Assembly (NCBI GenBank): GCA_963697895.1
Contig: OY969100.1
Span: 512,001 to 576,000 of the forward strand
Direction: 5' to 3'
DNA from: an uncultured Methanomicrobiales archaeon
Lineage (GTDB): Archaea; Halobacteriota; Methanomicrobia; Methanomicrobiales; Methanospirillaceae
Length of the DNA: 64,000 nt
Position 1 is the first letter of the stretch; each line of letters begins with the position of its first letter. The notes beneath the pieces were generated by a model. It had not been told where the DNA came from and did no database searches. It was given only the letters and a program-made list of their open reading frames with translations. Shown here piece by piece: positions 1 through 64,000 of the stretch. The position numbers and the translations under genes were made by a program.

Positions 1-1245
1 ATCCCTCTTTACTGGTTCTATACCCTCATCCATACCTACTACTAGGCCGACCGGAACCGGATAAAGGGATAGATCCTCCCTCGCACGAAGGTAACCTCCG
101 CCAGTGATATTCAGGAGAATCATCTCATCAGGATCGAGCTGCCCCTCTCTGACCGCCTGGATAAGAGAAGCAGTGCAGACTGCTGCAGCAGGATCGAGGT
201 CGATCCCCTCAAGTTCCATAAACAATTTTCCGGCCTGCATCGCATCATCATTGGAGATGGAGTACATCTTTCCCTTCGTATTCATGAGCGCATCATATAC
301 CCCTCCCCGGACCGCGTAGGGAGGGTTTCGGTTCGTCAATACATCTGCGTATACCTGTGCGATTGCCCTGCGTGCATCCGGCATATCAAGAGCTGGATCA
401 ATCTCTTCACGGCCAGCGTTCCATGCACTTACCATCGGGACAAAGGGGAAATTTTGGCAAAGATGGAGGCAGGGAAGATGTGACCCGAACCTTCCGTCAC
501 CCCGGAGACGAATCGATGCTTCCCATGCTGCAATCGCGCCTGCCCCGCTCCCGATTGCCTGGAAATAATGCGCAGGAATCCGGCCGGATGCGATAGTAGC
601 GTCGAGCATAACCGTCCCCATGCCATCCCTTCGGGCCACATTTCCGGTCCCACCCTCGGGCACCAGATGTTCCATCCGGACAATCTCCTGTGAAAACGTA
701 ATTGCATCGCTGTAGTCCCCTTTCACCGCAATGAGCAGGACATCATGGGTCTTTTCCGTGGTCCAGATGCGGGGCACCGACTTTTCCGGAACAACCACGA
801 CCACCGGGATGCCGGTCTGGGCAGAGACCTGGGAGAAAGCTCTTCCCGTGTTGCCCGCGGACGCGACCACCAGCACCCCCGTTCCTTTCTCCTTCATGCG
901 AAGCATGGTCGGAGCCGCTTCCAGTTCTTTGAAAGAGCATGTCCTGCAAAACGCGGACCTTTCGGGCCAGTATCCCGAGAACCCTACAAACAGATTCCGG
1001 AGCCCGATCTCTCCGGCCAGGGCCTCGCTTTGAAAGGTGACCGGACCCCCGTCGGTCCGGAGCACCCCTTCAACCGGAAGCCAGTCATGAAAACGGAAGA
1101 GCCCCGGATTCTGACGAAGGGTGAGCCGGGCATTCCGGTATTCTGTTCGGAGAAGAGCCTGGTGACCTGATGGACAGGCGATCGTGTATCTGTCCTCAAC
1201 GACCTCCCCACCACCCAGGCAGCGGAGACGATACTTCTTATCCAT
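1..1245 (-). CDS. Cysteate synthase (threonine-synthase-like PLP enzyme, coenzyme M biosynthesis); 3' end runs off the window
   Basis: Not in ORF track. Manual translation MDKKYRLRCLGGGEVVED...SGYWPERSAFCRTCSFKELEA...VASAGNTGRAF...NVARRDGMGTV...YFQAIGSGAGAIAAWEA...VLTNRNPPY...LLNITGGG; PLP-lysine SFK motif; open to position 1. Confidence 0.88.
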   Translation of the reverse strand, partial: MDKKYRLRCLGGGEVVEDRYTIACPSGHQALLRTEYRNARLTLRQNPGLFRFHDWLPVEGVLRTDGGPVTFQSEALAGEIGLRNLFVGFSGYWPERSAFCRTCSFKELEAAPTMLRMKEKGTGVLVVASAGNTGRAFSQVSAQTGIPVVVVVPEKSVPRIWTTEKTHDVLLIAVKGDYSDAITFSQEIVRMEHLVPEGGTGNVARRDGMGTVMLDATIASGRIPAHYFQAIGSGAGAIAAWEASIRLRGDGRFGSHLPCLHLCQNFPFVPMVSAWNAGREEIDPALDMPDARRAIAQVYADVLTNRNPPYAVRGGVYDALMNTKGKMYSISNDDAMQAGKLFMELEGIDLDPAAAVCTASLIQAVREGQLDPDEMILLNITGGGYLRAREDLSLYPVPVGLVVGMDEGIEPVKRD

Positions 1246-1250
1246 TTCTT

Positions 1251-2489
1251 TCATCCTTCCCTGGTTGTGAACTGATATTTTCCGGCCTGAATATCCTTCT
1301 TCAACCGAATGCAGAGATCCTCGGCCCTGTTCCGGTCGGACTGGCGGAGTGTTATCGGCACCCGCAGATCCCCGACGGTGATCGATCCCAAACGACCCTG
1401 ATAATTCCCTCCAGGGCAGACTTTGACACAGGTTCCGCAATTTACACAACGGCTTCGATCGATCCCGATACCAGGAGTAATCGCTCCCGTCGGGCAATCC
1501 CTTGAAGCTGTGCAGATCTCACAGTTCCGGCAACCGGTCGGTGAATATTGTATGACCCAATCGGTGTCGTTCCAGACATTTCCATAATCGCTCCTTGCGA
1601 TGGGCACCCGGTCCTCGATATCGGCAAGGGGCAGTACAATATCGGCATCCCGAATGCGGAGCGCATCGAGTATACTCTCATCGAGAACAGGGATGGGAAT
1701 AGCGAGAGATGTGAGGCATTCGGGTCCGTTCGAGGTGCAAAACCCGCCCATCGTAACAGGATCCATCTCCTTAAGATCGCCAAAAACGGAGAGGTTCGGT
1801 CTTTCGGGGCTGCTCCGTGTTCCTTCACCGATCACCCATCCCGGGGCTCCGTTCAGCATACCCTGCATACCTGCCGTGATCACCCTGCGTTTCGGGTCAT
1901 TTTCCAGGGGGTTGATCTCTCCGCACCCGCTCACCGAGCACTCCCTGCATCTTCCCTTCATCTTCGTGACCGAAAAGATCGATCTTGTATATCGCTTCCC
2001 CCGGTTCAGATATCCGGTATAATTCCGGTACGCGGATCGGGTTGTAATAAGTCGGGCCATATTACAGTCATCAAGAGTTATCCGGGTTGAATATTTCCTG
2101 CTTTCGACCGTTACCTCTACATCGACACCCTTTCTCTCCACAAGATCGCGAAACAGGTGTCCGCCGCCATACGTGGCATTTGTATGAGCGGTTCCATATA
2201 CTATCACATCTACGATTCCTAACCATTCGTTGGGACAAGGTCCGGGATATGCAGGAACATCGTTCAGCCAGACTTCCCCTGCCCGGTCGAAGGATCCCGG
2301 TCGAGCGACCGGGAAAGAAAGAAGTGCAAAAGTTCCCGACATCACTCCGAAGGTCCCGGTCGTGACCACGTCCACCTCATCAATCCCGATATGCTCACCA
2401 TCGGCGGTCCGCTCCTTGAATTCACGGGCAGTCAGTACGGTGGCTTCTCCGCGCAAGATCCGTTCATTGATCATTGCCAGTGACTTCAT
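1251..2489 (-). CDS. Methanogenesis marker 16 metalloprotein (COG1900/DUF39 with C-terminal 2x[4Fe-4S] ferredoxin domain), candidate sulfur-insertion step of CoM synthesis
   Basis: VDVVTTGTFGVMSGT, GPCPNEWLG and SGCGEINPLENDP motifs; CxxCxxCxxxxxCP and CxxCxxCxxxCP; start MKSLAMIN overlaps upstream stop (ATGA). Confidence 0.85.
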   Translation of the reverse strand: MKSLAMINERILRGEATVLTAREFKERTADGEHIGIDEVDVVTTGTFGVMSGTFALLSFPVARPGSFDRAGEVWLNDVPAYPGPCPNEWLGIVDVIVYGTAHTNATYGGGHLFRDLVERKGVDVEVTVESRKYSTRITLDDCNMARLITTRSAYRNYTGYLNRGKRYTRSIFSVTKMKGRCRECSVSGCGEINPLENDPKRRVITAGMQGMLNGAPGWVIGEGTRSSPERPNLSVFGDLKEMDPVTMGGFCTSNGPECLTSLAIPIPVLDESILDALRIRDADIVLPLADIEDRVPIARSDYGNVWNDTDWVIQYSPTGCRNCEICTASRDCPTGAITPGIGIDRSRCVNCGTCVKVCPGGNYQGRLGSITVGDLRVPITLRQSDRNRAEDLCIRLKKDIQAGKYQFTTREG

Positions 2490-3112
2490 ATCCGGATATC
2501 CTCGATTCTGATATGCAAACCCCATGATTTATGGAGTATCATGTTAACCACGCCGGTATGGCAGAGGTTCATCATGCAAGCGGACGGCATGAACGGTTGG
2601 CGGAGGCCGAAGACCGGTTCCCGGCTGGTGACAGCGGCCCTTCCCTCGAATCCGATAACATGGTACGCCTCCACATCATGATGTTTCCGGCCCCGGAGGG
2701 CGAGTGGCCCGACCGTGTGACAGATCAATACCCCGGTGACGGGATTGGCTTCGAGAACTTCGAGGACGTGCTGGACCGGGCAGCCCGACCCCGCCGGTCG
2801 TCCGACAACCAGGTCGCCCCTGCTCATCTTCCATGCCGAAACAAGGTCAGGGCGGAACGGGAGAATACTCTTCCGGGGGGACGGCTCACCGGGTATCGGT
2901 TCGAGGATGAAGTCCGCCATTCTTCCCACGATGTCCAGGGCGGGTTGTGAGATAAACCCTGTGGAACTGGCCTCGGTATTCGGTGTCGATTCGCCTGAGA
3001 ACGGGCAGTCGTCCCGTGTCTTTGCCTTCTCCATTACCAGACGAGTAAAATCTTCGCATGTCCGGCTGCCGCAGGCACCACAATCCTTTCCGGGGGGGAT
3101 CCACGAATCCAT
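2486..3112 (-). CDS. Fe-S-binding protein (N-terminal putative Fe-S domain PGKDCGACGSRTC...CP)
   Basis: Cys motif plus further GCPVQH and CMMNLCHTG; start MDSWIPP chosen next to upstream stop. Confidence 0.75.
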   Translation of the reverse strand: MDSWIPPGKDCGACGSRTCEDFTRLVMEKAKTRDDCPFSGESTPNTEASSTGFISQPALDIVGRMADFILEPIPGEPSPRKSILPFRPDLVSAWKMSRGDLVVGRPAGSGCPVQHVLEVLEANPVTGVLICHTVGPLALRGRKHHDVEAYHVIGFEGRAAVTSREPVFGLRQPFMPSACMMNLCHTGVVNMILHKSWGLHIRIEDIRI

Positions 3113-3113
3113 T

Positions 3114-3824
3114 TCAATCGCCCCGGTACAGACTATCGGCACCGTCCAGTTTCCGCACCACTCCCGAATGGTGTTGCCAGCCAATCTCTTTTTTACCAAC
3201 ACAGATGGTACAGACGCCGAGCGGTGGGGTACCCCGGAGAGTTATCGTATCGGGGTCCTGAATATCCGGTGTTGTATCGATGGACCTGATCAGGTACCGA
3301 AGCCCTGTTCCCTGGATGGCATTTGTCTCGATGATGTCTATGTCAGGGGCGACCTCCCGCACCCGCTCCCGGAAGACTTCTTTTTCCGCCTGTGAAACGA
3401 GATCTGTTTTAGTCACGACCGCCGCATCGGCGAGCGCGATCATCGGGGCCATCTTAAGCGGGCTGTTTGTCCCCCCGGCGGCTGAAAGGACCACGATTCC
3501 GAGGGACTGGGTAGTGTATGGCGTGCACCGGAGGCAGAGTCCGGCACTCTCGAGGATCAGGATATCAGCATCGCATTTCCCGGCCCATGCGATCGCATCC
3601 CGGAGGACCATGACTCCGGCGTGGTCCGGGCATAAATCCCCTGAATACACCTTTCGTGCTGGAATGCCGAATTCATCTGCAAGCTCCTCGTCCTCGAATG
3701 CCCGGACGACATCGATCTTCAGGTACGCGATCTGTTTTTCGTCTGCCAGGAGTTCACGGATCACCTGGCGCGCCACCGCTGTCTTTCCGGCGCTCGGCGG
3801 TCCGGCAAAGATGACCAGTTTCAC
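3114..3824 (-). CDS. HypB/UreG/CobW-like (G3E) GTP-binding protein
   Basis: GPPSAGKT Walker A, LCPDH, ESAGLCLRC, TKTD G4 motif, C-terminal CTICVG; GTG start overlaps upstream TGA. Confidence 0.85.
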   Translation of the reverse strand: MKLVIFAGPPSAGKTAVARQVIRELLADEKQIAYLKIDVVRAFEDEELADEFGIPARKVYSGDLCPDHAGVMVLRDAIAWAGKCDADILILESAGLCLRCTPYTTQSLGIVVLSAAGGTNSPLKMAPMIALADAAVVTKTDLVSQAEKEVFRERVREVAPDIDIIETNAIQGTGLRYLIRSIDTTPDIQDPDTITLRGTPPLGVCTICVGKKEIGWQHHSGVVRKLDGADSLYRGD

Positions 3825-4603
3825 CCCGGACACTCCTCCCCGATCAGGAGATCCCCCGACCGGATCCTCTCCCGGTAGGAGGAGAGGAGCCGGTCCATCA
3901 TCGCCACCTGCTCGATAATCCCCTTCTCTATGCCGTCCGGGACCAAAATCTTCTCAACAGCCCCGTTCCGCATCACGATCCGCCGGTCACCGAGGAGGGC
4001 GAGGAGTGGATCGTGCGTCACAAAGAGGACCGCCTTCCGGTGGTGCTTAAGGAGGGGTATTACCTTCTCTTTGCAGATCCCTCCACTCTCCACCTCGTCG
4101 AGGAGAATGATGGGGGTGCTGCAGATGGTGATTGCATCCGCGATGAAGAGCGATCGGGTCTGTCCCCCCGAGAGCGAGGTCATGCGCATCGGCCCGGCGA
4201 TCTTTTCGCCGGTGAACTCGTTTGCGAGTCCGATTGTCCTCACGATGATGCCGGGGTCTTCGATTCGCCGTGCTCTCACATGCATACCGAGGAATTCGTT
4301 CACCGTCAGATCGGCGAGACATTTCGTGTTCTGGGTAATGAGGGCGATCGGTTTACAGGCCGGGTCGCGGATGAGGTGTTCCGGGGGTTCCTGGCCGTTC
4401 ACGAGTACCGTCCTCCCGGTCGCTGTGTCGTTCCGCGCAAAAACTTCGATATCATTGATGAGCGCCGACTTCCCCGAACCTGTGGGACCGACAATGGAGA
4501 TAATATCACCGGGGCGGATGATGATCTCCGTAAAATTTTCTCCTTCCCCTTGCCGGTTCTTCCCGGGGAGGATAGTAATTGATCCTATCGGGTAATCGGG
4601 CAT
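3821..4603 (-). CDS. Stand-alone ABC-type ATPase
   Basis: GPTGSGKS, LSGGQ, ILLDE, VTHD motifs; no permease adjacent. Confidence 0.88.
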   Translation of the reverse strand: MPDYPIGSITILPGKNRQGEGENFTEIIIRPGDIISIVGPTGSGKSALINDIEVFARNDTATGRTVLVNGQEPPEHLIRDPACKPIALITQNTKCLADLTVNEFLGMHVRARRIEDPGIIVRTIGLANEFTGEKIAGPMRMTSLSGGQTRSLFIADAITICSTPIILLDEVESGGICKEKVIPLLKHHRKAVLFVTHDPLLALLGDRRIVMRNGAVEKILVPDGIEKGIIEQVAMMDRLLSSYRERIRSGDLLIGEECPG

Positions 4604-4708
4604 ATAACAATCATCAGGAACGGAACGTAATATAATTATCTTTAATACCTATAATAATAATACTTTAAGGTATAAATAATTGGTATATTGATACAAATGG
4701 GGTAACAA
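4604..4708. promoter_or_regulatory. Divergent AT-rich promoter region with near-palindrome ATACTTTAAGGTAT (4660-4673)
   Basis: Very AT-rich 105 bp between divergent starts; TATA-like boxes on both strands. Confidence 0.5.
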
Positions 4709-5200
4709 ATGCTCTCTAAAAGAATGTTTCAGCTGGGGTTTCGTGAAGCGCTCGCCGAGGAACTTCACCGGAAGGATATGACCGTCCGGGATCTCGCGAC
4801 GAGAACCGGGATTCCGCCTGCCACTTTGTACAAAATAACGGCGGGTGAACGGGATCCCCGGTTCTCTACGGTTAAACGTATTCTGGAAGTTCTTGAGCCA
4901 CAGGACAGGGGTTTCATCGCCGTGATCGCCGCAAAGTTCATCCTGGACAGGGTGGAGGGAAGGGAGATACCTGGAGACGGACACCAGTACCGGGTACGCG
5001 GGTACGCGGCAAACTCCATGGACGAATGTATTGTTGCAGCAGTTGCTGCGGAACGGGAGGGAGCGGTCGGCATCATATGTGCCCCGATTCTGGCCCCGCT
5101 CGTGGAGAAGATAGTCGATGTACCGGTCGCGATCATTAAACCGAGCACGGACACGGTGGAAGACGCAATGAAGACTCTGGCCCTGATTCTTCGTCGTTGA
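4709..5200 (+). CDS. XRE-family HTH transcriptional regulator with C-terminal putative ligand-binding domain
   Basis: MTVRDLATRTGIPPATLYKITAGERDPRFSTVKRI helix-turn-helix; C-terminal GAVGIICAPI...VDVPVAII alpha/beta domain. Confidence 0.8.
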   Translation: MLSKRMFQLGFREALAEELHRKDMTVRDLATRTGIPPATLYKITAGERDPRFSTVKRILEVLEPQDRGFIAVIAAKFILDRVEGREIPGDGHQYRVRGYAANSMDECIVAAVAAEREGAVGIICAPILAPLVEKIVDVPVAIIKPSTDTVEDAMKTLALILRR

Positions 5201-5308
5201 GCAGCTGGCTGACTGAAGGGGAAAAACACGCCCCCTCTATCGTGCATTATTTATCATCCCTTTACCGGAAGTATTTGGTAATATGATCCTGGGAGAGAGC
5301 ATTACCGG

Positions 5309-6016
5309 TTATTTTATCCCGGCACGGTGGTTTCCGTCGCAGAATGGCTTATTATGGGATTTACCGCAACGACAGAGCGTAAGACGATTGCGAATTTCAT
5401 ACCGTGTCCCTTCTGCGGATTCTACCGGAATGCCACCCCGTACCCATATCGGACCGTTTACCCCTTCCTGAATATCCTTGACCAATCCGATGGAGGGGCT
5501 AAATTTCGGCTCAATTGCAGTTTCAGAAGTTTTATCCCAGATTACCAGGCGTCCGGAAGGACAATTTCCCCCTTCTTCTATGGCAAGTGTTGCCGCTTCC
5601 GGAATATCTGATTGCCGGGTCAGATTCCAGATTCTTCCCATTCGAAGACAAAAACGGGCATGTGAACATAAGTCCTCTGCATCGGTGAGTTTCAAGACAG
5701 GCCCCTCAAGCTCTTTTGCCTGATCTTTGTACATATCCCTGCTGGCCGTCTCAGTGCCATCGAAATTCGCCATTATATGCGTTCGATCACAGAATGGTTT
5801 ATTTTGAGATCGCCCGCAGCGGCACAATTCATATTCTTCCGTCACCACATATGAGTCTCCCTGCAACCATTTGTAGGAATATCCTTCGGCATCCGTTTCA
5901 ATTATCTGGTCACTCACCGGAATCCCCCCGGAGACCTGATACGGTCCATCTTTCTGCACCATTATCTTCCGACCTTCATATGCAGGATTATGTCCTTTCC
6001 CCTTGTTCTTCGACAT
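5309..6016 (-). CDS. CDGSH iron-sulfur domain protein (two CDGSH motifs flanking a ferredoxin-like insert)
   Basis: LCRCGRSQNKPFCDRTH and LCRCGKSHNKPFCDGNH; central CSHARFC...CPSGRL. Confidence 0.9.
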   Translation of the reverse strand: MSKNKGKGHNPAYEGRKIMVQKDGPYQVSGGIPVSDQIIETDAEGYSYKWLQGDSYVVTEEYELCRCGRSQNKPFCDRTHIMANFDGTETASRDMYKDQAKELEGPVLKLTDAEDLCSHARFCLRMGRIWNLTRQSDIPEAATLAIEEGGNCPSGRLVIWDKTSETAIEPKFSPSIGLVKDIQEGVNGPIWVRGGIPVESAEGTRYEIRNRLTLCRCGKSHNKPFCDGNHRAGIK

Positions 6017-6550
6017 GATTCATCCCTTCCTGATGATAATCTACACCGTCAATATTTACATACATATGGACAGGCATTTTACTCAGAAAATTAATGGTTT
6101 TTCGTTATTCCCGCGAATCAAATCATTCATTGAAGGGCCTCCCTGAAATAAAAGGATACTGAAGAAGTCTTGATCGTAGCACCGGTATGGAGTAGGTTTT
6201 TTTGCATGGGCAGGCCTCTCGGATTCGTCATTCCTGCCGGAACCGAAATTGATCATGACTTACTTACCGAACAAGCACAAAATTGCGCTACATAAACAGG
6301 GGAAGAATGACATTATTGGTTCACCCGGAAGATGTGAATCTGTCAGGATATCTTGCGCCCGGCGATTGAACTTGGGATTGGGTCGGATCATCAGGCGGGA
6401 TCCGGCCCGTTTTGAGCAGTTCATCCAAATATTTATCCGGGTAGAGCGTTCTGTTTATATGGAACACTTGACCGTTATCCTGGCATAGATCTTGCTTATA
6501 CAGGGAAATCCCCAGCAAAGAATTATTCGGGACATGGCTTGTGTAGAAAG

Positions 6551-6622
6551 GTCCCGGTAGGGTAGTGGATATCCTAGAAGCCTGCGGAGCTTTTGACCCG
6601 GGTTCGAATCCCGGCCGGGGCG
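6551..6622 (+). tRNA. tRNA-Arg (anticodon GCG)
   Basis: Acceptor GTCCCGG/CCGGGGC, anticodon arm GAAGC-CTGCGGA-GCTTT, T arm CCGGG-TTCGAAT-CCCGG; no intron, no encoded CCA. Confidence 0.95.
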
Positions 6623-6833
6623 TATTATTTGGGTTTCCTATTCGCACAAAGAGAATATCGACCGCTTTCTACAGTAATATATGCAATTCACGTGAGATCT
6701 CATATTCGGGTTACAGGTAAGATCTGTCCACTTACCGTTATTCTCAGGTCTAACCTCTACGACGGTCCGTTGAGGTGCGAGTGAATACCGAACAGGAAGA
6801 AAGGTTATATAAGTTACTGCTGATATGCGAGGT

Positions 6834-7379
6834 ATGAAAAGAATTGCCATCGGCCTGTTTATCTGTGCATTCCTCGCGATCCTCGTTGCCGGATGCACTA
6901 CTACTCCGGTCACCCCACCGGCGACGACCATACCTCCGACCACTACCGTTAGTACACCTGTTCCCACCACCTCACCGATCACCGATCCGGCTTTGGTGGG
7001 GACGTGGTATCTATTGGCATGGACCGGGCCAGGCGGAGCAAACCCTATCCAGACAATAGGGACGCAAATAACCGCGATCTTCACCAGTGATGGAGGGTTG
7101 TCCGGCTTCGGAGGATGCAACAATTACAACGGTCAGTACACGCTGACGGGCCAGGTCCTCCCGGATGGGAAGGGTATTACGATCGGACCGATCATCACCA
7201 CATTGATGTTCTGCGCAGATTCAAGCACCACAGAAGGGACGTACCTTTCGATCCTGCAGAATGCGACGAGTTACACGGTGAACACGAACCAGCAGTTAAC
7301 CCTCACGGACCGTGACGGAAGTATGCTCGTATTTGGGCCGGCGCCATATGGAACTACGGCGGTGCCAATAGGATCATAA
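6834..7379 (+). CDS. META (HslJ-like) domain lipoprotein
   Basis: Signal with lipobox VAGC, Thr/Pro linker, LVGTWYL...GFGGCNNYNGQY...TTLMFC. Confidence 0.85.
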   Translation: MKRIAIGLFICAFLAILVAGCTTTPVTPPATTIPPTTTVSTPVPTTSPITDPALVGTWYLLAWTGPGGANPIQTIGTQITAIFTSDGGLSGFGGCNNYNGQYTLTGQVLPDGKGITIGPIITTLMFCADSSTTEGTYLSILQNATSYTVNTNQQLTLTDRDGSMLVFGPAPYGTTAVPIGS

Positions 7380-7813
7380 ACTTATTTTTCTTATTTTAGG
7401 ATTGGGACATTCGATGTTAATTTGTGCGGATTTTTCTTCGCACCGTTTTATGAGGATGTTCAGACATCAGAAAGCGGCTCATGGGCATTTTCTAAAATAG
7501 ACAGTTATCACGGTGGCGAAAATTATATCATCTCCTCGATAATGATGCCTGATGATAACGAGGGGACGATTTGGTCCCTAATTCACGGCGATATCTGATG
7601 TGAAATGCGGCATTGCCAACCAGCCGGGATTGTTATCTCTCCTGAAAGAAAAGATAAATTCTTTTGATCCGATTTAAAACCGATTGGATTATATCCGGGT
7701 ATATTTAAAAATCAGAACGATCATCCTTTCTCCGGGCGAAAGATATCCTGATTGGCTGGTCAACCTGCCATAATCGCATGAATAGTATTTTTACCGTTTA
7801 ATGGAGGGAAAAA

Positions 7814-10405
7814 ATGCGGATCACATTGTTAAACGTCCTTCAAATTGCCTGTTTTTTGTTTATATTGATCGTGTTACCGGTATCTGCAGCGAACACGGGG
7901 GTAAACACGATCGCGCAGGGCGGGGAGGTGTTTATCGGCGAACAAGGCCTCGACATCACTGCCTGTGTGGGGAACGTAACGAATCTTGCATGGTTTGCCG
8001 GTGGGAGCAGACCCTCAACGGATGTACCCAGTTATGTTCTGACTATCGGTAACCCGGCAAACTTCTATGTCTCACCTTCGGTATTCGTCGAAAGGACCGG
8101 CAACTGGTACCAATGGACCGGGTCATCTCCTGCAGGGGGGGTGGCATTCAACGCGCTTGATCCATCCCTGGAGATGGCGATCATCTCGCAGCTGAACATG
8201 AATACCGTCTCGTATGGATCGATACCTCAGGGAGACTTCCTCAACTTCTGGGTTTCGACCAATATGTGGACCATCGCAACCCGCCCCGGCTATAACGCAT
8301 CTGTCGATGGCCCGTTCACGTTCAAAGTTAAATCACCCGACGGCACCATATTTACGGCGTTGTTCCAAAATGCCACGTATACGATCCCATTGACACGCGT
8401 CACGATAGACTCGTCGTATGCGACCTGGGTCCCCCTACCGCCTCCCTATAACGCGAACGGGTGGAACACCGGTGTAACCGACTCCTCAGGAACGAAGATA
8501 TACAAGACAGGGCTGTATGAGGCAACCCTCGAGTGTAACATCAATGGCATGAAGGACAATTACAAGGATCCGGATGGTTTGGACTATGTTGGGAAAACCA
8601 TTACCTATCCTCATGAAGTGAGTATCATATCCAACACCATCAGCATCACCACGAGCAACGATTCGGTTGTGAAGGGTAACCCGTTCTCGGTCACGATCGT
8701 TGGCCTGCCAAGCGCCCCCTACATCCTGTGGGTCAAGGGTACTGGCCAGATGACCGGTCTCCCCCAGGACCAGCCACCCTATATCCTATCATTCCAGAGC
8801 GGTCTGAAACGGGATCCCGTCAATGGACCCTATAACATCGGTGGCTACCAGTTCCAGGGCGGCGCAGGCCGGACGGTCAAGCAGGACGTTCCCGCTGTGC
8901 CAAGCAACGGTACTATCTACTATGGACTGGTGACCCTGAAGGACACAGGCGTCCGCACGATCGGCTGGCAGTCCACCCAGGATACCAAGGACCAGAAGTA
9001 CACCATCCGTGTCGAACGCGGCCCGCCGGGACCGAATGGTCTACCTGAGATCTTCACAGACGTCACGGAGTACAAGTCCGATGAAGTGGATGTCACAATA
9101 GAGAAGGGGACGGTCATGGTCGTTGCGTCCGGAGACCAGAGTTACTACCTCGGTGCGGAAGTCCAGTTGTCCGGTACGAACTCGGAGACCGACACGGTCT
9201 ACCTGTTCATCACGGGACCGAACCTCCCGGTTGCCGGGGGCCAGCTGACCGACCCGAGAGCACCGGTCGTAGATGGGGATCCCACAACATTCACCACCAC
9301 GTCCGTGCTCGATGACAACACCTGGAGTTACAAGTGGCAGACGGCAAACCTCAACGTCGATGCAGGTACATACACGATCTGGGCGGTATCAACCCCGAAT
9401 AACCGGGACAACCTCGGTAACACCCAGTACTCGACTGTATCGGTCATCATCAAGAAGCCGTTCGTGTCTGCAACCACCTCCGCATCGACCGTCGCCGCCG
9501 GTGACAAGTTGTATGTCCGCGGTGTTGCAGCCGGTCAGCCCTCTCCGGGAGTCGCCATCTGGGTTCTCGGAAAGAACTATGCAAGCTACAAGACAACGAC
9601 CGTGAACTCTGACGGCACCTTCTCGCAGGAGTACACCTCGGGAGAGACGTCACAGCTGGCAAGCGGCCAGTATTTCGTCGTCGTCCAGCACCCGATGTAC
9701 AATGACGTATTCGATGTGTACCCGTCCGGGCAAATATTCCCAGGCGGACCGTCGGTATTTGTCCAGAGCACCTACCCGACCCCCGGAAGCAACGTCTTCC
9801 AGTTGACCGGTCCGGGCAGTCTCCAGGGATCTGACGCGGCAGAGGCACTCGTTACCGCACTGAACAACCCCAGTGTTGACGATACCTATACCAAGCTCCA
9901 GTTCCTGATCGACACCCCGACGATCAACATCTTACCGATCCCGCAGCAGACGGTAGGCGACCAGTTTACCATCAAGGGAACAACGAACCTCGCGGTTGAT
10001 GACGAGATCAGCGTTCAGGTAACCTCCTCGTCCTTCCAGCCCACCCAGAAGACCCAGAGCGGGGAATTCAGCGGTGCCAGTGGCACGGTAAAGGTCGTGC
10101 AGGGAACGGGCGGATTGAACACCTGGTCATTCCCGGTCGATTCCAAGAACTTCCAGCCCGATGAGTACATCGTGGATGTCGAAGGCATCACCGTGACCGC
10201 ATCCGCAACCGCACTGTTTAATGTCGTTGCATATGTGCCGACCACGGTTCCGACCACGGTTGTAACGACCGTCCCGGTTACCAACGTAACCACCATTCCG
10301 ACCACCATACCCACCACGGTACCAACCACTACCCCCGGATTTGGTGCATTGATTGCCCTGGTCGGTCTTGGAGCAGTTGCATTCCTCGTCGTGAGGAAGC
10401 ACTAA
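7814..10405 (+). CDS. S-layer-type surface glycoprotein (DUF3821-like N-terminus, PGF-CTERM archaeosortase signal)
   Basis: Signal peptide, GGEVFIGEQGLD N-terminal motif, many N-x-S/T sequons, Thr-rich linker, PGFG-hydrophobic-RKH C-terminus. Confidence 0.85.
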   Translation: MRITLLNVLQIACFLFILIVLPVSAANTGVNTIAQGGEVFIGEQGLDITACVGNVTNLAWFAGGSRPSTDVPSYVLTIGNPANFYVSPSVFVERTGNWYQWTGSSPAGGVAFNALDPSLEMAIISQLNMNTVSYGSIPQGDFLNFWVSTNMWTIATRPGYNASVDGPFTFKVKSPDGTIFTALFQNATYTIPLTRVTIDSSYATWVPLPPPYNANGWNTGVTDSSGTKIYKTGLYEATLECNINGMKDNYKDPDGLDYVGKTITYPHEVSIISNTISITTSNDSVVKGNPFSVTIVGLPSAPYILWVKGTGQMTGLPQDQPPYILSFQSGLKRDPVNGPYNIGGYQFQGGAGRTVKQDVPAVPSNGTIYYGLVTLKDTGVRTIGWQSTQDTKDQKYTIRVERGPPGPNGLPEIFTDVTEYKSDEVDVTIEKGTVMVVASGDQSYYLGAEVQLSGTNSETDTVYLFITGPNLPVAGGQLTDPRAPVVDGDPTTFTTTSVLDDNTWSYKWQTANLNVDAGTYTIWAVSTPNNRDNLGNTQYSTVSVIIKKPFVSATTSASTVAAGDKLYVRGVAAGQPSPGVAIWVLGKNYASYKTTTVNSDGTFSQEYTSGETSQLASGQYFVVVQHPMYNDVFDVYPSGQIFPGGPSVFVQSTYPTPGSNVFQLTGPGSLQGSDAAEALVTALNNPSVDDTYTKLQFLIDTPTINILPIPQQTVGDQFTIKGTTNLAVDDEISVQVTSSSFQPTQKTQSGEFSGASGTVKVVQGTGGLNTWSFPVDSKNFQPDEYIVDVEGITVTASATALFNVVAYVPTTVPTTVVTTVPVTNVTTIPTTIPTTVPTTTPGFGALIALVGLGAVAFLVVRKH
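10238..10332 (+). repeat. Degenerate 12-nt tandem repeats encoding the PTTV/PTTI Thr-rich linker
   Basis: ccgaccacggtt ccgaccacggtt gtaacgaccgtc ... ccgaccaccata cccaccacggta. Confidence 0.7.
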
Positions 10406-10410
10406 ATCTA

Positions 10411-10440
10411 CATTTTTCCTCTTTTTCGTGTTTTTTTTCA
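10411..10440 (+). terminator. Oligo(T) archaeal terminator after the surface protein gene
   Basis: tttttcctctttttcgtgtttttttt immediately after the stop. Confidence 0.6.
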
Positions 10441-10793
10441 AAATAAAAAGGGATACGGCAATCACTTTCAGGAACCATATTTATGATTAATAGGAGAATG
10501 CATTCACGTAGGGATGCGATGGATCCGATGAAGAATTGAGTAAGAAAGAATAATGGGAGTCTCTGTCTCGGTCCTATTTTTATCGTTTTGCCCGTCTAAT
10601 GATATAAGTGATCCCTCCCTGACCATAGTCTGATGTGATGTCGGGATTCACGATAATGATGGGGCAAGATTCCCGCTCTGATTTTAAAGGATTGCTGGTG
10701 ATGAAACGGTTTTAAAACATGAAAATCGTTTTATGTGGGGTATTTTTCGTTCCGTCACCCGGATATTTTATAATTACACCACGATGGTCGGTC

Positions 10794-11420
10794 TCATCCG
10801 GCAGGGGGTTCCGGAGCATAACCCTTCACAAAGATCGGAATCCGGGTTATTTTTTTGTAGATCCGAATTTTCCGCCGAAGGTCACGATAATCATATATGA
10901 ACAGTTCGATGGTAGCCCAGAAGGTCACCCAGTTGGAGATCAGCAGGATAAATGCGATGAAAATAATGAAATATGTTACCGGAGGGATTGAACCGGTCTC
11001 TGCGAAGATATCCTGGAGTGCGAAGAATGTACTCAGACCCAGGATGACGAACAGGATTCCGGCAGTCATGGTCAGGATCATAAGGATGAGGCTGTATATG
11101 CCCTCCCTTCTGGTCAGTTTCAGGTTATGCTCGAGATCCGGTATCCTTCGGGCGAAGTGGCGCTGGATGGCCTGTGGGATCAGTGTTACCATATCGGATG
11201 GGAGTCCGGCCTTCGGGAGATCGATGCAAATCTCCAGAGGCTTTTTCGGTACGAATTCATCTGCATAACCAAATATCGTCTCTTCGGCCTCCTCCGTCAA
11301 CTCGGTATTAGGGAGCGGGCGGGGATCGGTTTCATCGAAGAGCTGGTTTTTTGCGTTAAAACCAAAACTGATTGTGACCATTCCGTTCCGCTCTAATTTT
11401 TCCACATCGATGATTCTCAC
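10794..11420 (-). CDS. Hypothetical membrane protein (2 C-terminal TM helices)
   Basis: LFDETDPRPLPNTELTEEAEETI N-terminus, two long hydrophobic segments, W-x3-W motif. Confidence 0.7.
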   Translation of the reverse strand: MRIIDVEKLERNGMVTISFGFNAKNQLFDETDPRPLPNTELTEEAEETIFGYADEFVPKKPLEICIDLPKAGLPSDMVTLIPQAIQRHFARRIPDLEHNLKLTRREGIYSLILMILTMTAGILFVILGLSTFFALQDIFAETGSIPPVTYFIIFIAFILLISNWVTFWATIELFIYDYRDLRRKIRIYKKITRIPIFVKGYAPEPPAG

Positions 11421-11604
11421 TAAAAATTGCCCGGATGAGCGGTATAGCAGTGTACCTATATGATTCTTTCACTTTGTGTCCGCCGGTATTTTGGATCCTT
11501 TCCGGGATGAAAAAGCGGCACAGGTATTATCCGGTTATGAAAAACGAAAATATATTCCGTACCTGCCCTAGGGCAGAGTCCGGATTGTTGTCTGATTTCG
11601 GAAC

Positions 11605-12442
11605 CTACGCGGGCACAAAATAGAGCATGTTCCCGTTTGTATCGGTAATTTTCATCTGATTGATGGTCTTTTCGTACGTCGACGCATTAGCGAGGATGCT
11701 CAGGTAGAGACTTTCCTGTGCACTGGTATCCTGACAGTATATGAGAGTAGAACCGATCGGCCCGATCGTGAGGGAATTCCCTGATGTAGTATACCCTCCA
11801 AAGTACCCGTTACACCCGCCATTCCCGGTCAGGTTCCCGTACGCAGCGAATACTGCGGTTATCTTCGATCCGGGAACCAGCGCCGACACGCTCGAGTTGC
11901 TCCCTATATCCGTAAGGGAATAACTGCCTATAATGGATAACGGAACCTCATGCTCATAGAGGAGCGATGTGTTTCCACCGGTATTGATGACCAGCGTGGT
12001 GTCATTGACCTGGAACGTAAAGGCATTCTGGAGCATTGCAATGTATGTTGTCTCCTGGATCATGATACCCGGCGGAGAGCCGCACGCCATCTTTGTCTGC
12101 CCTACCGCTCCGACCGTTATCATGTTCCCGGAGACCTGGTAGGATGAGAAGTAGTCTGTTGCACCCGGAAGACCCGGTAATCTCCCCATCGGTTCCGAAT
12201 ATGGCGGTGATGGTGGTACCGTTAAGGATGGGGATGCTGCCGGATTCACCCTGGATACCGGTCAGTGTCCATGTGCCATTCTGGAGAGGATTTCCTGGTA
12301 CCGGGGTTGCAGGAAGCGTTGCGGGAAACGCCGTCGGGGGCGGGGTGGTCAGAGGGGTTGTTGGGGGTTGCGGCTGTACACAACCCGCCGTCAGAACCGC
12401 GAATGATATGCAGAGGATACAGAGAACCATGTATAATTTCAT
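11605..12442 (-). CDS. Double META-domain lipoprotein, split by a +1 frameshift at ~12155
   Basis: Lipobox TAGC and META1 up to SSGCN in one frame; continues (S)YFSSYQ...META2 NGGCNGYFGGY in the other; removing 1 nt rejoins them. Confidence 0.85.
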
Positions 12443-12511
12443 ATACTACCATACCTCTCTGAAACGATAAAAAATTGTACTACCGGAATAAAAGATTGAT
12501 AAAAGGCAAAA

Positions 12512-12961
12512 TTATCCGGAATACTGTTGTTTCCGGAGTTCTGTCACCAGACGATTCAGGTTGCCGACCTGGTCTGGGGCGACGAATATCACCTGCTGAC
12601 CCTTCACGACGAGAAACCCTCCCGGTTTTCCTCTTCCGATCGTTTGGGCATAATATGTTTGTATCGCCACGTCCCGAGACTGAACGCTGTCAAATGTCTG
12701 TGTCTGCACTGCCAGGGTATTCCCGGAATAATCCTCCAACACGTAGATCTTCCCCCCGGTTGCGCCGGATAGCGGCCAAAGGACATCGGTGGAGTTTACC
12801 ACCGTAAGCCCGGCGGCCTGAGCCGCTTCACGCAGGGGTTCGCCGTTGACGGGATGGAACGACTCCGCAGGATATGCGAGGAAAATCCACCCGATGGGAA
12901 GGAGGAAGAAAATAATCAGGATGATAACGAGAGCGATTCCCGAATTGTCTCTCTCCTTCAT
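12512..12961 (-). CDS. Hypothetical membrane-anchored protein
   Basis: Likely start MKERDNSG, single N-terminal TM helix then soluble domain; downstream of the permease on the same strand. Confidence 0.65.
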   Translation of the reverse strand: MKERDNSGIALVIILIIFFLLPIGWIFLAYPAESFHPVNGEPLREAAQAAGLTVVNSTDVLWPLSGATGGKIYVLEDYSGNTLAVQTQTFDSVQSRDVAIQTYYAQTIGRGKPGGFLVVKGQQVIFVAPDQVGNLNRLVTELRKQQYSG

Positions 12962-13014
12962 GCCCGGCCTCGGTTTCGTGCAGTATAATCTGTTGATCTC
13001 ATTTGATTCACTCC

Positions 13015-14457
13015 TTATTGTTCCCGGGTCTCCACCCAGCTGGGCTTTTTCATCTTCAGGAAGATGATCGGCGGAACGGCAAGAACAAACGTACCAAACA
13101 GGACAGCGAGCACATACCCGATTGTGCTCCCGTACCCGAGTGCCGGCGGTATGAGTCCGACGACAAAGGCGAATATCACGCCAAAAGCCCCGAGACCTCC
13201 TACCACCCATACACCCACTTTCCCCCCGGGAATTTTAAACGGCCGTGGTGCATCAGGCTTACTGTACCGGAGCTTGATCAGCGAGAAGAAGATCAGGGTG
13301 TACACGATGCAGAGCAGCTCGACAGTCATCGCTGACAGAATCCAGTATGCCTGGTTCACCGAAGGCATAAAGACGTAGAGCAGGGAGAGGAAGCTGCCGA
13401 TGACTGCCTGGATGACCAGCACTGCCACCGGGGACCCGTGCTTGTTGGTACGGTTGAAGATCGGGGGCATGTTTCCCTCCTGTGCGACGATGCCGAGGCC
13501 CAGAGCCGGACCGATAAGCCATGCAGCCAGGTTTACGGTACCGCCGATGGTGATCAGAATCGCAAGTGGGGCGACCATCCAGGAAATATTAAACGCAGTG
13601 AAGAAATACTGGATCGCCTGCATTACTCCTGAAGCAAGATTGAGTTCATCAGCCGGTATCACAAAGGCGATTGCCAGGGTAGCGAGCACGGTCAGGAGAA
13701 AGATGATCAACGCCGAGATCATCATCGCCCGGGGAAAGTCCTTCTGAGGATTCCTGACTTCCAGCGCGTGGAACCCGGCCATCTCCATACCGGCGAAGAG
13801 CAGGATCACGGTTGCGAAGAAAGGGAGGGTTGCAAGGTTAATCGTTGGAACCAGCTCTCCCCATGAAAATGGGGGCAGGACCGTTGCCGAGCCAGACACC
13901 AGCCAGATGAACCCGAAGATCACGATCACAATACAGGGGATGATCCCGCCGAGGATTACTCCAATGTTGGTGAACCTTGAGGATACATTTTCTCCGAAAT
14001 AGGCGATTGCCGTGGTCCCCCAGAAGGCGATCATCATCACCGTGAACATGTAGAGCCCGCTGTTTGCAAGGACCGGCGTCAATGCGAATGCGAGAGTGGA
14101 TGCAATAAATGCCAGAACGGTAGGGAACCAGACGAGGTTGTTTGACCATTCGCAGAAGACAGCGATGAACCCATTTCTCTCGCCGAGCCCCTGTTTCACC
14201 CAGGCATACACACCCCCGCCGACATCCGGCATCATCGTGGCCAGCTCGGCCCCGGCGAGCGAGATAGGAATGAGAAAGAGGACAGTTCCGATCACGTACC
14301 AGCCGACGGACGACCACCCGTACTCGGCCATTGAGGGAAAATTCCTGATACTGAGGACCGCAGCGACGTTGATCATGGCGAGAGCAAAGATACCCAGCAC
14401 TTTCACTTTCTGTGACGCAATGCCCGGTTTCAGCGGCGCAGTGGTATCTTCACTCAT
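13015..14457 (-). CDS. APC-family amino acid permease/antiporter (GadC-like)
   Basis: About 12 hydrophobic helices, AELATMMP..GGGVYAWV, FAGME, RPFKIPGG. Confidence 0.9.
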   Translation of the reverse strand: MSEDTTAPLKPGIASQKVKVLGIFALAMINVAAVLSIRNFPSMAEYGWSSVGWYVIGTVLFLIPISLAGAELATMMPDVGGGVYAWVKQGLGERNGFIAVFCEWSNNLVWFPTVLAFIASTLAFALTPVLANSGLYMFTVMMIAFWGTTAIAYFGENVSSRFTNIGVILGGIIPCIVIVIFGFIWLVSGSATVLPPFSWGELVPTINLATLPFFATVILLFAGMEMAGFHALEVRNPQKDFPRAMMISALIIFLLTVLATLAIAFVIPADELNLASGVMQAIQYFFTAFNISWMVAPLAILITIGGTVNLAAWLIGPALGLGIVAQEGNMPPIFNRTNKHGSPVAVLVIQAVIGSFLSLLYVFMPSVNQAYWILSAMTVELLCIVYTLIFFSLIKLRYSKPDAPRPFKIPGGKVGVWVVGGLGAFGVIFAFVVGLIPPALGYGSTIGYVLAVLFGTFVLAVPPIIFLKMKKPSWVETREQ

Positions 14458-14458
14458 T

Positions 14459-16760
14459 TCAGCCCTCCCTGATACAATACATCATGTAATCGCCTTTGAT
14501 ATTTTCAACACCGTGGGTGTCGTGTTCGAATCCCGGGAACTGGTTGTCAAAGTCCTGCATGGATTTAAGGTATTGGAGGAGGGGTTCGCTGAGGTTTCCC
14601 GTCATCTCACCGGGGGCCAGGAGCGGGATCCCGGGAGGATACGGTACGATCCCGGTTGCCACAACCCGGTTGCCTGCCTGTGAGATCGGGATACGTTCCA
14701 CCTCACCCCGAACAAGTTTCCTGAACGCTTCAGAATAGGGAATAACCGGATCCGGGAGGATCGAGAACGCCTCCTGGAGCAGTTCACACATCCGGTGTTT
14801 TTTCTTGAAGCGGTGCATCTCATCGGTAAGGCTCTTTAAGGTCATGCCGCCGTACCGGTCCGGGTAAGCACCCTTGAGATCGGGAAAAATCTCTTCAAGC
14901 GGGGTTTCCTCGTCATAATGGCGTTTGAATTCGAAGAGCTCGGTAATCAGGGTACCCCATTTGCCTTTTGTATTGCCCATTGAGAAGAGGAACAGGATAA
15001 TATAATCCCCGGATTTCTCGTTCACGATCCCCCGCGTGTCAAGGAACTTGACGACGACTGCTGCCGGAATCCCCCACATATCCAGGGAACCATCGTCATT
15101 CACCCCCGGCATAACCACGGTGACCTTGATCGGGTCCAGCATGCAGTACCCGTCAGGGAGCCCGGAGAACCCGTGCCATGTATCATGGGGATGCAAAATC
15201 CATGCGGACGGGTTGTCCCGGAGCAGTTCTATAGAGGCATCAGCGAACATTACCTTTTTTTTCGACTGGGGATCGGTAATCATATCAGGCTGCCACATCC
15301 CGAACCACCAGTCTTTCGACTTCTTACCGCATATTTCCCGGTAAATTCGGGCCATCGTGCGCCGGAACCGGATCGCTTCCTCGATCGATTCTGTGGTAAG
15401 GACCCGTCCTGCTGCCCCGTCCATCATTTTTGAGGAGACATCCAGGGATGCAATGATGGTATAAAGGGGAGAAGTGGAGCTGATGCATCATGAACCCTTC
15501 ATTGAACCGGGAGTGCTCTATGGGAATTCTCCCATTCCTGATATGAACCATGGAAGCCTGGGAGAGGGCTGCAAGCAGTTTATGCGTGGACTGTGTCGCA
15601 AAAACCGTCGGGCCGTCCGGGTCCCGTGCCCCTTCCCGCATGGCAAACCGTTCATGGTACAGCAGATTGAACCGGGCATACCCGTACCATGCTTCATCGT
15701 AGTGGATACTGTCGACACTCTTTCCAAGGACCTCCTCGACCTGTGTGGCGTGGTAGCATAGCCCGTCGTATGTCGAGTTCGTGATGATCGCGTGCATGGG
15801 TTTTTTACTTTTCATGCTCTTCGTCAACGGACATGCGGCAATCTTAGCCTCTATCTTCTGGGGTTCCATCTCATCCGGGGGAATCGGCCCGATAATCCCG
15901 TACCGGTTCCGGGTGGGGTTCATGAACACAGCGACCGAATGTGTCATCGTCAGGGCATGTTCGGCCGATTTATGGCAGTTCCGGTCAACCAGTACGATAT
16001 CGTCTTTTGTCACCCTGCCGAAGAACACGATCTTGTTTGCAGTGGAAGTGCCGTTTGTGACAAAATAGGTCATGTCTGCACCGAATACCTTCGCCGCATA
16101 CCGTTCGGCCTCACCGATCGGCCCCGAATGATCGAGCAGCGATCCCAGCTCCCCGACCGATATGGAGAGATCGGACCTGAACAGCTGCTCTCCAAAGAAT
16201 TTGAAGAACAATCGTCCTGCCGGGGACTTCCGGAATGCCGTGCCACCGGCGTGGCCAGGAGTGTGCCACGAGTACTCGAAATCCTTCGAGAACCTGACCA
16301 GAGCACCAAAGAACGGGGGCAGAAGGCTCTCCTTGTACCGGTTTGCCGCCGCTGTTATGCGCCCGGCGATGAACTCGGGGGTATCGTCCATGATATAGAT
16401 ATATTCACTGATCTCCCGAATCGTGTCGACGGTGAGTTCGTTCGGGGTCTCGAACGTCGGGTCCGCCATAAGGAAGAGGGGGATGTCTTCGTTGCGCTGG
16501 CGGATCTCGCGGATAAGTAATGCCGCATCGTTATGGGCCTTGGTCGTAATTCCCCCCAGATTCCAGTTGATCAGAATGCAATCGGCCTCCGGCAGGTTTG
16601 CATATGCGGACCGGGCGCCTTCGAGCGATCCGATGGTAAAGACCTGGATGTCAAACCCGGTGAGCCCGTCCACGATCCGCTGAATCGTCCGGCCGTGGGG
16701 GGTCTCGGTATGGATGGTATCATCGACGATAACCACCGTCAGTTTCTCTTCCGCGTTCAT
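14459..16760 (-). CDS. Orn/Lys/Arg decarboxylase (fold-type I PLP, AdiA/CadA-like with N-terminal wing domain), +1 frameshift at ~15482
   Basis: WHTPGHAGG, VTNGTSTANK, VDRNCHKS, HYDEAWYGY, TQSTHKLL (PLP Lys), MMH/SSTSPLY across the break, LDPIKVT, PYPPGIP, FPGFEHD. Confidence 0.9.
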
Positions 16761-16846
16761 CGGAAATGCCCTCCCGGTTCTTTGATCACGGGTTTGCGCG
16801 TTCCCCAGTACCATCCGTCATATGAATCTCGAACCCGTTCCTTCAT
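16757..16846 (-). CDS. Putative 29-aa upstream peptide MKERVRDSYDGWYWGTRKPVIKEPGGHFR
   Basis: GAGGAGG SD 7 nt before ATG; stop overlaps the decarboxylase start (ATGA). Confidence 0.45.
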   Translation of the reverse strand: MKERVRDSYDGWYWGTRKPVIKEPGGHFR

Positions 16847-17449
16847 TCCTGTTCCTCCTCAAATATCGCAATATGCAGAGCAAGAGCACGTTATTTATCT
16901 GTATAGAACGCATTTTTTTGGCGATCTGAGAAATAATCCCGGTCCCTCCTCTAAGGAGTGCCCTTTTCATCGGTGTTATTTAAAGTTTATTATTTTATCT
17001 GGGGTATTTTCGAACAAAACTCCTTCCAGGACATTTTTCTCTGACCGGTTCGTTCTCCAGTTCAGCGTTCGGAAATCTTTTCATGTGTGAACCTGGTAAC
17101 AAATCAACCGCTTTTCGCGACCTCCTCGAAGGGGATAATGATGCAAGGTTTCGATAAGAGTTTCATCCCGCCACGTGAGATGACCTGATCACAGAACGGA
17201 CGCCAGCCATAATGAATGAAAGATCCCGGTTATCCATTTCCATCTTTTCATAGCTCGGCGAATCAGACCTGTTCGCAGTGGGATCTCCGAGAAGTGAATA
17301 AAAAAATGATAATGGGGGTCTCTTCCGCGGGAAGGAGCGTTTCCGGGTGGTCGATGATTATGAATAAAGATACTCTCTCCATCTCTTATGATCCCCCTTC
17401 TCAACTATCACCGATACTCATTGATACGAGAAACACCTTTATTTCAGTT

Positions 17450-17953
17450 ATGGACTTGAATGATCCGGATTTCATCAGGCAGGAGCTGGTCAATGCCGCG
17501 AAAAACTGGCTTGCGATAGACGGCCTTTGGTTTCTTGCCGTGGAAGAACGGTACGGTCTCGATGCAGCGATTGCATGTGACCTGGATGCCTGGCAGCAGT
17601 TTTCCGTGATCGAGGCACGCCGCATCAAGTATCTGCTGGGCCTTCCGGAGAACGGGGGGCTGGATGCCCTGGAACGTGCCCTGCCACACCGGTTGTTTGC
17701 CTATGTCAATGAGCAGGAAATCCGGCGTCCGGACGATCACACGCTGCTTTTCTTCATGAATACATGCCGGACTCAGACAGCCCGTGATAAGAAGGAATTG
17801 CCATTATTTCCCTGCAAAGAGATCGGGATAATGGATCACACCCAATTTGCGCGGACCATCGATACCAGAATAGAAACCACCTGCATCACCTGTCCGCCAG
17901 ATCCACCTGAGAAAGGCATTTGTTGCGGATGGAGATTTCTGCTTCGCCGGTAG
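17450..17953 (+). CDS. DUF6125-like protein (Cys-containing, V4R-like)
   Basis: KNWLAIDGLWF, CRTQ, FPCK, CITCPPD, CCGWRF; start MDLNDP chosen. Confidence 0.7.
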   Translation: MDLNDPDFIRQELVNAAKNWLAIDGLWFLAVEERYGLDAAIACDLDAWQQFSVIEARRIKYLLGLPENGGLDALERALPHRLFAYVNEQEIRRPDDHTLLFFMNTCRTQTARDKKELPLFPCKEIGIMDHTQFARTIDTRIETTCITCPPDPPEKGICCGWRFLLRR

Positions 17954-17972
17954 GCAAAGGTCCCTTCGATGC

Positions 17973-18620
17973 TCATAATGGAATAAACAGACGGTGAAAA
18001 CCCAGAGAGACCAGAATGACGAGGACAGAGGCGATCAGCCATCCGATCAGCATACAGATAATGGATAATAACCGGTTCCACTGGAAGATCCAGGCAATAA
18101 GCGGGCTGCCATAGAGAGCGATTCCCGGGATCCAGATGATGGGAATGAGCATGAACGCACCGTACTTCTTCAGAACCGTGTAGTTCTCCATTTTTCTTTC
18201 GATCTTACTGAGCCATCCCGCAACCCGTGCTGAACTCTGTGCGAAGAGGTCGCAGATCTCCAGAATCCCAATAATTACTGCGAGGGCCACTGACGTGGTG
18301 ATGGCGAGTAACACCAGCGGATCAACCGAAAGGCCGATACCGACAATGTCAGCCGCTGCCTGCAGGACAAATGTCGCGCTGATCAATGCAAAGACCGTGG
18401 ATAAGGGCACCGCGAAGATGTAGCCAATCAGAAGAGGAATAACGAGTGCGAACAGGATAATGAGGGCGATGGCTCGGAGTATCCGGTAATAACAACCGAT
18501 TCTCGTAATCCCGATGACGCATCGTTCGATTGCGCTCAGCTCTGCCATGTACATACGTTCCTTTCCGTAAAGTTCATCAGAAACCTTTCCCTCCATCCGA
18601 TCCGGGGGAGGCCAAACCAT
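17973..18620 (-). CDS. Membrane protein (small multidrug-export-like)
   Basis: 5-6 TM segments, KKYGAFMLIPIIWIPGIALYG motif; start uncertain. Confidence 0.65.
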   Translation of the reverse strand: MVWPPPDRMEGKVSDELYGKERMYMAELSAIERCVIGITRIGCYYRILRAIALIILFALVIPLLIGYIFAVPLSTVFALISATFVLQAAADIVGIGLSVDPLVLLAITTSVALAVIIGILEICDLFAQSSARVAGWLSKIERKMENYTVLKKYGAFMLIPIIWIPGIALYGSPLIAWIFQWNRLLSIICMLIGWLIASVLVILVSLGFHRLFIPL

Positions 18621-19013
18621 CTGTCCTGAACGCCGGCGAGCTGACCAGAACCATCATCATCCTGTATACATCCTCTTAATTATTTTCAGGAATGCCGGTG
18701 AAGCCATACACCTATTCGGTATGGTACATTTTTCCTATGTACATATAATGCTGCGGAGCTCGGGACGTCTCATCAGATAGACAAACATCCGGTCTATAGG
18801 GGGATATCACCTTGTGAAGTGAAGGACCGGTCATCCTGACCATTGCTGGATAGACGGTTATCAACAGAGGCAAGGGGAAAAAAGAACCTTATAATCTTTC
18901 CGCACCGGGAATTGTGCTGTCTCACCCAAAAGGCATAAAAATACAGAACGGCTATTCCTCTCGTACGACCCGGTACCCGGGTATACCGGTCGGTATTTTA
19001 TGGGTGATAAACG

Positions 19014-19418
19014 ATGGTAATGTTGAATGCCGAGATGAAAGAGACCTTTTCAAAGGTCAAATTGTTCCCCGTCGCGACTGCTTCGAAGGCGGGGATCCCG
19101 AACGTTGCACCGATCGCGTATGTTCAGTTGATGGGGGAAGATACCATCTGGCTCGCCGATAACTTCATGCACAAGACGCTGGAGAACGTGAAGGAGAACC
19201 CGCACCTTGCGATCTATATCTATGATCCGGAGAGCAAAAACTGCTTCCAAGTAAAGGGAACCGTAACAGCGCATACCTCGGGAGCGGATTATGAAAAAAT
19301 GAAAAAAATGGTGCATGAAAAGAAACCCGAGCTCCCTGCAAAGTCCCTGATCGTCATGAAGGTGACCGATGTGTTTCAGTGTGCACCGGGTCCAAATGCA
19401 GGAAAGAAAATTTTATAG
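19014..19418 (+). CDS. Pyridoxamine 5'-phosphate oxidase-like FMN/F420-binding split-barrel protein
   Basis: VATASKAGIPNVAP, DNFMHKTLENVKENP, FQVKG, PGPNAG. Confidence 0.85.
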   Translation: MVMLNAEMKETFSKVKLFPVATASKAGIPNVAPIAYVQLMGEDTIWLADNFMHKTLENVKENPHLAIYIYDPESKNCFQVKGTVTAHTSGADYEKMKKMVHEKKPELPAKSLIVMKVTDVFQCAPGPNAGKKIL

Positions 19419-19701
19419 AAGACAATGAGGGAAGGAGTCAATCGCCTGAATATTTTTTTCCGGGCGACCGGAAACCTCCTGGCAGACTTTCCCGGAGTTG
19501 AATTGCAAACAAAAACCGAGGGATATTCTTCCGATTTGATGGCAACCAGAACCCCCCGGTCCATTCAAGTTCCCTAAAGGTCGATTGAATCTCCTGTTCC
19601 CGTTTTGGGGGATGAGAAATATCAGAAACCCGGGTTTCCGGAGTGCTGAAACTTATCGGTAGGCGGGTATTTCCTGGTGCTGCAGGAGGTTGCTTTTTTG
19701 T

Positions 19702-20896
19702 CTATGGATTATTCTGCTGTTTTTGTTGTACCATCCGGGCCTGTAGCCCATAATACGCGGATATCCCGATCGCCTGGCACTGATCAAGCGTTGTGCTATC
19801 GAACGAGACGAGATCGTCTGAATAGATGCCATATTCCGAACGACGACCGAGCACCTGCATCCCTCCTTTATAAAGTAGCAGGTCGACCGAACCGGTCACC
19901 CGTTCCTGTGTTTTTGCGATAAATGCATTAAGGGCAGCAAAGAGCGGCTCGTGAACGAGACCCCTATAGGCAAGCTCCGACCATTTGTCATCCACCATCC
20001 GTTTAAAGGCAAGCTCTTCACGGGTGAGCGTCAACCGCTCCAGATCATAGTGTGCCGCAAGGAGAACGGTTGCTGCCGGATGTTCATAAATTTCGCGTGC
20101 TTTGAGACCCAGGATCCGATCCTCGATCATATCATTCCTGCCGATTCCATGGCTTCCAGCGATCTTGTTAAGCACCTGGATCAGTTCATACCCCCCCATA
20201 TCCTTGCCATTCAGTTTAACGGGAACGCCCTTCAGAAATTCAATGGTACATTCTGCCGGTACATCAGGGGCCAATTTGGGGGATACCGTCCATCGATAGA
20301 TCTCCTCTGGGGGGTGGAACGAAGGATCTTCTAGCCTGCCCTCCCTCGATGCTCGTGCTCCAGCAGTTTTCATCGATGCTCCAGGGTTTTTCTTTCACGG
20401 CAGCAACCGGAATATGGTGCTCCCTTGCATAGGTGATCTCCCATTCCCGCGTAAGGTTAAGCTCCCGGATCGGCGCAACCACCTCAAGGCCGGCCCCCCG
20501 GATGATGAAATCGAACCGGAACTGATCATTTCCCTTACCCGTGCAGCCATGGGCGATCGCCCCTGCTCCTTCACGCTTCGCGACCCGTACCACCTCTTCT
20601 GCGATGAGCGGTCTGGCCAGGGATGTGCCCATCGGGTATCCTTCATAAGAGCCATTTGCCCTGATTGCTGCGAAGAGGTATTCATTTACAAATTTTTCAC
20701 GGGCATCGATCGTATAATGGGTGTCCGCAATCTTTTCTCCTTTTTCTGTCGCCTGACGGATTTCTTCATCCCGCTGGCCTACATGAACTGCTACGGTGAT
20801 CACCCGATCATATTCATACCGCTCTTTCAGCAGCGGTATGCAGATCGAGGTATCAAGCCCGCCCGAATAGGCGATTACGATGGTTCCTTTTCCCAT
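19702..20896 (-). CDS. argG: Argininosuccinate synthase, +1 frameshift at ~20335
   Basis: [27 protein letters not shown]...EGG/LEDP across the break, [11 protein letters not shown]. Confidence 0.93.
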
Positions 20897-21110
20897 GGTC
20901 TGGTTTCTCCCGGTTTCTTCTCAAAATGCGCCCGGTAACAGTGATCCTGGACATGGTCAGGAATCCAGGGCTGCGACGCTTTCCAAACATAATTCAGTAG
21001 TTTTCCGCAATAAAGGATGAGTATCAGAAGAAATAGCCTTGATAAGCATCCATCCACCTTTTGCTTATTTCACTTATTCGAAGAATAGCGGAACAGGCTC
21101 ATTTGAACAA

Positions 21111-24100
21111 TCAGTGGGGGCAAATTCCTCCAATATAGTGGCTAATCGGTTCTGTGGTGATCTTCTCCCTTTTGATTGCATCGATCGCTTGTGCAGCAGC
21201 GCGTGCCGCCTGAACAGTCGTGATATAGGGGATGCTATAGTCAACCGCAGCGCGCATAATCTGATAATGGTCCTGCCGGGACTGTTTATCGGTTGGGGTG
21301 TTGATGATCAGCCGGATCTCTCCCTGGCGCATCAGGTCGATCACATTCGGTGATCCTTCCTGCAGTTTCCGTATCAGATGGGCATTTACACCTGCCTCAG
21401 TGAGATATTCGACTGTCCCGGATGTGCCATAGAGGGTAAGCCCAAGCGTCTGCAATTTCCGGGCTATGGGAATCACCTCGTCCTTCTGTTCATTGTTGAC
21501 GGATATGAAGATATTTCCACGAACCGGCAATTCATTGTCCGCCGAGATCGAGGCTTTATAGTAGGCGCGACCAAAATCATAATCGATTCCCATCACTTCA
21601 CCGGTGCTCTTCATCTCAGGTCCAAGGACCGTATCCACACCCGGGAGCTTATTGAATGGCAAGAGCACCTCCTTAACCGCTACATGACAGATCGGTCGCT
21701 CCTCGTAGCCAAGTTCTTTCAGTTTCCTGCCCACCATCACCCGGGCCGCGATCTTGGCAAGCGGGAGGCCGACCGCCTTGCTCACAAAAGGGACCGTCCT
21801 GCTTGCACGGGGATTGGCCTCGAGCACGTACACAATATCGTCCTTTACTGCGAGTTGAATGTTCACGAGTCCGACCACACCCAGGCCAAGGGCGATTCGA
21901 CGGGTATGATCCCGGACACGGTCGAGAACCGACGGAGAAAGGGATTGTGTCGGGATAACGCAGGCTGAGTCTCCGCTATGGACACCGGCTTCTTCGATAT
22001 GCTCCATGATTCCCCCGATGAGGACTTCTTCCCCGTCACATACTGCATCGACGTCCAGTTCGATCGCATTCTGCAGAAAAGAGTCGATCAACACCGGATG
22101 TTTCCTGCTTACCCGTACCGCCTCTTTCATGTATCCCTCGAGTTCGATATCGTCGTGCACAATCTCCATCGCTCTGCCTCCCAGAACGTATGAAGGGCGT
22201 ACGAGAACAGGATATCCAATCTTCCGGGCCTTTTCCCGCGCCTCCTCCAGGGAATATGCCGAACTGTTTGGCGGGCTGGGGATATCCAGTTCATCCAGAA
22301 GAACGCTGAAACGGTCTCGGTCCTCCGCTATATCCATTGCATCGGGACTTGTTCCGAGGATCCGTGTGGTGAGGCCGAGCCGCTTTAACTCTTCATCGAT
22401 CGGTACCGCCAGATTGACGGCATTCTGCCCCCCGAACTGAACCATAACACCGAAGTATGTGTCTTTTTTCAGGATATTGACAATGTCCTCAAGTTGCATC
22501 GGTTCAAAGAAGAGCCGATCCGAGGTATCGAAATCAGTCGATACCGTCTCCGGATTGTTATTCACGATATGGACCTGAATGCCTTCCTCGCGAAGGGCCT
22601 TCACGGCATGCACCGTGCAATAGTCAAATTCGATCCCCTGCCCGATTCGAATCGGGCCGGAACCGAGAATCAGGACCTTCTGGCGATCATCCCGCGTGAT
22701 CTCGTCCGTATCATCCCAGGTAGAATAGAAATACGGTGTAACCGCGGGGAACTCAGCCGCACAGGTATCCACCATCTTGTAGCTGGGAGCTCCCACGATT
22801 CTCTCGATCTCCTCCCAGCTCCTCCCGGTATATTTTTGGAGTTCGGAATTGGAAAATCCGAACCTTTTCGCCATACTGAGATCTTCGACAGAGGGGGCAT
22901 CCCTAAGCCGTTTTTCCATGTCCACAATGTTCTTCATCTTCTCCAGGAAGAACGAACTGATCCTGGTCAGTTCAGCCACTTCTCCAGGGGAAAAGCCATT
23001 TCGGAGGGCATCGAAAAGGCACCCGAACCGTTCATCGGTTGGCCGGGTGAGGATCATCCGGATCTCATTCGGGTTTGTATGATGTTGTATATCTGTATCG
23101 AGTGACCTGAGCGCTTTTTTGAAGGCCTCTTCCAGGCACCGGCCGATGGCCATCACCTCTCCCGTGCTCTTCATCGCGGTGGTCAGTGTCCGGTCCGCCC
23201 CCTTGAATTTGTCGAAAGGCCACCGCGGCACCTTCACGACCACATAATCGATCGCTGGCTCAAATGACGCCGGGGTACATCCGGTTACGCTGTTTGTGAT
23301 CTCATCCAGCCGTAACCCGATAGCAATCTTTGCGGCGACCCGGGCAATCGGATACCCGGTTGCCTTGGATGCGAGTGCTGAAGATCGGGATACCCGCGGA
23401 TTGACTTCGATCACCCGGTACTCACCATCCTTATAGGCAAACTGAATGTTACAGCCACCCTGAACGTCCAGTGCACGGATAATCTTTATTGCCGCACTCC
23501 GGAGAAGCTGAAATTCATCGTCGCGGAGTGTCAGGATGGGAGCAACGACCACGCTTTCTCCGGTATGGATTCCCATCGGGTCGACGTTCTCCATCCCGCA
23601 GACCGTAATGCAGGTGTCATCGGCATCCCGCATCACCTCGAACTCGATCTCCTTCCAGCCGACAACACTCTCCTCAATCAGTACCTGGTGGATACGAGAG
23701 CGGTTAAGGCCGATTTCGACTATTCTGACCATCTCATCCCGGGTGTGAGCAATCCCTCCCCCAGCGCCCCCGAGTGTATATGCGGGACGGATGATTGCGG
23801 GAAGCCCGACCTCCGCAATCGCCCGGTCGATATCCTCCATACGGTTCAAGATCATGCTGGTCGGGACCGGCTCCTCTATCCGTTTCATCAGGTCGCGGAA
23901 CTTCTCGCGGTCCTCGCCCTGATAGATCGCCTCGAGAGGCGTGCCAAGTATCTCGACACCCTGGAGTGCTCCCTTTTCGGCAAGTTCCGCAGTAAGATTC
24001 AGGCCGGTCTGGCCCCCCATCCCGGAGAGAATTCCATCGGGCTTCTCCTTCTCGATGATGCGGGCAATCGTCTCTGCCCGCAGGGGCTCGATATAGATCT

Positions 24101-24287
24101 CGTCGGCCATCTCGGGATCTGTCTGGATGGTTGCGGGATTGGAGTTCACCAGGACGACCCTCACCCCTTCTTCCCGGAGAGCACGGCATGCCTGAGAGCC
24201 GGAGAAATCGAACTCTGCGGCTTGTCCAATCTGGATCGGTCCTGATCCGATCAAAAGGACGGTTTTGATGTGCGGTTTCTTGGGCAT
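21111..24287 (-). CDS. carB: Carbamoyl-phosphate synthase large subunit
   Basis: GSGPIQIGQAAEFDFSG, EVNPRVSRSS, duplicated ATP-grasp domains, MGS tail. Confidence 0.97.
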   Translation of the reverse strand: MPKKPHIKTVLLIGSGPIQIGQAAEFDFSGSQACRALREEGVRVVLVNSNPATIQTDPEMADEIYIEPLRAETIARIIEKEKPDGILSGMGGQTGLNLTAELAEKGALQGVEILGTPLEAIYQGEDREKFRDLMKRIEEPVPTSMILNRMEDIDRAIAEVGLPAIIRPAYTLGGAGGGIAHTRDEMVRIVEIGLNRSRIHQVLIEESVVGWKEIEFEVMRDADDTCITVCGMENVDPMGIHTGESVVVAPILTLRDDEFQLLRSAAIKIIRALDVQGGCNIQFAYKDGEYRVIEVNPRVSRSSALASKATGYPIARVAAKIAIGLRLDEITNSVTGCTPASFEPAIDYVVVKVPRWPFDKFKGADRTLTTAMKSTGEVMAIGRCLEEAFKKALRSLDTDIQHHTNPNEIRMILTRPTDERFGCLFDALRNGFSPGEVAELTRISSFFLEKMKNIVDMEKRLRDAPSVEDLSMAKRFGFSNSELQKYTGRSWEEIERIVGAPSYKMVDTCAAEFPAVTPYFYSTWDDTDEITRDDRQKVLILGSGPIRIGQGIEFDYCTVHAVKALREEGIQVHIVNNNPETVSTDFDTSDRLFFEPMQLEDIVNILKKDTYFGVMVQFGGQNAVNLAVPIDEELKRLGLTTRILGTSPDAMDIAEDRDRFSVLLDELDIPSPPNSSAYSLEEAREKARKIGYPVLVRPSYVLGGRAMEIVHDDIELEGYMKEAVRVSRKHPVLIDSFLQNAIELDVDAVCDGEEVLIGGIMEHIEEAGVHSGDSACVIPTQSLSPSVLDRVRDHTRRIALGLGVVGLVNIQLAVKDDIVYVLEANPRASRTVPFVSKAVGLPLAKIAARVMVGRKLKELGYEERPICHVAVKEVLLPFNKLPGVDTVLGPEMKSTGEVMGIDYDFGRAYYKASISADNELPVRGNIFISVNNEQKDEVIPIARKLQTLGLTLYGTSGTVEYLTEAGVNAHLIRKLQEGSPNVIDLMRQGEIRLIINTPTDKQSRQDHYQIMRAAVDYSIPYITTVQAARAAAQAIDAIKREKITTEPISHYIGGICPH

Positions 24288-25342
24288 CAGCCTATCCTCC
24301 GGAACATGGCATCGAAGAAGTGGCTTTCTGTATCGCGTGGGCCTCCGTGCGCTTCCGGGTGGAACTGCACGCAGGTCACATTGAGATACGGATCCACGAA
24401 ACCTTCGAGGGTACCATCATTTACATTTGCATGGGAGATCCTGCACCCTTCCGGTAACGTATCCGCGGCAACCGCGAACCCGTGATTCTGCGTGGTGATG
24501 TAAATGCTGCCGTCTGTGAAACGGACCGGCTGGTTCGTTCCCCTATGACCAAATTTCATCTTATAGGTCTCTCCTCCGAGTGCGAGACCGCATACCTGAA
24601 TGCCCATGCAGATTCCAAAGATCGGGAGTGTTCCCACCATATTCCGAACACACTTCACCGCATGGGTTGCGTGAACAGGGTCACCAGGTCCGTTGCTGAT
24701 AAAAAGGGCATCGGGCTGGCAGGCTTCAACGTCGCCCACGGAGGCGTTATAGGGGAATACATACACGTCAGCATCCCGTTTCCTGAGACTTACAACCATA
24801 TTCTTCTTTATTCCCAGATCGAGGATCGCAATCCGCTTTCCCCGGCCGGCGACGTGATACGGGGCACTACAGGATACGGCAGGAATCAGGTCTTCTTCTG
24901 AGATCGGGGGTACTTTTGTTGCCTGTTCAACTGCATATGTACCATCATCGCTCCCAACGACCAGTGCTGCGCGGAGCGTCCCCTGCACTCTTGTTTTGAT
25001 CGTGAGCATCCGGGTATCCACCCTCTGGATCCCGAGGAGTCCCTGTTCTTCAAAAAATGAGGAAAGAGATGGTTGATGCTCGGGATTCCGGCAAATTTCA
25101 CGTGCAACGCATCCCAGGGACCAGACGCGGGGATGTTGAAAATTGTTGCTGTCTACCCCGTAATTGCCGATCATCGGGTAGGTAAACATCAGGATCTGGC
25201 CATGGTAACTGGGATCGGTCATCGCTTCCATGTACCCTGTCATCTGGGTAGAAAAGACCAGTTCACCTGAACATTCTCCTTCCCCGCCAAACCCTTCCCC
25301 GAACACATAGGTCCCGTCCTCAAGACCCAGAACCGCCCTCAT
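24287..25342 (-). CDS. carA: Carbamoyl-phosphate synthase small subunit
   Basis: MRAVLGLEDG, TDPSYHGQ, SNGPGDP, GICMG, QFHPEAHGGP. Confidence 0.96.
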   Translation of the reverse strand: MRAVLGLEDGTYVFGEGFGGEGECSGELVFSTQMTGYMEAMTDPSYHGQILMFTYPMIGNYGVDSNNFQHPRVWSLGCVAREICRNPEHQPSLSSFFEEQGLLGIQRVDTRMLTIKTRVQGTLRAALVVGSDDGTYAVEQATKVPPISEEDLIPAVSCSAPYHVAGRGKRIAILDLGIKKNMVVSLRKRDADVYVFPYNASVGDVEACQPDALFISNGPGDPVHATHAVKCVRNMVGTLPIFGICMGIQVCGLALGGETYKMKFGHRGTNQPVRFTDGSIYITTQNHGFAVAADTLPEGCRISHANVNDGTLEGFVDPYLNVTCVQFHPEAHGGPRDTESHFFDAMFRRIG

Positions 25343-25659
25343 AATTTCCATATTTATTTTGTTTAACAACTATAATAATGCGAGGATTAGGAAAAAATAA
25401 ACAAAATGCTGTCGAATAGAATCCAGTACGAAATGCCGGATGGGATCATCGGGACATTCAATGAATAGCACTGTTATTCGCACATACTTCGGAATAAAGG
25501 TTGTATGTTCAGTAATAGGGCATGAATCTGTCATCGAACCGATCCGGCCGTACGATGCATCTTTGAAAGCCCATCGCACTCGATCTCCGGGAAAAGGCCA
25601 TTTTCCCCGATTATCGGGAAAAGTAAAGATTAAAGATAAAAAAATGTTAATAAACACGC

Positions 25660-26205
25660 ATGGCTGTTCCAACAAAGTGTTTCTTCACAAAGGGGGTGGG
25701 AGTTCACAAAGATCGTCTGGCTTCATTCGAGCTGGCATTGAGACGGGCAGGGATCGAGCGGTATAATCTGGTGTATGTCTCGAGTATATTTCCCCCGAAT
25801 TGCAGGATCATTGCGATGGAGGAGGGAATGGAACTCCTTGAGCCGGGAGAGATCACATTTGTTGTAATGGCGAAGAATGACACAAATGAACCTAATCGAC
25901 TCATATCAGCAGCAATAGGTCTTGCACTCCCAAAGGATACCCATGAGTATGGATATCTCTCAGAACACCACGCATACGGCGAAACGGCAGAAATAACTGG
26001 GGAATATGCCGAGGATCTTGCCGCAACCATGCTTGCGTCCACGTTTGGTATAGAATTCGATATCAACCAGGCCTGGCAGGAACGGGAACAGATCTATAAA
26101 GCAAGCGGGAAGATAATTCGCACGACTCATTCCTGTCAGTCAGCAACCGGTGATGAAACGGGGAGATGGACGACGGTGATCTCCGCGGCGGTGTTTGTCG
26201 ATTAA
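25660..26205 (+). CDS. pdaD: Pyruvoyl-dependent arginine decarboxylase
   Basis: [25 protein letters not shown] (Ser-Ser cleavage site), GYLSEHH. Confidence 0.9.
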
Positions 26206-26324
26206 ACAGGTAAATCCCGCCCTTTCGGCCACTATTTCTGATCCTGATCTTCCCGACCTGCAATGTCCGATTTCTATATGTATATAAAAACCACACACCT
26301 TAAATCCCAATATCTGGAAGGAGC

Positions 26325-26522
26325 ATGCAAATGAGCAGTGATCGCTGTGTATTGCGATATAAATGCCTGGAATGTGCGTATATCTATGATCCTGCCAAGG
26401 GAGATCCCCGGCACGGAATTCCCCCTGGCACACCATTTGAAGAGCTTCCAGCGAAATGGAAATGTCCGGAATGCTGTATTAGTATCCAAAAAAAAGGAGT
26501 CTTCAAGAAGATGGACGAATAA
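26325..26522 (+). CDS. Rubredoxin
   Basis: [12 protein letters not shown]...[20 protein letters not shown]. Confidence 0.9.
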
Positions 26523-26682
26523 TCTTTCAGATCCAGAAAGATATTTATACCCCTGACTTGCAGCTAAAAACAGGAGGATATCCCCTTCACCATGGGAGAT
26601 TCGTATAACACCGTGTTGATCACTCGGGATTTCTCACTTGCCGATCGGGCAGGAGACCGGAGTTCTGCCCTTCTGATATATA

Positions 26683-27279
26683 TCACCGGTCTTCCCTTCC
26701 ATTCATCTGCTTCAGATCGGCCAGCCTGTTAATGTTGGTAAAGGTCTCAAGAGTTGGGTCAAGATCGCGAATCTCCCGGACATCGATATACCGGGCATGG
26801 AGGCCTTTTACCAGAGACCGGAGGGAGAGACCTTCGTGGTAGTCGAGATATGCCAGAAGCGGCGCACGCCTATACACCGCGTGGAGAGGTTCGAGCATCT
26901 CCTCGTTCCAAGAGGGAATAACGGCATCATATCCGTCAATCATACGAAAGAGCAATTCGATAACCTCCCCGTTGATGCAGGGCATATCACAGGCGGATAC
27001 GAAAAGAAGATCTCCCTTCGCCGCAAGCGCACCCGCCTGGAGACCCCCGACCGGACCGATACCCCGGCGGATATCGGTTACACACCTGATGCCGGGGATA
27101 TCCCGGAATCGCTCGCACTGTTCAGGATCCTTTGCCACTAGGATGATCTCCTCAACAACCCCGGAGAGCGTTCTGATCATCCGATCAATAAACCGTTCAC
27201 CGCGGTAGCGGAAGAAGTATTTCTCCTTCCCTTCCGCACGACGGGCCTCACCCCCCACCAGTACGATCCCGGATCTCAC
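26683..27279 (-). CDS. mobA: Molybdenum cofactor guanylyltransferase
   Basis: LVGGEARR..K, GPVGG, ACDMP, EPLHAVY, FTNIN. Confidence 0.88.
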   Translation of the reverse strand: MRSGIVLVGGEARRAEGKEKYFFRYRGERFIDRMIRTLSGVVEEIILVAKDPEQCERFRDIPGIRCVTDIRRGIGPVGGLQAGALAAKGDLLFVSACDMPCINGEVIELLFRMIDGYDAVIPSWNEEMLEPLHAVYRRAPLLAYLDYHEGLSLRSLVKGLHARYIDVREIRDLDPTLETFTNINRLADLKQMNGREDR

Positions 27280-27480
27280 TTATTCACCCCTTAAATTCAG
27301 ATTTAGCCAAGAGAACACCAAAAATCACATTCATATAAATCCTCTTCATGGCAATCCGGTAGCAATTTCCTGATGTCTTCCCGACCCTGCTCGAGTTGGT
27401 GATATCAGGTATCGGGCCTGAAACCTTGATCGGAAGGATTCGCATCCTCCGGCGTATACGTAAGATACTGGAAAAGGCGT

Positions 27481-27918
27481 TCATGGGGTCCCTTTTCTTT
27501 CGAGGGCCTTGAGGGCAATTTTTATCTCGATCGCGGGAGTAAAACCCCCCGGGCCGGATTTCGCAACCACCCGGTGACAGGGGATGAGGAGCGGGGTGGG
27601 ATTGCGTTTCATTGCCTGCCCTACCGCCCGGGGTGTGCTACCGCACTCCCGGGCGATTTCTCCATACGTGACCGAAGCCCCGTAGGGAATTCCCTGTACA
27701 ATACGATAGATGAGTGCATACGGGGAACCATCCATAATTGCAATGCTGACCAGCGGATTGAGGTCTCTTGCCCTGCCGGAAAGGAACTTCCGGAGGGGAA
27801 CCGGTACGGGACCGGGAAGTGGTACCTGGGAAAAACGCACCTGATACACCAGATTGCCGGACCATCGGATATGGACAAACCAGAGGCCGAACCGGCACGA
27901 CCCCTCCATTACCTCCAT
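27481..27918 (-). CDS. ogt: Methylated-DNA--protein-cysteine methyltransferase (MGMT/Ogt)
   Basis: IPYGASVTYGEIA, PRAVGQAM, IPCHRVV active site. Confidence 0.9.
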   Translation of the reverse strand: MEVMEGSCRFGLWFVHIRWSGNLVYQVRFSQVPLPGPVPVPLRKFLSGRARDLNPLVSIAIMDGSPYALIYRIVQGIPYGASVTYGEIARECGSTPRAVGQAMKRNPTPLLIPCHRVVAKSGPGGFTPAIEIKIALKALERKGTP

Positions 27919-29921
27919 GATGCAAGCACCCTGCCGAATGTATCAACCTGTACATCGACCAATTCAGAACGTATCCATTCCGGCAAAGCAGCCCTGATCC
28001 GCGGCTCAAGGAACCGGCGGTCGCCGAAGACAAGAACACCCCGATCCTCCGGAGTGCGTAATACCCGTCCGAGCGCCTGGAGTGCGCGATTCAGTGCAGG
28101 AAGGGTATAACTGATGAATTCTCCTTCGTCGCCGAACTTATGCCGGAAGTATTCGATGATCATCTGTCTTACCCGGTTGAATGGTGCGAGAGGGAGACCA
28201 ATCACCATCGCACCGGAGAGCATCTCTCCCCGATAATCCAGCCCCTCGCTCCACTTGCCCCCGCAGACAGCAAGTAGAATCCCGGAATCACCCCGGGAAG
28301 GAAGGGAGAGGAATGTCTTGAGCGCGATATCCGCTTCGCGGGCATCTTTCGATTCAATAAAGAACTGTTTTTTCCGTATCATCGGGGCCACCTTCGTGGC
28401 AAATGCATCCAGGATCTGGTATGAAGGAAAATAGATCGCGAGATTGCCGGGAAGTGTAGAGAACGCGACGATGGATGAGATAATTCGTGCATTATTTTCT
28501 TTGTCCTGGCGGAGAGAATATGCAGTTGTAATATCGGTCATGCAGACGATCAGCCTCCGTTCGCGGGGAAACGCATTTGGGAGCGAACAGCAGGTGACCG
28601 GGAGATCATCAAAATAATACCGTTTGTAACTCGCAACGGGAGAAAGTGTCCCGGAGATAAGGATACTGCAATGGTGTGCACCGGTTAGTTCTCGGAGCCG
28701 GGTCCCGGGATCGATATTCCGGACCTCCAGCCTGATCTCCCCCTCTTCTTTCCTATAGAGGGTGAGGTATGCAGGATCGGCGGCTGACTGGGAGAGACGG
28801 AAGAAAAACTCAGTCAGGAGTTCGATCGCGGTCTCCCGGTACTCTCCTGCCCTTATGGCATTCTCCCGTACCTTCTCACTCATTCGCATCAGATCCTCGA
28901 CAATTGCCTCCATTGAAGGGTATAATGATCCCCTGACGACCATACGATCGAAGATGGCGGCATCGAACCAGTCTTCCTGTTCATCCGAATTCTTCAATCC
29001 GTCCATAAATCGTGAAATTCCCGGGAGGAGGTGGAGAACAGCATCTACCCCCTTGAAGCTCTTTTTGAGCTGTGAAAGGTCACGAGTTACCTGTTGGAGC
29101 ATGGATTCGGAAAGAGTCACACTCTGTATGCTTTGCATAACCTCCCCACAGTTATGTGCCTCATCGAGAAGGAGGAGAACATCCTGGGGTTCGATCATGA
29201 GGGAGGTATAGAGTTGACCGCGAATATCATCGGCAAAGAGGTGATGATAATTGACCACGACCACGTCGGCCCGCTGGGCGGCATACACCATCATCTCATA
29301 CGGGCATATGCCGGACGAGAGATCGTTCAACTGATGCGGGAGGATCTGTTCCGAATTCACCCGTTCCGCCCGGGTCCTAACCGCGGCCGAGGGAACCAGT
29401 TTCAACCCCGCACCATCGGCCTGGATAAATACCCTGCTCTGGATGAAATAAGGGCATAGCAAGGGATGTGAACGGTCCATCCTTCGGATCTGTTGTTGCA
29501 CGACCGGATCCTTTGCAGGGATCAGGGAGCCTGCTTCAGCCCTTTGCCGGATCAGGTTCATAGTATAGGCTTTTACCCCTTCACAGCGACGGTAGACGTC
29601 GCCCTCTCCACTAAGGGGACACAAATGGGATTTCCCTATCAGATATGCTGATTTAAGGCTTGGCTGTTTCTTCCGGATCATCGCAATTTCGCGGATAAAA
29701 GTATTCAACTGGCTGATGGTGCGCACGGCCACGATCACTTTCTTACCGTTCCGTTCCGAGAGCAACGCAGACAAACTGCTAGATTTTCCGCTCCCGGTCG
29801 GGGCATCGATCATCACAATTCCCCCCTCACGCGCATTTTTTGCCACAACCTCCAGCATCGCTCGCTGATGAGGGCGGTAGTTCGGGTACGGAAACCAGTC
29901 GTCCAGCTTGTCCATCATCAT
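27909..29921 (-). CDS. XPD/Rad3/DinG-family Fe-S DNA helicase
   Basis: RPHQ, APTGSGKS, Fe-S Cys (CP..C..CPY..CPY), DEAHN, SEGLD, QALGRVLR. Confidence 0.9.
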   Translation of the reverse strand: MMMDKLDDWFPYPNYRPHQRAMLEVVAKNAREGGIVMIDAPTGSGKSSSLSALLSERNGKKVIVAVRTISQLNTFIREIAMIRKKQPSLKSAYLIGKSHLCPLSGEGDVYRRCEGVKAYTMNLIRQRAEAGSLIPAKDPVVQQQIRRMDRSHPLLCPYFIQSRVFIQADGAGLKLVPSAAVRTRAERVNSEQILPHQLNDLSSGICPYEMMVYAAQRADVVVVNYHHLFADDIRGQLYTSLMIEPQDVLLLLDEAHNCGEVMQSIQSVTLSESMLQQVTRDLSQLKKSFKGVDAVLHLLPGISRFMDGLKNSDEQEDWFDAAIFDRMVVRGSLYPSMEAIVEDLMRMSEKVRENAIRAGEYRETAIELLTEFFFRLSQSAADPAYLTLYRKEEGEIRLEVRNIDPGTRLRELTGAHHCSILISGTLSPVASYKRYYFDDLPVTCCSLPNAFPRERRLIVCMTDITTAYSLRQDKENNARIISSIVAFSTLPGNLAIYFPSYQILDAFATKVAPMIRKKQFFIESKDAREADIALKTFLSLPSRGDSGILLAVCGGKWSEGLDYRGEMLSGAMVIGLPLAPFNRVRQMIIEYFRHKFGDEGEFISYTLPALNRALQALGRVLRTPEDRGVLVFGDRRFLEPRIRAALPEWIRSELVDVQVDTFGRVLASWR

Positions 29922-29972
29922 ATGATTCGTGTGTTAACTGATTTTATTATTGGAGAACGCGAAATATGTCTC

Positions 29973-31319
29973 ATGGCCGTCCACCCCATCGAATACCGGT
30001 ATGGGACCCCCGAAATGCGGGAAGTCTGGAGCGAAGAGTACCGTTTTCATCGTATCATAGACGCGGAGGTCGCCCTAGCAGCGGCGCTTGCCGCGCATGG
30101 CATAATACCGGCTGAAGCGGCGGCTGAGATCCGGAATCATGCCCATGCCACACAGATTTCCCGCGCAAAAGAGATTGAAGATGAGATCCATCACGATATG
30201 ATGGCGATCGTGAAGGCAATTGCCGAAGAGTGCGGGGAGGCAGGTCGCTGGGTCCACTTCGGTGCAACCTCCAATGACATCCTCGACACCGCCACCGGGC
30301 TCCAGATCGGGGCATCCCTGGACATCATCGAGGCAAAACTCTGCAGGTTACTTGCCGTGTTGCTCCTGCGGTCTGAGGAGACGAGGACACTCGTCTGTGC
30401 GGCAAGGACACATGGCCAGATCGGCGTTCCAACAACATATGGCCTCCGTTTTGCGATATGGGCAAGCGAGGTCGCCCGCCACATCGATCGCCTCCGGCAG
30501 CTCCGCAGCAGGGTTGTTGTGGGACAGCTGACGGGAGCGGTCGGAACGCAGGCCTCTCTCGGACCGAAGGGGATAGCCATCCAGATCTCCATGATGGAAG
30601 AGCTCGGCCTCGTACCGGTGGACGTATCGAATCAGGTAATATCACGTGACCGGTATGCCGAATATTTCTTCCTGCTTGCCAATTCGGCTACCACCCTCGA
30701 CAAGATCGGGATCGAGCTCCGGACTCTTCAGCGTACGGAGATCGGGGAGGTCGAAGAGGCATTCGGTAACCGCCAGGTCGGGTCGAGCACGATGCCGCAT
30801 AAACGGAATCCCATTCGGAGCGAGCAGGTCTGTGGTCTCGCACGCGTCATCCGTTCGGCCGTGGAGCCCGCCCTCCTGAACAACACTCTCTGGGACGAAC
30901 GCGACCTGACCAACTCCTCGTGCGAACGGGTGATCTTTCCCGAAGCGACCATCCTGGCCGACCATATTATTCTTCTCATGGTGCAGGTCCTCGGTGAGCT
31001 GGAGATTAATGTCCCCAATATCCGGAAAAATCTGGCACATCTCCAGGGTATCAATATGGCGGAATCGGTCATGATCGAACTCACGCGCCGGGGTATGGAT
31101 CGTCAGTCAGCCCATGAGGAGGTCCGAATTGCCAGCATGAGAGCGCTTACCGAAAACCGCCCGCTCGCGTCTGTTTTATCTGAAATGAATGAAAGCAGGT
31201 TATATCTCACACCGCAGGAGATTACGGCATTGCTTGACCCTGATCATTATATCGGCACTGCAGTCGAACAGGTCGACAGGCTCATTGCAAAACTAGAACC
31301 GCTCTGCACAGGTAAATAA
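29973..31319 (+). CDS. purB: Adenylosuccinate lyase
   Basis: MAVHPIEYRYG, HFGATSND, ARTHGQ, GSSTMPHKRNP. Confidence 0.95.
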   Translation: MAVHPIEYRYGTPEMREVWSEEYRFHRIIDAEVALAAALAAHGIIPAEAAAEIRNHAHATQISRAKEIEDEIHHDMMAIVKAIAEECGEAGRWVHFGATSNDILDTATGLQIGASLDIIEAKLCRLLAVLLLRSEETRTLVCAARTHGQIGVPTTYGLRFAIWASEVARHIDRLRQLRSRVVVGQLTGAVGTQASLGPKGIAIQISMMEELGLVPVDVSNQVISRDRYAEYFFLLANSATTLDKIGIELRTLQRTEIGEVEEAFGNRQVGSSTMPHKRNPIRSEQVCGLARVIRSAVEPALLNNTLWDERDLTNSSCERVIFPEATILADHIILLMVQVLGELEINVPNIRKNLAHLQGINMAESVMIELTRRGMDRQSAHEEVRIASMRALTENRPLASVLSEMNESRLYLTPQEITALLDPDHYIGTAVEQVDRLIAKLEPLCTGK

Positions 31320-31461
31320 ACCGTTTGTGAATGATCAACACTACCCCCGATTGGGGCAATCCGGCATACGCCGCCGTTAATATCCGGGTGTAAAATCCTC
31401 TCAGAGAAATGGTAGGGGGGGTCCCCGCTGAAAGGCAAATCCTGGATCTCCTGAGAACCGG

Positions 31462-32157
31462 TTATTCTTCACTTTTTTCTTCCGCAGTCGGACGCAGAAA
31501 CTTCTCCATCAGCACGATCTCCTGGATATCAGGTATTGCCTCGAAGGCTTCATGAACGATCCGGCTTCGCCAGAGCACCCATCTCCGGTCATACGCGATC
31601 CCCGGAGGGAGGGTGATCGTCATCTTTCCTGCTTTCATGGTAAGGTCGAGGTCACGCCCAGAATAGAGCTGGATGAGGCCTTTCATCTGTTCCTTGGCGC
31701 TTTCGACGCTCGCCTCGATGGTATAGGTATAATGGAGGCTTTTTCCTGAAAGAGGATGATTAAAATCAACAATAACCCTGCTCCCAATCGTGTCGATTAC
31801 CACGCCTTCGCCTTTCTCCTCGATCTTGACATGCATTCCTTTCGAAGGCTTCTCCTTGAACACATTTTTCGGAAAAGACTCTATTCGCTCGGGATCGTGT
31901 GGTCCGAATGCTTTTTCAGGTGGGATCTCGATCTCCCCCGTGTATCCGACCTCTTTTCCAGGGAGGTCATCGTCGAGCCCCAGAATGACATGGCGGCTTC
32001 CCACCCGTATCACAACCGGTCCGTACTGTGCCTGAGGGTTATATATGTCGGCCTGCTTTGCCGTCTCCTCATCGGTTGTATCGAAGACCTTCCCATCAAA
32101 ATCTCCCGTATAGCTCAGTCTGATAAAATTTCCTTCCTGTATCGCCATGAGTATCAC
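31462..32157 (-). CDS. FKBP-type peptidyl-prolyl isomerase (long archaeal SlyD-like)
   Basis: GKVFDTT, IPPEKAFG, VDFNHPLSGK. Confidence 0.9.
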   Translation of the reverse strand: MILMAIQEGNFIRLSYTGDFDGKVFDTTDEETAKQADIYNPQAQYGPVVIRVGSRHVILGLDDDLPGKEVGYTGEIEIPPEKAFGPHDPERIESFPKNVFKEKPSKGMHVKIEEKGEGVVIDTIGSRVIVDFNHPLSGKSLHYTYTIEASVESAKEQMKGLIQLYSGRDLDLTMKAGKMTITLPPGIAYDRRWVLWRSRIVHEAFEAIPDIQEIVLMEKFLRPTAEEKSEE

Positions 32158-32206
32158 CCTGACTATATAAGGTCACGGGTATGATAGATAAAACTGTGGA
32201 AGAATC

Positions 32207-32737
32207 ATGCTCGAAATCGAGTTGAAAGTGCGGGTGGAGAGTCTGGATCCGGTACGAGACCGGCTCATCAGGCTTGCGGGGTCACCTGGCACCCGTACCA
32301 CCGAAGAGGATACCTATTTTAACGCACCGCATCGCGATTTTCGCAAAACGGACGAAGCGCTCAGGGTTAGGTATAGCAACGGAATCTCCACCCTGACGTA
32401 CAAAGGGACAAAACAGAAGGAGTTCGCCTTTAAAGCCCGTGAGGAGCTATACACAGGAGTTGAGTCGGGACCGGTACTGGAACTGATCCTCGATCGGCTT
32501 GGGTTTACCCGTGCCGCAAATGTCAGAAAGATACGGGAGTACTTTTCCTACCGTGAGGCCTCGATTGCACTGGACCAGGTCGAAGGTCTGGGCAGTTTCG
32601 TCGAGATTGAAGTGATTGCCGAGGAGGGGCAGTCATTTTCTTCCGATTTAATCGGGCAGATTGCAGAAGAATTGGGAATTTCCGGGGAGCCCATCCTCCT
32701 CTCTTATCTGGAACTGATCCAGTCTAAACCGTCATAA
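32207..32737 (+). CDS. cyaB: CYTH-family (class IV adenylate cyclase-like) protein
   Basis: EIELK, DTYF, ALRVR, LGSFVEIE, SYLEL. Confidence 0.88.
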   Translation: MLEIELKVRVESLDPVRDRLIRLAGSPGTRTTEEDTYFNAPHRDFRKTDEALRVRYSNGISTLTYKGTKQKEFAFKAREELYTGVESGPVLELILDRLGFTRAANVRKIREYFSYREASIALDQVEGLGSFVEIEVIAEEGQSFSSDLIGQIAEELGISGEPILLSYLELIQSKPS

Positions 32738-33365
32738 GCTTGATCGTGATCTCTTTCGGTTCATCACCGAAATGGATCATGGCGCAGTTCCCCATCATGG
32801 CGGGGCCTGGATTTACGATTTTCACTCCATCTTCCTCCATGATCCCTTTCTCCTCGTGAAGATGTGCACAGCAGACGAGGTCGAAAGACGAGAGGTGTCG
32901 CCGGATGCTTTGACTCCCGACATGATTTCCCCCAGCCATATCGAGTATTCCACGGGGAGGGCAATGCGAGAGAAGGACATTATGGACAGAACGTTCCATT
33001 TTAGGGATCACCTGGTGAAGGATATCGTCGATCTGTTTATCGGTCATTTCGAACGGTGAGTTGAAGGGGGTAGGGTTTGACCCTCCGACACCGACGATCG
33101 TGATCTTTCCAAGGTTAATCTGGGAACCATGGAGACAGACGCAGTCCGAGTGCTCCAGTGCATCGATACTTTCCCGGGGATCCGTGTTTCCCGGTACGGC
33201 AAAACAGGGAACATCTATCTGGGACATCAGGGAAACGATAGATTCTACCGGTCCCATATTGGTGATGTCGCCGGCAATGAATACTGCATCTGGGCCTAAA
33301 TCCAGAAATGAGTCAATCTGACCGAATTGGCCATGCAGATCTGCTATCAAGAGCACATCCATCAT
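32724..33365 (-). CDS. Calcineurin-like metallophosphoesterase
   Basis: ADLHG, AGDIT, PGNTD, SHCPP, CAHLHE. Confidence 0.88.
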   Translation of the reverse strand: MMDVLLIADLHGQFGQIDSFLDLGPDAVFIAGDITNMGPVESIVSLMSQIDVPCFAVPGNTDPRESIDALEHSDCVCLHGSQINLGKITIVGVGGSNPTPFNSPFEMTDKQIDDILHQVIPKMERSVHNVLLSHCPPRGILDMAGGNHVGSQSIRRHLSSFDLVCCAHLHEEKGIMEEDGVKIVNPGPAMMGNCAMIHFGDEPKEITIKLMTV

Positions 33366-34483
33366 GTTATATCATTCGGAGGGTTTCTAAAAAACCTTAT
33401 CTCCGGGTCACTCCAGGATCCGGTCAATTTTCCTTTAATCGAAAGTTTTCCCAGGGCACGAACAGTCTCCGGAAGCAAAGAACGCGGGAGTGCGTTGGAG
33501 AGCGGGGTACCCGGAAGCGGAATGAACTGGTGGATATGGACAATACCAGAGCGCGTGACCCATTCGATCAACGCGAGAGTGTCCAGCTGCTCTTCATCGG
33601 TCTCATCCGGCAGGCCGACGATGAAATCGACCACTGGAAGGACCCCCGCATCGAAGCAGGTCTCGACCGCTGCTATGACATCCGCCACTGTATGCCCACG
33701 CTGGAGTCGTTTGAGGACAGAATCGCTCCCTGACTGGGCGCCAAAATGCAGACGGGTATTTGTACAATATCTCGTGATGAGATCAACAGATTCTTCCCGG
33801 ATAAATTCCGGTCTCACTTCACTCGGGAACGTCCCGAAGTAGATCTGGTTTTTCAGACGGCGGAGCAACCGTTCGATCCGGTCGAACCGGGGATGAATGC
33901 CATCGTCGGAGCCGTATCCAAATGCATTCGGACTGACAAACCGTGCGTGGCGGTACCGGGATGCGAAACGCGCAATCTGATCGGGTGAACGATGACGTAT
34001 ATGAGCCCCGAAGAGCCGGGGTGTCTGGCAGTACGTACAGCCGTAGGGACATCCCCGCGATATCTCGACGTACCCGTTCGTCTGTGAGAAGGGAGCATAT
34101 CCATCGAGCCGGACCGTGGTCTCCGCGGGCTCAAACCCTTCGGCCGTCGCAACCCCGGGAATAGCCCCGGATTTTCCATCCTCGATATGGGCGAGGAGGA
34201 GCGGGAGAGTATATTCCCCCTCTCCCACAACGACATAATCAGCGAAACGGGCGAGTTCCCGGTAACATGCCGAGGAGTGAGGGCCCCCCGCTATGGTAAT
34301 ACATTCTGCATTACGGATTTCTGACAGGTAATGCCTCACCGAGATGGAGTTCAGGCTGTAACAGGTCACCTCGCTCCGGGGATTCCCAACCGGGTGCATC
34401 GAATAACCAGATGCTTCGCATGCAGCAGAAAGTACTGCATATGAGTTACCCGCTGACCGGATCTTCCTCCAGTTTATTCTCAT
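33362..34483 (-). CDS. B12-binding-domain radical SAM protein (TIGR04013-like)
   Basis: AGGPH, VVGEGE, EISRGCPYGCTYCQ (CxxxCxxC), GTFPSEVRPE, GAQSGS; start MRINWRK chosen. Confidence 0.85.
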   Translation of the reverse strand: MRINWRKIRSAGNSYAVLSAACEASGYSMHPVGNPRSEVTCYSLNSISVRHYLSEIRNAECITIAGGPHSSACYRELARFADYVVVGEGEYTLPLLLAHIEDGKSGAIPGVATAEGFEPAETTVRLDGYAPFSQTNGYVEISRGCPYGCTYCQTPRLFGAHIRHRSPDQIARFASRYRHARFVSPNAFGYGSDDGIHPRFDRIERLLRRLKNQIYFGTFPSEVRPEFIREESVDLITRYCTNTRLHFGAQSGSDSVLKRLQRGHTVADVIAAVETCFDAGVLPVVDFIVGLPDETDEEQLDTLALIEWVTRSGIVHIHQFIPLPGTPLSNALPRSLLPETVRALGKLSIKGKLTGSWSDPEIRFFRNPPNDIT

Positions 34484-34550
34484 ATGCCGGGTAAACCTGT
34501 CGATTCCTTCCTGTGTCGGAGCAAACGGTTCATCATCCCATCCTGGAGAA

Positions 34551-34961
34551 TCAGGGGCCGAGTTCCCCCTCGTAATCGAGTTCACCTGTGTCCCCGTTCA
34601 CCGTTGCCCGGGTGCCTGTTATCAGTCGGGTTAGGGGAACCTCGAGGCGATCGATCATCGGTATCCCGGAGATGATCGCACCCACGACAATGATCGGTTC
34701 TGCTTCTTCGTTTATTATCGCCGCCGGTGCATGTCCGTTCCGGCTGAGCGCGTATAGAACATAAGAACCAACCGTCGATCCTTTTCCGTACGCGAACGCG
34801 AGCACCCTCCCCGTAATACTGGTACCACGGAGGGGATGTCCCTGTTCGATTATCAACCCGGTATCGGGATCGACACCGGAGAGAAATGAGAGGGGAGCTG
34901 CACTAACCAGGATCTCCCCGGAAGCGATTCCCTTTACGATCCCCCGGCCCCGGATTATCAA
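34551..34961 (-). CDS. DUF126/AcnX swivel subunit (phosphomevalonate dehydratase small subunit-like)
   Basis: LSFLSGVDP.TG, GHPL, GKGSTVGSYV, APAAII. Confidence 0.85.
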   Translation of the reverse strand: MIIRGRGIVKGIASGEILVSAAPLSFLSGVDPDTGLIIEQGHPLRGTSITGRVLAFAYGKGSTVGSYVLYALSRNGHAPAAIINEEAEPIIVVGAIISGIPMIDRLEVPLTRLITGTRATVNGDTGELDYEGELGP

Positions 34962-35005
34962 AAACGCACCTAATAAATGTATGAAACGGGAGATATAATA
35001 GTGAT

Positions 35006-36166
35006 ATGGAAGAGACGATCGTCAATAATATTGGAAATGAGGGGGAATTAAAATTAAAACTCAAACTTCAGGAACTCGAGTCCCAGCTCCTTGATCTCCG
35101 GGTCAAGAGCGATGAGCTCCTGAAGGAGAACGCTTCATTGCGGAGGGAAAATAACCAGCTGAAAAGAATGCCGCTTTTTGTGGCGGTCGTCATCGATATG
35201 CTCGATAACGGGGAAGTCTACCTGCGACAACAGGGAAACAATCAGGAATATCTTACCCATGTGAATGAGGAGATCTATAAGCAGCTAAAAACAGGAACGA
35301 AGGTGGCGGTTAACAACGCCCTTTCGATCGTCCGGATAGTCGGAAATATCTATGATTCACGGGTCAGGGTGATGGAACTGGACGAGTCTCCCAGTATCAC
35401 GTTCGACCAGATAGGCGGGCTCGAGCATGAGATTGAGGAGGTCCGTGAGGCAGTAGAATACCCGCTGACGAAACCGGAGATATTCAGACGGGTCGGGGTT
35501 GAGCCGCCGAAAGGTATCCTTCTGTACGGTCCGCCGGGAACCGGCAAAACACTGATTGCGAAGGCCGTTGCTCATGAAGCGAAGGCGACCTTTATACGGA
35601 TGTCCGGAAGTGAACTGGTCCATAAATACATAGGAGAAGGCGCACAGCTGGTCAGGGAGCTCTTTTCGCTTGCACGCGAACGGGCCCCCTCGATCGTCTT
35701 CATCGATGAGATAGACGCGGTCGGAAGCATGCGGACCAATGACGGTACTTCCGGCAGTGCCGAGGTGCAAAGGACCCTGATGCAGCTCCTTGCCGAGATG
35801 GATGGATTTGACACCCGCGGGGATGTTCGGATCATGGCAGCGACAAACCGGGTTGACATGCTGGATCCGGCACTCCTGCGACCCGGCCGGTTTGACCGGT
35901 CCATTGCAATCCCGCTCCCGGACAAACCGGCAAGGAAGGCGATCCTCCGGATCCATTCCCGCAAGATGTTGCTGGAAGGGGTCGATCTTGATCGGATCGT
36001 CGATATGACCGAAAATACGACGGGGGCTGAACTTCAGGCGATCTGCCGGGAGGCTGGGATGATGGCGGTCCGGCGTGAGGCGAACGGGATCTCCATGAAG
36101 GATTTCCTGGAAGCCGTAACAAAAGTGAAGGCTGAAGTAGTCTTTGATGGAAGGATGTATACCTGA
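35006..36166 (+). CDS. pan: Proteasome-activating nucleotidase, paralog 1
   Basis: Coiled coil, OB domain, [21 protein letters not shown]; C-terminus RMYT (HbYX). Confidence 0.93.
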   Translation: MEETIVNNIGNEGELKLKLKLQELESQLLDLRVKSDELLKENASLRRENNQLKRMPLFVAVVIDMLDNGEVYLRQQGNNQEYLTHVNEEIYKQLKTGTKVAVNNALSIVRIVGNIYDSRVRVMELDESPSITFDQIGGLEHEIEEVREAVEYPLTKPEIFRRVGVEPPKGILLYGPPGTGKTLIAKAVAHEAKATFIRMSGSELVHKYIGEGAQLVRELFSLARERAPSIVFIDEIDAVGSMRTNDGTSGSAEVQRTLMQLLAEMDGFDTRGDVRIMAATNRVDMLDPALLRPGRFDRSIAIPLPDKPARKAILRIHSRKMLLEGVDLDRIVDMTENTTGAELQAICREAGMMAVRREANGISMKDFLEAVTKVKAEVVFDGRMYT

Positions 36167-36255
36167 TCGGGAGGAATGGTGCGCGGGAACCCAGGCCAGG
36201 AACGTTTCCAAGGATGGCAAATCCCCGGCTGGGATAACGAGAATCGTGATGCTGA

Positions 36256-36732
36256 ATGAATATCCTTTTTCTCCAGCGTCCCGGGGTAAACCTGTACGAA
36301 ACCCTCCTCCAGTCTGAAACCAGCAGGCATGCCCTCCGCTTTTATCGCCCGGTCGCTGTTCCGGGCGGAATTTCCGTTACCACCGCGACTCTCGGGAGTG
36401 CACTTTCCCTGGTCTCCGAACTCCGTTGGTACGTGCGTAGGTACATGGAAGACGTGCTCTTTGAGTTCAGTGACGAAAAGTACTGCACCCATAACCTGGC
36501 CCGGGAAGTCTATTATGATCGCACCACAAGCCTTGAACCACCATGGGCGTTCCGACGGCTCTATATCATCCGCGATGGGGTGCTCGTCTCGCGGGTTCCT
36601 CTTCCGGCAGGAACGACCCGTGAAGATTCCCGGGAGAAGCACAAGACGGATGATATCTACTTCGAGGTCTGGTATTCGGAAAACGAAGGGGTCTTCAACG
36701 AGTCCCTTGAAGAACCGGAAGCAGAAGAATGA
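36256..36732 (+). CDS. Conserved archaeal hypothetical protein (DUF5804-like)
   Basis: NLYETLLQSETSR..LRFY, SELRWYVRRY; follows pan. Confidence 0.7.
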   Translation: MNILFLQRPGVNLYETLLQSETSRHALRFYRPVAVPGGISVTTATLGSALSLVSELRWYVRRYMEDVLFEFSDEKYCTHNLAREVYYDRTTSLEPPWAFRRLYIIRDGVLVSRVPLPAGTTREDSREKHKTDDIYFEVWYSENEGVFNESLEEPEAEE

Positions 36733-36920
36733 GATACATTCCTTTATTTTATCTACAAATTTTCCGGGGAGATCTTGGAAACGAAGAACTCATGAATGTT
36801 ATTGATTACGGGGAAGAAAGGATATTACATGCTTTGATTAGTCCATGAAAATGTAAATGGTGGCAGTTCTCTCTCCGGATATGTTACCGGGCCGGACGAT
36901 ACAAAAGAAGGTTGGATGGA

Positions 36921-37156
36921 CTATTTTTTCTGTTCTCCTTTGGCACGGGAAATACTCCATGCAATCAGGATCGTGGCAATCACTGCAATGATGGTAACAA
37001 TAATTGCATAACTCAGGCAGGGATACTGTCGACAGTACCGAATATCTGTTTAAATATCGCCTGGATTGCTCCATTCCATGCCAGAGCCGCAATAATGCCG
37101 AATGCTGCTGTCATCAGCGCGGCAATCATCGTGTATACTTCATCTTTCAGTGCCAT
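36921..37156 (-). CDS. Small 2-TM membrane protein (DUF5654 / MscL-related), frameshifted at ~37017
   Basis: Not in ORF track as one frame: MALKDEVYTMIAALMTAAFGIIAALAWNGAIQAIFKQIFGTVDSIPA / LSYAIIVTIIAVIATILIAWSISRAKGEQKK. Confidence 0.75.
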
Positions 37157-37347
37157 GTCATTCACTGAAGGGGTAATTGACAAGAGTAATGATACAGTTT
37201 TCTTGCAGGATTCCCCTTGGAATGCCCAGGAATGAGATACCCCTGCTCTTTTCGGGGCTGAATAACAGGATTTTCCGATAGAAAAAATAATTCTGCGTTG
37301 AGCCGGATTGTTCCATGAAATTTTTCTGAAATAAAGGTTCGCCTGAC

Positions 37348-38289
37348 TCAGGGGATTATGGTGGTTCCTGCGCCGCCGTCAAGCGCGGCCAGGCTCAGCG
37401 CCGGGGTTGTTATAATAGCTGATTTTCCCCCTTCCCGCAGGAAGCGGATCGCCGATGTGATCTTCGGGCCCATGCTTCCCGGTGCGAAATGTCCTTCTTT
37501 TAAGTGTTCCTGTGCTTCGGCTGCGGTGATATGAGTCAGAGCGACCTGATTTTGTGTCTGGAAATTAAGATATGCATGATCCACGTCGGTGAGGATGAGT
37601 AGGATCTCCGCACCCACTGCAGTGGCAAGGAGTGTCGCAGAATGGTCTTTGTCGATAACTGCTTCGACCCCCTGGATAGTCCTGTCGGGCCTTAAAACAA
37701 CGGGAATTCCTCCCCCCCCACAGGCAATCACGATGGTCCCGCTCTTGTATAATGCCTTGATCGCATCCTGCTCGATAATCTCTATCGGTTCGGGGGACGG
37801 CACCACGCGGCGGTATCCCCGCCCACTGTCATTGACGATCTGCCATCCCTTCTCCACCCTGAGTCGTGCGGCCTCCATTGCGGTGTAGAAAGGCCCGATA
37901 GGTTTCTCCGGCTGCCCGAATGCCCGATCTGAAGCGTCAACAACCACCTGAGTGAGGAGCGTGACAACTGGGGTCCGGATTCCTGCATGTTTCATGACGG
38001 TGTCCATCGACTGCTGAATCATGTACCCGATCATTCCCTGTGATTCCGCATCACAGACGTCGAGTGGCATTGGCGGGAGCACACCCTTCGCAAGATCGTT
38101 CTGGAGAAGAATATCCCCCACCTGGGGACCATTCCCATGGGTGATCGCGATCTTCGACCCGCGGGAGACAAGTCGGACCAGATGCTCACAGGTCTCTATC
38201 ACGTTCGTCATCTGTTCTTCTGCGGTACCGACTTCCCGGTGTCTGAGGATCGCATTTCCTCCGAGTGCGATGACAATCCCTTCATTCAT
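37348..38289 (-). CDS. arcC: Carbamate kinase
   Basis: VIALGGNAI, THGNGPQVG, PEKPIGPFY, YRRVVPSP, GGGGIPV, EAVIDKD, GSMGPK. Confidence 0.95.
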   Translation of the reverse strand: MNEGIVIALGGNAILRHREVGTAEEQMTNVIETCEHLVRLVSRGSKIAITHGNGPQVGDILLQNDLAKGVLPPMPLDVCDAESQGMIGYMIQQSMDTVMKHAGIRTPVVTLLTQVVVDASDRAFGQPEKPIGPFYTAMEAARLRVEKGWQIVNDSGRGYRRVVPSPEPIEIIEQDAIKALYKSGTIVIACGGGGIPVVLRPDRTIQGVEAVIDKDHSATLLATAVGAEILLILTDVDHAYLNFQTQNQVALTHITAAEAQEHLKEGHFAPGSMGPKITSAIRFLREGGKSAIITTPALSLAALDGGAGTTIIP

Positions 38290-38436
38290 GGATGTTCTCC
38301 TCTTTTTGACCATGCTGCCCCGGAAAAGAGAATCACAAGTCCTCCCGTTTCATCATCCTACACTTTTCCGGATTCCTGTGGGCAATGGTTCAGAAAACCG
38401 CAAGAGAAAATAACCGGGACCTGACCAGGCGTCGGC

Positions 38437-39676
38437 TTATGCGAACATCGCCCCGTATGTGCTGATCAGGCGCTGGCGATCAAAGTCCTGACCGATCTTT
38501 TCGATCGCGTCAAGGAAATCTTCGTGCGTGATCTGTGTATGCTCCCTTCGAATCGCAAACATACCTGCTTCCATACAGATTGCCCTGAGATCGGCCCCGT
38601 TTTTACCCTCGGTAAGCCTAACAATATCCTGTAGGTCGACACCGGGATCGAGGTTCATCCCGCGGGTATGCACGTTCATAATTGCGATCCTGCCTTCCTG
38701 GTCAGGGAGCGGGATCTCGATGATACGATCAAACCTGCCGGGGCGGAGGAGGGCACGGTCAAGGATGTCGATGCGGTTGGTCGCCCCGATGATCTTCACG
38801 TCACCCCGCCGCTCAAACCCATCCATGCCCGCCAGGAGCTGCATAAGCGTTCGTTGGACTTCCCGGTCCCCCGAGGTGGTCGATTCCGTTCGTGAAGCCC
38901 CGATTGCATCTATTTCGTCGATGAATATGATCGTCGGGGACTTCTTCCGAGCCAGTTCGAATATTTCACGTACAAGGCGGGCACCTTCACCGATATACTT
39001 CTGTACCAACTCCGATCCGACGACACGGAGGAAATATGCCTGAGTTTCATGGGCAACAGCCCGGGCGAGAAGTGTTTTTCCCGTTCCGGGTGGTCCATGA
39101 AGCAATACGCCTTTCGGAGGTTCGATACCGATCTGGAGAAAAAGATCGGGCCGTTTCAGCGGAAGCTCAACAGCCTCCCGGATTTCGTTAATCTCCTTAT
39201 CAAGCCCTCCGATATCCCCATATGTCTCATCAGGGGCCTCGACAACCTCCATTCCATAAACCTGTGCATCAAAACTCTCGGGAAGGATGTCAACAACGGC
39301 AAGTGACTGCTGATTGAGCGTACACCGGACTCCCGGTTTTAACTGTTCGGGTTCAATGCACACAGAACTTCGGACGAGGAACCGTGGTCCTGCGCTGCTC
39401 CGCACAATAACCCGGTTTCCATCGATAACATCGGTGATGGTACCGATCACCAGTGGCGGGCTCCTCAGACTGCTCTATTTCGCTCTTTAATTTCCGTACT
39501 TCGCGCTCGAACCGGATTTTTTGTGTCTCAACATAGCGTTTGTCTGATTCCGCCTGCCGCAGCTGCTCCCGGAGTTCCATGTTCCTGGTTTCCATATTCG
39601 TCACCCGTTCAAGCAGGTACCGGTACGCATCTTCCGGATTTTCCTGTTCCTGCGGCTGGCGAGCGCTCTCTGCCAT
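38437..39676 (-). CDS. pan: Proteasome-activating nucleotidase, paralog 2, +1 frameshift at ~39469
   Basis: Coiled coil ...KSEIEQ / LRSPPLVIG across the break; [13 protein letters not shown]; C-terminus GAMFA. Confidence 0.92.
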
Positions 39677-39732
39677 TGTGTTTTCAAATAGATATATAGG
39701 GAAAAATGACTATAAAGATGTTTGCGAGAACC

Positions 39733-40233
39733 ATGCAGTGCGAATTATGTGGTACCAAAGCAAAATGGCCCCTGAAGACCGTCAGGATTGAGGGAGCCGA
39801 ACTCGAGGTATGCGGTGAGTGTGCCAAATTTGGTACCGAGGTTCAGCAGCCGAGAAAGAGCGCCGTAAAGGCGGCACCAAGGCGGGCCGGTCCGGCGGTC
39901 CCACCGGGTGTCCCGGCGAAACACAAAAGAGATGTATTCGACTTCATGGTCGGGGAGATCGTCGATGATTATGGAGAACGAATTCGGAAAGCCCGGAATG
40001 AGAAGGGATGGTCCCAGAAAGATCTCGCCATGGAGATTAAGGAACGTGAACTGCTCATTAAGAAAGTGGAAAAAGGGGACCTGATTCCTGAGGATGAGCT
40101 CAGGATTAAACTGGAAAGGGTGCTCGGAATTCGCCTGATCGATGTTTCTGAAGAGGATGAAGCGAAGAGGAGCTCCGATAAACTTGTTCCCACGCTCGGG
40201 GACGTCATCTCGATTAAAAAAGTACAGCGGTAG
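39733..40233 (+). CDS. Archaeal multiprotein bridging factor aMBF1
   Basis: Zn ribbon CELCG...VCGECAKFG plus HTH SQKDLA; PTLGD tail; divergent from pan. Confidence 0.9.
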   Translation: MQCELCGTKAKWPLKTVRIEGAELEVCGECAKFGTEVQQPRKSAVKAAPRRAGPAVPPGVPAKHKRDVFDFMVGEIVDDYGERIRKARNEKGWSQKDLAMEIKERELLIKKVEKGDLIPEDELRIKLERVLGIRLIDVSEEDEAKRSSDKLVPTLGDVISIKKVQR

Positions 40234-40328
40234 CCTGGTATCCCGATACCGACAACCTTCTCGTTTCAGGGGCGAAGACCCCAGCATGAATCATCCTTCA
40301 CCCACCCGATCCCGGGATACATGCGTGA

Positions 40329-40337
40329 TTTTAAATA
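40329..40337 (+). promoter_or_regulatory. TATA box of the aromatic amino acid operon
   Basis: TTTTAAATA 32-33 nt upstream of ATG 40362, consistent with a leaderless transcript. Confidence 0.6.
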
Positions 40338-40361
40338 GCACCTGCACAAATGTGATACACA

Positions 40362-40406
40362 ATGCAGGGTGAATGTTTTTTCGCCGGTGAATGTTTTTAT
40401 CGGTAA
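40362..40406 (+). CDS. Putative Phe/Tyr leader peptide MQGECFFAGECFYR
   Basis: ATG CAG GGT GAA TGT TTT TTC GCC GGT GAA TGT TTT TAT CGG TAA; 3 Phe + 1 Tyr in 14 codons upstream of the aro/tyr/phe operon. Confidence 0.65.
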   Translation: MQGECFFAGECFYR

Positions 40407-40508
40407 AAGCGAAGCGAACGCTCCTTGCATCCGCCGGACGGTGTCCTCTCCTTTAGAAACCATCACGGGAGCACCGGCTGTCTATCGCTATTTTAACGCT
40501 TTTTGGTA

Positions 40509-40547
40509 TCTCCTGTATTGAGCTGGAGTCAGCTCTGATGCAGGAGG
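40509..40547 (+). promoter_or_regulatory. Hairpin sequestering the Shine-Dalgarno of the first aro gene
   Basis: CTCCTGTATT-GAGCTG-gagt-CAGCTC-t-GATGCAGGAG; 3' arm overlaps GGAGGAGG. Confidence 0.65.
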
Positions 40548-40556
40548 AGGATGTTT

Positions 40557-41348
40557 ATGAGAGGTAAGGAAATTCGTCTTGAACGGATCATGGATCGAAA
40601 CACACGAAAAACGATCATCGTGCCAATGGACCACGGGGTAACGAACGGACCCATTTCAGGGCTCATTGATCTGGAGCAGAGTATTAATCTCGTCGCCGAC
40701 GGCGGGGCGAATGCCGTACTCGGACATGTCGGTCTTGCACTGTATGGGCACCGACGGGGAGGACGAGATATCGGCCTGATCCTGCATCTCTCCGCAAGCA
40801 CGGCGATCGGTCCCGACCCGAATGACAAAGTGATCGTGAACACCGTCATGAACGCGATGAAGATGGGTGCGGATGCGGTATCGATGCATGTAAACATCGG
40901 TGCCGATTCTGAGGCAAGAATGCTCTCCGATCTCGGGAAAATTGCGGTCGAATGTATGGAATGGGGTATGCCACTCCTCGCGATGATGTACCCGCGTGGG
41001 AGAAAGATCCCGGATGAGCACGCGGTGGAGCATGTCCGGCTTGCGGCCCGTGTAGCAGCTGAACTGGGTGCGGATGTCGTAAAGACGGTCTATACGGGAG
41101 ATCCTGAGAGTTTCCGTGAAGTGACCCGGGGCTGTCCGGTCCCGGTGGTCGTCGCCGGAGGATCGAAGACGGACGATCGCTCTACTCTTGAGATGATAGA
41201 GGGTGCGATGGAAGCCGGTGCGGCGGGAATATCCATCGGGCGGAATGCATTCCAGCATGCGTCGCCAGACCGGTTCATCCGGGCTGCATCCGTGATCGTT
41301 CATCAGGGGAGGAGTGTTGAAGAAGCTATGGAAATGGTGAGGCGTTGA
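40557..41348 (+). CDS. 2-amino-3,7-dideoxy-D-threo-hept-6-ulosonate synthase (AroA', DhnA-type aldolase), paralog 1
   Basis: GKEIRLERI, VPMDHG, HLSAST, MYPRG, AELGADVVKT (Schiff-base Lys), GRNAFQ. Confidence 0.88.
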   Translation: MRGKEIRLERIMDRNTRKTIIVPMDHGVTNGPISGLIDLEQSINLVADGGANAVLGHVGLALYGHRRGGRDIGLILHLSASTAIGPDPNDKVIVNTVMNAMKMGADAVSMHVNIGADSEARMLSDLGKIAVECMEWGMPLLAMMYPRGRKIPDEHAVEHVRLAARVAAELGADVVKTVYTGDPESFREVTRGCPVPVVVAGGSKTDDRSTLEMIEGAMEAGAAGISIGRNAFQHASPDRFIRAASVIVHQGRSVEEAMEMVRR

Positions 41349-41349
41349 A

Positions 41350-42135
41350 ATGATTGGAAAAGAAATTCGCATTGAACGGATTATGGACAGGAATACCGGC
41401 AGGGCGGTCATCGTGCCGATGGATCACGGGTTTACCCTCGGACAGATCGAAGGGCTGCTCGATATGACGAAGATCATATCCGAAGTGAGCGAAGGAGGTG
41501 CGAACGCGATCGTGCTCCACAAAGGACTGGTAAAACGGGGACACCGGCGAAGCGGAAGGGATATCGGTCTCATTGTCCACCTATCAGCGAGCACTTCCCT
41601 GAATCCGGATCCCAACGATAAGGTGATCGTGTGCACAGTCGAGGAGGCAGTCCGGCTCGGGGCAGACGGGGTCTCGATCCACATCAATCTGGGTGCACCG
41701 AACGAGTCGAGAATGCTTGAATCGGCCGGACTCATTGTAAAGGACTGTAACCGCTGGGGTATGCCGCTCCTGATCATGATCTACCCGAGAGGAAAGGGGA
41801 TTGATCCCATATCCCCGCAATCGGTTGGCCATTGTGTCCGGGTAGCCGAAGAACTTGGAGCCGATCTGATAAAGACGAATTACACCGGAGATCCGGTTTC
41901 ATTCAGGAAGATTGTCAAGGCATGTTCGGTTCCGGTATTCATCGCCGGCGGGGAGAAGGCAGGGGACCTTGAGACCCTGAATGCGATACGCGATTCAGTT
42001 CGTGCAGGCGGGGCAGGAGTCTGCGTCGGGCGGAATGCCTTCCAGCGGGATGACCCGCGGGCATTCGTCCGTGCACTCTGCCGGGTGGTCCACCAGGAGG
42101 AGGACCCGTGCCTGGCCCTGGAGCGTTCGGCATGA
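41350..42135 (+). CDS. AroA'-like aldolase, paralog 2
   Basis: Same motifs: VPMDHG, IYPRG, EELGADLIKT, GRNAFQ. Confidence 0.85.
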   Translation: MIGKEIRIERIMDRNTGRAVIVPMDHGFTLGQIEGLLDMTKIISEVSEGGANAIVLHKGLVKRGHRRSGRDIGLIVHLSASTSLNPDPNDKVIVCTVEEAVRLGADGVSIHINLGAPNESRMLESAGLIVKDCNRWGMPLLIMIYPRGKGIDPISPQSVGHCVRVAEELGADLIKTNYTGDPVSFRKIVKACSVPVFIAGGEKAGDLETLNAIRDSVRAGGAGVCVGRNAFQRDDPRAFVRALCRVVHQEEDPCLALERSA

Positions 42136-43118
42136 AAGAGTTGTGGGTGGACGTTCGGCCCTGGCAGAAGGATCTGGCAACCACCGCGATCGAGAGCGGA
42201 GCCGATGCTCTGGTCGTCGAATGCGCCGGGCAGGTCAGGGAGCTGGGGAGGATGAAGACCATTGCTCCGGATGGAGACCTGGTACTGGAGAGAGAGGTTT
42301 TCGAGTGCACCCTTAAGGGAAAACAGGGAGAGAATGAAGCGCTGGCCCATGCTCGCGAAGGATTCGTGATCGTTCATGCCGACGACTGGACGGTTATCCC
42401 CCTGGAAAACCTCGTGAGCCGTTCAGATCGGATTATTGCGGCCGTTGGTACGGAAGAAGAAGCGGATCTGGCACTCCAGGTGCTGGAGCGGGGCGTATGC
42501 GGATTATGCCTCAGCACGGATGATCCTGCAGTGATACGCGCAGTAGCGGCGAAGATGCGGTCATCGGAGGAAAAGGTGAATCTGGTCCCGTTCACCATCA
42601 GCGCCATCCGGCAGGTGGGAATGGGTGACCGGGTCTGTGTCGATACCTGCTCCCTCCTCTCCGATGGGGAAGGGATGCTTATCGGCAACACCTCGTCAGG
42701 ATTTCTCCTCGTGCATGCAGAGACCCTGGAGAACCCATATGTTTCGCCCAGACCGTTCCGGGTGAATGCGGGCGCTGTCCATGCATATATCATGATGCCG
42801 GGAGGAAAGACCGCATACCTCTCCGATCTGAAGGTCGGTGACCCGGTCCTCGTTGCCGATCGGGAGGGCGAAGCCAGGGAAGTCACGGTCGGCCGGGTAA
42901 AGATAGAACGCCGCCCTATGCTCCTCGTGGAAGCGGTATCCGGAGAAACCACCATGAGTCTGATCCTCCAGAATGCGGAGACGATCCGGCTCGTCGGAGA
43001 AGATGGGAAGGCAAAATCGGTGGTGGATCTATCCGTAGGGGATCGCGTCCTCGGAGCACGCGAAGAGGGGGGAAGGCATTTCGGTGTGGCAATAAAGGAA
43101 CATATCAGGGAAAAGTGA
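42132..43118 (+). CDS. 3-dehydroquinate synthase II (AroB')
   Basis: DWTVIPLENL, GDRVCVDTCS, RPFRVNAGAVHAY, LQNAETIRL, GRHFG. Confidence 0.93.
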   Translation: MKELWVDVRPWQKDLATTAIESGADALVVECAGQVRELGRMKTIAPDGDLVLEREVFECTLKGKQGENEALAHAREGFVIVHADDWTVIPLENLVSRSDRIIAAVGTEEEADLALQVLERGVCGLCLSTDDPAVIRAVAAKMRSSEEKVNLVPFTISAIRQVGMGDRVCVDTCSLLSDGEGMLIGNTSSGFLLVHAETLENPYVSPRPFRVNAGAVHAYIMMPGGKTAYLSDLKVGDPVLVADREGEAREVTVGRVKIERRPMLLVEAVSGETTMSLILQNAETIRLVGEDGKAKSVVDLSVGDRVLGAREEGGRHFGVAIKEHIREK

Positions 43119-43122
43119 TATC

Positions 43123-43947
43123 GTGCAGGTCGGCATCATCGGTGGAACAGGAAAGATGGGGCAGCTCTTCCGGGACGTATTTGTACGTGCGGGGCATCCG
43201 ACGCTCTGTTCGGGAAGAACTACTGCGGTGACCGCACGCAGCATTGCGGAAATCTGTGATCTCGTCATGATAGCGGTTCCAATACATGCAACGGTGCAGG
43301 TGATCGATAAGATAGCCCCGCTCCTTCGCCCGTCACAGATCATCTGCGATCTCACGTCGCTGAAAGTGGAACCGGTCCGGGCGATGCTACGTTCACCGGC
43401 CCAGGTCGTGGGTCTCCATCCGATGTTCGGTCCCACCGTTCCCTCATTTCACGGGCAGACGATCATCGTTACTCCCGCCCGGTGCTCTGAAGAGGCCCTG
43501 GCGCCTCTGCTCACCCTTTTCCGGGGCGAAGGAGCCCGCATCACGATCACGTCCCCGGATACTCATGACCGGATGATGGCGATTGTTCAGGGACTGATGC
43601 ATTTTGTCACGCTCAGCATGGCGGAGACGATGAGACGCACCGGGGTTTCGCCCGAAGAAACGTTCCCATATATGAGTCCGGTGTACCGGATCGAGATGGG
43701 GCTGATCGGACGTCTCCTCGCACAGGATGCCCGGCTATATGGAGACATAATGCAGATGAACCCCTTTGTGGAAGATGTTCTCCATGCATTTGAGGAAGCG
43801 GTGCAGGATCTCAGGCATCTGGTTGAAGCCGGAGATAACGTCGGATTTACCCGGGTATTTAAGGAAAATTCGGTAAATTTCGGGGATTATTGCCCGCAGG
43901 CGATGGAGGAGACCGATATTCTGATCCGAACGGTGGTGAACGATTGA
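43123..43947 (+). CDS. tyrA: Prephenate dehydrogenase
   Basis: IIGGTGKMG Rossmann motif, DLTSLK, LHPMFGP, HDRMMA. Confidence 0.9.
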   Translation: MQVGIIGGTGKMGQLFRDVFVRAGHPTLCSGRTTAVTARSIAEICDLVMIAVPIHATVQVIDKIAPLLRPSQIICDLTSLKVEPVRAMLRSPAQVVGLHPMFGPTVPSFHGQTIIVTPARCSEEALAPLLTLFRGEGARITITSPDTHDRMMAIVQGLMHFVTLSMAETMRRTGVSPEETFPYMSPVYRIEMGLIGRLLAQDARLYGDIMQMNPFVEDVLHAFEEAVQDLRHLVEAGDNVGFTRVFKENSVNFGDYCPQAMEETDILIRTVVND

Positions 43948-44735
43948 CTGTGTACGCACTGGGCCCCGCCGGGACCTTCAGTCACGAGCTGGCACTGAGG
44001 CACTATGGCAATGAAATCAGTCTTCTTCCAACCATACATCAGATATTCGGCGTTGTTGAAAAGGGTGCAGGCATCGGGGTTATACCGATCGAGAACAGTG
44101 AAGCCGGTGGTGTGGGGGCCACCCTTGACGGGCTCCAGCGATTTAATGTCTGTATCATCGGAGAGGCATATATGGAGATCCATCACCACCTGGTAGGGTT
44201 TGAGCCACCAGCGCTCTTCGAGCGGATCTATGTCCATCCCCAGACCCATGAGCAATGCAGCGAGGTGCTCGGAAAGCTGGGGAAGGAAGTGGTTCATACG
44301 AGCAGCAACTCTGCAAGCGCCCAGGAAATGAAGAAAACCCCCCATTCGGGAGCCGTCGTCTCAAGGATGACCGCCGAACTCTACCACCTTCCGATACTCA
44401 TGCCGAATATCGAGAATAATCCAGACAATATCACCCGCTTTATCTCTATATCCGACAATCCCGGCTCTTTTACCGGAGCGACCAAATGCAGTATCCTCAT
44501 TGATCCTCAGGCGGACCGTGCAGGGCTCCTCCATACCATACTCGGTGTTTTTGCCCGCCGTGAGATTAATCTGACCCGTATCGAGTCCAGACCGTCCAAA
44601 AGAGGAATGGGGAGGTATGTATTCTTCATTGACCTGGCTTTCTCGGACGGCTGGAAGGATGCAATCGGGGAACTGATGGAGATGACCCGGGTGAAGCATC
44701 TCGGTTGTTATTCGCGGTTGGAGGAATCCGGGTGA
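43944..44735 (+). CDS. pheA: Prephenate dehydratase with ACT domain
   Basis: LGPAGTFSH, PIENS, NITRF, NLTRIESRP. Confidence 0.92.
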   Translation: MTVYALGPAGTFSHELALRHYGNEISLLPTIHQIFGVVEKGAGIGVIPIENSEAGGVGATLDGLQRFNVCIIGEAYMEIHHHLVGFEPPALFERIYVHPQTHEQCSEVLGKLGKEVVHTSSNSASAQEMKKTPHSGAVVSRMTAELYHLPILMPNIENNPDNITRFISISDNPGSFTGATKCSILIDPQADRAGLLHTILGVFARREINLTRIESRPSKRGMGRYVFFIDLAFSDGWKDAIGELMEMTRVKHLGCYSRLEESG

Positions 44736-46000
44736 AAATCACGATGCAACGGGCGGGACCTATCGACCTGACGGTTCCTGCCCCTCCCTCCAAGAGTTAT
44801 ACCCACCGGGCACTGATCATCTCGGCGCTTGCGGAGGGCTCTTCAGAAATTCGAAACCCACTCTCATCCGGTGATATCGACTGCACCCGAATGGCACTCC
44901 GATCTCTCGGCATCGTGGTACAGGAAAGAGACGGGGTGCTATCTGTCCGTGGATCAGACGGAAGACCCGACTGCCCGGATGGGCTCGTCCTCGATCTGGG
45001 TAACTCGGGCACCAGTTTCCGCCTTCTTGCATCGTGGGGACTACTCTGCGGAACACCCCTGATCCTGACCGGGAGTGCCCGGATGCAGGAACGGCCCGTC
45101 GGCCCGCTCGTCGCGGGGCTCAATGCCCTCGGCGGCAGGGTTACATACCTGAGAAATGCCGGTTACCCGCCTGTACGGATCGCGGGTGACCTGAAAGGAG
45201 GGGATGCTTGGATCGAAGGACAGATCAGCAGCCAGTTCATCTCATCCGTTCTCATCATCGCACCCTATGCGAAAGAGCCTGTACATCTTGATATCAGGGG
45301 TGAACCGGCCTCACGTTCGTACATAGATCTCACCTGTGATGTGATGGAGGCCTTCGGTGGCCGCGTCTTACGGGAAGGATATTCCCATTTCGAGATAAGC
45401 ACGACCGACCGGTACCGGGGGAGGACGTTCGTGGTCGAAGGCGATCTCTCCTCTGCCTCCTATTTCTTCGCGATGGCAGCCGTTACGCGGGGACGGGTCC
45501 GGGTGACCGGGGTCAATCCGGCATCTCTCCAGGGGGACCTCCGCTTTGTATCGGCACTGGAGTCAATGGGGTGTTCTATCCGGAATGGACGCGATATGAT
45601 TGAGGTATCCTGCGAAGGTGCATTGGAGGGGATCGATATCGATATGTCGGCGGCACCGGACACCGTTCAGACGCTCTGCGTTGTTGCGGCATGCGCACGG
45701 AGTGAAACCCGGATCTCCGGGGTATCGCATCTCCGGTATAAAGAGAGCGATCGACTCGCTGAAACAGCTTCCCTATTGAACAGTCTCGGAGGTTCCATGA
45801 AGGTCGATGAGGGGGAGATATTCATCCGGCCGTCACCGCTCCATGGCGGTACAATCGATCCCCGGAATGATCACCGGACCGCGATGAGCTTTGCCGTTCT
45901 CGGGCTAGCTGTTGGCGGCATCACGATCCTCAACGCAGAATGCGCAGGAAAATCATTTCCGGGTTTCTGGGATCTGCTTCGGGGGGGTGGTCTGGCATGA
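44732..46000 (+). CDS. aroA: EPSP synthase
   Basis: PPSKSYTHR, LGNSGTSFR, ISSQFIS, RYKESDR, DHRTAMS. Confidence 0.95.
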   Translation: MKITMQRAGPIDLTVPAPPSKSYTHRALIISALAEGSSEIRNPLSSGDIDCTRMALRSLGIVVQERDGVLSVRGSDGRPDCPDGLVLDLGNSGTSFRLLASWGLLCGTPLILTGSARMQERPVGPLVAGLNALGGRVTYLRNAGYPPVRIAGDLKGGDAWIEGQISSQFISSVLIIAPYAKEPVHLDIRGEPASRSYIDLTCDVMEAFGGRVLREGYSHFEISTTDRYRGRTFVVEGDLSSASYFFAMAAVTRGRVRVTGVNPASLQGDLRFVSALESMGCSIRNGRDMIEVSCEGALEGIDIDMSAAPDTVQTLCVVAACARSETRISGVSHLRYKESDRLAETASLLNSLGGSMKVDEGEIFIRPSPLHGGTIDPRNDHRTAMSFAVLGLAVGGITILNAECAGKSFPGFWDLLRGGGLA

Positions 46001-47382
46001 GGATAGTTCTTACGGGATTTCGGGGTACGGGAAAGACCCTGGTAGGAAAACGCCTCTCCCATCTCCTCGACATCCCTTTCATCGACACTGACAACCGGAT
46101 CGAAGAGGCAGCAGGGATGACCATTCACGAGATGATGATGACGCACGGCGAGGTATATTTCCGCCGGCGGGAGCGGGAGGTCATATCATCGCTTGAGCAG
46201 GGAGATGCAGTGATCAGCACCGGCGGGGGGGCGATCCTCGATCCGGAGAACGTTGAGGATCTCCGGCAGGGAAGCATCGTGTTCCTCCTCGAGGCAGACG
46301 AAAAGACGATCGAGGAACGGATCGAGAACACCACGAGGCCGCCGCTGACGCAACTCGCATTGCGGGATGAAATTCATGCGCTGCTGGCCGCCCGTGAGCC
46401 GCTCTACATCGCATCCGCAGATATCTGCATAAACACGGTGGGGAAACAGGTAAACGAGGTATGCCTCGGCATCCAGCGCATTCTTTCAGAAGGGATCGCG
46501 GACCAGGGTTCCCGGGACCGGGTCGCCCAGTTTATCAGGAGAACGGGTATCACCTCGCCGGAAATTCCGGAGACGATCGATCGGCTTGTTGGCGACTCTT
46601 TCGACCCTTACACCCGGTTCTATGGGATCGCTGGGAATCCGTGCACACATAGCAGAAGCCCGCCACTCTTCAACGCCCTATTCGACCTGTACCACATGAA
46701 TGGATTTTACACCAGATTCCAGTGGCCGGATATCGATGAGATCCTTTCCCATGCCCGGATCCTCGGGATGAAAGGGCTCAGTGTAACAATCCCGTTCAAA
46801 GAACAGATTCTGCCCCTGATGGATCGTATTGACGGACACGCAGAAAAGATCGGTGCGGTGAACACGGTAGTGTTCTGCGGGAGAAGAACGCATGGCTTCA
46901 ATACCGACTGGCTGGGCATCCGCGGACCCCTCGGGGGGCACAGGAATGAAAAGGCAGCGGTACTGGGCGCCGGCGGGGCCGCGGCAGCGGCTGTATATGC
47001 CCTTCTCGACCTGGGGATGGACGTCACGATCCTCAACCGGACCGTGGAGAGGGGAAGGCTCCTTGCCGAACGGTTCGGGTGCCATTCAGCTCCCCTGGAA
47101 GCATTCGCCTCGCTCTCCCCGGAGGTGGTGATCAATGCCACACCGGTTGGGATGGCACCCGATCGCCGGAGTCCGGTACCGGGAGAACAACTGAAACCTG
47201 GGATGACCATATTCGATCTGGTATACACCCCATCGGAGACTCCGCTTCTCCGTGCTGCAGCGGCTGCCGGATGCACGACCATCCCCGGGACCGAGATGTT
47301 TATCCGGCAGGCGTGCGCACAGTTCAGACACTTCACGGGTATCGTAGTGCCCGAAGAGCAGGTCAGGAGGATTCTGGTATGA
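45997..47382 (+). CDS. Fused shikimate kinase (bacterial P-loop type) / shikimate dehydrogenase
   Basis: N-terminal GFRGTGKT, DTD, FRRRE, STGGG, RPPL; C-terminal HSRSP, SVTIPFK, GAVNT, NTDW, GAGGAA, NATPVG. Confidence 0.92.
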   Translation: MRIVLTGFRGTGKTLVGKRLSHLLDIPFIDTDNRIEEAAGMTIHEMMMTHGEVYFRRREREVISSLEQGDAVISTGGGAILDPENVEDLRQGSIVFLLEADEKTIEERIENTTRPPLTQLALRDEIHALLAAREPLYIASADICINTVGKQVNEVCLGIQRILSEGIADQGSRDRVAQFIRRTGITSPEIPETIDRLVGDSFDPYTRFYGIAGNPCTHSRSPPLFNALFDLYHMNGFYTRFQWPDIDEILSHARILGMKGLSVTIPFKEQILPLMDRIDGHAEKIGAVNTVVFCGRRTHGFNTDWLGIRGPLGGHRNEKAAVLGAGGAAAAAVYALLDLGMDVTILNRTVERGRLLAERFGCHSAPLEAFASLSPEVVINATPVGMAPDRRSPVPGEQLKPGMTIFDLVYTPSETPLLRAAAAAGCTTIPGTEMFIRQACAQFRHFTGIVVPEEQVRRILV

Positions 47383-48413
47383 ACACATTCGGTCGGAATT
47401 TCCGGTGTACTTCCTTCGGCGAGAGCCATGGTCCTGCGATCGGCGTTATCGTGGACGGGTGTCCTGCCGGGCTTTCCCTTTCTCCCGAAGCTATCCAGCC
47501 CTTCCTCGACCGGAGAAGGCCGGGCACCAGTGACCTTGTTTCTCAGCGCAGGGAACCCGATCAGGTTTCTATCGCGTCCGGATTATTCGGGGGAAGGACC
47601 ACCGGCATGCCGATCATGATGATGATCAAGAACCGTGACATCGAGTCAGGTGCGTACGATACCATCAGGGATCTCTACCGGCCCGGACACGCAGACTTTA
47701 CCTATGACCAGAAGTATGGAATTCGCGATCACCGTGGCGGAGGGAGGAGTTCCGGACGGGAAACGGCCGCCCGTGTCGCTGCAGGGGCAATTGCCCGGAT
47801 TTTTCTTGAACGATATAACATTGTCATCCATGGCAGAATACAAGAAGTACATGGTAAAACCGACGATTCGGAAATAGCGGAAGAGATCAGGTCGGCGCAA
47901 ATGCGGGGGGATTCGGTCGGCGGGATCGTAGAGGTCATCGCAACCGGATGTCCCGTTGGCCTCGGAGATCCGGTCTTTGGAAAACTCGACGCACAGATAG
48001 CCTCCGCGATGATGGGGATCGGTGCGGTGAAGGGGGTCGAGATCGGAGAGGGATTTCATGCTGCCGCTCTGTATGGGAGCGAGAACAACGATCAGATAAC
48101 AGGCGCAGGTTTTCTCTCCAATCATGCAGGTGGTATACTGGGGGGGATCAGTAATGGTGAGGAGATTGTCGTCCGGATTTCTGTCAAACCCACCCCGTCG
48201 ATCAGTATACCGCAGAAAACGATCGACAGGAGCGGGAAAGAGCGGGTTATCTCCGTTCAGGGCAGGCATGACCCCTGTATCGTCCCACGCATCGTCCCGG
48301 TGGCAGAGGCCATGCTTGCACTTGTCATTATTGATTGCCTGCTCGAAAATGCCAAGTACCAGGTATTCGGAGATCTAACCTGCGGGATTCAGGGGCCTGA
48401 AGAGGACGATTAA
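47379..48413 (+). CDS. aroC: Chorismate synthase
   Basis: MNTFG..FGESHG, RPGHAD, GGGRSSGRET, GRHDPC. Confidence 0.96.
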   Translation: MNTFGRNFRCTSFGESHGPAIGVIVDGCPAGLSLSPEAIQPFLDRRRPGTSDLVSQRREPDQVSIASGLFGGRTTGMPIMMMIKNRDIESGAYDTIRDLYRPGHADFTYDQKYGIRDHRGGGRSSGRETAARVAAGAIARIFLERYNIVIHGRIQEVHGKTDDSEIAEEIRSAQMRGDSVGGIVEVIATGCPVGLGDPVFGKLDAQIASAMMGIGAVKGVEIGEGFHAAALYGSENNDQITGAGFLSNHAGGILGGISNGEEIVVRISVKPTPSISIPQKTIDRSGKERVISVQGRHDPCIVPRIVPVAEAMLALVIIDCLLENAKYQVFGDLTCGIQGPEEDD

Positions 48414-48450
48414 TACCTGCATTCCATATGGTTAAACCGGGAATATCATT

Positions 48451-48849
48451 ATGAAAACCACCGTATTTATCCTGATTTCGCTGATCCTCTGTGTAACACT
48501 GGTTGTATCCGGATGCATTTCGGCAGTAAAACCTATCGGGGATCAGAATAAGGAAAATACGCTCTCACCTCTCCAGGTATATTTCATCAGCCAGGATGGC
48601 GACTGGTCCCTATCGCGGGGGTGCTATTGGGATATCTCGTACCAGGTCTATAATGCCGGAGACACCCCGTTGAAGAACGTTCGGCTCACGATCGAACTGA
48701 TCAATGCTAATTCAGGCGCAGTACGGGATTCGAGGGATATTGTTATCGGGGTCATGGCTCCTGGCACATCGCGGGAAGTAACCGGCGAACTCGACGGTGA
48801 GTGCACAAATGAGTATACGGTCCGGGCAGTGCCTTCGTTTGACTGGTGA
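48451..48849 (+). CDS. Hypothetical lipoprotein (Ig-like/FxLYD-like domain)
   Basis: Signal with VSGC lipobox; VYNAGDTPLKNV, paired Cys. Confidence 0.7.
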   Translation: MKTTVFILISLILCVTLVVSGCISAVKPIGDQNKENTLSPLQVYFISQDGDWSLSRGCYWDISYQVYNAGDTPLKNVRLTIELINANSGAVRDSRDIVIGVMAPGTSREVTGELDGECTNEYTVRAVPSFDW

Positions 48850-48909
48850 ACCCATTCGCAGTAAACCCGAAAGGGATATTTTTCCCCGGAGTTCAAAAAA
48901 GATACCGGG

Positions 48910-49794
48910 TTATCGGGGATTCTTTCCCGTCACGGCCGGATTCGCCGGATCTGCACTCCACTCAGTGAATCCGCCCTCATAGAGTTTCACCTTCGGATAT
49001 CCGAGGTAAAACTTGAACAGGATAAACTCGTTGGTCGCTTCCCGGCCGGTACCGCAGGAGGTGATGACCGTTTTATCCGGTGTAGCCCCTTTTGCCGTGA
49101 TCAACCCGTGTACCTCATCATCCGTTTTCAGGAGCATCCGGTTATCGGTGTTCATGAGGGTCACCCAGGGAATGCTGACCGCACCCGGAATATGCCCGGG
49201 CCGGATCCAGGGTCCCTGGCCTTCGTAGACCGCTGCAGGCCGGGCATCGATCAGGATATGGTCCGAACGGTCTTTCACCGATTTCAGTTCATCGATCCCC
49301 ATAATAAAGTCCTTCTGCAGTTCAGCCCTGAAATCCGATGATTTAAAGATGGGGAACTTCTGCGTGAGCGGGCGCTCCTCGGCCTTCCACTTTTCCAGGC
49401 CTCCATCGAGCACATAGACTTTTTTATGGTTGAATCTTGCCAGGCTGTATGCCACCATCGTCTGTTCCAGCCCGTCCCCGATGAAATTTCCACACATCGT
49501 CAGCGGACCCCTGCTGCAGTAGACGACGACCGGAAGATCGTTCTTCATGCCGGCGGCCCGTAAGGTGAACTGCGCCGCTTCCGGCGGGATCCAGTTAGTG
49601 GGGAGACCTGCATGAGCGCGGAATATCCCTTCCGGAATGTACCGGGCGCCGGGAATATGCTCCTTTATGTATTCATGGACATTTGGCTGGCAGTCGACGA
49701 TCATCAACTGATCATCCTCGAGGTGGTCACCGAGCCATTCGGTCGAGACCCACTTTACCGGCCCCTGTGCCTTTGCGTAAGGATATACTTTCAT
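48910..49794 (-). CDS. Two-domain rhodanese sulfurtransferase
   Basis: VSTEWL, HIPGA twice, LDGG, active-site loop CGTGREA, YEGGFTEW. Confidence 0.92.
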   Translation of the reverse strand: MKVYPYAKAQGPVKWVSTEWLGDHLEDDQLMIVDCQPNVHEYIKEHIPGARYIPEGIFRAHAGLPTNWIPPEAAQFTLRAAGMKNDLPVVVYCSRGPLTMCGNFIGDGLEQTMVAYSLARFNHKKVYVLDGGLEKWKAEERPLTQKFPIFKSSDFRAELQKDFIMGIDELKSVKDRSDHILIDARPAAVYEGQGPWIRPGHIPGAVSIPWVTLMNTDNRMLLKTDDEVHGLITAKGATPDKTVITSCGTGREATNEFILFKFYLGYPKVKLYEGGFTEWSADPANPAVTGKNPR

Positions 49795-49978
49795 GAGACA
49801 ATCTCCGCTTCCGAAGCATATCCGCTATTACCACCGAAACTGATATATATTTCGATAAAGCCAATAGGTCCGGTAAAATCGGCTTTTATTCCCTATTTTT
49901 GATACATCCATGGGTTAAAGGGGCCTTGCACCAGGTGCTGACCGATGAAACGGGATATCGGGAAAAGCGAAAGCAGGA

Positions 49979-50647
49979 TTAATCCATAAATGAATCATTT
50001 CTTTCCTGTTCGGGGGATGAATGAAAAAGAAGACCATATAATTTTTTCAGATCCCGGATATGGTACTGCCCTTCCGCAACCGGGGAACCTGCATGGCAGA
50101 ATACCATCTCCGATCCGAAGAGCGGGAGAAGTACGCGGGCGTAACTGAACTCTTCTCCTGTAATACTCGTAATCAGTGGTCCCGAATGAAGCGTGAATGA
50201 GAGGAATGTGATCAAATCGTCAGGTGTCTCCGGCCTGACCACAATTTTGGGAAGATCCCCATACGATCGGAGGATCCCGAGGATCTTTTCCAATCCCTCT
50301 TTATCAGGCATATCCCCGGTATGATATGACGCGATCACAACCTTGCCTCGTTTCTTCATACCGGCTGCATACGCCCGCACAGTACATTCCATATCCACGA
50401 TATCGAGATACGGGAGGAGTGGGGTCATTATCCGCAGCCATTCGGACGGGGTCCCCTCAAAAGCCCCGCCCTCCGTTCTGCTCCGGATTGTTCCGATGAG
50501 CGGAAGCGGAGTCTGTTCCCGGATCGATGCCACCAGCGCCCGGAGATCCCCTCTCATCAGGTCGATCCGGATCTCAATGAGATCGGCACCCGACTGCTGG
50601 GCATCCTCAATACTCGTGGGATCAGAGATTGAAACAACTATCTTCAT
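49979..50647 (-). CDS. aroD: Type I 3-dehydroquinate dehydratase
   Basis: ADLIEIRID, TIRSRTEGG, VIASYH, PKIVV, AEGQ. Confidence 0.88.
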   Translation of the reverse strand: MKIVVSISDPTSIEDAQQSGADLIEIRIDLMRGDLRALVASIREQTPLPLIGTIRSRTEGGAFEGTPSEWLRIMTPLLPYLDIVDMECTVRAYAAGMKKRGKVVIASYHTGDMPDKEGLEKILGILRSYGDLPKIVVRPETPDDLITFLSFTLHSGPLITSITGEEFSYARVLLPLFGSEMVFCHAGSPVAEGQYHIRDLKKLYGLLFHSSPEQERNDSFMD

Positions 50648-50779
50648 CCTTCGCGTCTGATATGGTACCTGTAATCGGATAAATATGCCTTCAATAATGG
50701 TCTGTGGCGTTCGTCCTCTTATCAATACGAACAGTACGGGTAATCCGCCCTATCCCGCCCTTTCATCCTCCATGATGGA

Positions 50780-53476
50780 TTGTTGTATGGGGGTATGCAT
50801 GTGGCAGGCGTGACGAAGCCGGATCCCTTTGATATACCCGAGCTCCTTGCGCCAGCGGGTTCCAGCGGAGCTCTCCGTGCTGCCATTGCGGCAGGCGCCG
50901 ATGCGGTCTATCTGAGCGGAAAAAGATTCGGGGCACGAAAATACGCGGAAAATTTTGATGAAGACGCGCTCCGGGAGGCAATTTCGTACGCCCATCTCTG
51001 CGGGGTGAGGGTCTATGTAACCGTGAATACCCTGATCCATGACCGGGAACTCCCGGATCTCGCAGACTATCTGGTCTGGCTCTATGAGCGGGGTGTTGAT
51101 GCGATCCTCGTTCAGGATATCGGTGTGGCTTCGCTCGCCCGGGAGCTCGTGGCGGGGCTCCCCCTTCATGCCTCCACTCAGATGACGATCACCGATCGGG
51201 AAGGTGTGGCAATGGCCCGCCATCTTGGGTTTTCACGCGTAGTCCTGGCTCGTGAGGTCGGTCTCGGGGAGATTGTCGATATCGTGAACGCACCTGACTG
51301 TGGTCAGACAGGACTCGAGGTTTTCATTCACGGGGCACTCTGTTACTGTTATTCCGGCCAGTGTCTCCTCTCATCGGTCATCGGCGGCCGAAGCGGCAAC
51401 CGCGGTACTTGTGCGCAACCATGCCGCAAACCCTACACGCTGGATGCAGGAGGGGTGGATGCATACGGAAGGCCTGAATCTCTGTCATGCGTTCCGCTCC
51501 CGGACGCGTATCTCCTCTCGACCCGTGATCTCGCGGCGTACCCGAATCTTAAAGCAATTGCCCGAACCCGGATCGCGGCACTCAAGATCGAGGGGAGAAT
51601 GCGTTCTCCGGAATATGTCGCGGTCGTGGTATCCATCTATAGGAAAGCACTCGACGCGATTGCAGCCGGTGCCTGGTCCCCAAATGAAGACGATATGCGT
51701 GACCTCGCCCTTGCATTCAACCGCGGGTTCACGGGGGGGTATCTGTCCGGGGTCGGCCCGGGTGATGTGATGGGAAGGGATCGTCCCGATAACCGGGGCA
51801 TCTGCATCGGCACAGTGATCGCCAGTGATCCCCGCTTCCGTACCGTGTGTGTTCACCTGAGCGGGGGGATCCGTCCGGAACAGGGCGATGGATTGATGAT
51901 TGCCGATTCTGTATCCGGACGTGAAGAGGGGATGCTTCTTTCCCTGCAGCCAAGATATACCGGCGAGACGGTTGTTATTCCCGTTCAGGCGCCGATAACC
52001 CCGGGATCAAAGGTTTATCTGACCCGGAGAGAGGAGCTGGTCCGCAGGGCCCAGAAGATTGTCGGGAAAGCCCCCGGGAAAGCGTTCATCCCGGTTGATC
52101 TTTCGGTGACCATCGCGGAGGATCGTATACCTCTCCTCGAGGGATCCGTAAAAGGAAAAGATGGATCTCCTCTGACCGTCCGTTACCGATCGGACGTTCC
52201 CCTCGAACCTGCGCGCCGAGCACCTCTCACCGGCACACAGATAGAAATGCAGATGAGAAAGGCCGGGGATTCACCATTCTTCGTTCGTTCGTGTGAGATC
52301 TCATACCCGGGAGGGTTATTCGCACCGATCAGTGCTCTGAACCGGATGAGAAGACTGCTCCTCTCTGCGGTGGAAAAGGCTATCCTCGCATCCTGGAGCC
52401 CGGATCAGGAGATGGTTCGTACCTGTCGCATACGGGCCGGGGCTTTCAGAGAACGGCAGGCTTTGACGAAGTGTCTCCGGAAACAAAGCCCCAGTAGTAG
52501 CCCGGTCATCATGGTATATGTGAATGAGCTCCGCGCGGCAATGAAAGCCGTACAGGCCGGGTGTCAGATGGTCTGCTTTGAACCCCCCTCCTGCACATCA
52601 GAAGAGGGGGGAGAGAGTGCCGGCAGAGGCCGTTCCGTCTCCGATGATCTTACGGGACTGGGAGCAGTCATGGATGAGTTTGCCGGAATATGCCGCGCGT
52701 ATGGAGGAAATCCTGTCTGGAAATGGCCGCGAATCGCTCACGGTGTGTTTCTTGAGCGTGCGCTGCGTTCCGTACCCGGTATATACAATACAGGGGTAAC
52801 AGAGGTCCTGCTCGAAAATCCGTCACCGGCGGAAGCGATCCTCCAGAAAGAGCCCCGGTGTCTTCTATCAGGGGGGACCGGACTCAATATATTCAACCAC
52901 CGGTCCATTGCTGCGCTCTGTCCTCCTTTTCATCGGGTTACGCTCTCACCGGAATTGTCACAGAGGGATATCTTAGAATTAATGATAAAGATCCCGTTAC
53001 CGGGTAATCCCCCGCATATCGCGTGTTTAGTAGAAGGAAATCTGGAGGTGATGGTCAGCGAGGACAGGCTGCTTTCCCTGGTCCCGGAACCGGAAATCCC
53101 CGGGAGAAAGTATGGCTTCATTGGTCTCCGGGACGAACGAAACCGGATTTTCCCGGTCTGGACCGACAGTGGCGGCCGCACCCGGGTGTTCAATGCAGTT
53201 GAGACCTGTCTCATCGATCACCTCCCGATACTCGTCGCATCCGGTGTGGAAACGTTGGTCATCGATGCACGAAACAGGGGAGAGCAGTATGCGGGGAAAA
53301 TAACGGAAATATATAAAAATGCACTCCATATATGCGAGAATGAACCAGATCCGCCATCCTCTTCATTTTTGCCGCTCAAAAGGAAGATAAAATCTATCGC
53401 TCTGGGTGGGATCACGACAGGCAGTTTTATCAGAGGATTGAAAGAAGGAGAAATACCTCCGATATCGATCGAGTAG
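50780..53476 (+). CDS. Long U32-family Fe-S protein (RlhA-like RNA hydroxylase, DUF3656 region)
   Basis: PELLAPAG, HASTQ, LARE, HGALCYCYSGQCLLS, NRGTCAQPCR, KIEGRMR, T.G tail; start uncertain. Confidence 0.88.
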   Translation: MLYGGMHVAGVTKPDPFDIPELLAPAGSSGALRAAIAAGADAVYLSGKRFGARKYAENFDEDALREAISYAHLCGVRVYVTVNTLIHDRELPDLADYLVWLYERGVDAILVQDIGVASLARELVAGLPLHASTQMTITDREGVAMARHLGFSRVVLAREVGLGEIVDIVNAPDCGQTGLEVFIHGALCYCYSGQCLLSSVIGGRSGNRGTCAQPCRKPYTLDAGGVDAYGRPESLSCVPLPDAYLLSTRDLAAYPNLKAIARTRIAALKIEGRMRSPEYVAVVVSIYRKALDAIAAGAWSPNEDDMRDLALAFNRGFTGGYLSGVGPGDVMGRDRPDNRGICIGTVIASDPRFRTVCVHLSGGIRPEQGDGLMIADSVSGREEGMLLSLQPRYTGETVVIPVQAPITPGSKVYLTRREELVRRAQKIVGKAPGKAFIPVDLSVTIAEDRIPLLEGSVKGKDGSPLTVRYRSDVPLEPARRAPLTGTQIEMQMRKAGDSPFFVRSCEISYPGGLFAPISALNRMRRLLLSAVEKAILASWSPDQEMVRTCRIRAGAFRERQALTKCLRKQSPSSSPVIMVYVNELRAAMKAVQAGCQMVCFEPPSCTSEEGGESAGRGRSVSDDLTGLGAVMDEFAGICRAYGGNPVWKWPRIAHGVFLERALRSVPGIYNTGVTEVLLENPSPAEAILQKEPRCLLSGGTGLNIFNHRSIAALCPPFHRVTLSPELSQRDILELMIKIPLPGNPPHIACLVEGNLEVMVSEDRLLSLVPEPEIPGRKYGFIGLRDERNRIFPVWTDSGGRTRVFNAVETCLIDHLPILVASGVETLVIDARNRGEQYAGKITEIYKNALHICENEPDPPSSSFLPLKRKIKSIALGGITTGSFIRGLKEGEIPPISIE

Positions 53477-53644
53477 TTTAACGGGACATGTATTGATGAA
53501 AAACCCTGAATATTGCCCACCGGAAGATTATCACGTGGAGGTATTTCCTGTATGAACTGAGATATGGGGGTTCCCGCACCGGGTCTGGAATGCCAGGTAT
53601 CCTAAATCTCCGGGGGAACGTTCTTTTTATCGCGACCCCCATCC

Positions 53645-54331
53645 ATGGGTAACGGAGACATCATGACACCGCCATTCATCCTGATCAATCTCAAGTCCTA
53701 TCCGGAGGGGACCGGACAACGTGCTCATGCGATCGCGGACGCTGCCTTGCAGGTAGCAGAAGAGAGTGGTGCGCGGATCGGCCTCGCACCAGGCTACATG
53801 GATATTCATCCGATCAGTTTTCATTTCGAACTTCCCGTCTTCGGGCAGCATGTGGATGGAGCCGAACCGGGGGCACATACCGGGCATATTACGGCATATG
53901 CGCTGAAACAGGCCGGTGCTGCCGGTTCTCTGGTAAACCATTCCGAGAGGCGGCTTTCCCTTGCAGATGTCGATGGGGCAGTATCGGCTCTTCGTGGGGA
54001 GAAGATGACCTCTGTCGTATGTTCCAACAACGTGGCGACCAGCGCTGCGGCAGCTGCGCTCAAACCGGATTATGTAGCGATCGAACCCCCTGAGTTGATC
54101 GGAAGCGGGATCTCGGTCTCAAAGGCGAATCCGGATATCATCAGAAGTTCTGTTTCGGCGATCCGGGCAGTGAACGCGGAGGTCGGGATTCTCACCGGTG
54201 CAGGGATACAGTCCGGGGAATGTGTCAGAATCGCCAGGGATCTCGGTACAGACGGGGTGCTTCTGGCATCGAGCGTCGTCAAGGCGAAGGTACCGATCAC
54301 CGTTCTCCGGGACCTCGTATCGCTCATCTGA
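53645..54331 (+). CDS. tpiA: Archaeal triosephosphate isomerase
   Basis: INLKSY, NHSERR, AIEPPELIG, GAGI, GVLLAS. Confidence 0.95.
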   Translation: MGNGDIMTPPFILINLKSYPEGTGQRAHAIADAALQVAEESGARIGLAPGYMDIHPISFHFELPVFGQHVDGAEPGAHTGHITAYALKQAGAAGSLVNHSERRLSLADVDGAVSALRGEKMTSVVCSNNVATSAAAAALKPDYVAIEPPELIGSGISVSKANPDIIRSSVSAIRAVNAEVGILTGAGIQSGECVRIARDLGTDGVLLASSVVKAKVPITVLRDLVSLI

Positions 54332-54887
54332 TATCGGTGATCAGGGATATCAGGTCATGCTTGGTGATCACGCCCCGCACGTGACCCCCTTCCATCACCA
54401 GCACCGCGTGGTGATGCTGCAGGATCTTTATCACGGTCTCCATCCCCATGTCTGGTGGAACGGTCGGGAACCCCGATTCCATAAAATTCTTCACCGGGAA
54501 GTGATCGCTTCGGTGCAGACCCTGTTCTTCAATGACGGTAACAATTGCCGATTCCGATATACACCCCAGGGGAAGACCATCCTCGATAACCGGGATTTGA
54601 GAGAAGTTATTCTCCTCCATGATCGAAACTGCCCGGAGAATGGAATCCTTTGGCCCAACTGAGGTGACCGGAGCGTGCATCACATCAGCTGCCGATACTC
54701 TTCGTGGTGCAGCACTATTTAACGCATGCACAATTTTGGTGAGAGTGCTGGCACGGGGATCCACGCTCCCGGCTTCAATCCGGGCAACCATCGACTGGCT
54801 GATTCCGGCCATCGTCGCGAGCTGAGCTTGTCGTATGCCGAGGACTTCCCGTCTTGCTTTCAATTCTTCCGGTGTCGGAATATGCAT
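54324..54887 (-). CDS. HTH-CBS domain transcriptional regulator
   Basis: QAQLA..AGISQSMVARIEAG..DPR HTH followed by two CBS repeats. Confidence 0.9.
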   Translation of the reverse strand: MHIPTPEELKARREVLGIRQAQLATMAGISQSMVARIEAGSVDPRASTLTKIVHALNSAAPRRVSAADVMHAPVTSVGPKDSILRAVSIMEENNFSQIPVIEDGLPLGCISESAIVTVIEEQGLHRSDHFPVKNFMESGFPTVPPDMGMETVIKILQHHHAVLVMEGGHVRGVITKHDLISLITDIR

Positions 54888-54966
54888 TAGCGATTACTGG
54901 GAGTAATATTACCTGTTATCAGTTAAAAATGTGTGTAAAATGAGTAAATAACGAAAGGATATAACC

Positions 54967-55305
54967 GGAGTGGGAGGAGTAAGCCCCCTTCTGTTCGTTG
55001 CGGCATTCAGCTATGCACCATACCCGGGCGGTTACTGAGCAACCGGATTGCCCTGTTTTGGCTTGCACCCGCAGGGATTCACCGTTTCATCGATTCCTGT
55101 TCCTGCGCTCTGCGATTAGGCATGGAATGACATGCAGCTCGCCCGGTAAGGGCTCGGTCGCATCATTGCTAATAACAGGCCGTGTCGTTTCTGTGCCATT
55201 GCCGTGACTCTCGCCACCCGTACTTGCGTACGGCTGCGTGCTCAGCGGGTGGGGGGACTTTCCTCAGCGGCGTTTCCGCCACCGTCGGCCGCACTCTCCC
55301 TCTCC
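54967..55305 (-). ncRNA. rnpB: RNase P RNA (archaeal type A)
   Basis: Minus strand has GAGGAAAGTCCCCCC (CR I), ACAGAAA, TGAAAC, GTGCAAG and AACAGAAGGGGGCTTA (CR V); terminal P1 pairing GGAGAGGGAG/CTCCCACTCC. Confidence 0.95.
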
Positions 55306-55338
55306 ACTATTTATAGGAGAGCCGATTATTTACTCTTA

Positions 55339-55899
55339 ATGGACGTCCTCACCCCCGAAGAAGGAGTTTATGCTGTTCAATTAGCCCGCACCGTTTTGGA
55401 AAATGTGATTGGGTCATCATCCCTTCCCTGTCCGTGCCTTACCCCGATATTCGGCGAAAAGCGGGGGGTGTTTGTAACGCTTACCCGAGCCGGGAAGCTC
55501 AGGGGGTGTATTGGGTTTCCCTATCCGGTAATACCGCTCGGGGAGGCAATCAGGGAAGCAGCATTATCGGCTGCACGGGAGGATCCCCGGTTTCCGCCAG
55601 TGCAGGCACCGGAACTGGCAACAATCCGGATCGAAGTGACCATCCTGACCGTTCCCGCCCGGCTGGATGTCCCTCCCGGGCAGCGACCTTTCTCGATCAT
55701 AGTCGGACGTCATGGTCTGATCGCACGCGGGATGGGGAGGAGCGGGCTTCTTCTTCCCCAGGTCCCGGTGGAATGCTGCTGGGACAGCGTGACGTTTCTG
55801 GATCATACCTGTGTGAAGGCAGGGCTCCCAACCGGATGCTGGAGAAGAAAAGAGGTAGAGATATTCACCTTTGAGGGCCAGATCTTCCATGAAGGGTGA
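55339..55899 (+). CDS. AMMECR1/TIGR00296 family protein
   Basis: RGVFVTL..GKLRGCIG, AREDPRF, GRHGLI, GLLLPQVP, CVKAGL; ORF-track extension overlaps rnpB and is spurious. Confidence 0.92.
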   Translation: MDVLTPEEGVYAVQLARTVLENVIGSSSLPCPCLTPIFGEKRGVFVTLTRAGKLRGCIGFPYPVIPLGEAIREAALSAAREDPRFPPVQAPELATIRIEVTILTVPARLDVPPGQRPFSIIVGRHGLIARGMGRSGLLLPQVPVECCWDSVTFLDHTCVKAGLPTGCWRRKEVEIFTFEGQIFHEG

Positions 55900-56093
55900 G
55901 CAGATTTTTGCGCCACCATTCCTGTCCGGGTGCAAACACGGGGACCTCCCGATGCGTGAAAGAAGGAGATTTGAGGGAATCAGGGGGAAATAAAAATATA
56001 TTCACCTGAAACAGTGAATGCGTCACCGGGATCGGGTGATCACCCGGCGAGATTCGATATACTCGTCCCCGGATGCTACGGAACGGGTCCATA

Positions 56094-56735
56094 ATGAAGC
56101 TCCATGCGATTTTTCTTGCCTATATCATGCAGGGGGTAATTCTTGCAATTACCATCTACAGCATCGTGATCGGTGATTATCCCGTAACGATATCCGGAAT
56201 CGTCGCCCTCTTCCTGACCATGATCCCCGCGATCGTCAAGCGGCAATGGCATATCACCGTCCCGTGGTTTGTCACATTTCTGATCGCCCTCACCCTCTTC
56301 TTTCATGTGGCCGGGTATGTCTTTGCGTGGTATCTGATATTCTATCCGTATTATGACAAGATCGCGCACTTTGTCGCATCCATCACCATTGCACTCCTCG
56401 GGTTCCTCATGGTGCTGATCCTCCATCGCTACGGAGGCATGAAGTGCTCCCGGACGATGACCATATTCTACATCATTATCTTCACCCTTGCATTAGGTGC
56501 CATCTGGGAGATCATCGAATATTTCCTCGATTTCTTCCTTCATACCGGTCTCCAGCATGGAAATGACGATACCATGATCGACCTCATCATCGATCTGCTG
56601 GGTGGCATCGTTGTTGCTGTTCTGGGGGGAAATTATCTCAAGCGAAGGGATGAAACAGAGATTGTGGACGCGATGATCGTGCCGGGACAGGAGGTGAACA
56701 TCCCTGTCATCTCCTCCAGAAAACCCAATAAATGA
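56094..56735 (+). CDS. Membrane protein (DUF2238/VanZ-like, possible metal-dependent hydrolase)
   Basis: About 6 TMs, YDKIAH, WEIIEY, DTMIDL motifs. Confidence 0.75.
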   Translation: MKLHAIFLAYIMQGVILAITIYSIVIGDYPVTISGIVALFLTMIPAIVKRQWHITVPWFVTFLIALTLFFHVAGYVFAWYLIFYPYYDKIAHFVASITIALLGFLMVLILHRYGGMKCSRTMTIFYIIIFTLALGAIWEIIEYFLDFFLHTGLQHGNDDTMIDLIIDLLGGIVVAVLGGNYLKRRDETEIVDAMIVPGQEVNIPVISSRKPNK

Positions 56736-56885
56736 CCAAAAAGGAGATTTCTCTGTTTGGGGGCCTATTATTGCGGTATCTGGATGGACAGCAGTTCTCA
56801 CTCGCTATCAAAAAATCATCCTTTCTTGTATGCCGTTATACAAAACCATTTGAGAGAAGAGATAATATCCTGTTCAGGAATCCGA

Positions 56886-57782
56886 ATGATTAAAAAATTC
56901 CCTAAAATTGGGTACAACCATTATTTTGCAATAATTATACTTCTGGGACTGCTGAACGTCTCCCTTGGATATATGTACTGGGAAGGAAAGACGAACCAGA
57001 TTACGACTCTTGTCGTCCAGGGCGCCCCGGGGAGGATCGTATTCATCGCCGATCCGCATCTTCGAGAGAGCAATATGAATCACATCCAGGAAAGTATTAC
57101 GCAGATTAATGAGCTTCACCCTGGACTCGTCCTTATTGGCGGGGATTTTACCTACGGGGATGATCTCGCGCTCCAGGATGTGTGGAGCGGTATCGATGCG
57201 CCGGTCTACGCAGTACTCGGTAATCACGATTACAAAACAGGGATCAGCGCAACCAGCTGCGTTCAGAAGATGCTCTCCATCAAAAAGGCAACTATCGACG
57301 CGGATCACTATAACGTGAGTTGTCTCCGGGACGACTCGGTGGATGAGGCATATGCAGATCAACTATCTGAAGTTCTGGAAAAGAATGGCGTCCATGTTTT
57401 ACGAAATGAGTATGCGGACATCCCCATTGACGGAAAGACGGTGCGGATTGTCGGGTTGGACGATGGATGGGCCGGAATGGCCGATCCCCCGCCTATACCG
57501 AAGACAGATGCCTTCACCATCTACATGATCCACGAACCGGAATGCCAGGCCAACTGGGATGCCGACCTTATCCTCTCCGGGCATACGCATGGCGGGCAGT
57601 TCATCCCGCCCGGGGCGGATCGCCTCCTGTCCGGCGGCCGGATTGAGCTCTCGGGACGCATCGACGGAAAAAACGCCACATCGTACGTCACGCGGGGTTT
57701 GAGCACTTCCAATCTCGAATTCGAGGTCCGGGCCTTTGCGTCGCCGGAGATTGTTCTCATCGAGTCACCTGACATATCATAA
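56886..57782 (+). CDS. Membrane-anchored metallophosphoesterase (YkuE-like)
   Basis: N-terminal TM, ADPH, GGD, LGNHD, HEP, SGHTHGGQ. Confidence 0.88.
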   Translation: MIKKFPKIGYNHYFAIIILLGLLNVSLGYMYWEGKTNQITTLVVQGAPGRIVFIADPHLRESNMNHIQESITQINELHPGLVLIGGDFTYGDDLALQDVWSGIDAPVYAVLGNHDYKTGISATSCVQKMLSIKKATIDADHYNVSCLRDDSVDEAYADQLSEVLEKNGVHVLRNEYADIPIDGKTVRIVGLDDGWAGMADPPPIPKTDAFTIYMIHEPECQANWDADLILSGHTHGGQFIPPGADRLLSGGRIELSGRIDGKNATSYVTRGLSTSNLEFEVRAFASPEIVLIESPDIS

Positions 57783-57936
57783 GGATACATCCGATCCGAA
57801 CATCCCCTCTTTTACCGTTTGTGATACCTGCGATAACTCCAACGAGAAACGTAATGGATAAATGGAACGTCGTTTCCGGCTGACATACCTTATTACCTCT
57901 TTAACCCCTCAATAATGCGTATATTCGGAATAGCCC

Positions 57937-59391
57937 ATGGCACTCCAGTTTGAGGTCCTCTCCAAAGACATTGCCGGCCGCATAGGCCGGTTAAAGGCCG
58001 GTAAAAGGACGCTTCGTACTCCGGCACTTCTCCCGGTCGTTAATCCCCATCTCCTGGTGATCAGCCCGGCAGAGATGAACGCCCTCGGGGCAGAGGGGAT
58101 CATCACGAATGCATATATCCTGAACAGGAGCCGGGAATTTCGTGAAGCGGCCCTGAAAGAGGGACTTCATGCCATCCTTGGGTTCGACGGAATTATCATG
58201 ACCGATTCCGGATCGTTTCAGTTATCCGTCTACGGGGATGTGAAGATCACGAACCGCGAGACGCTGGAGTTTCAGCGTGCAATCGGAAGCGACATCGTTG
58301 TCCCGCTCGACATCCCCACGCCGCCGGATGCCGACCGGGAGAGGGCATCGTGCGAGCTTGGTATTACCGAGAGCAGGCTCGAGGAAGCGCGCGAACTGTT
58401 CGGGGATGATTCCCCGGTAGCCGGGCCGGTGCAGGGAGGACTGTTCGAGGATCTTCGGGAGTCGGCCGGCCGGAGAGTCGGGGAACTCGGTTTCGCCTTC
58501 TGTCCGATTGGAGCAGTCGTTCCACTCATGGAATCCTACCGGTATGCAGACCTGGTGCGGGTGTTGCTTGCGGCAAAGAGGGGGATCCCCCGTTCCGCCT
58601 GCGTGCACCTCTTCGGTGCCGGGCATCCGTCCATGTTCGCCCTTGCCGTCGCAATGGGGTGCGATGTCTTCGATTCTGCCGCATATGCACTGTACGCGAA
58701 AGAAGGACGATACCTCACGCCGGCAGGCAGCTATAAACTCGCAGAACTCACCGAGCTCCCCTGTGCCTGCCATGTCTGCCGGAGTCACACTCCGGGTGAT
58801 ATCATCGCCTCGAAGGAGAAAGAAAGGCTCCTTGCCCTGCATAACCTTTCGGTGAGTTTTGCCGAGATTGCCCGGATCAGGCAGGCGATCACCGATGGCG
58901 TTCTCTGGGAACTCGTCGATGAACGGTGCCGGAATCACCCCCAGCTCCTTCGCGGTTACCGTGAACTGATGAAGCACAGCCGTGAGCTTGAGCCTTTAGA
59001 CAGGGTCTCCAAACGCCGTTTTTTTTATCGGGGGACAGAGAGCTGCCAGCGTACGGAAGTTATCCGGTATCAGATGCTGCTCGAAAGGATTCCGGTGCAT
59101 GGACGCGTGCTGATTGCCATAGATGGGCGGATACGGGAGGGATTTGATACGATCCTCCTGTTCAAGCCCCCCTTCGGCCCCTATCTTCCGGAGTTGAAAG
59201 AAACGTTCCCTATTGGGCAGAGCGAAATTCCGGACTGGGATGAGGAGATGGTCAGACAGGGATGCACCGGGATCCGGAAAGTGATCGACTCCAATCCGGA
59301 TTGCACCTTCACCGTATTCTGCACGGGTCCGTGGAGATCCGTCATCACCCGGGAACTTGACAGGACGGAGGTATGTTGTGACGACGTTTGA
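57937..59391 (+). CDS. tgtA: tRNA-guanine(15) transglycosylase
   Basis: [33 protein letters not shown], CxCxxC..H Zn site. Confidence 0.95.
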
Positions 59392-61021
59392 AGTGAAGAA
59401 ACGTGATGGACTGGCACGGAAATCGGTATTCATTCATGGGGATATACACCTCTCCCTCCCCGCCGCGTGTGATCCGACCGCCCTGTTCCCATCGATGAAA
59501 CTCGTTCATTTAACCAATGTGCCGCTCTCCGCTCCTCCCGCATTCGTGAAGGAATATTTCGACCCGGGCGAGGGACAACCGGTTCCGGTTCACCCATCAC
59601 AGGAATGTATTACGGGAGTCTCCGGTGACTGCGTGATGATCGCAAACTGGCATACCGCGCTCTCGAACCCCCGGAATTTCGCACACTGGATCTGTTCGCT
59701 CAAAGAAAAAATTCCACCGGACACTGCATGGTACGCCCCGGCGTCCGCCCTGCCGTCCAATGCACATATCCTCTGTTACGCGGGGTTCGATCTCTTCGAT
59801 TTCTCGGCGGTGGACCTGAAGACCGCACAGGATACGTTCTGCCTGCCCGAAGGAGAATTCCCCGGTTCGATCCTGGGATCCGGAATCTGCGGATGTGAAG
59901 GGTGCAGAAAGGGGGACCTCTCACAGCATAATCGCCATTCGCTCTCGACCGAGTTGTCGCTCATCACGCAGTTCATCGAATCCCAGCAGATGCGGGAGTT
60001 CGTGGAATCCCGGTGCCGGATGAATGCATACCATGTCGCAATTCTGCGGCATCTTGACAACCAGCGCACCCTTATGGAGATGGCTATCCCGGTTGCACGG
60101 AACGTGCGCCTGGGGGCGATGTCGGGTGATGCATTGAACCGGGCCGAGATCCGGAGGTTCGCGGACCGGGTTGTCCGGCGATACATTCCTCCTCCTGCCG
60201 ATACGATCGTCCTATTGCCCTGTTCCTGGAAAAAACCCTACGCACTTTCCCAAAGCCATCGGAAATTAATACAGGCGGTGGCGGGGCGAGCGCTCGAGGT
60301 TATCGTCACCTCCCCCCTCGGTGTCGTTCCCCGTGAACTCGAACGCTGTTACCCTGCCGCTCACTATGATATTCCGGTCACCGGTCACTGGGACCGGGAG
60401 GAAAAGGCGTTCACCGCGAGGATACTTCGCGAATTTCTGGAGCGCCACTCATTCAGGCGCGTTATAGCACACCTTGAGGGAGGAGCAATGGATTCGGCGA
60501 TGATGGCGGCGGATGAGCTGGGGATCGATCCGGATCTTACCTGCATCGGGCACCCCACCTCCGCGGCTTCCCTTGCCGCTCTGGAAGCGGCCTGTGCGGG
60601 GGAAAGGATGGTTAAACAGGATCCTGTCCGGGGTATCGGTTCCTGGCAGTTTGGCGTACCGATCGATACCAGGGGAATTCAGATGCGTGGCCGGTACCCC
60701 GCCCTGTTCGCAACGAAGGGGAAAACACAGTTATTTTCCCTTGATACGGGTACGGGGCTGCTGCGCCCGACATTTGACGGGTGGAGCCTTGTAAAAGGAG
60801 TGTACCGGGTGGAGATCGAAGATTTTGTCCCCCGCGGGGATGTACTGGCCCCCGGGGTTTCGGGGGTAGACCCGCAGATCCGGGAAGGAGATGAAGTGCT
60901 GGTGGAAGGACCGTCTGCATTCGCAACCGGAAGATCCTCGATGAGCGCCGTCGAGATGCACGGATCGAGACGGGGGGTCGCGGTCCGTGTGCGCACGATA
61001 AAGAAGATTGAACATCAATAA
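59378..61021 (+). CDS. arcS: Archaeosine synthase alpha subunit (TgtA2) with PUA domain
   Basis: [44 protein letters not shown]-terminal PUA. Confidence 0.9.
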
Positions 61022-61047
61022 AATGAAAATTCTGTGCACATAGAGGA

Positions 61048-61896
61048 GTGAAGTTTCTGTACCGGGTTCTGCAGGCGGATAAACTGGCCGATCGGGTCTA
61101 TCAACAATGGATAAGGGCTCCGCACGTCGCCTGTCATGCACAGGCGGGACAATTTCTGATCCTCCGCATCGATGAGCGCGGTGAGCGGATCCCCCTAACC
61201 ATATCGGCGGTAAAAGGCGATGATCTCCGCATCATTTTCATGTCTGTCGGCAAGACCACGCATCAGCTCGCGCTCCTCGGCCCCGGGGATACCCTCTGCG
61301 ATATCGCAGGACCGCTCGGCAGGCCCAGTGAGATCCCGGAAAAAAGCACCTGTGTGGTTGTCGGCGGAGGTGTAGGGATCGCCAGTACCCCGATCATCGC
61401 GCGGGCCGCAAAGGCGGCGGGGAATTACGTTATCGGGATGATCGGCGCGAGAAACTCCGGGTTGCTCATACTGGAAGAGGAGATGCGGGAGATCTGTGAC
61501 GAACTGTATATCGCCACCGATGACGGGAGCAAGGGGACGCATGGATTTGTAAGCGATCTTTTAAAATCCGAGATCGGCCGGAGGACCATCGACTGCGTCT
61601 GGGTTATCGGCCCGGCGATGATGATGAAGGTCACGTCCGGCGTTACAAAACCTCTCGGGATCAGGACGTACGTGAGCCTGAATCCGATCATGGTCGACGG
61701 TACGGGGATGTGCGGGTCCTGCCGCGTCCGGGTGGGGGGAAGAACCCGGTTTGCCTGCGTCGACGGTCCCGAATTTGATGCACATCAGGTGGATTTTGAT
61801 ACTCTCATGCACCGGCAGCGGGCCTACCTGGATGAAGAACGGGATTCGCTCGAACGGTTTCATGAAGGATCCTGTGGCTGCAGGGAGGGCAGATGA
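61048..61896 (+). CDS. NfnA/SudB-like FAD, [2Fe-2S] subunit
   Basis: ERIPLTI, GPLG, GGGVG, TDDGS, MVDGTGMCGSCR, CVDGPEFD. Confidence 0.9.
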   Translation: MKFLYRVLQADKLADRVYQQWIRAPHVACHAQAGQFLILRIDERGERIPLTISAVKGDDLRIIFMSVGKTTHQLALLGPGDTLCDIAGPLGRPSEIPEKSTCVVVGGGVGIASTPIIARAAKAAGNYVIGMIGARNSGLLILEEEMREICDELYIATDDGSKGTHGFVSDLLKSEIGRRTIDCVWVIGPAMMMKVTSGVTKPLGIRTYVSLNPIMVDGTGMCGSCRVRVGGRTRFACVDGPEFDAHQVDFDTLMHRQRAYLDEERDSLERFHEGSCGCREGR

Positions 61897-63256
61897 ATGC
61901 ACGATCGCCCGGCTGCAGAGCGTATCTTGGATTTTGAAGAGGTCGATCCGGGACTATCCGCCGATGAGGCAATAATGGAGGCGGAACGGTGTCTCCAGTG
62001 CAAGAAACCGGGATGCGTGACGGGGTGCCCGGTGGGTATCGATATCCCGGGATTTATCTCATCAGTGGCGGAGGGGGATTTCCGCCGGGCAGCGGGAATT
62101 ATCAAGGAGGAGAACCTGCTGCCCGCCGTATGCGGACGGGTATGCCCGCAGGAGAGCCAGTGCGAGGGCGAGTGTATCCTCGGAGTGAAGGAAGTTCCTC
62201 TCCGGATCGGCGCACTCGAGCGTTTCGTTGCCGATCGGGAGCGGGAGGAAGGCCTCATCATCCCCGAAACGGCCCCGCCAACGGGAAAACGGGTCGCTGT
62301 AGTCGGTTCGGGGCCTGCGGGACTGACCGCTGCGGCAGAGCTCTCCCGGATGGGTCACCAGGTAACCCTTTTTGAATCGCTGCACGAGCCAGGAGGGGTT
62401 CTTGTGTATGGAATTCCCGCATTCAGGTTACCCAAAGATATCGTCCGGGCGGAGATCGAACAGCTCCATGCCATGGGAGTCACCCTGAAACTCAATCACC
62501 TGGTCGGGAACAGCGTCACGCTGGACGAGATCAAGCGGTTCGAAGCGGTGTTCCTCGGTACGGGCGCGGGCCTCCCGTATTTCATGGAGATCGAAGGAGA
62601 AGATCTTTCCGGGGTATATTCGGCAAACGAATTTCTGACCCGCGTAAACCTGATGCATGCCGAACGGTTCCCCCGGTACGATACTCCTGTCAGGCATGCG
62701 AGTCGTGTGGTTGTTGCAGGAGGAGGGAACGTAGCGATGGATGCAGCACGGGTTGCGCGACGTCTCGGTGCAAAAGTCACGCTGGTGTACCGGAGAAGGG
62801 AAGAGGATCTACCGGCCCGCAGGGCGGAAGTCGTGCATGCCCGGGAGGAAGGGGTGGAATTTGTTCTGTGTGCCGCTCCGGTCCGCGTGATCGGAGACCA
62901 GTGGGTCACCGGTGTTGAATGCATCCGGACCGAGATGTGCGACCTGGACGCAAGCGGGAGGCCGGAGCCGGTGGCGGTCGATGGCAGACTCCTTCATTAT
63001 CGATGCCGACCTGTTCATCGAGGCTATAGGTCAGGGGCCGAACCCGCTCCTCATACGGAAGATCGATGGAATAACACAGGGAAAGCGGGGAAACGTGATC
63101 GTCGATGAGGAAGGGCAGACATCGATGAGCCGGTTCTTTGCTGCCGGAGATGTTGCAACGGGAGCAGCAACGGTCATCCTTGCGATGGGAGGGGCGAAAC
63201 GTGCAGCCCACGCCATCGACCGGATGCTCCGCGGGGTCGACCGGTGCGGCGATTAG
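61897..63256 (+). CDS. NfnB/SudA (GltD-like) flavin Fe-S subunit, +1 frameshift at ~62988
   Basis: RCLQC..CVTGCP, CGRVCPQESQCE, GSGPAG, GGGNVAMD; after the break AIGQ, FAAGD, TVILAM. Confidence 0.9.
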
Positions 63257-64000
63257 CCCGTATCCTCAGATTCCACAGGACAATATGCCTGCATCACTCC
63301 CCGGTATACCTCGCACGCCTTGTGCAGTTGTTCGATCGCGACCCGTTCGTCGACTGCATGGAGCAGGGTAATCTCCCCGGGACCATACTCTATCACCGGG
63401 TATCCTTCTTTTCTGAGATACCGGGCATCACTTGCGGCCCACTGGACGACAGGTTCTGCGTTCGCGCCGTAGACCTGTGAGATCTCCCGGCATACGGTCC
63501 TGACAAGGGGGTTATCCGGCGGTGTGAGGGAGGGCTCGGACAGACTCCGGATCCTCGCGCTCGCGTTCGGTGAATGGACGATGATATCATCGATCAGCTC
63601 AGGGATTGAGCAGCCCCAGGGGATCCGGAGGTCGAGTTCCAGGTCGCAATGCTGGGCAACGATGTTTGCCTTTTCGCCCCCCTCGATCCGGCCCGGGTTG
63701 TACATGATACGCCGCAGGATATCCCCGGCACCGGAGATGCCCAGAACCTCCCCGATGACTGCCGAGGACGCTTCGATGAGTGCCCCCTGTTTCCCCCCCG
63801 GATCATAAACCCGCTGGTGCAGGGTTTTTAAATACTCAAGCGTGGAGTACGCCTCCATCACCGCGCTCACTCCCCGGATCGGATACAGCGAACCGTGACC
63901 GGGAACCCCGCGGAACTGGAGATCCAACCGGCAGAGGCCCTTCTGACCGATATTTGGATGAAGCGCGGGAGTGGGCTCGGCAATGATGCAGTCGCACGGC
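63253..64000 (-). CDS. M20 (ArgE/DapE-family) metallo-deacylase, 5' part outside the window
   Basis: IIAEPT, GHGS, IEGGEKANIV, DLRIP, ASDARYL, YGPG...HAVDE. Confidence 0.88.
   Translation of the reverse strand, partial: PCDCIIAEPTPALHPNIGQKGLCRLDLQFRGVPGHGSLYPIRGVSAVMEAYSTLEYLKTLHQRVYDPGGKQGALIEASSAVIGEVLGISGAGDILRRIMYNPGRIEGGEKANIVAQHCDLELDLRIPWGCSIPELIDDIIVHSPNASARIRSLSEPSLTPPDNPLVRTVCREISQVYGANAEPVVQWAASDARYLRKEGYPVIEYGPGEITLLHAVDERVAIEQLHKACEVYRGVMQAYCPVESEDTG

Follow-up and report, generated by a model that had tools for sequence, protein, structure and literature searches.

The sensing of amino acids by ribosomes on leader peptides is a textbook mechanism of bacteria, and prfB (release factor 2) is a known case of a programmed +1 frameshift. 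In archaea, TrpY is a protein regulator of aromatic amino acid genes. Another protein regulator of such genes is TK0271/Tar of Thermococcus, an activator (PMC6737238). The described systems closest to the locus considered below are the leader peptide of pheL-pheA in E. coli (PMC3082878), aroR-aroF of C. glutamicum (PMC11802643), and the polycysteine leaderless short-ORF attenuators of mycobacteria (Canestrari et al., bioRxiv 10.1101/834739). A +1 shift at the end of pheL was judged incidental by the authors of that study (PMC3082878). A full-text literature search returned no description of a leader-peptide attenuator in archaea. The leader of the archaeal aromatic operon described here is, to judge from its sequence and those of its relatives, likely to be a ribosome-mediated leader-peptide attenuator for Phe and Tyr that acts mainly on translation.

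We analysed a window of 64,000 nucleotides, by which we mean the whole stretch of DNA, in which an aromatic amino acid operon occupies positions 40557–48413 of the + strand; all parts of the leader given below are on this strand. Gene annotation gives the order aroA' (two copies), aroB', tyrA, pheA, aroA, aroK-aroE, and aroC, i.e., two ADH synthases, DHQ synthase II, tyrA, pheA, aroA, an aroK-aroE fusion, and aroC; trp genes are absent. A sequence-only reading of the same DNA had described an eight-gene operon that includes pheA and tyrA, in agreement with this annotation. The gene upstream of the leader is aMBF1, and ATG 40557 is probably the true start of aroA' (MRGKEIRLE, matching relatives). 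The tandem ADH synthase paralogues (40557–41348 and 41350–42135) are about 57% identical and stand next to each other in nearly all 41 genomes of the order. The ORF at 45940–47382 fuses shikimate kinase (residues ~20–185) to shikimate dehydrogenase (residues ~225–478), and the aroC ORF as listed (47079–48413) shares about 300 nt with it, which probably reflects an aroC start placed too early.

A TATA box, TTTTAAATA, lies at 40329–40337, and the ATG at 40362 opens a short leaderless frame, ORF-A (40362–40406), of 14 codons. It encodes MQGECFFAGECFYR, reads ATG CAG GGT GAA TGT TTT TTC GCC GGT GAA TGT TTT TAT CGG TAA, and ends at the TAA at 40404–40406. A 13-nt unit, GGTGAATGTTTTT, is present twice within it, at 40368–40380 and 40386–40398, with a period of 18. 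The resulting 34-nt core (40368–40401) consists of two 18-nt units, each with GGTGA-ATG-YTTT followed by a specifier codon. The strings and coordinates of the TATA box, the ORF at ATG 40362, the duplicated unit, and the complementary pairs listed earlier for the leader were all verified in the sequence. Among the pattern matches listed, an AT-rich 8-mer ends 22–29 nt (mode 24) 5' of the ATG in 102 of 108 unique relatives, a spacing that fits a leaderless mRNA; in the window, the TATA spacing would place the 5' end of the transcript at ATG 40362 or 1 nt before it.

The main set of relatives comprises the regions upstream of aroA' in 41 genomes of the order (42 loci, 28 genera, 6 families); these were located by way of the aroA' orthologue, independently of the motif. 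A second set of at least 80 further loci came from a pattern scan on the core with one genome per species; it is biased for the core itself and unbiased for the ATG, the stops, and the tail. Counts over 105, 108, or 113 loci draw on the pattern matches listed.

BLAST with the leader DNA showed that only about 40 nt, the short ORF with its repeat, are conserved, at 81–97% identity in 25 of the 41 genomes. By tolerant match, the 34-nt core was found in 33 of the 42 upstream regions. An in-frame ATG stands 6 or 24 nt upstream of the core in 32 of these 33 loci, the 33rd being cut by the 330-nt window taken upstream, and in 111 of 113 loci among the pattern matches listed; the 24-nt form has one additional 18-nt unit. 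The specifier codon of frame A is always Phe in unit 1 (40380–40382) and Tyr in unit 2 (40398–40400), with synonymous variation. Among the matches listed, frame A closes no later than three codons past its Tyr codon in 91 of 108 unique cases, against a background of 15.6% at other places in the same frame. The repeat and the short ORF are far beyond chance, and the expectation that a short ORF with Phe/Tyr codons would recur across Methanomicrobiales was borne out by the comparison of relatives, in which the ATG, the Phe/Tyr codons, and the stop are all kept.

ORF-A is overlapped by a much more extended frame. In each of the 42 upstream regions, we compared the segments between stops in all frames and took the one richest in aromatic residues; in every core-bearing locus, this segment was the +1 frame relative to ORF-A. 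This frame, ORF-B (40369–40521; (GTG)NVFSPVNVFI...AVYRYFNAFWYLLY, stop TGA), comprises about 50 codons in the window (VNVFSPVNVFIGKSEANAPCIRRTVSSPLETITGAPAVYRYFNAFWYLLY) and is open in relatives: across the same spans of the 33 core-bearing loci, frame B contains 0 stops and the other two frames 90 and 94. Its length in these main-set loci is 39–63 codons, and since frame B stays open despite this variation, the indels of the middle region come in threes. Of the 80 further loci listed, 78 have an ORF-B with an aromatic tail, 37–90 codons long. In L125 and L146, ORF-B is short (26–28 codons) and without an aromatic tail; these two may be decayed copies or assembly errors.

In total, a leader ORF with an aromatic tail is present in 39 of 42 loci and 38 of 41 genomes of the order, and only G001, G019, and G037 have none. 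The pattern matches listed belong to Methanomicrobiales genera or MAGs, including Methanoculleus, Methanoregula, Methanospirillum, Methanolinea, and Methanocalculus. A complete leader was also seen on four contigs (L086, L108, L155, L159) in MAGs labelled Spirochaetia, Bacillota, Bacteroidales, and Rokubacteria, most likely through mis-binning of Methanomicrobiales contigs. In 14 other families of the same phylum, 20 loci showed no leader of this kind. Two loci of family f16 (L075 and L076, genomes G050 and G070) have a GT-rich upstream region and long W/F/G/L/C-rich frames 5' of aroA', which may be low-complexity sequence or another kind of leader.

A long palindrome of the form RTGYTA-N(2-16)-TARCAY (e.g., GTGCTAGTATG...CATACTAGCAC) was seen upstream of aroA' at 6 of the 20 loci outside the order and at 6 of the 42 inside it; shuffled sequences gave 10 in 2100. 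Outside the order (L070, L072, L073, L077, L078, L080) it appears as GTGCTA...TAGCAC 40–58 nt 5' of aroA', and inside the order it lies in the upstream regions of G001, G002, G008, G010, G017a, and G019, so that two of the three order genomes that have no leader ORF possess it. The palindrome is probably the operator of an aromatic regulator. In the window, CGTGAT...TAGCAC, a weak look-alike, flanks the TATA box and overlaps the promoter (region 40329–40346).

The end of ORF-B is densely filled with aromatic codons. In the window, 7 of the 12 codons of the tail (40483–40518) specify F, Y, or W, and the segment YRYFNAFWY is encoded by TAT CGC TAT TTT AAC GCT TTT TGG TAT. In the 105 unique ORFs among the matches listed, the last 16 codons contain on average 8.1 F/Y/W codons (background 7.4% for long ORFs of the genome and 5.2% for the ORF-B middle), and 66 of these 105 peptides end with F, Y, or W. 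The share of U-ending codons is 76% for the aromatic codons (UUU 69%, UAU 85%) and 26–32% for the other two-fold NNY codons of the same ORFs; genome-wide usage is 35% for UUU and 51% for UAU. Together with the single tRNA-Phe(GAA) gene of the genome, this bias indicates a preference for wobble-read, presumably slower codons. The sequence-only reading had proposed a ribosome-read Phe/Tyr sensor with a leaderless start, and this general idea holds up well among the relatives, but its 14-codon ORF is not the main leader, the codon run being in ORF-B; ribosomes may gain access to ORF-B by way of ORF-A.

The product of ORF-B might instead be a small protein, rich in aromatic residues, that is co-expressed with the operon, has a function of its own, and senses nothing; an N-terminal VxVFSP motif and a GAAAxYRYF-like segment that look conserved could be cited for this. 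However, the middle of the frame varies freely in sequence and length (37–90 codons), the tail is conserved in composition and not in sequence, the codons are biased toward wobble-read ones, and ORF-B has no match in Pfam, so that we consider a protein of this kind extremely improbable. The G-A-A-A-x-Y-R-Y-F-like segment was noticed by eye just 5' of the tail (~40468–40494) in many ORF-B peptides, with Ala codons that vary synonymously, which suggests selection on the nascent peptide itself and perhaps an arrest-peptide role.

The last codons and the stop of ORF-B enter a hairpin at 40510–40546 that extends to the Shine–Dalgarno sequence of aroA' (AGGAGGAGG, 40542–40550); the 3' end of 16S rRNA, GGATCACCTCCT, was found in the genome. 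The hairpin has a folding energy of −25 kcal/mol (z = −4.23), and 0 of 200 shuffles were as good. Among the matches listed, the stretch from the ORF-B stop to aroA' has a mean z of −2.1, with values below 0 in 103 of 105 relatives and below −2 in 57 of 105, and the hairpin sequences differ widely. In these listed relatives, the median distance from the first nucleotide of the 5' arm to the end of the ORF-B stop downstream of it is 7 nt (interquartile range −11 to +1), and the 3' arm stops a median of 6 nt short of the start codon, which places it over the Shine–Dalgarno sequence. A ribosome covers 12 nt 3' of its A-site codon; with this figure assumed, an aromatic codon at which an A-site stall would cover the 5' arm is present in 96 of 105 loci among the matches listed. 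It should be noted that pairing of the Shine–Dalgarno sequence in the MFE fold was uninformative as a measure (87/107 versus 904/1070 with the upstream part shuffled), so the case for the hairpin is made by stability and position.

In the proposed attenuator, two overlapping frames would be read across the 34-nt core, and ORF-B would carry ribosomes through the whole leader into Tyr, Phe, and Trp codons, mostly the wobble-read UAU and UUU, with its last codons and stop within the 5' arm of the hairpin and the 3' arm reaching the Shine–Dalgarno sequence of aroA'. When charged aromatic tRNAs are scarce, the ribosome would stall in the tail and hold the 5' arm, the Shine–Dalgarno sequence would be free, and the first gene of the operon would be translated. 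When they are plentiful, the ribosome would terminate and leave, the hairpin would close, and translation would be low. The conserved open frame, the codon bias, and the hairpin with its geometry are observed features of these leaders; the transcription start, translation of both frames, and the sign of the control are inferred.

Several points weigh against such an attenuator. A terminating ribosome would open the hairpin too, so that the sign of control would depend on dwell time. In core-bearing loci, ORF-B has no 5' AUG, and its sole start candidate is a GUG or AUG 8 or 26 nt from the 5' end without a Shine–Dalgarno sequence. The conservation of the core exceeds the needs of a mere leader peptide, the GAAAxYRYF-like segment seen by eye hints at something beyond codon counting, and trpE of the same genome has no leader ORF of this kind. 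A look-up of RNA runs for 40200–41400 listed none. Separately, a genome-wide scan for other cognate-rich short ORFs gave 75 candidates, none of them convincing; one candidate within the window (4645–4728) was rejected as an AT-rich promoter before an ABC ATPase gene.

The sequence-only reading had proposed that ribosome stalling switches termination or translation of the operon. In a rival model of this kind, ORF-A alone would be the sensor, toggling terminator and antiterminator stems with U-tracts. The ATG, the Phe/Tyr codons, and the stop of ORF-A are indeed conserved, and the pairs GCCGGTG/CACCGGC, AAAAGCG/CGCTTTT, AGCGA/TCGCT, and GCTCC/GGAGC exist in the window. The long-range stems, however, are not conserved beyond shuffled controls, with a mean longest run in relatives of 5.45 versus 5.73 and 5.89 versus 6.10 for shuffled targets. 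Conserved, mutually exclusive antiterminator and terminator stems were found neither in 104 relatives among the matches listed nor by RNAalifold on 21 leaders, and RNAalifold on the full leaders yields the unit-1 hairpin only. The U-tracts (40489–40506) that had been taken for a terminator are Tyr/Phe/Trp codons of ORF-B, a frame open in every core-bearing relative, and a T-run of at least 5 occurs in only 41 of 105 tails among the matches listed. Regulation by ORF-A alone is therefore very improbable. The structure that is conserved at the output is the hairpin over the Shine–Dalgarno sequence of aroA', which argues for translational control rather than for termination at U-tracts.

Transcription could also be affected in another way, with leader translation shielding the nascent U-rich RNA from oligo-U or factor-dependent termination and the Shine–Dalgarno hairpin being secondary; the archaeal termination factor is aCPSF1/FttA, and Rho-type polarity offers a parallel. 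The strong preference for UUU and UAU does make the tail U-rich, and the runs in the 41 tails are of 5–7 T, including the one at 40500–40504 in the window. On the other hand, 64 of the 105 tails among the matches listed contain no T-run of at least 5, and the conserved structure adjoins the Shine–Dalgarno sequence with no U-run after it. We regard shielding as unlikely to be the principal output, and it could coexist with the attenuator.

The pattern of substitutions in the core bears on whether both frames are read. Sites that serve as the second codon position of frame A and the first of frame B hardly vary, the remaining two classes show equal variation, and every invariant third position of one frame is the first or second position of the other. 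The core variants seen include 8 of the 17 possible changes that are synonymous in frame A, 8 of 24 that are synonymous in frame B, and 10 of 60 that are nonsynonymous in both (Fisher p = 0.02). At the frame-A stop, which is realised in five ways (TAA, TAG, or TGA at +2; TAA or TAG at +3), the frame-B amino acids vary and the T that makes the stop is kept. We read the enrichment of changes synonymous in either frame, together with the invariant positions, as dual coding of the core, with frame A also under selection. Mini-ORFs in frame C (GGTGA-ATG) were rejected, their start being lost in unit 2 and position 25 not being T in 10 of 32 sequences. Counting frame-B stops upstream of RTG in the 24-nt variants was discarded as a measure, the set being contaminated by chance ATGs.

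The 5' part of the leader may also fold. A candidate pairing, P1, joins AUGCAGGG (40362–40369) to CCUUGCAU (40423–40430), and a P1 stem closing over the 5' domain is plausible. The 5' domain (40362–40432) folds with z = −2.84 in the window and with a mean of −1.3 in 68 relatives; for the whole leader, z is a modest −1.68 against shuffles. In 88 of 105 MFE folds among the matches listed, the first 8 nt are likewise bound to the corresponding site, which is shifted by 18 nt in the 24-nt variants. The z value of the P1 duplex against shuffled probes is only −1.0, and a probe swap gave no clear signal of P1 covariation, with the leader's own probe being better in only 39 of 65 cases, since probes rich in G and U pair indiscriminately. 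Applied to 68 5' domains and to 21 full leaders, RNAalifold returned only the near-invariant unit-1 hairpin. An Rfam search of 39500–41500 gave no family match, its three chance-level hits (E 2–8) being far below the gathering scores.

These data also concern the possibility that the 5' core is chiefly a protein or ligand element and itself the real sensor, either as a DNA operator of two direct repeats immediately downstream of the start site or as a P1-closed RNA domain, with the frames merely tolerated. Extreme conservation (82–97% identity over about 40 nt in six families) and the stability and constant place of P1 would suit such an element. However, the invariant third positions are explained by the other frame, synonymous changes are overrepresented among the variants, the frame-A stop survives changes among TAA, TAG, and TGA, and P1 shows no clear covariation. 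Moreover, matches to the core motif elsewhere in the same genome are not above control (5 versus 5). We therefore consider a binding element improbable as the sensor.

Ribosomes would need a way into ORF-B, because an early-stop frame A overlaps a long open +1 frame that lacks an evident start of its own. The route we favour is a +1 slip from the leaderless ORF-A, which may take place at YUU_U when a hungry Phe or Tyr codon is in the A site. At 64 sites of 32 unique sequences, UUU or CUU, with U as the next nucleotide, always stands ahead of the specifier, and a codon ending in A or G never does; T and C are the sole bases at core positions 10 and 28, and positions 11–13 and 29–31 are invariant T in the same 32 sequences. 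Genome-wide, 43% of Val codons end in A or G, and the genome has a tRNA-Leu(GAG). In both units, GGUGA is found 4 nt upstream of the slip codon, and unit 1 of the 24-nt variants has CRUGAGGG in a different register. Where lineages lack the two units, that ATG already shares its frame with the tail: the two-unit core is incomplete in G006, G010, G013, G023, G030, and G040, and the leaderless ATG of these genomes leads directly into the aromatic tail.

The alternative route is a separate start of ORF-B at GUG 40369, and GUG or AUG does occupy core positions 2–4 in 32 of 32 unique sequences. Nevertheless, conservation of the GUG is just as high in unit 2, which requires no start, the candidate lies 8 or 26 nt from the 5' end with no Shine–Dalgarno sequence, and a ribosome stalled in ORF-A would be expected to block it, which would give the wrong sign of control.

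With entry by the favoured +1 slip, the 34-nt core could be a two-channel frameshift gate, i.e., an amino-acid sensor built on regulated +1 frameshifting; we put this forward tentatively, as a serious possibility that falls somewhat short of being probable. Ribosomes would start at the leaderless AUG in frame A and arrive with YUU in the P site and the Phe codon (unit 1) or the Tyr codon (unit 2) in the A site. If the A-site codon were hungry, the P-site tRNA would slip +1 onto UUU and the ribosome would enter ORF-B, to stall in the F/Y/W tail at the Shine–Dalgarno hairpin, and the operon would be on. If Phe and Tyr were both plentiful, frame A would be kept and translation would terminate within three codons past unit 2, after which P1 could close over the 5' AUG. 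Specifier channels for Phe and Tyr match the content of the operon, which has pheA and tyrA and no trp genes.

The leader spans a whole methanogen order and bears on translation feedback on archaeal gene expression. Some of the leader-bearing records are named strains rather than MAGs, which makes the predictions directly testable. A gate that frameshifts at hungry codons would, if true, be a new kind of metabolic sensor. The data also show that conserved "U-tract terminators" of archaeal leaders can be codon runs.

Compared with the described systems, the leader is closest in anatomy to the mycobacterial attenuators, which likewise have a leaderless first ORF of the operon with a run of cognate codons and the anatomy of translational attenuation. 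The features of LL-sORF and ermC-type control found here are the ribosome-binding site of aroA' at a stable, conserved hairpin and stall codons opposite the arm that contains it. The mycobacterial systems differ in being bacterial and Cys-sensing and in having a single short frame, whereas the archaeal leader is predicted to sense Phe, Tyr, and Trp, and has an ORF of 37–90 codons with the codon run at its very end and an overlapping second frame at its 5' end.

With leaders of the trpL/pheL type, the locus shares an upstream short ORF enriched in codons for the end products. In pheL and aroR, Phe or Phe/Tyr codons likewise stand in a leader ORF before aromatic genes and stalling raises expression; both act via terminator and antiterminator hairpins and an intrinsic terminator, whereas conserved equivalents of these were not found here. 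The locus resembles prfB in that its 0 frame is short and stops early, its +1 frame is long, the P-site codon is YUU with U next to it, and an SD-like GGUGA stands a few nt upstream; unlike in prfB, decoding in the A site would be slow at a Phe or Tyr sense codon and not at a stop, and the 24-nt variants do not keep the SD-like element in a single register. The regulators TK0271/Tar and TrpY place the same pathway under amino-acid control but are DNA-binding proteins, whereas the element described here is predicted to be read by ribosomes. Taken together, these comparisons lead us to regard the order-wide two-frame leader as real and as what appears to be a known bacterial principle in a new domain.
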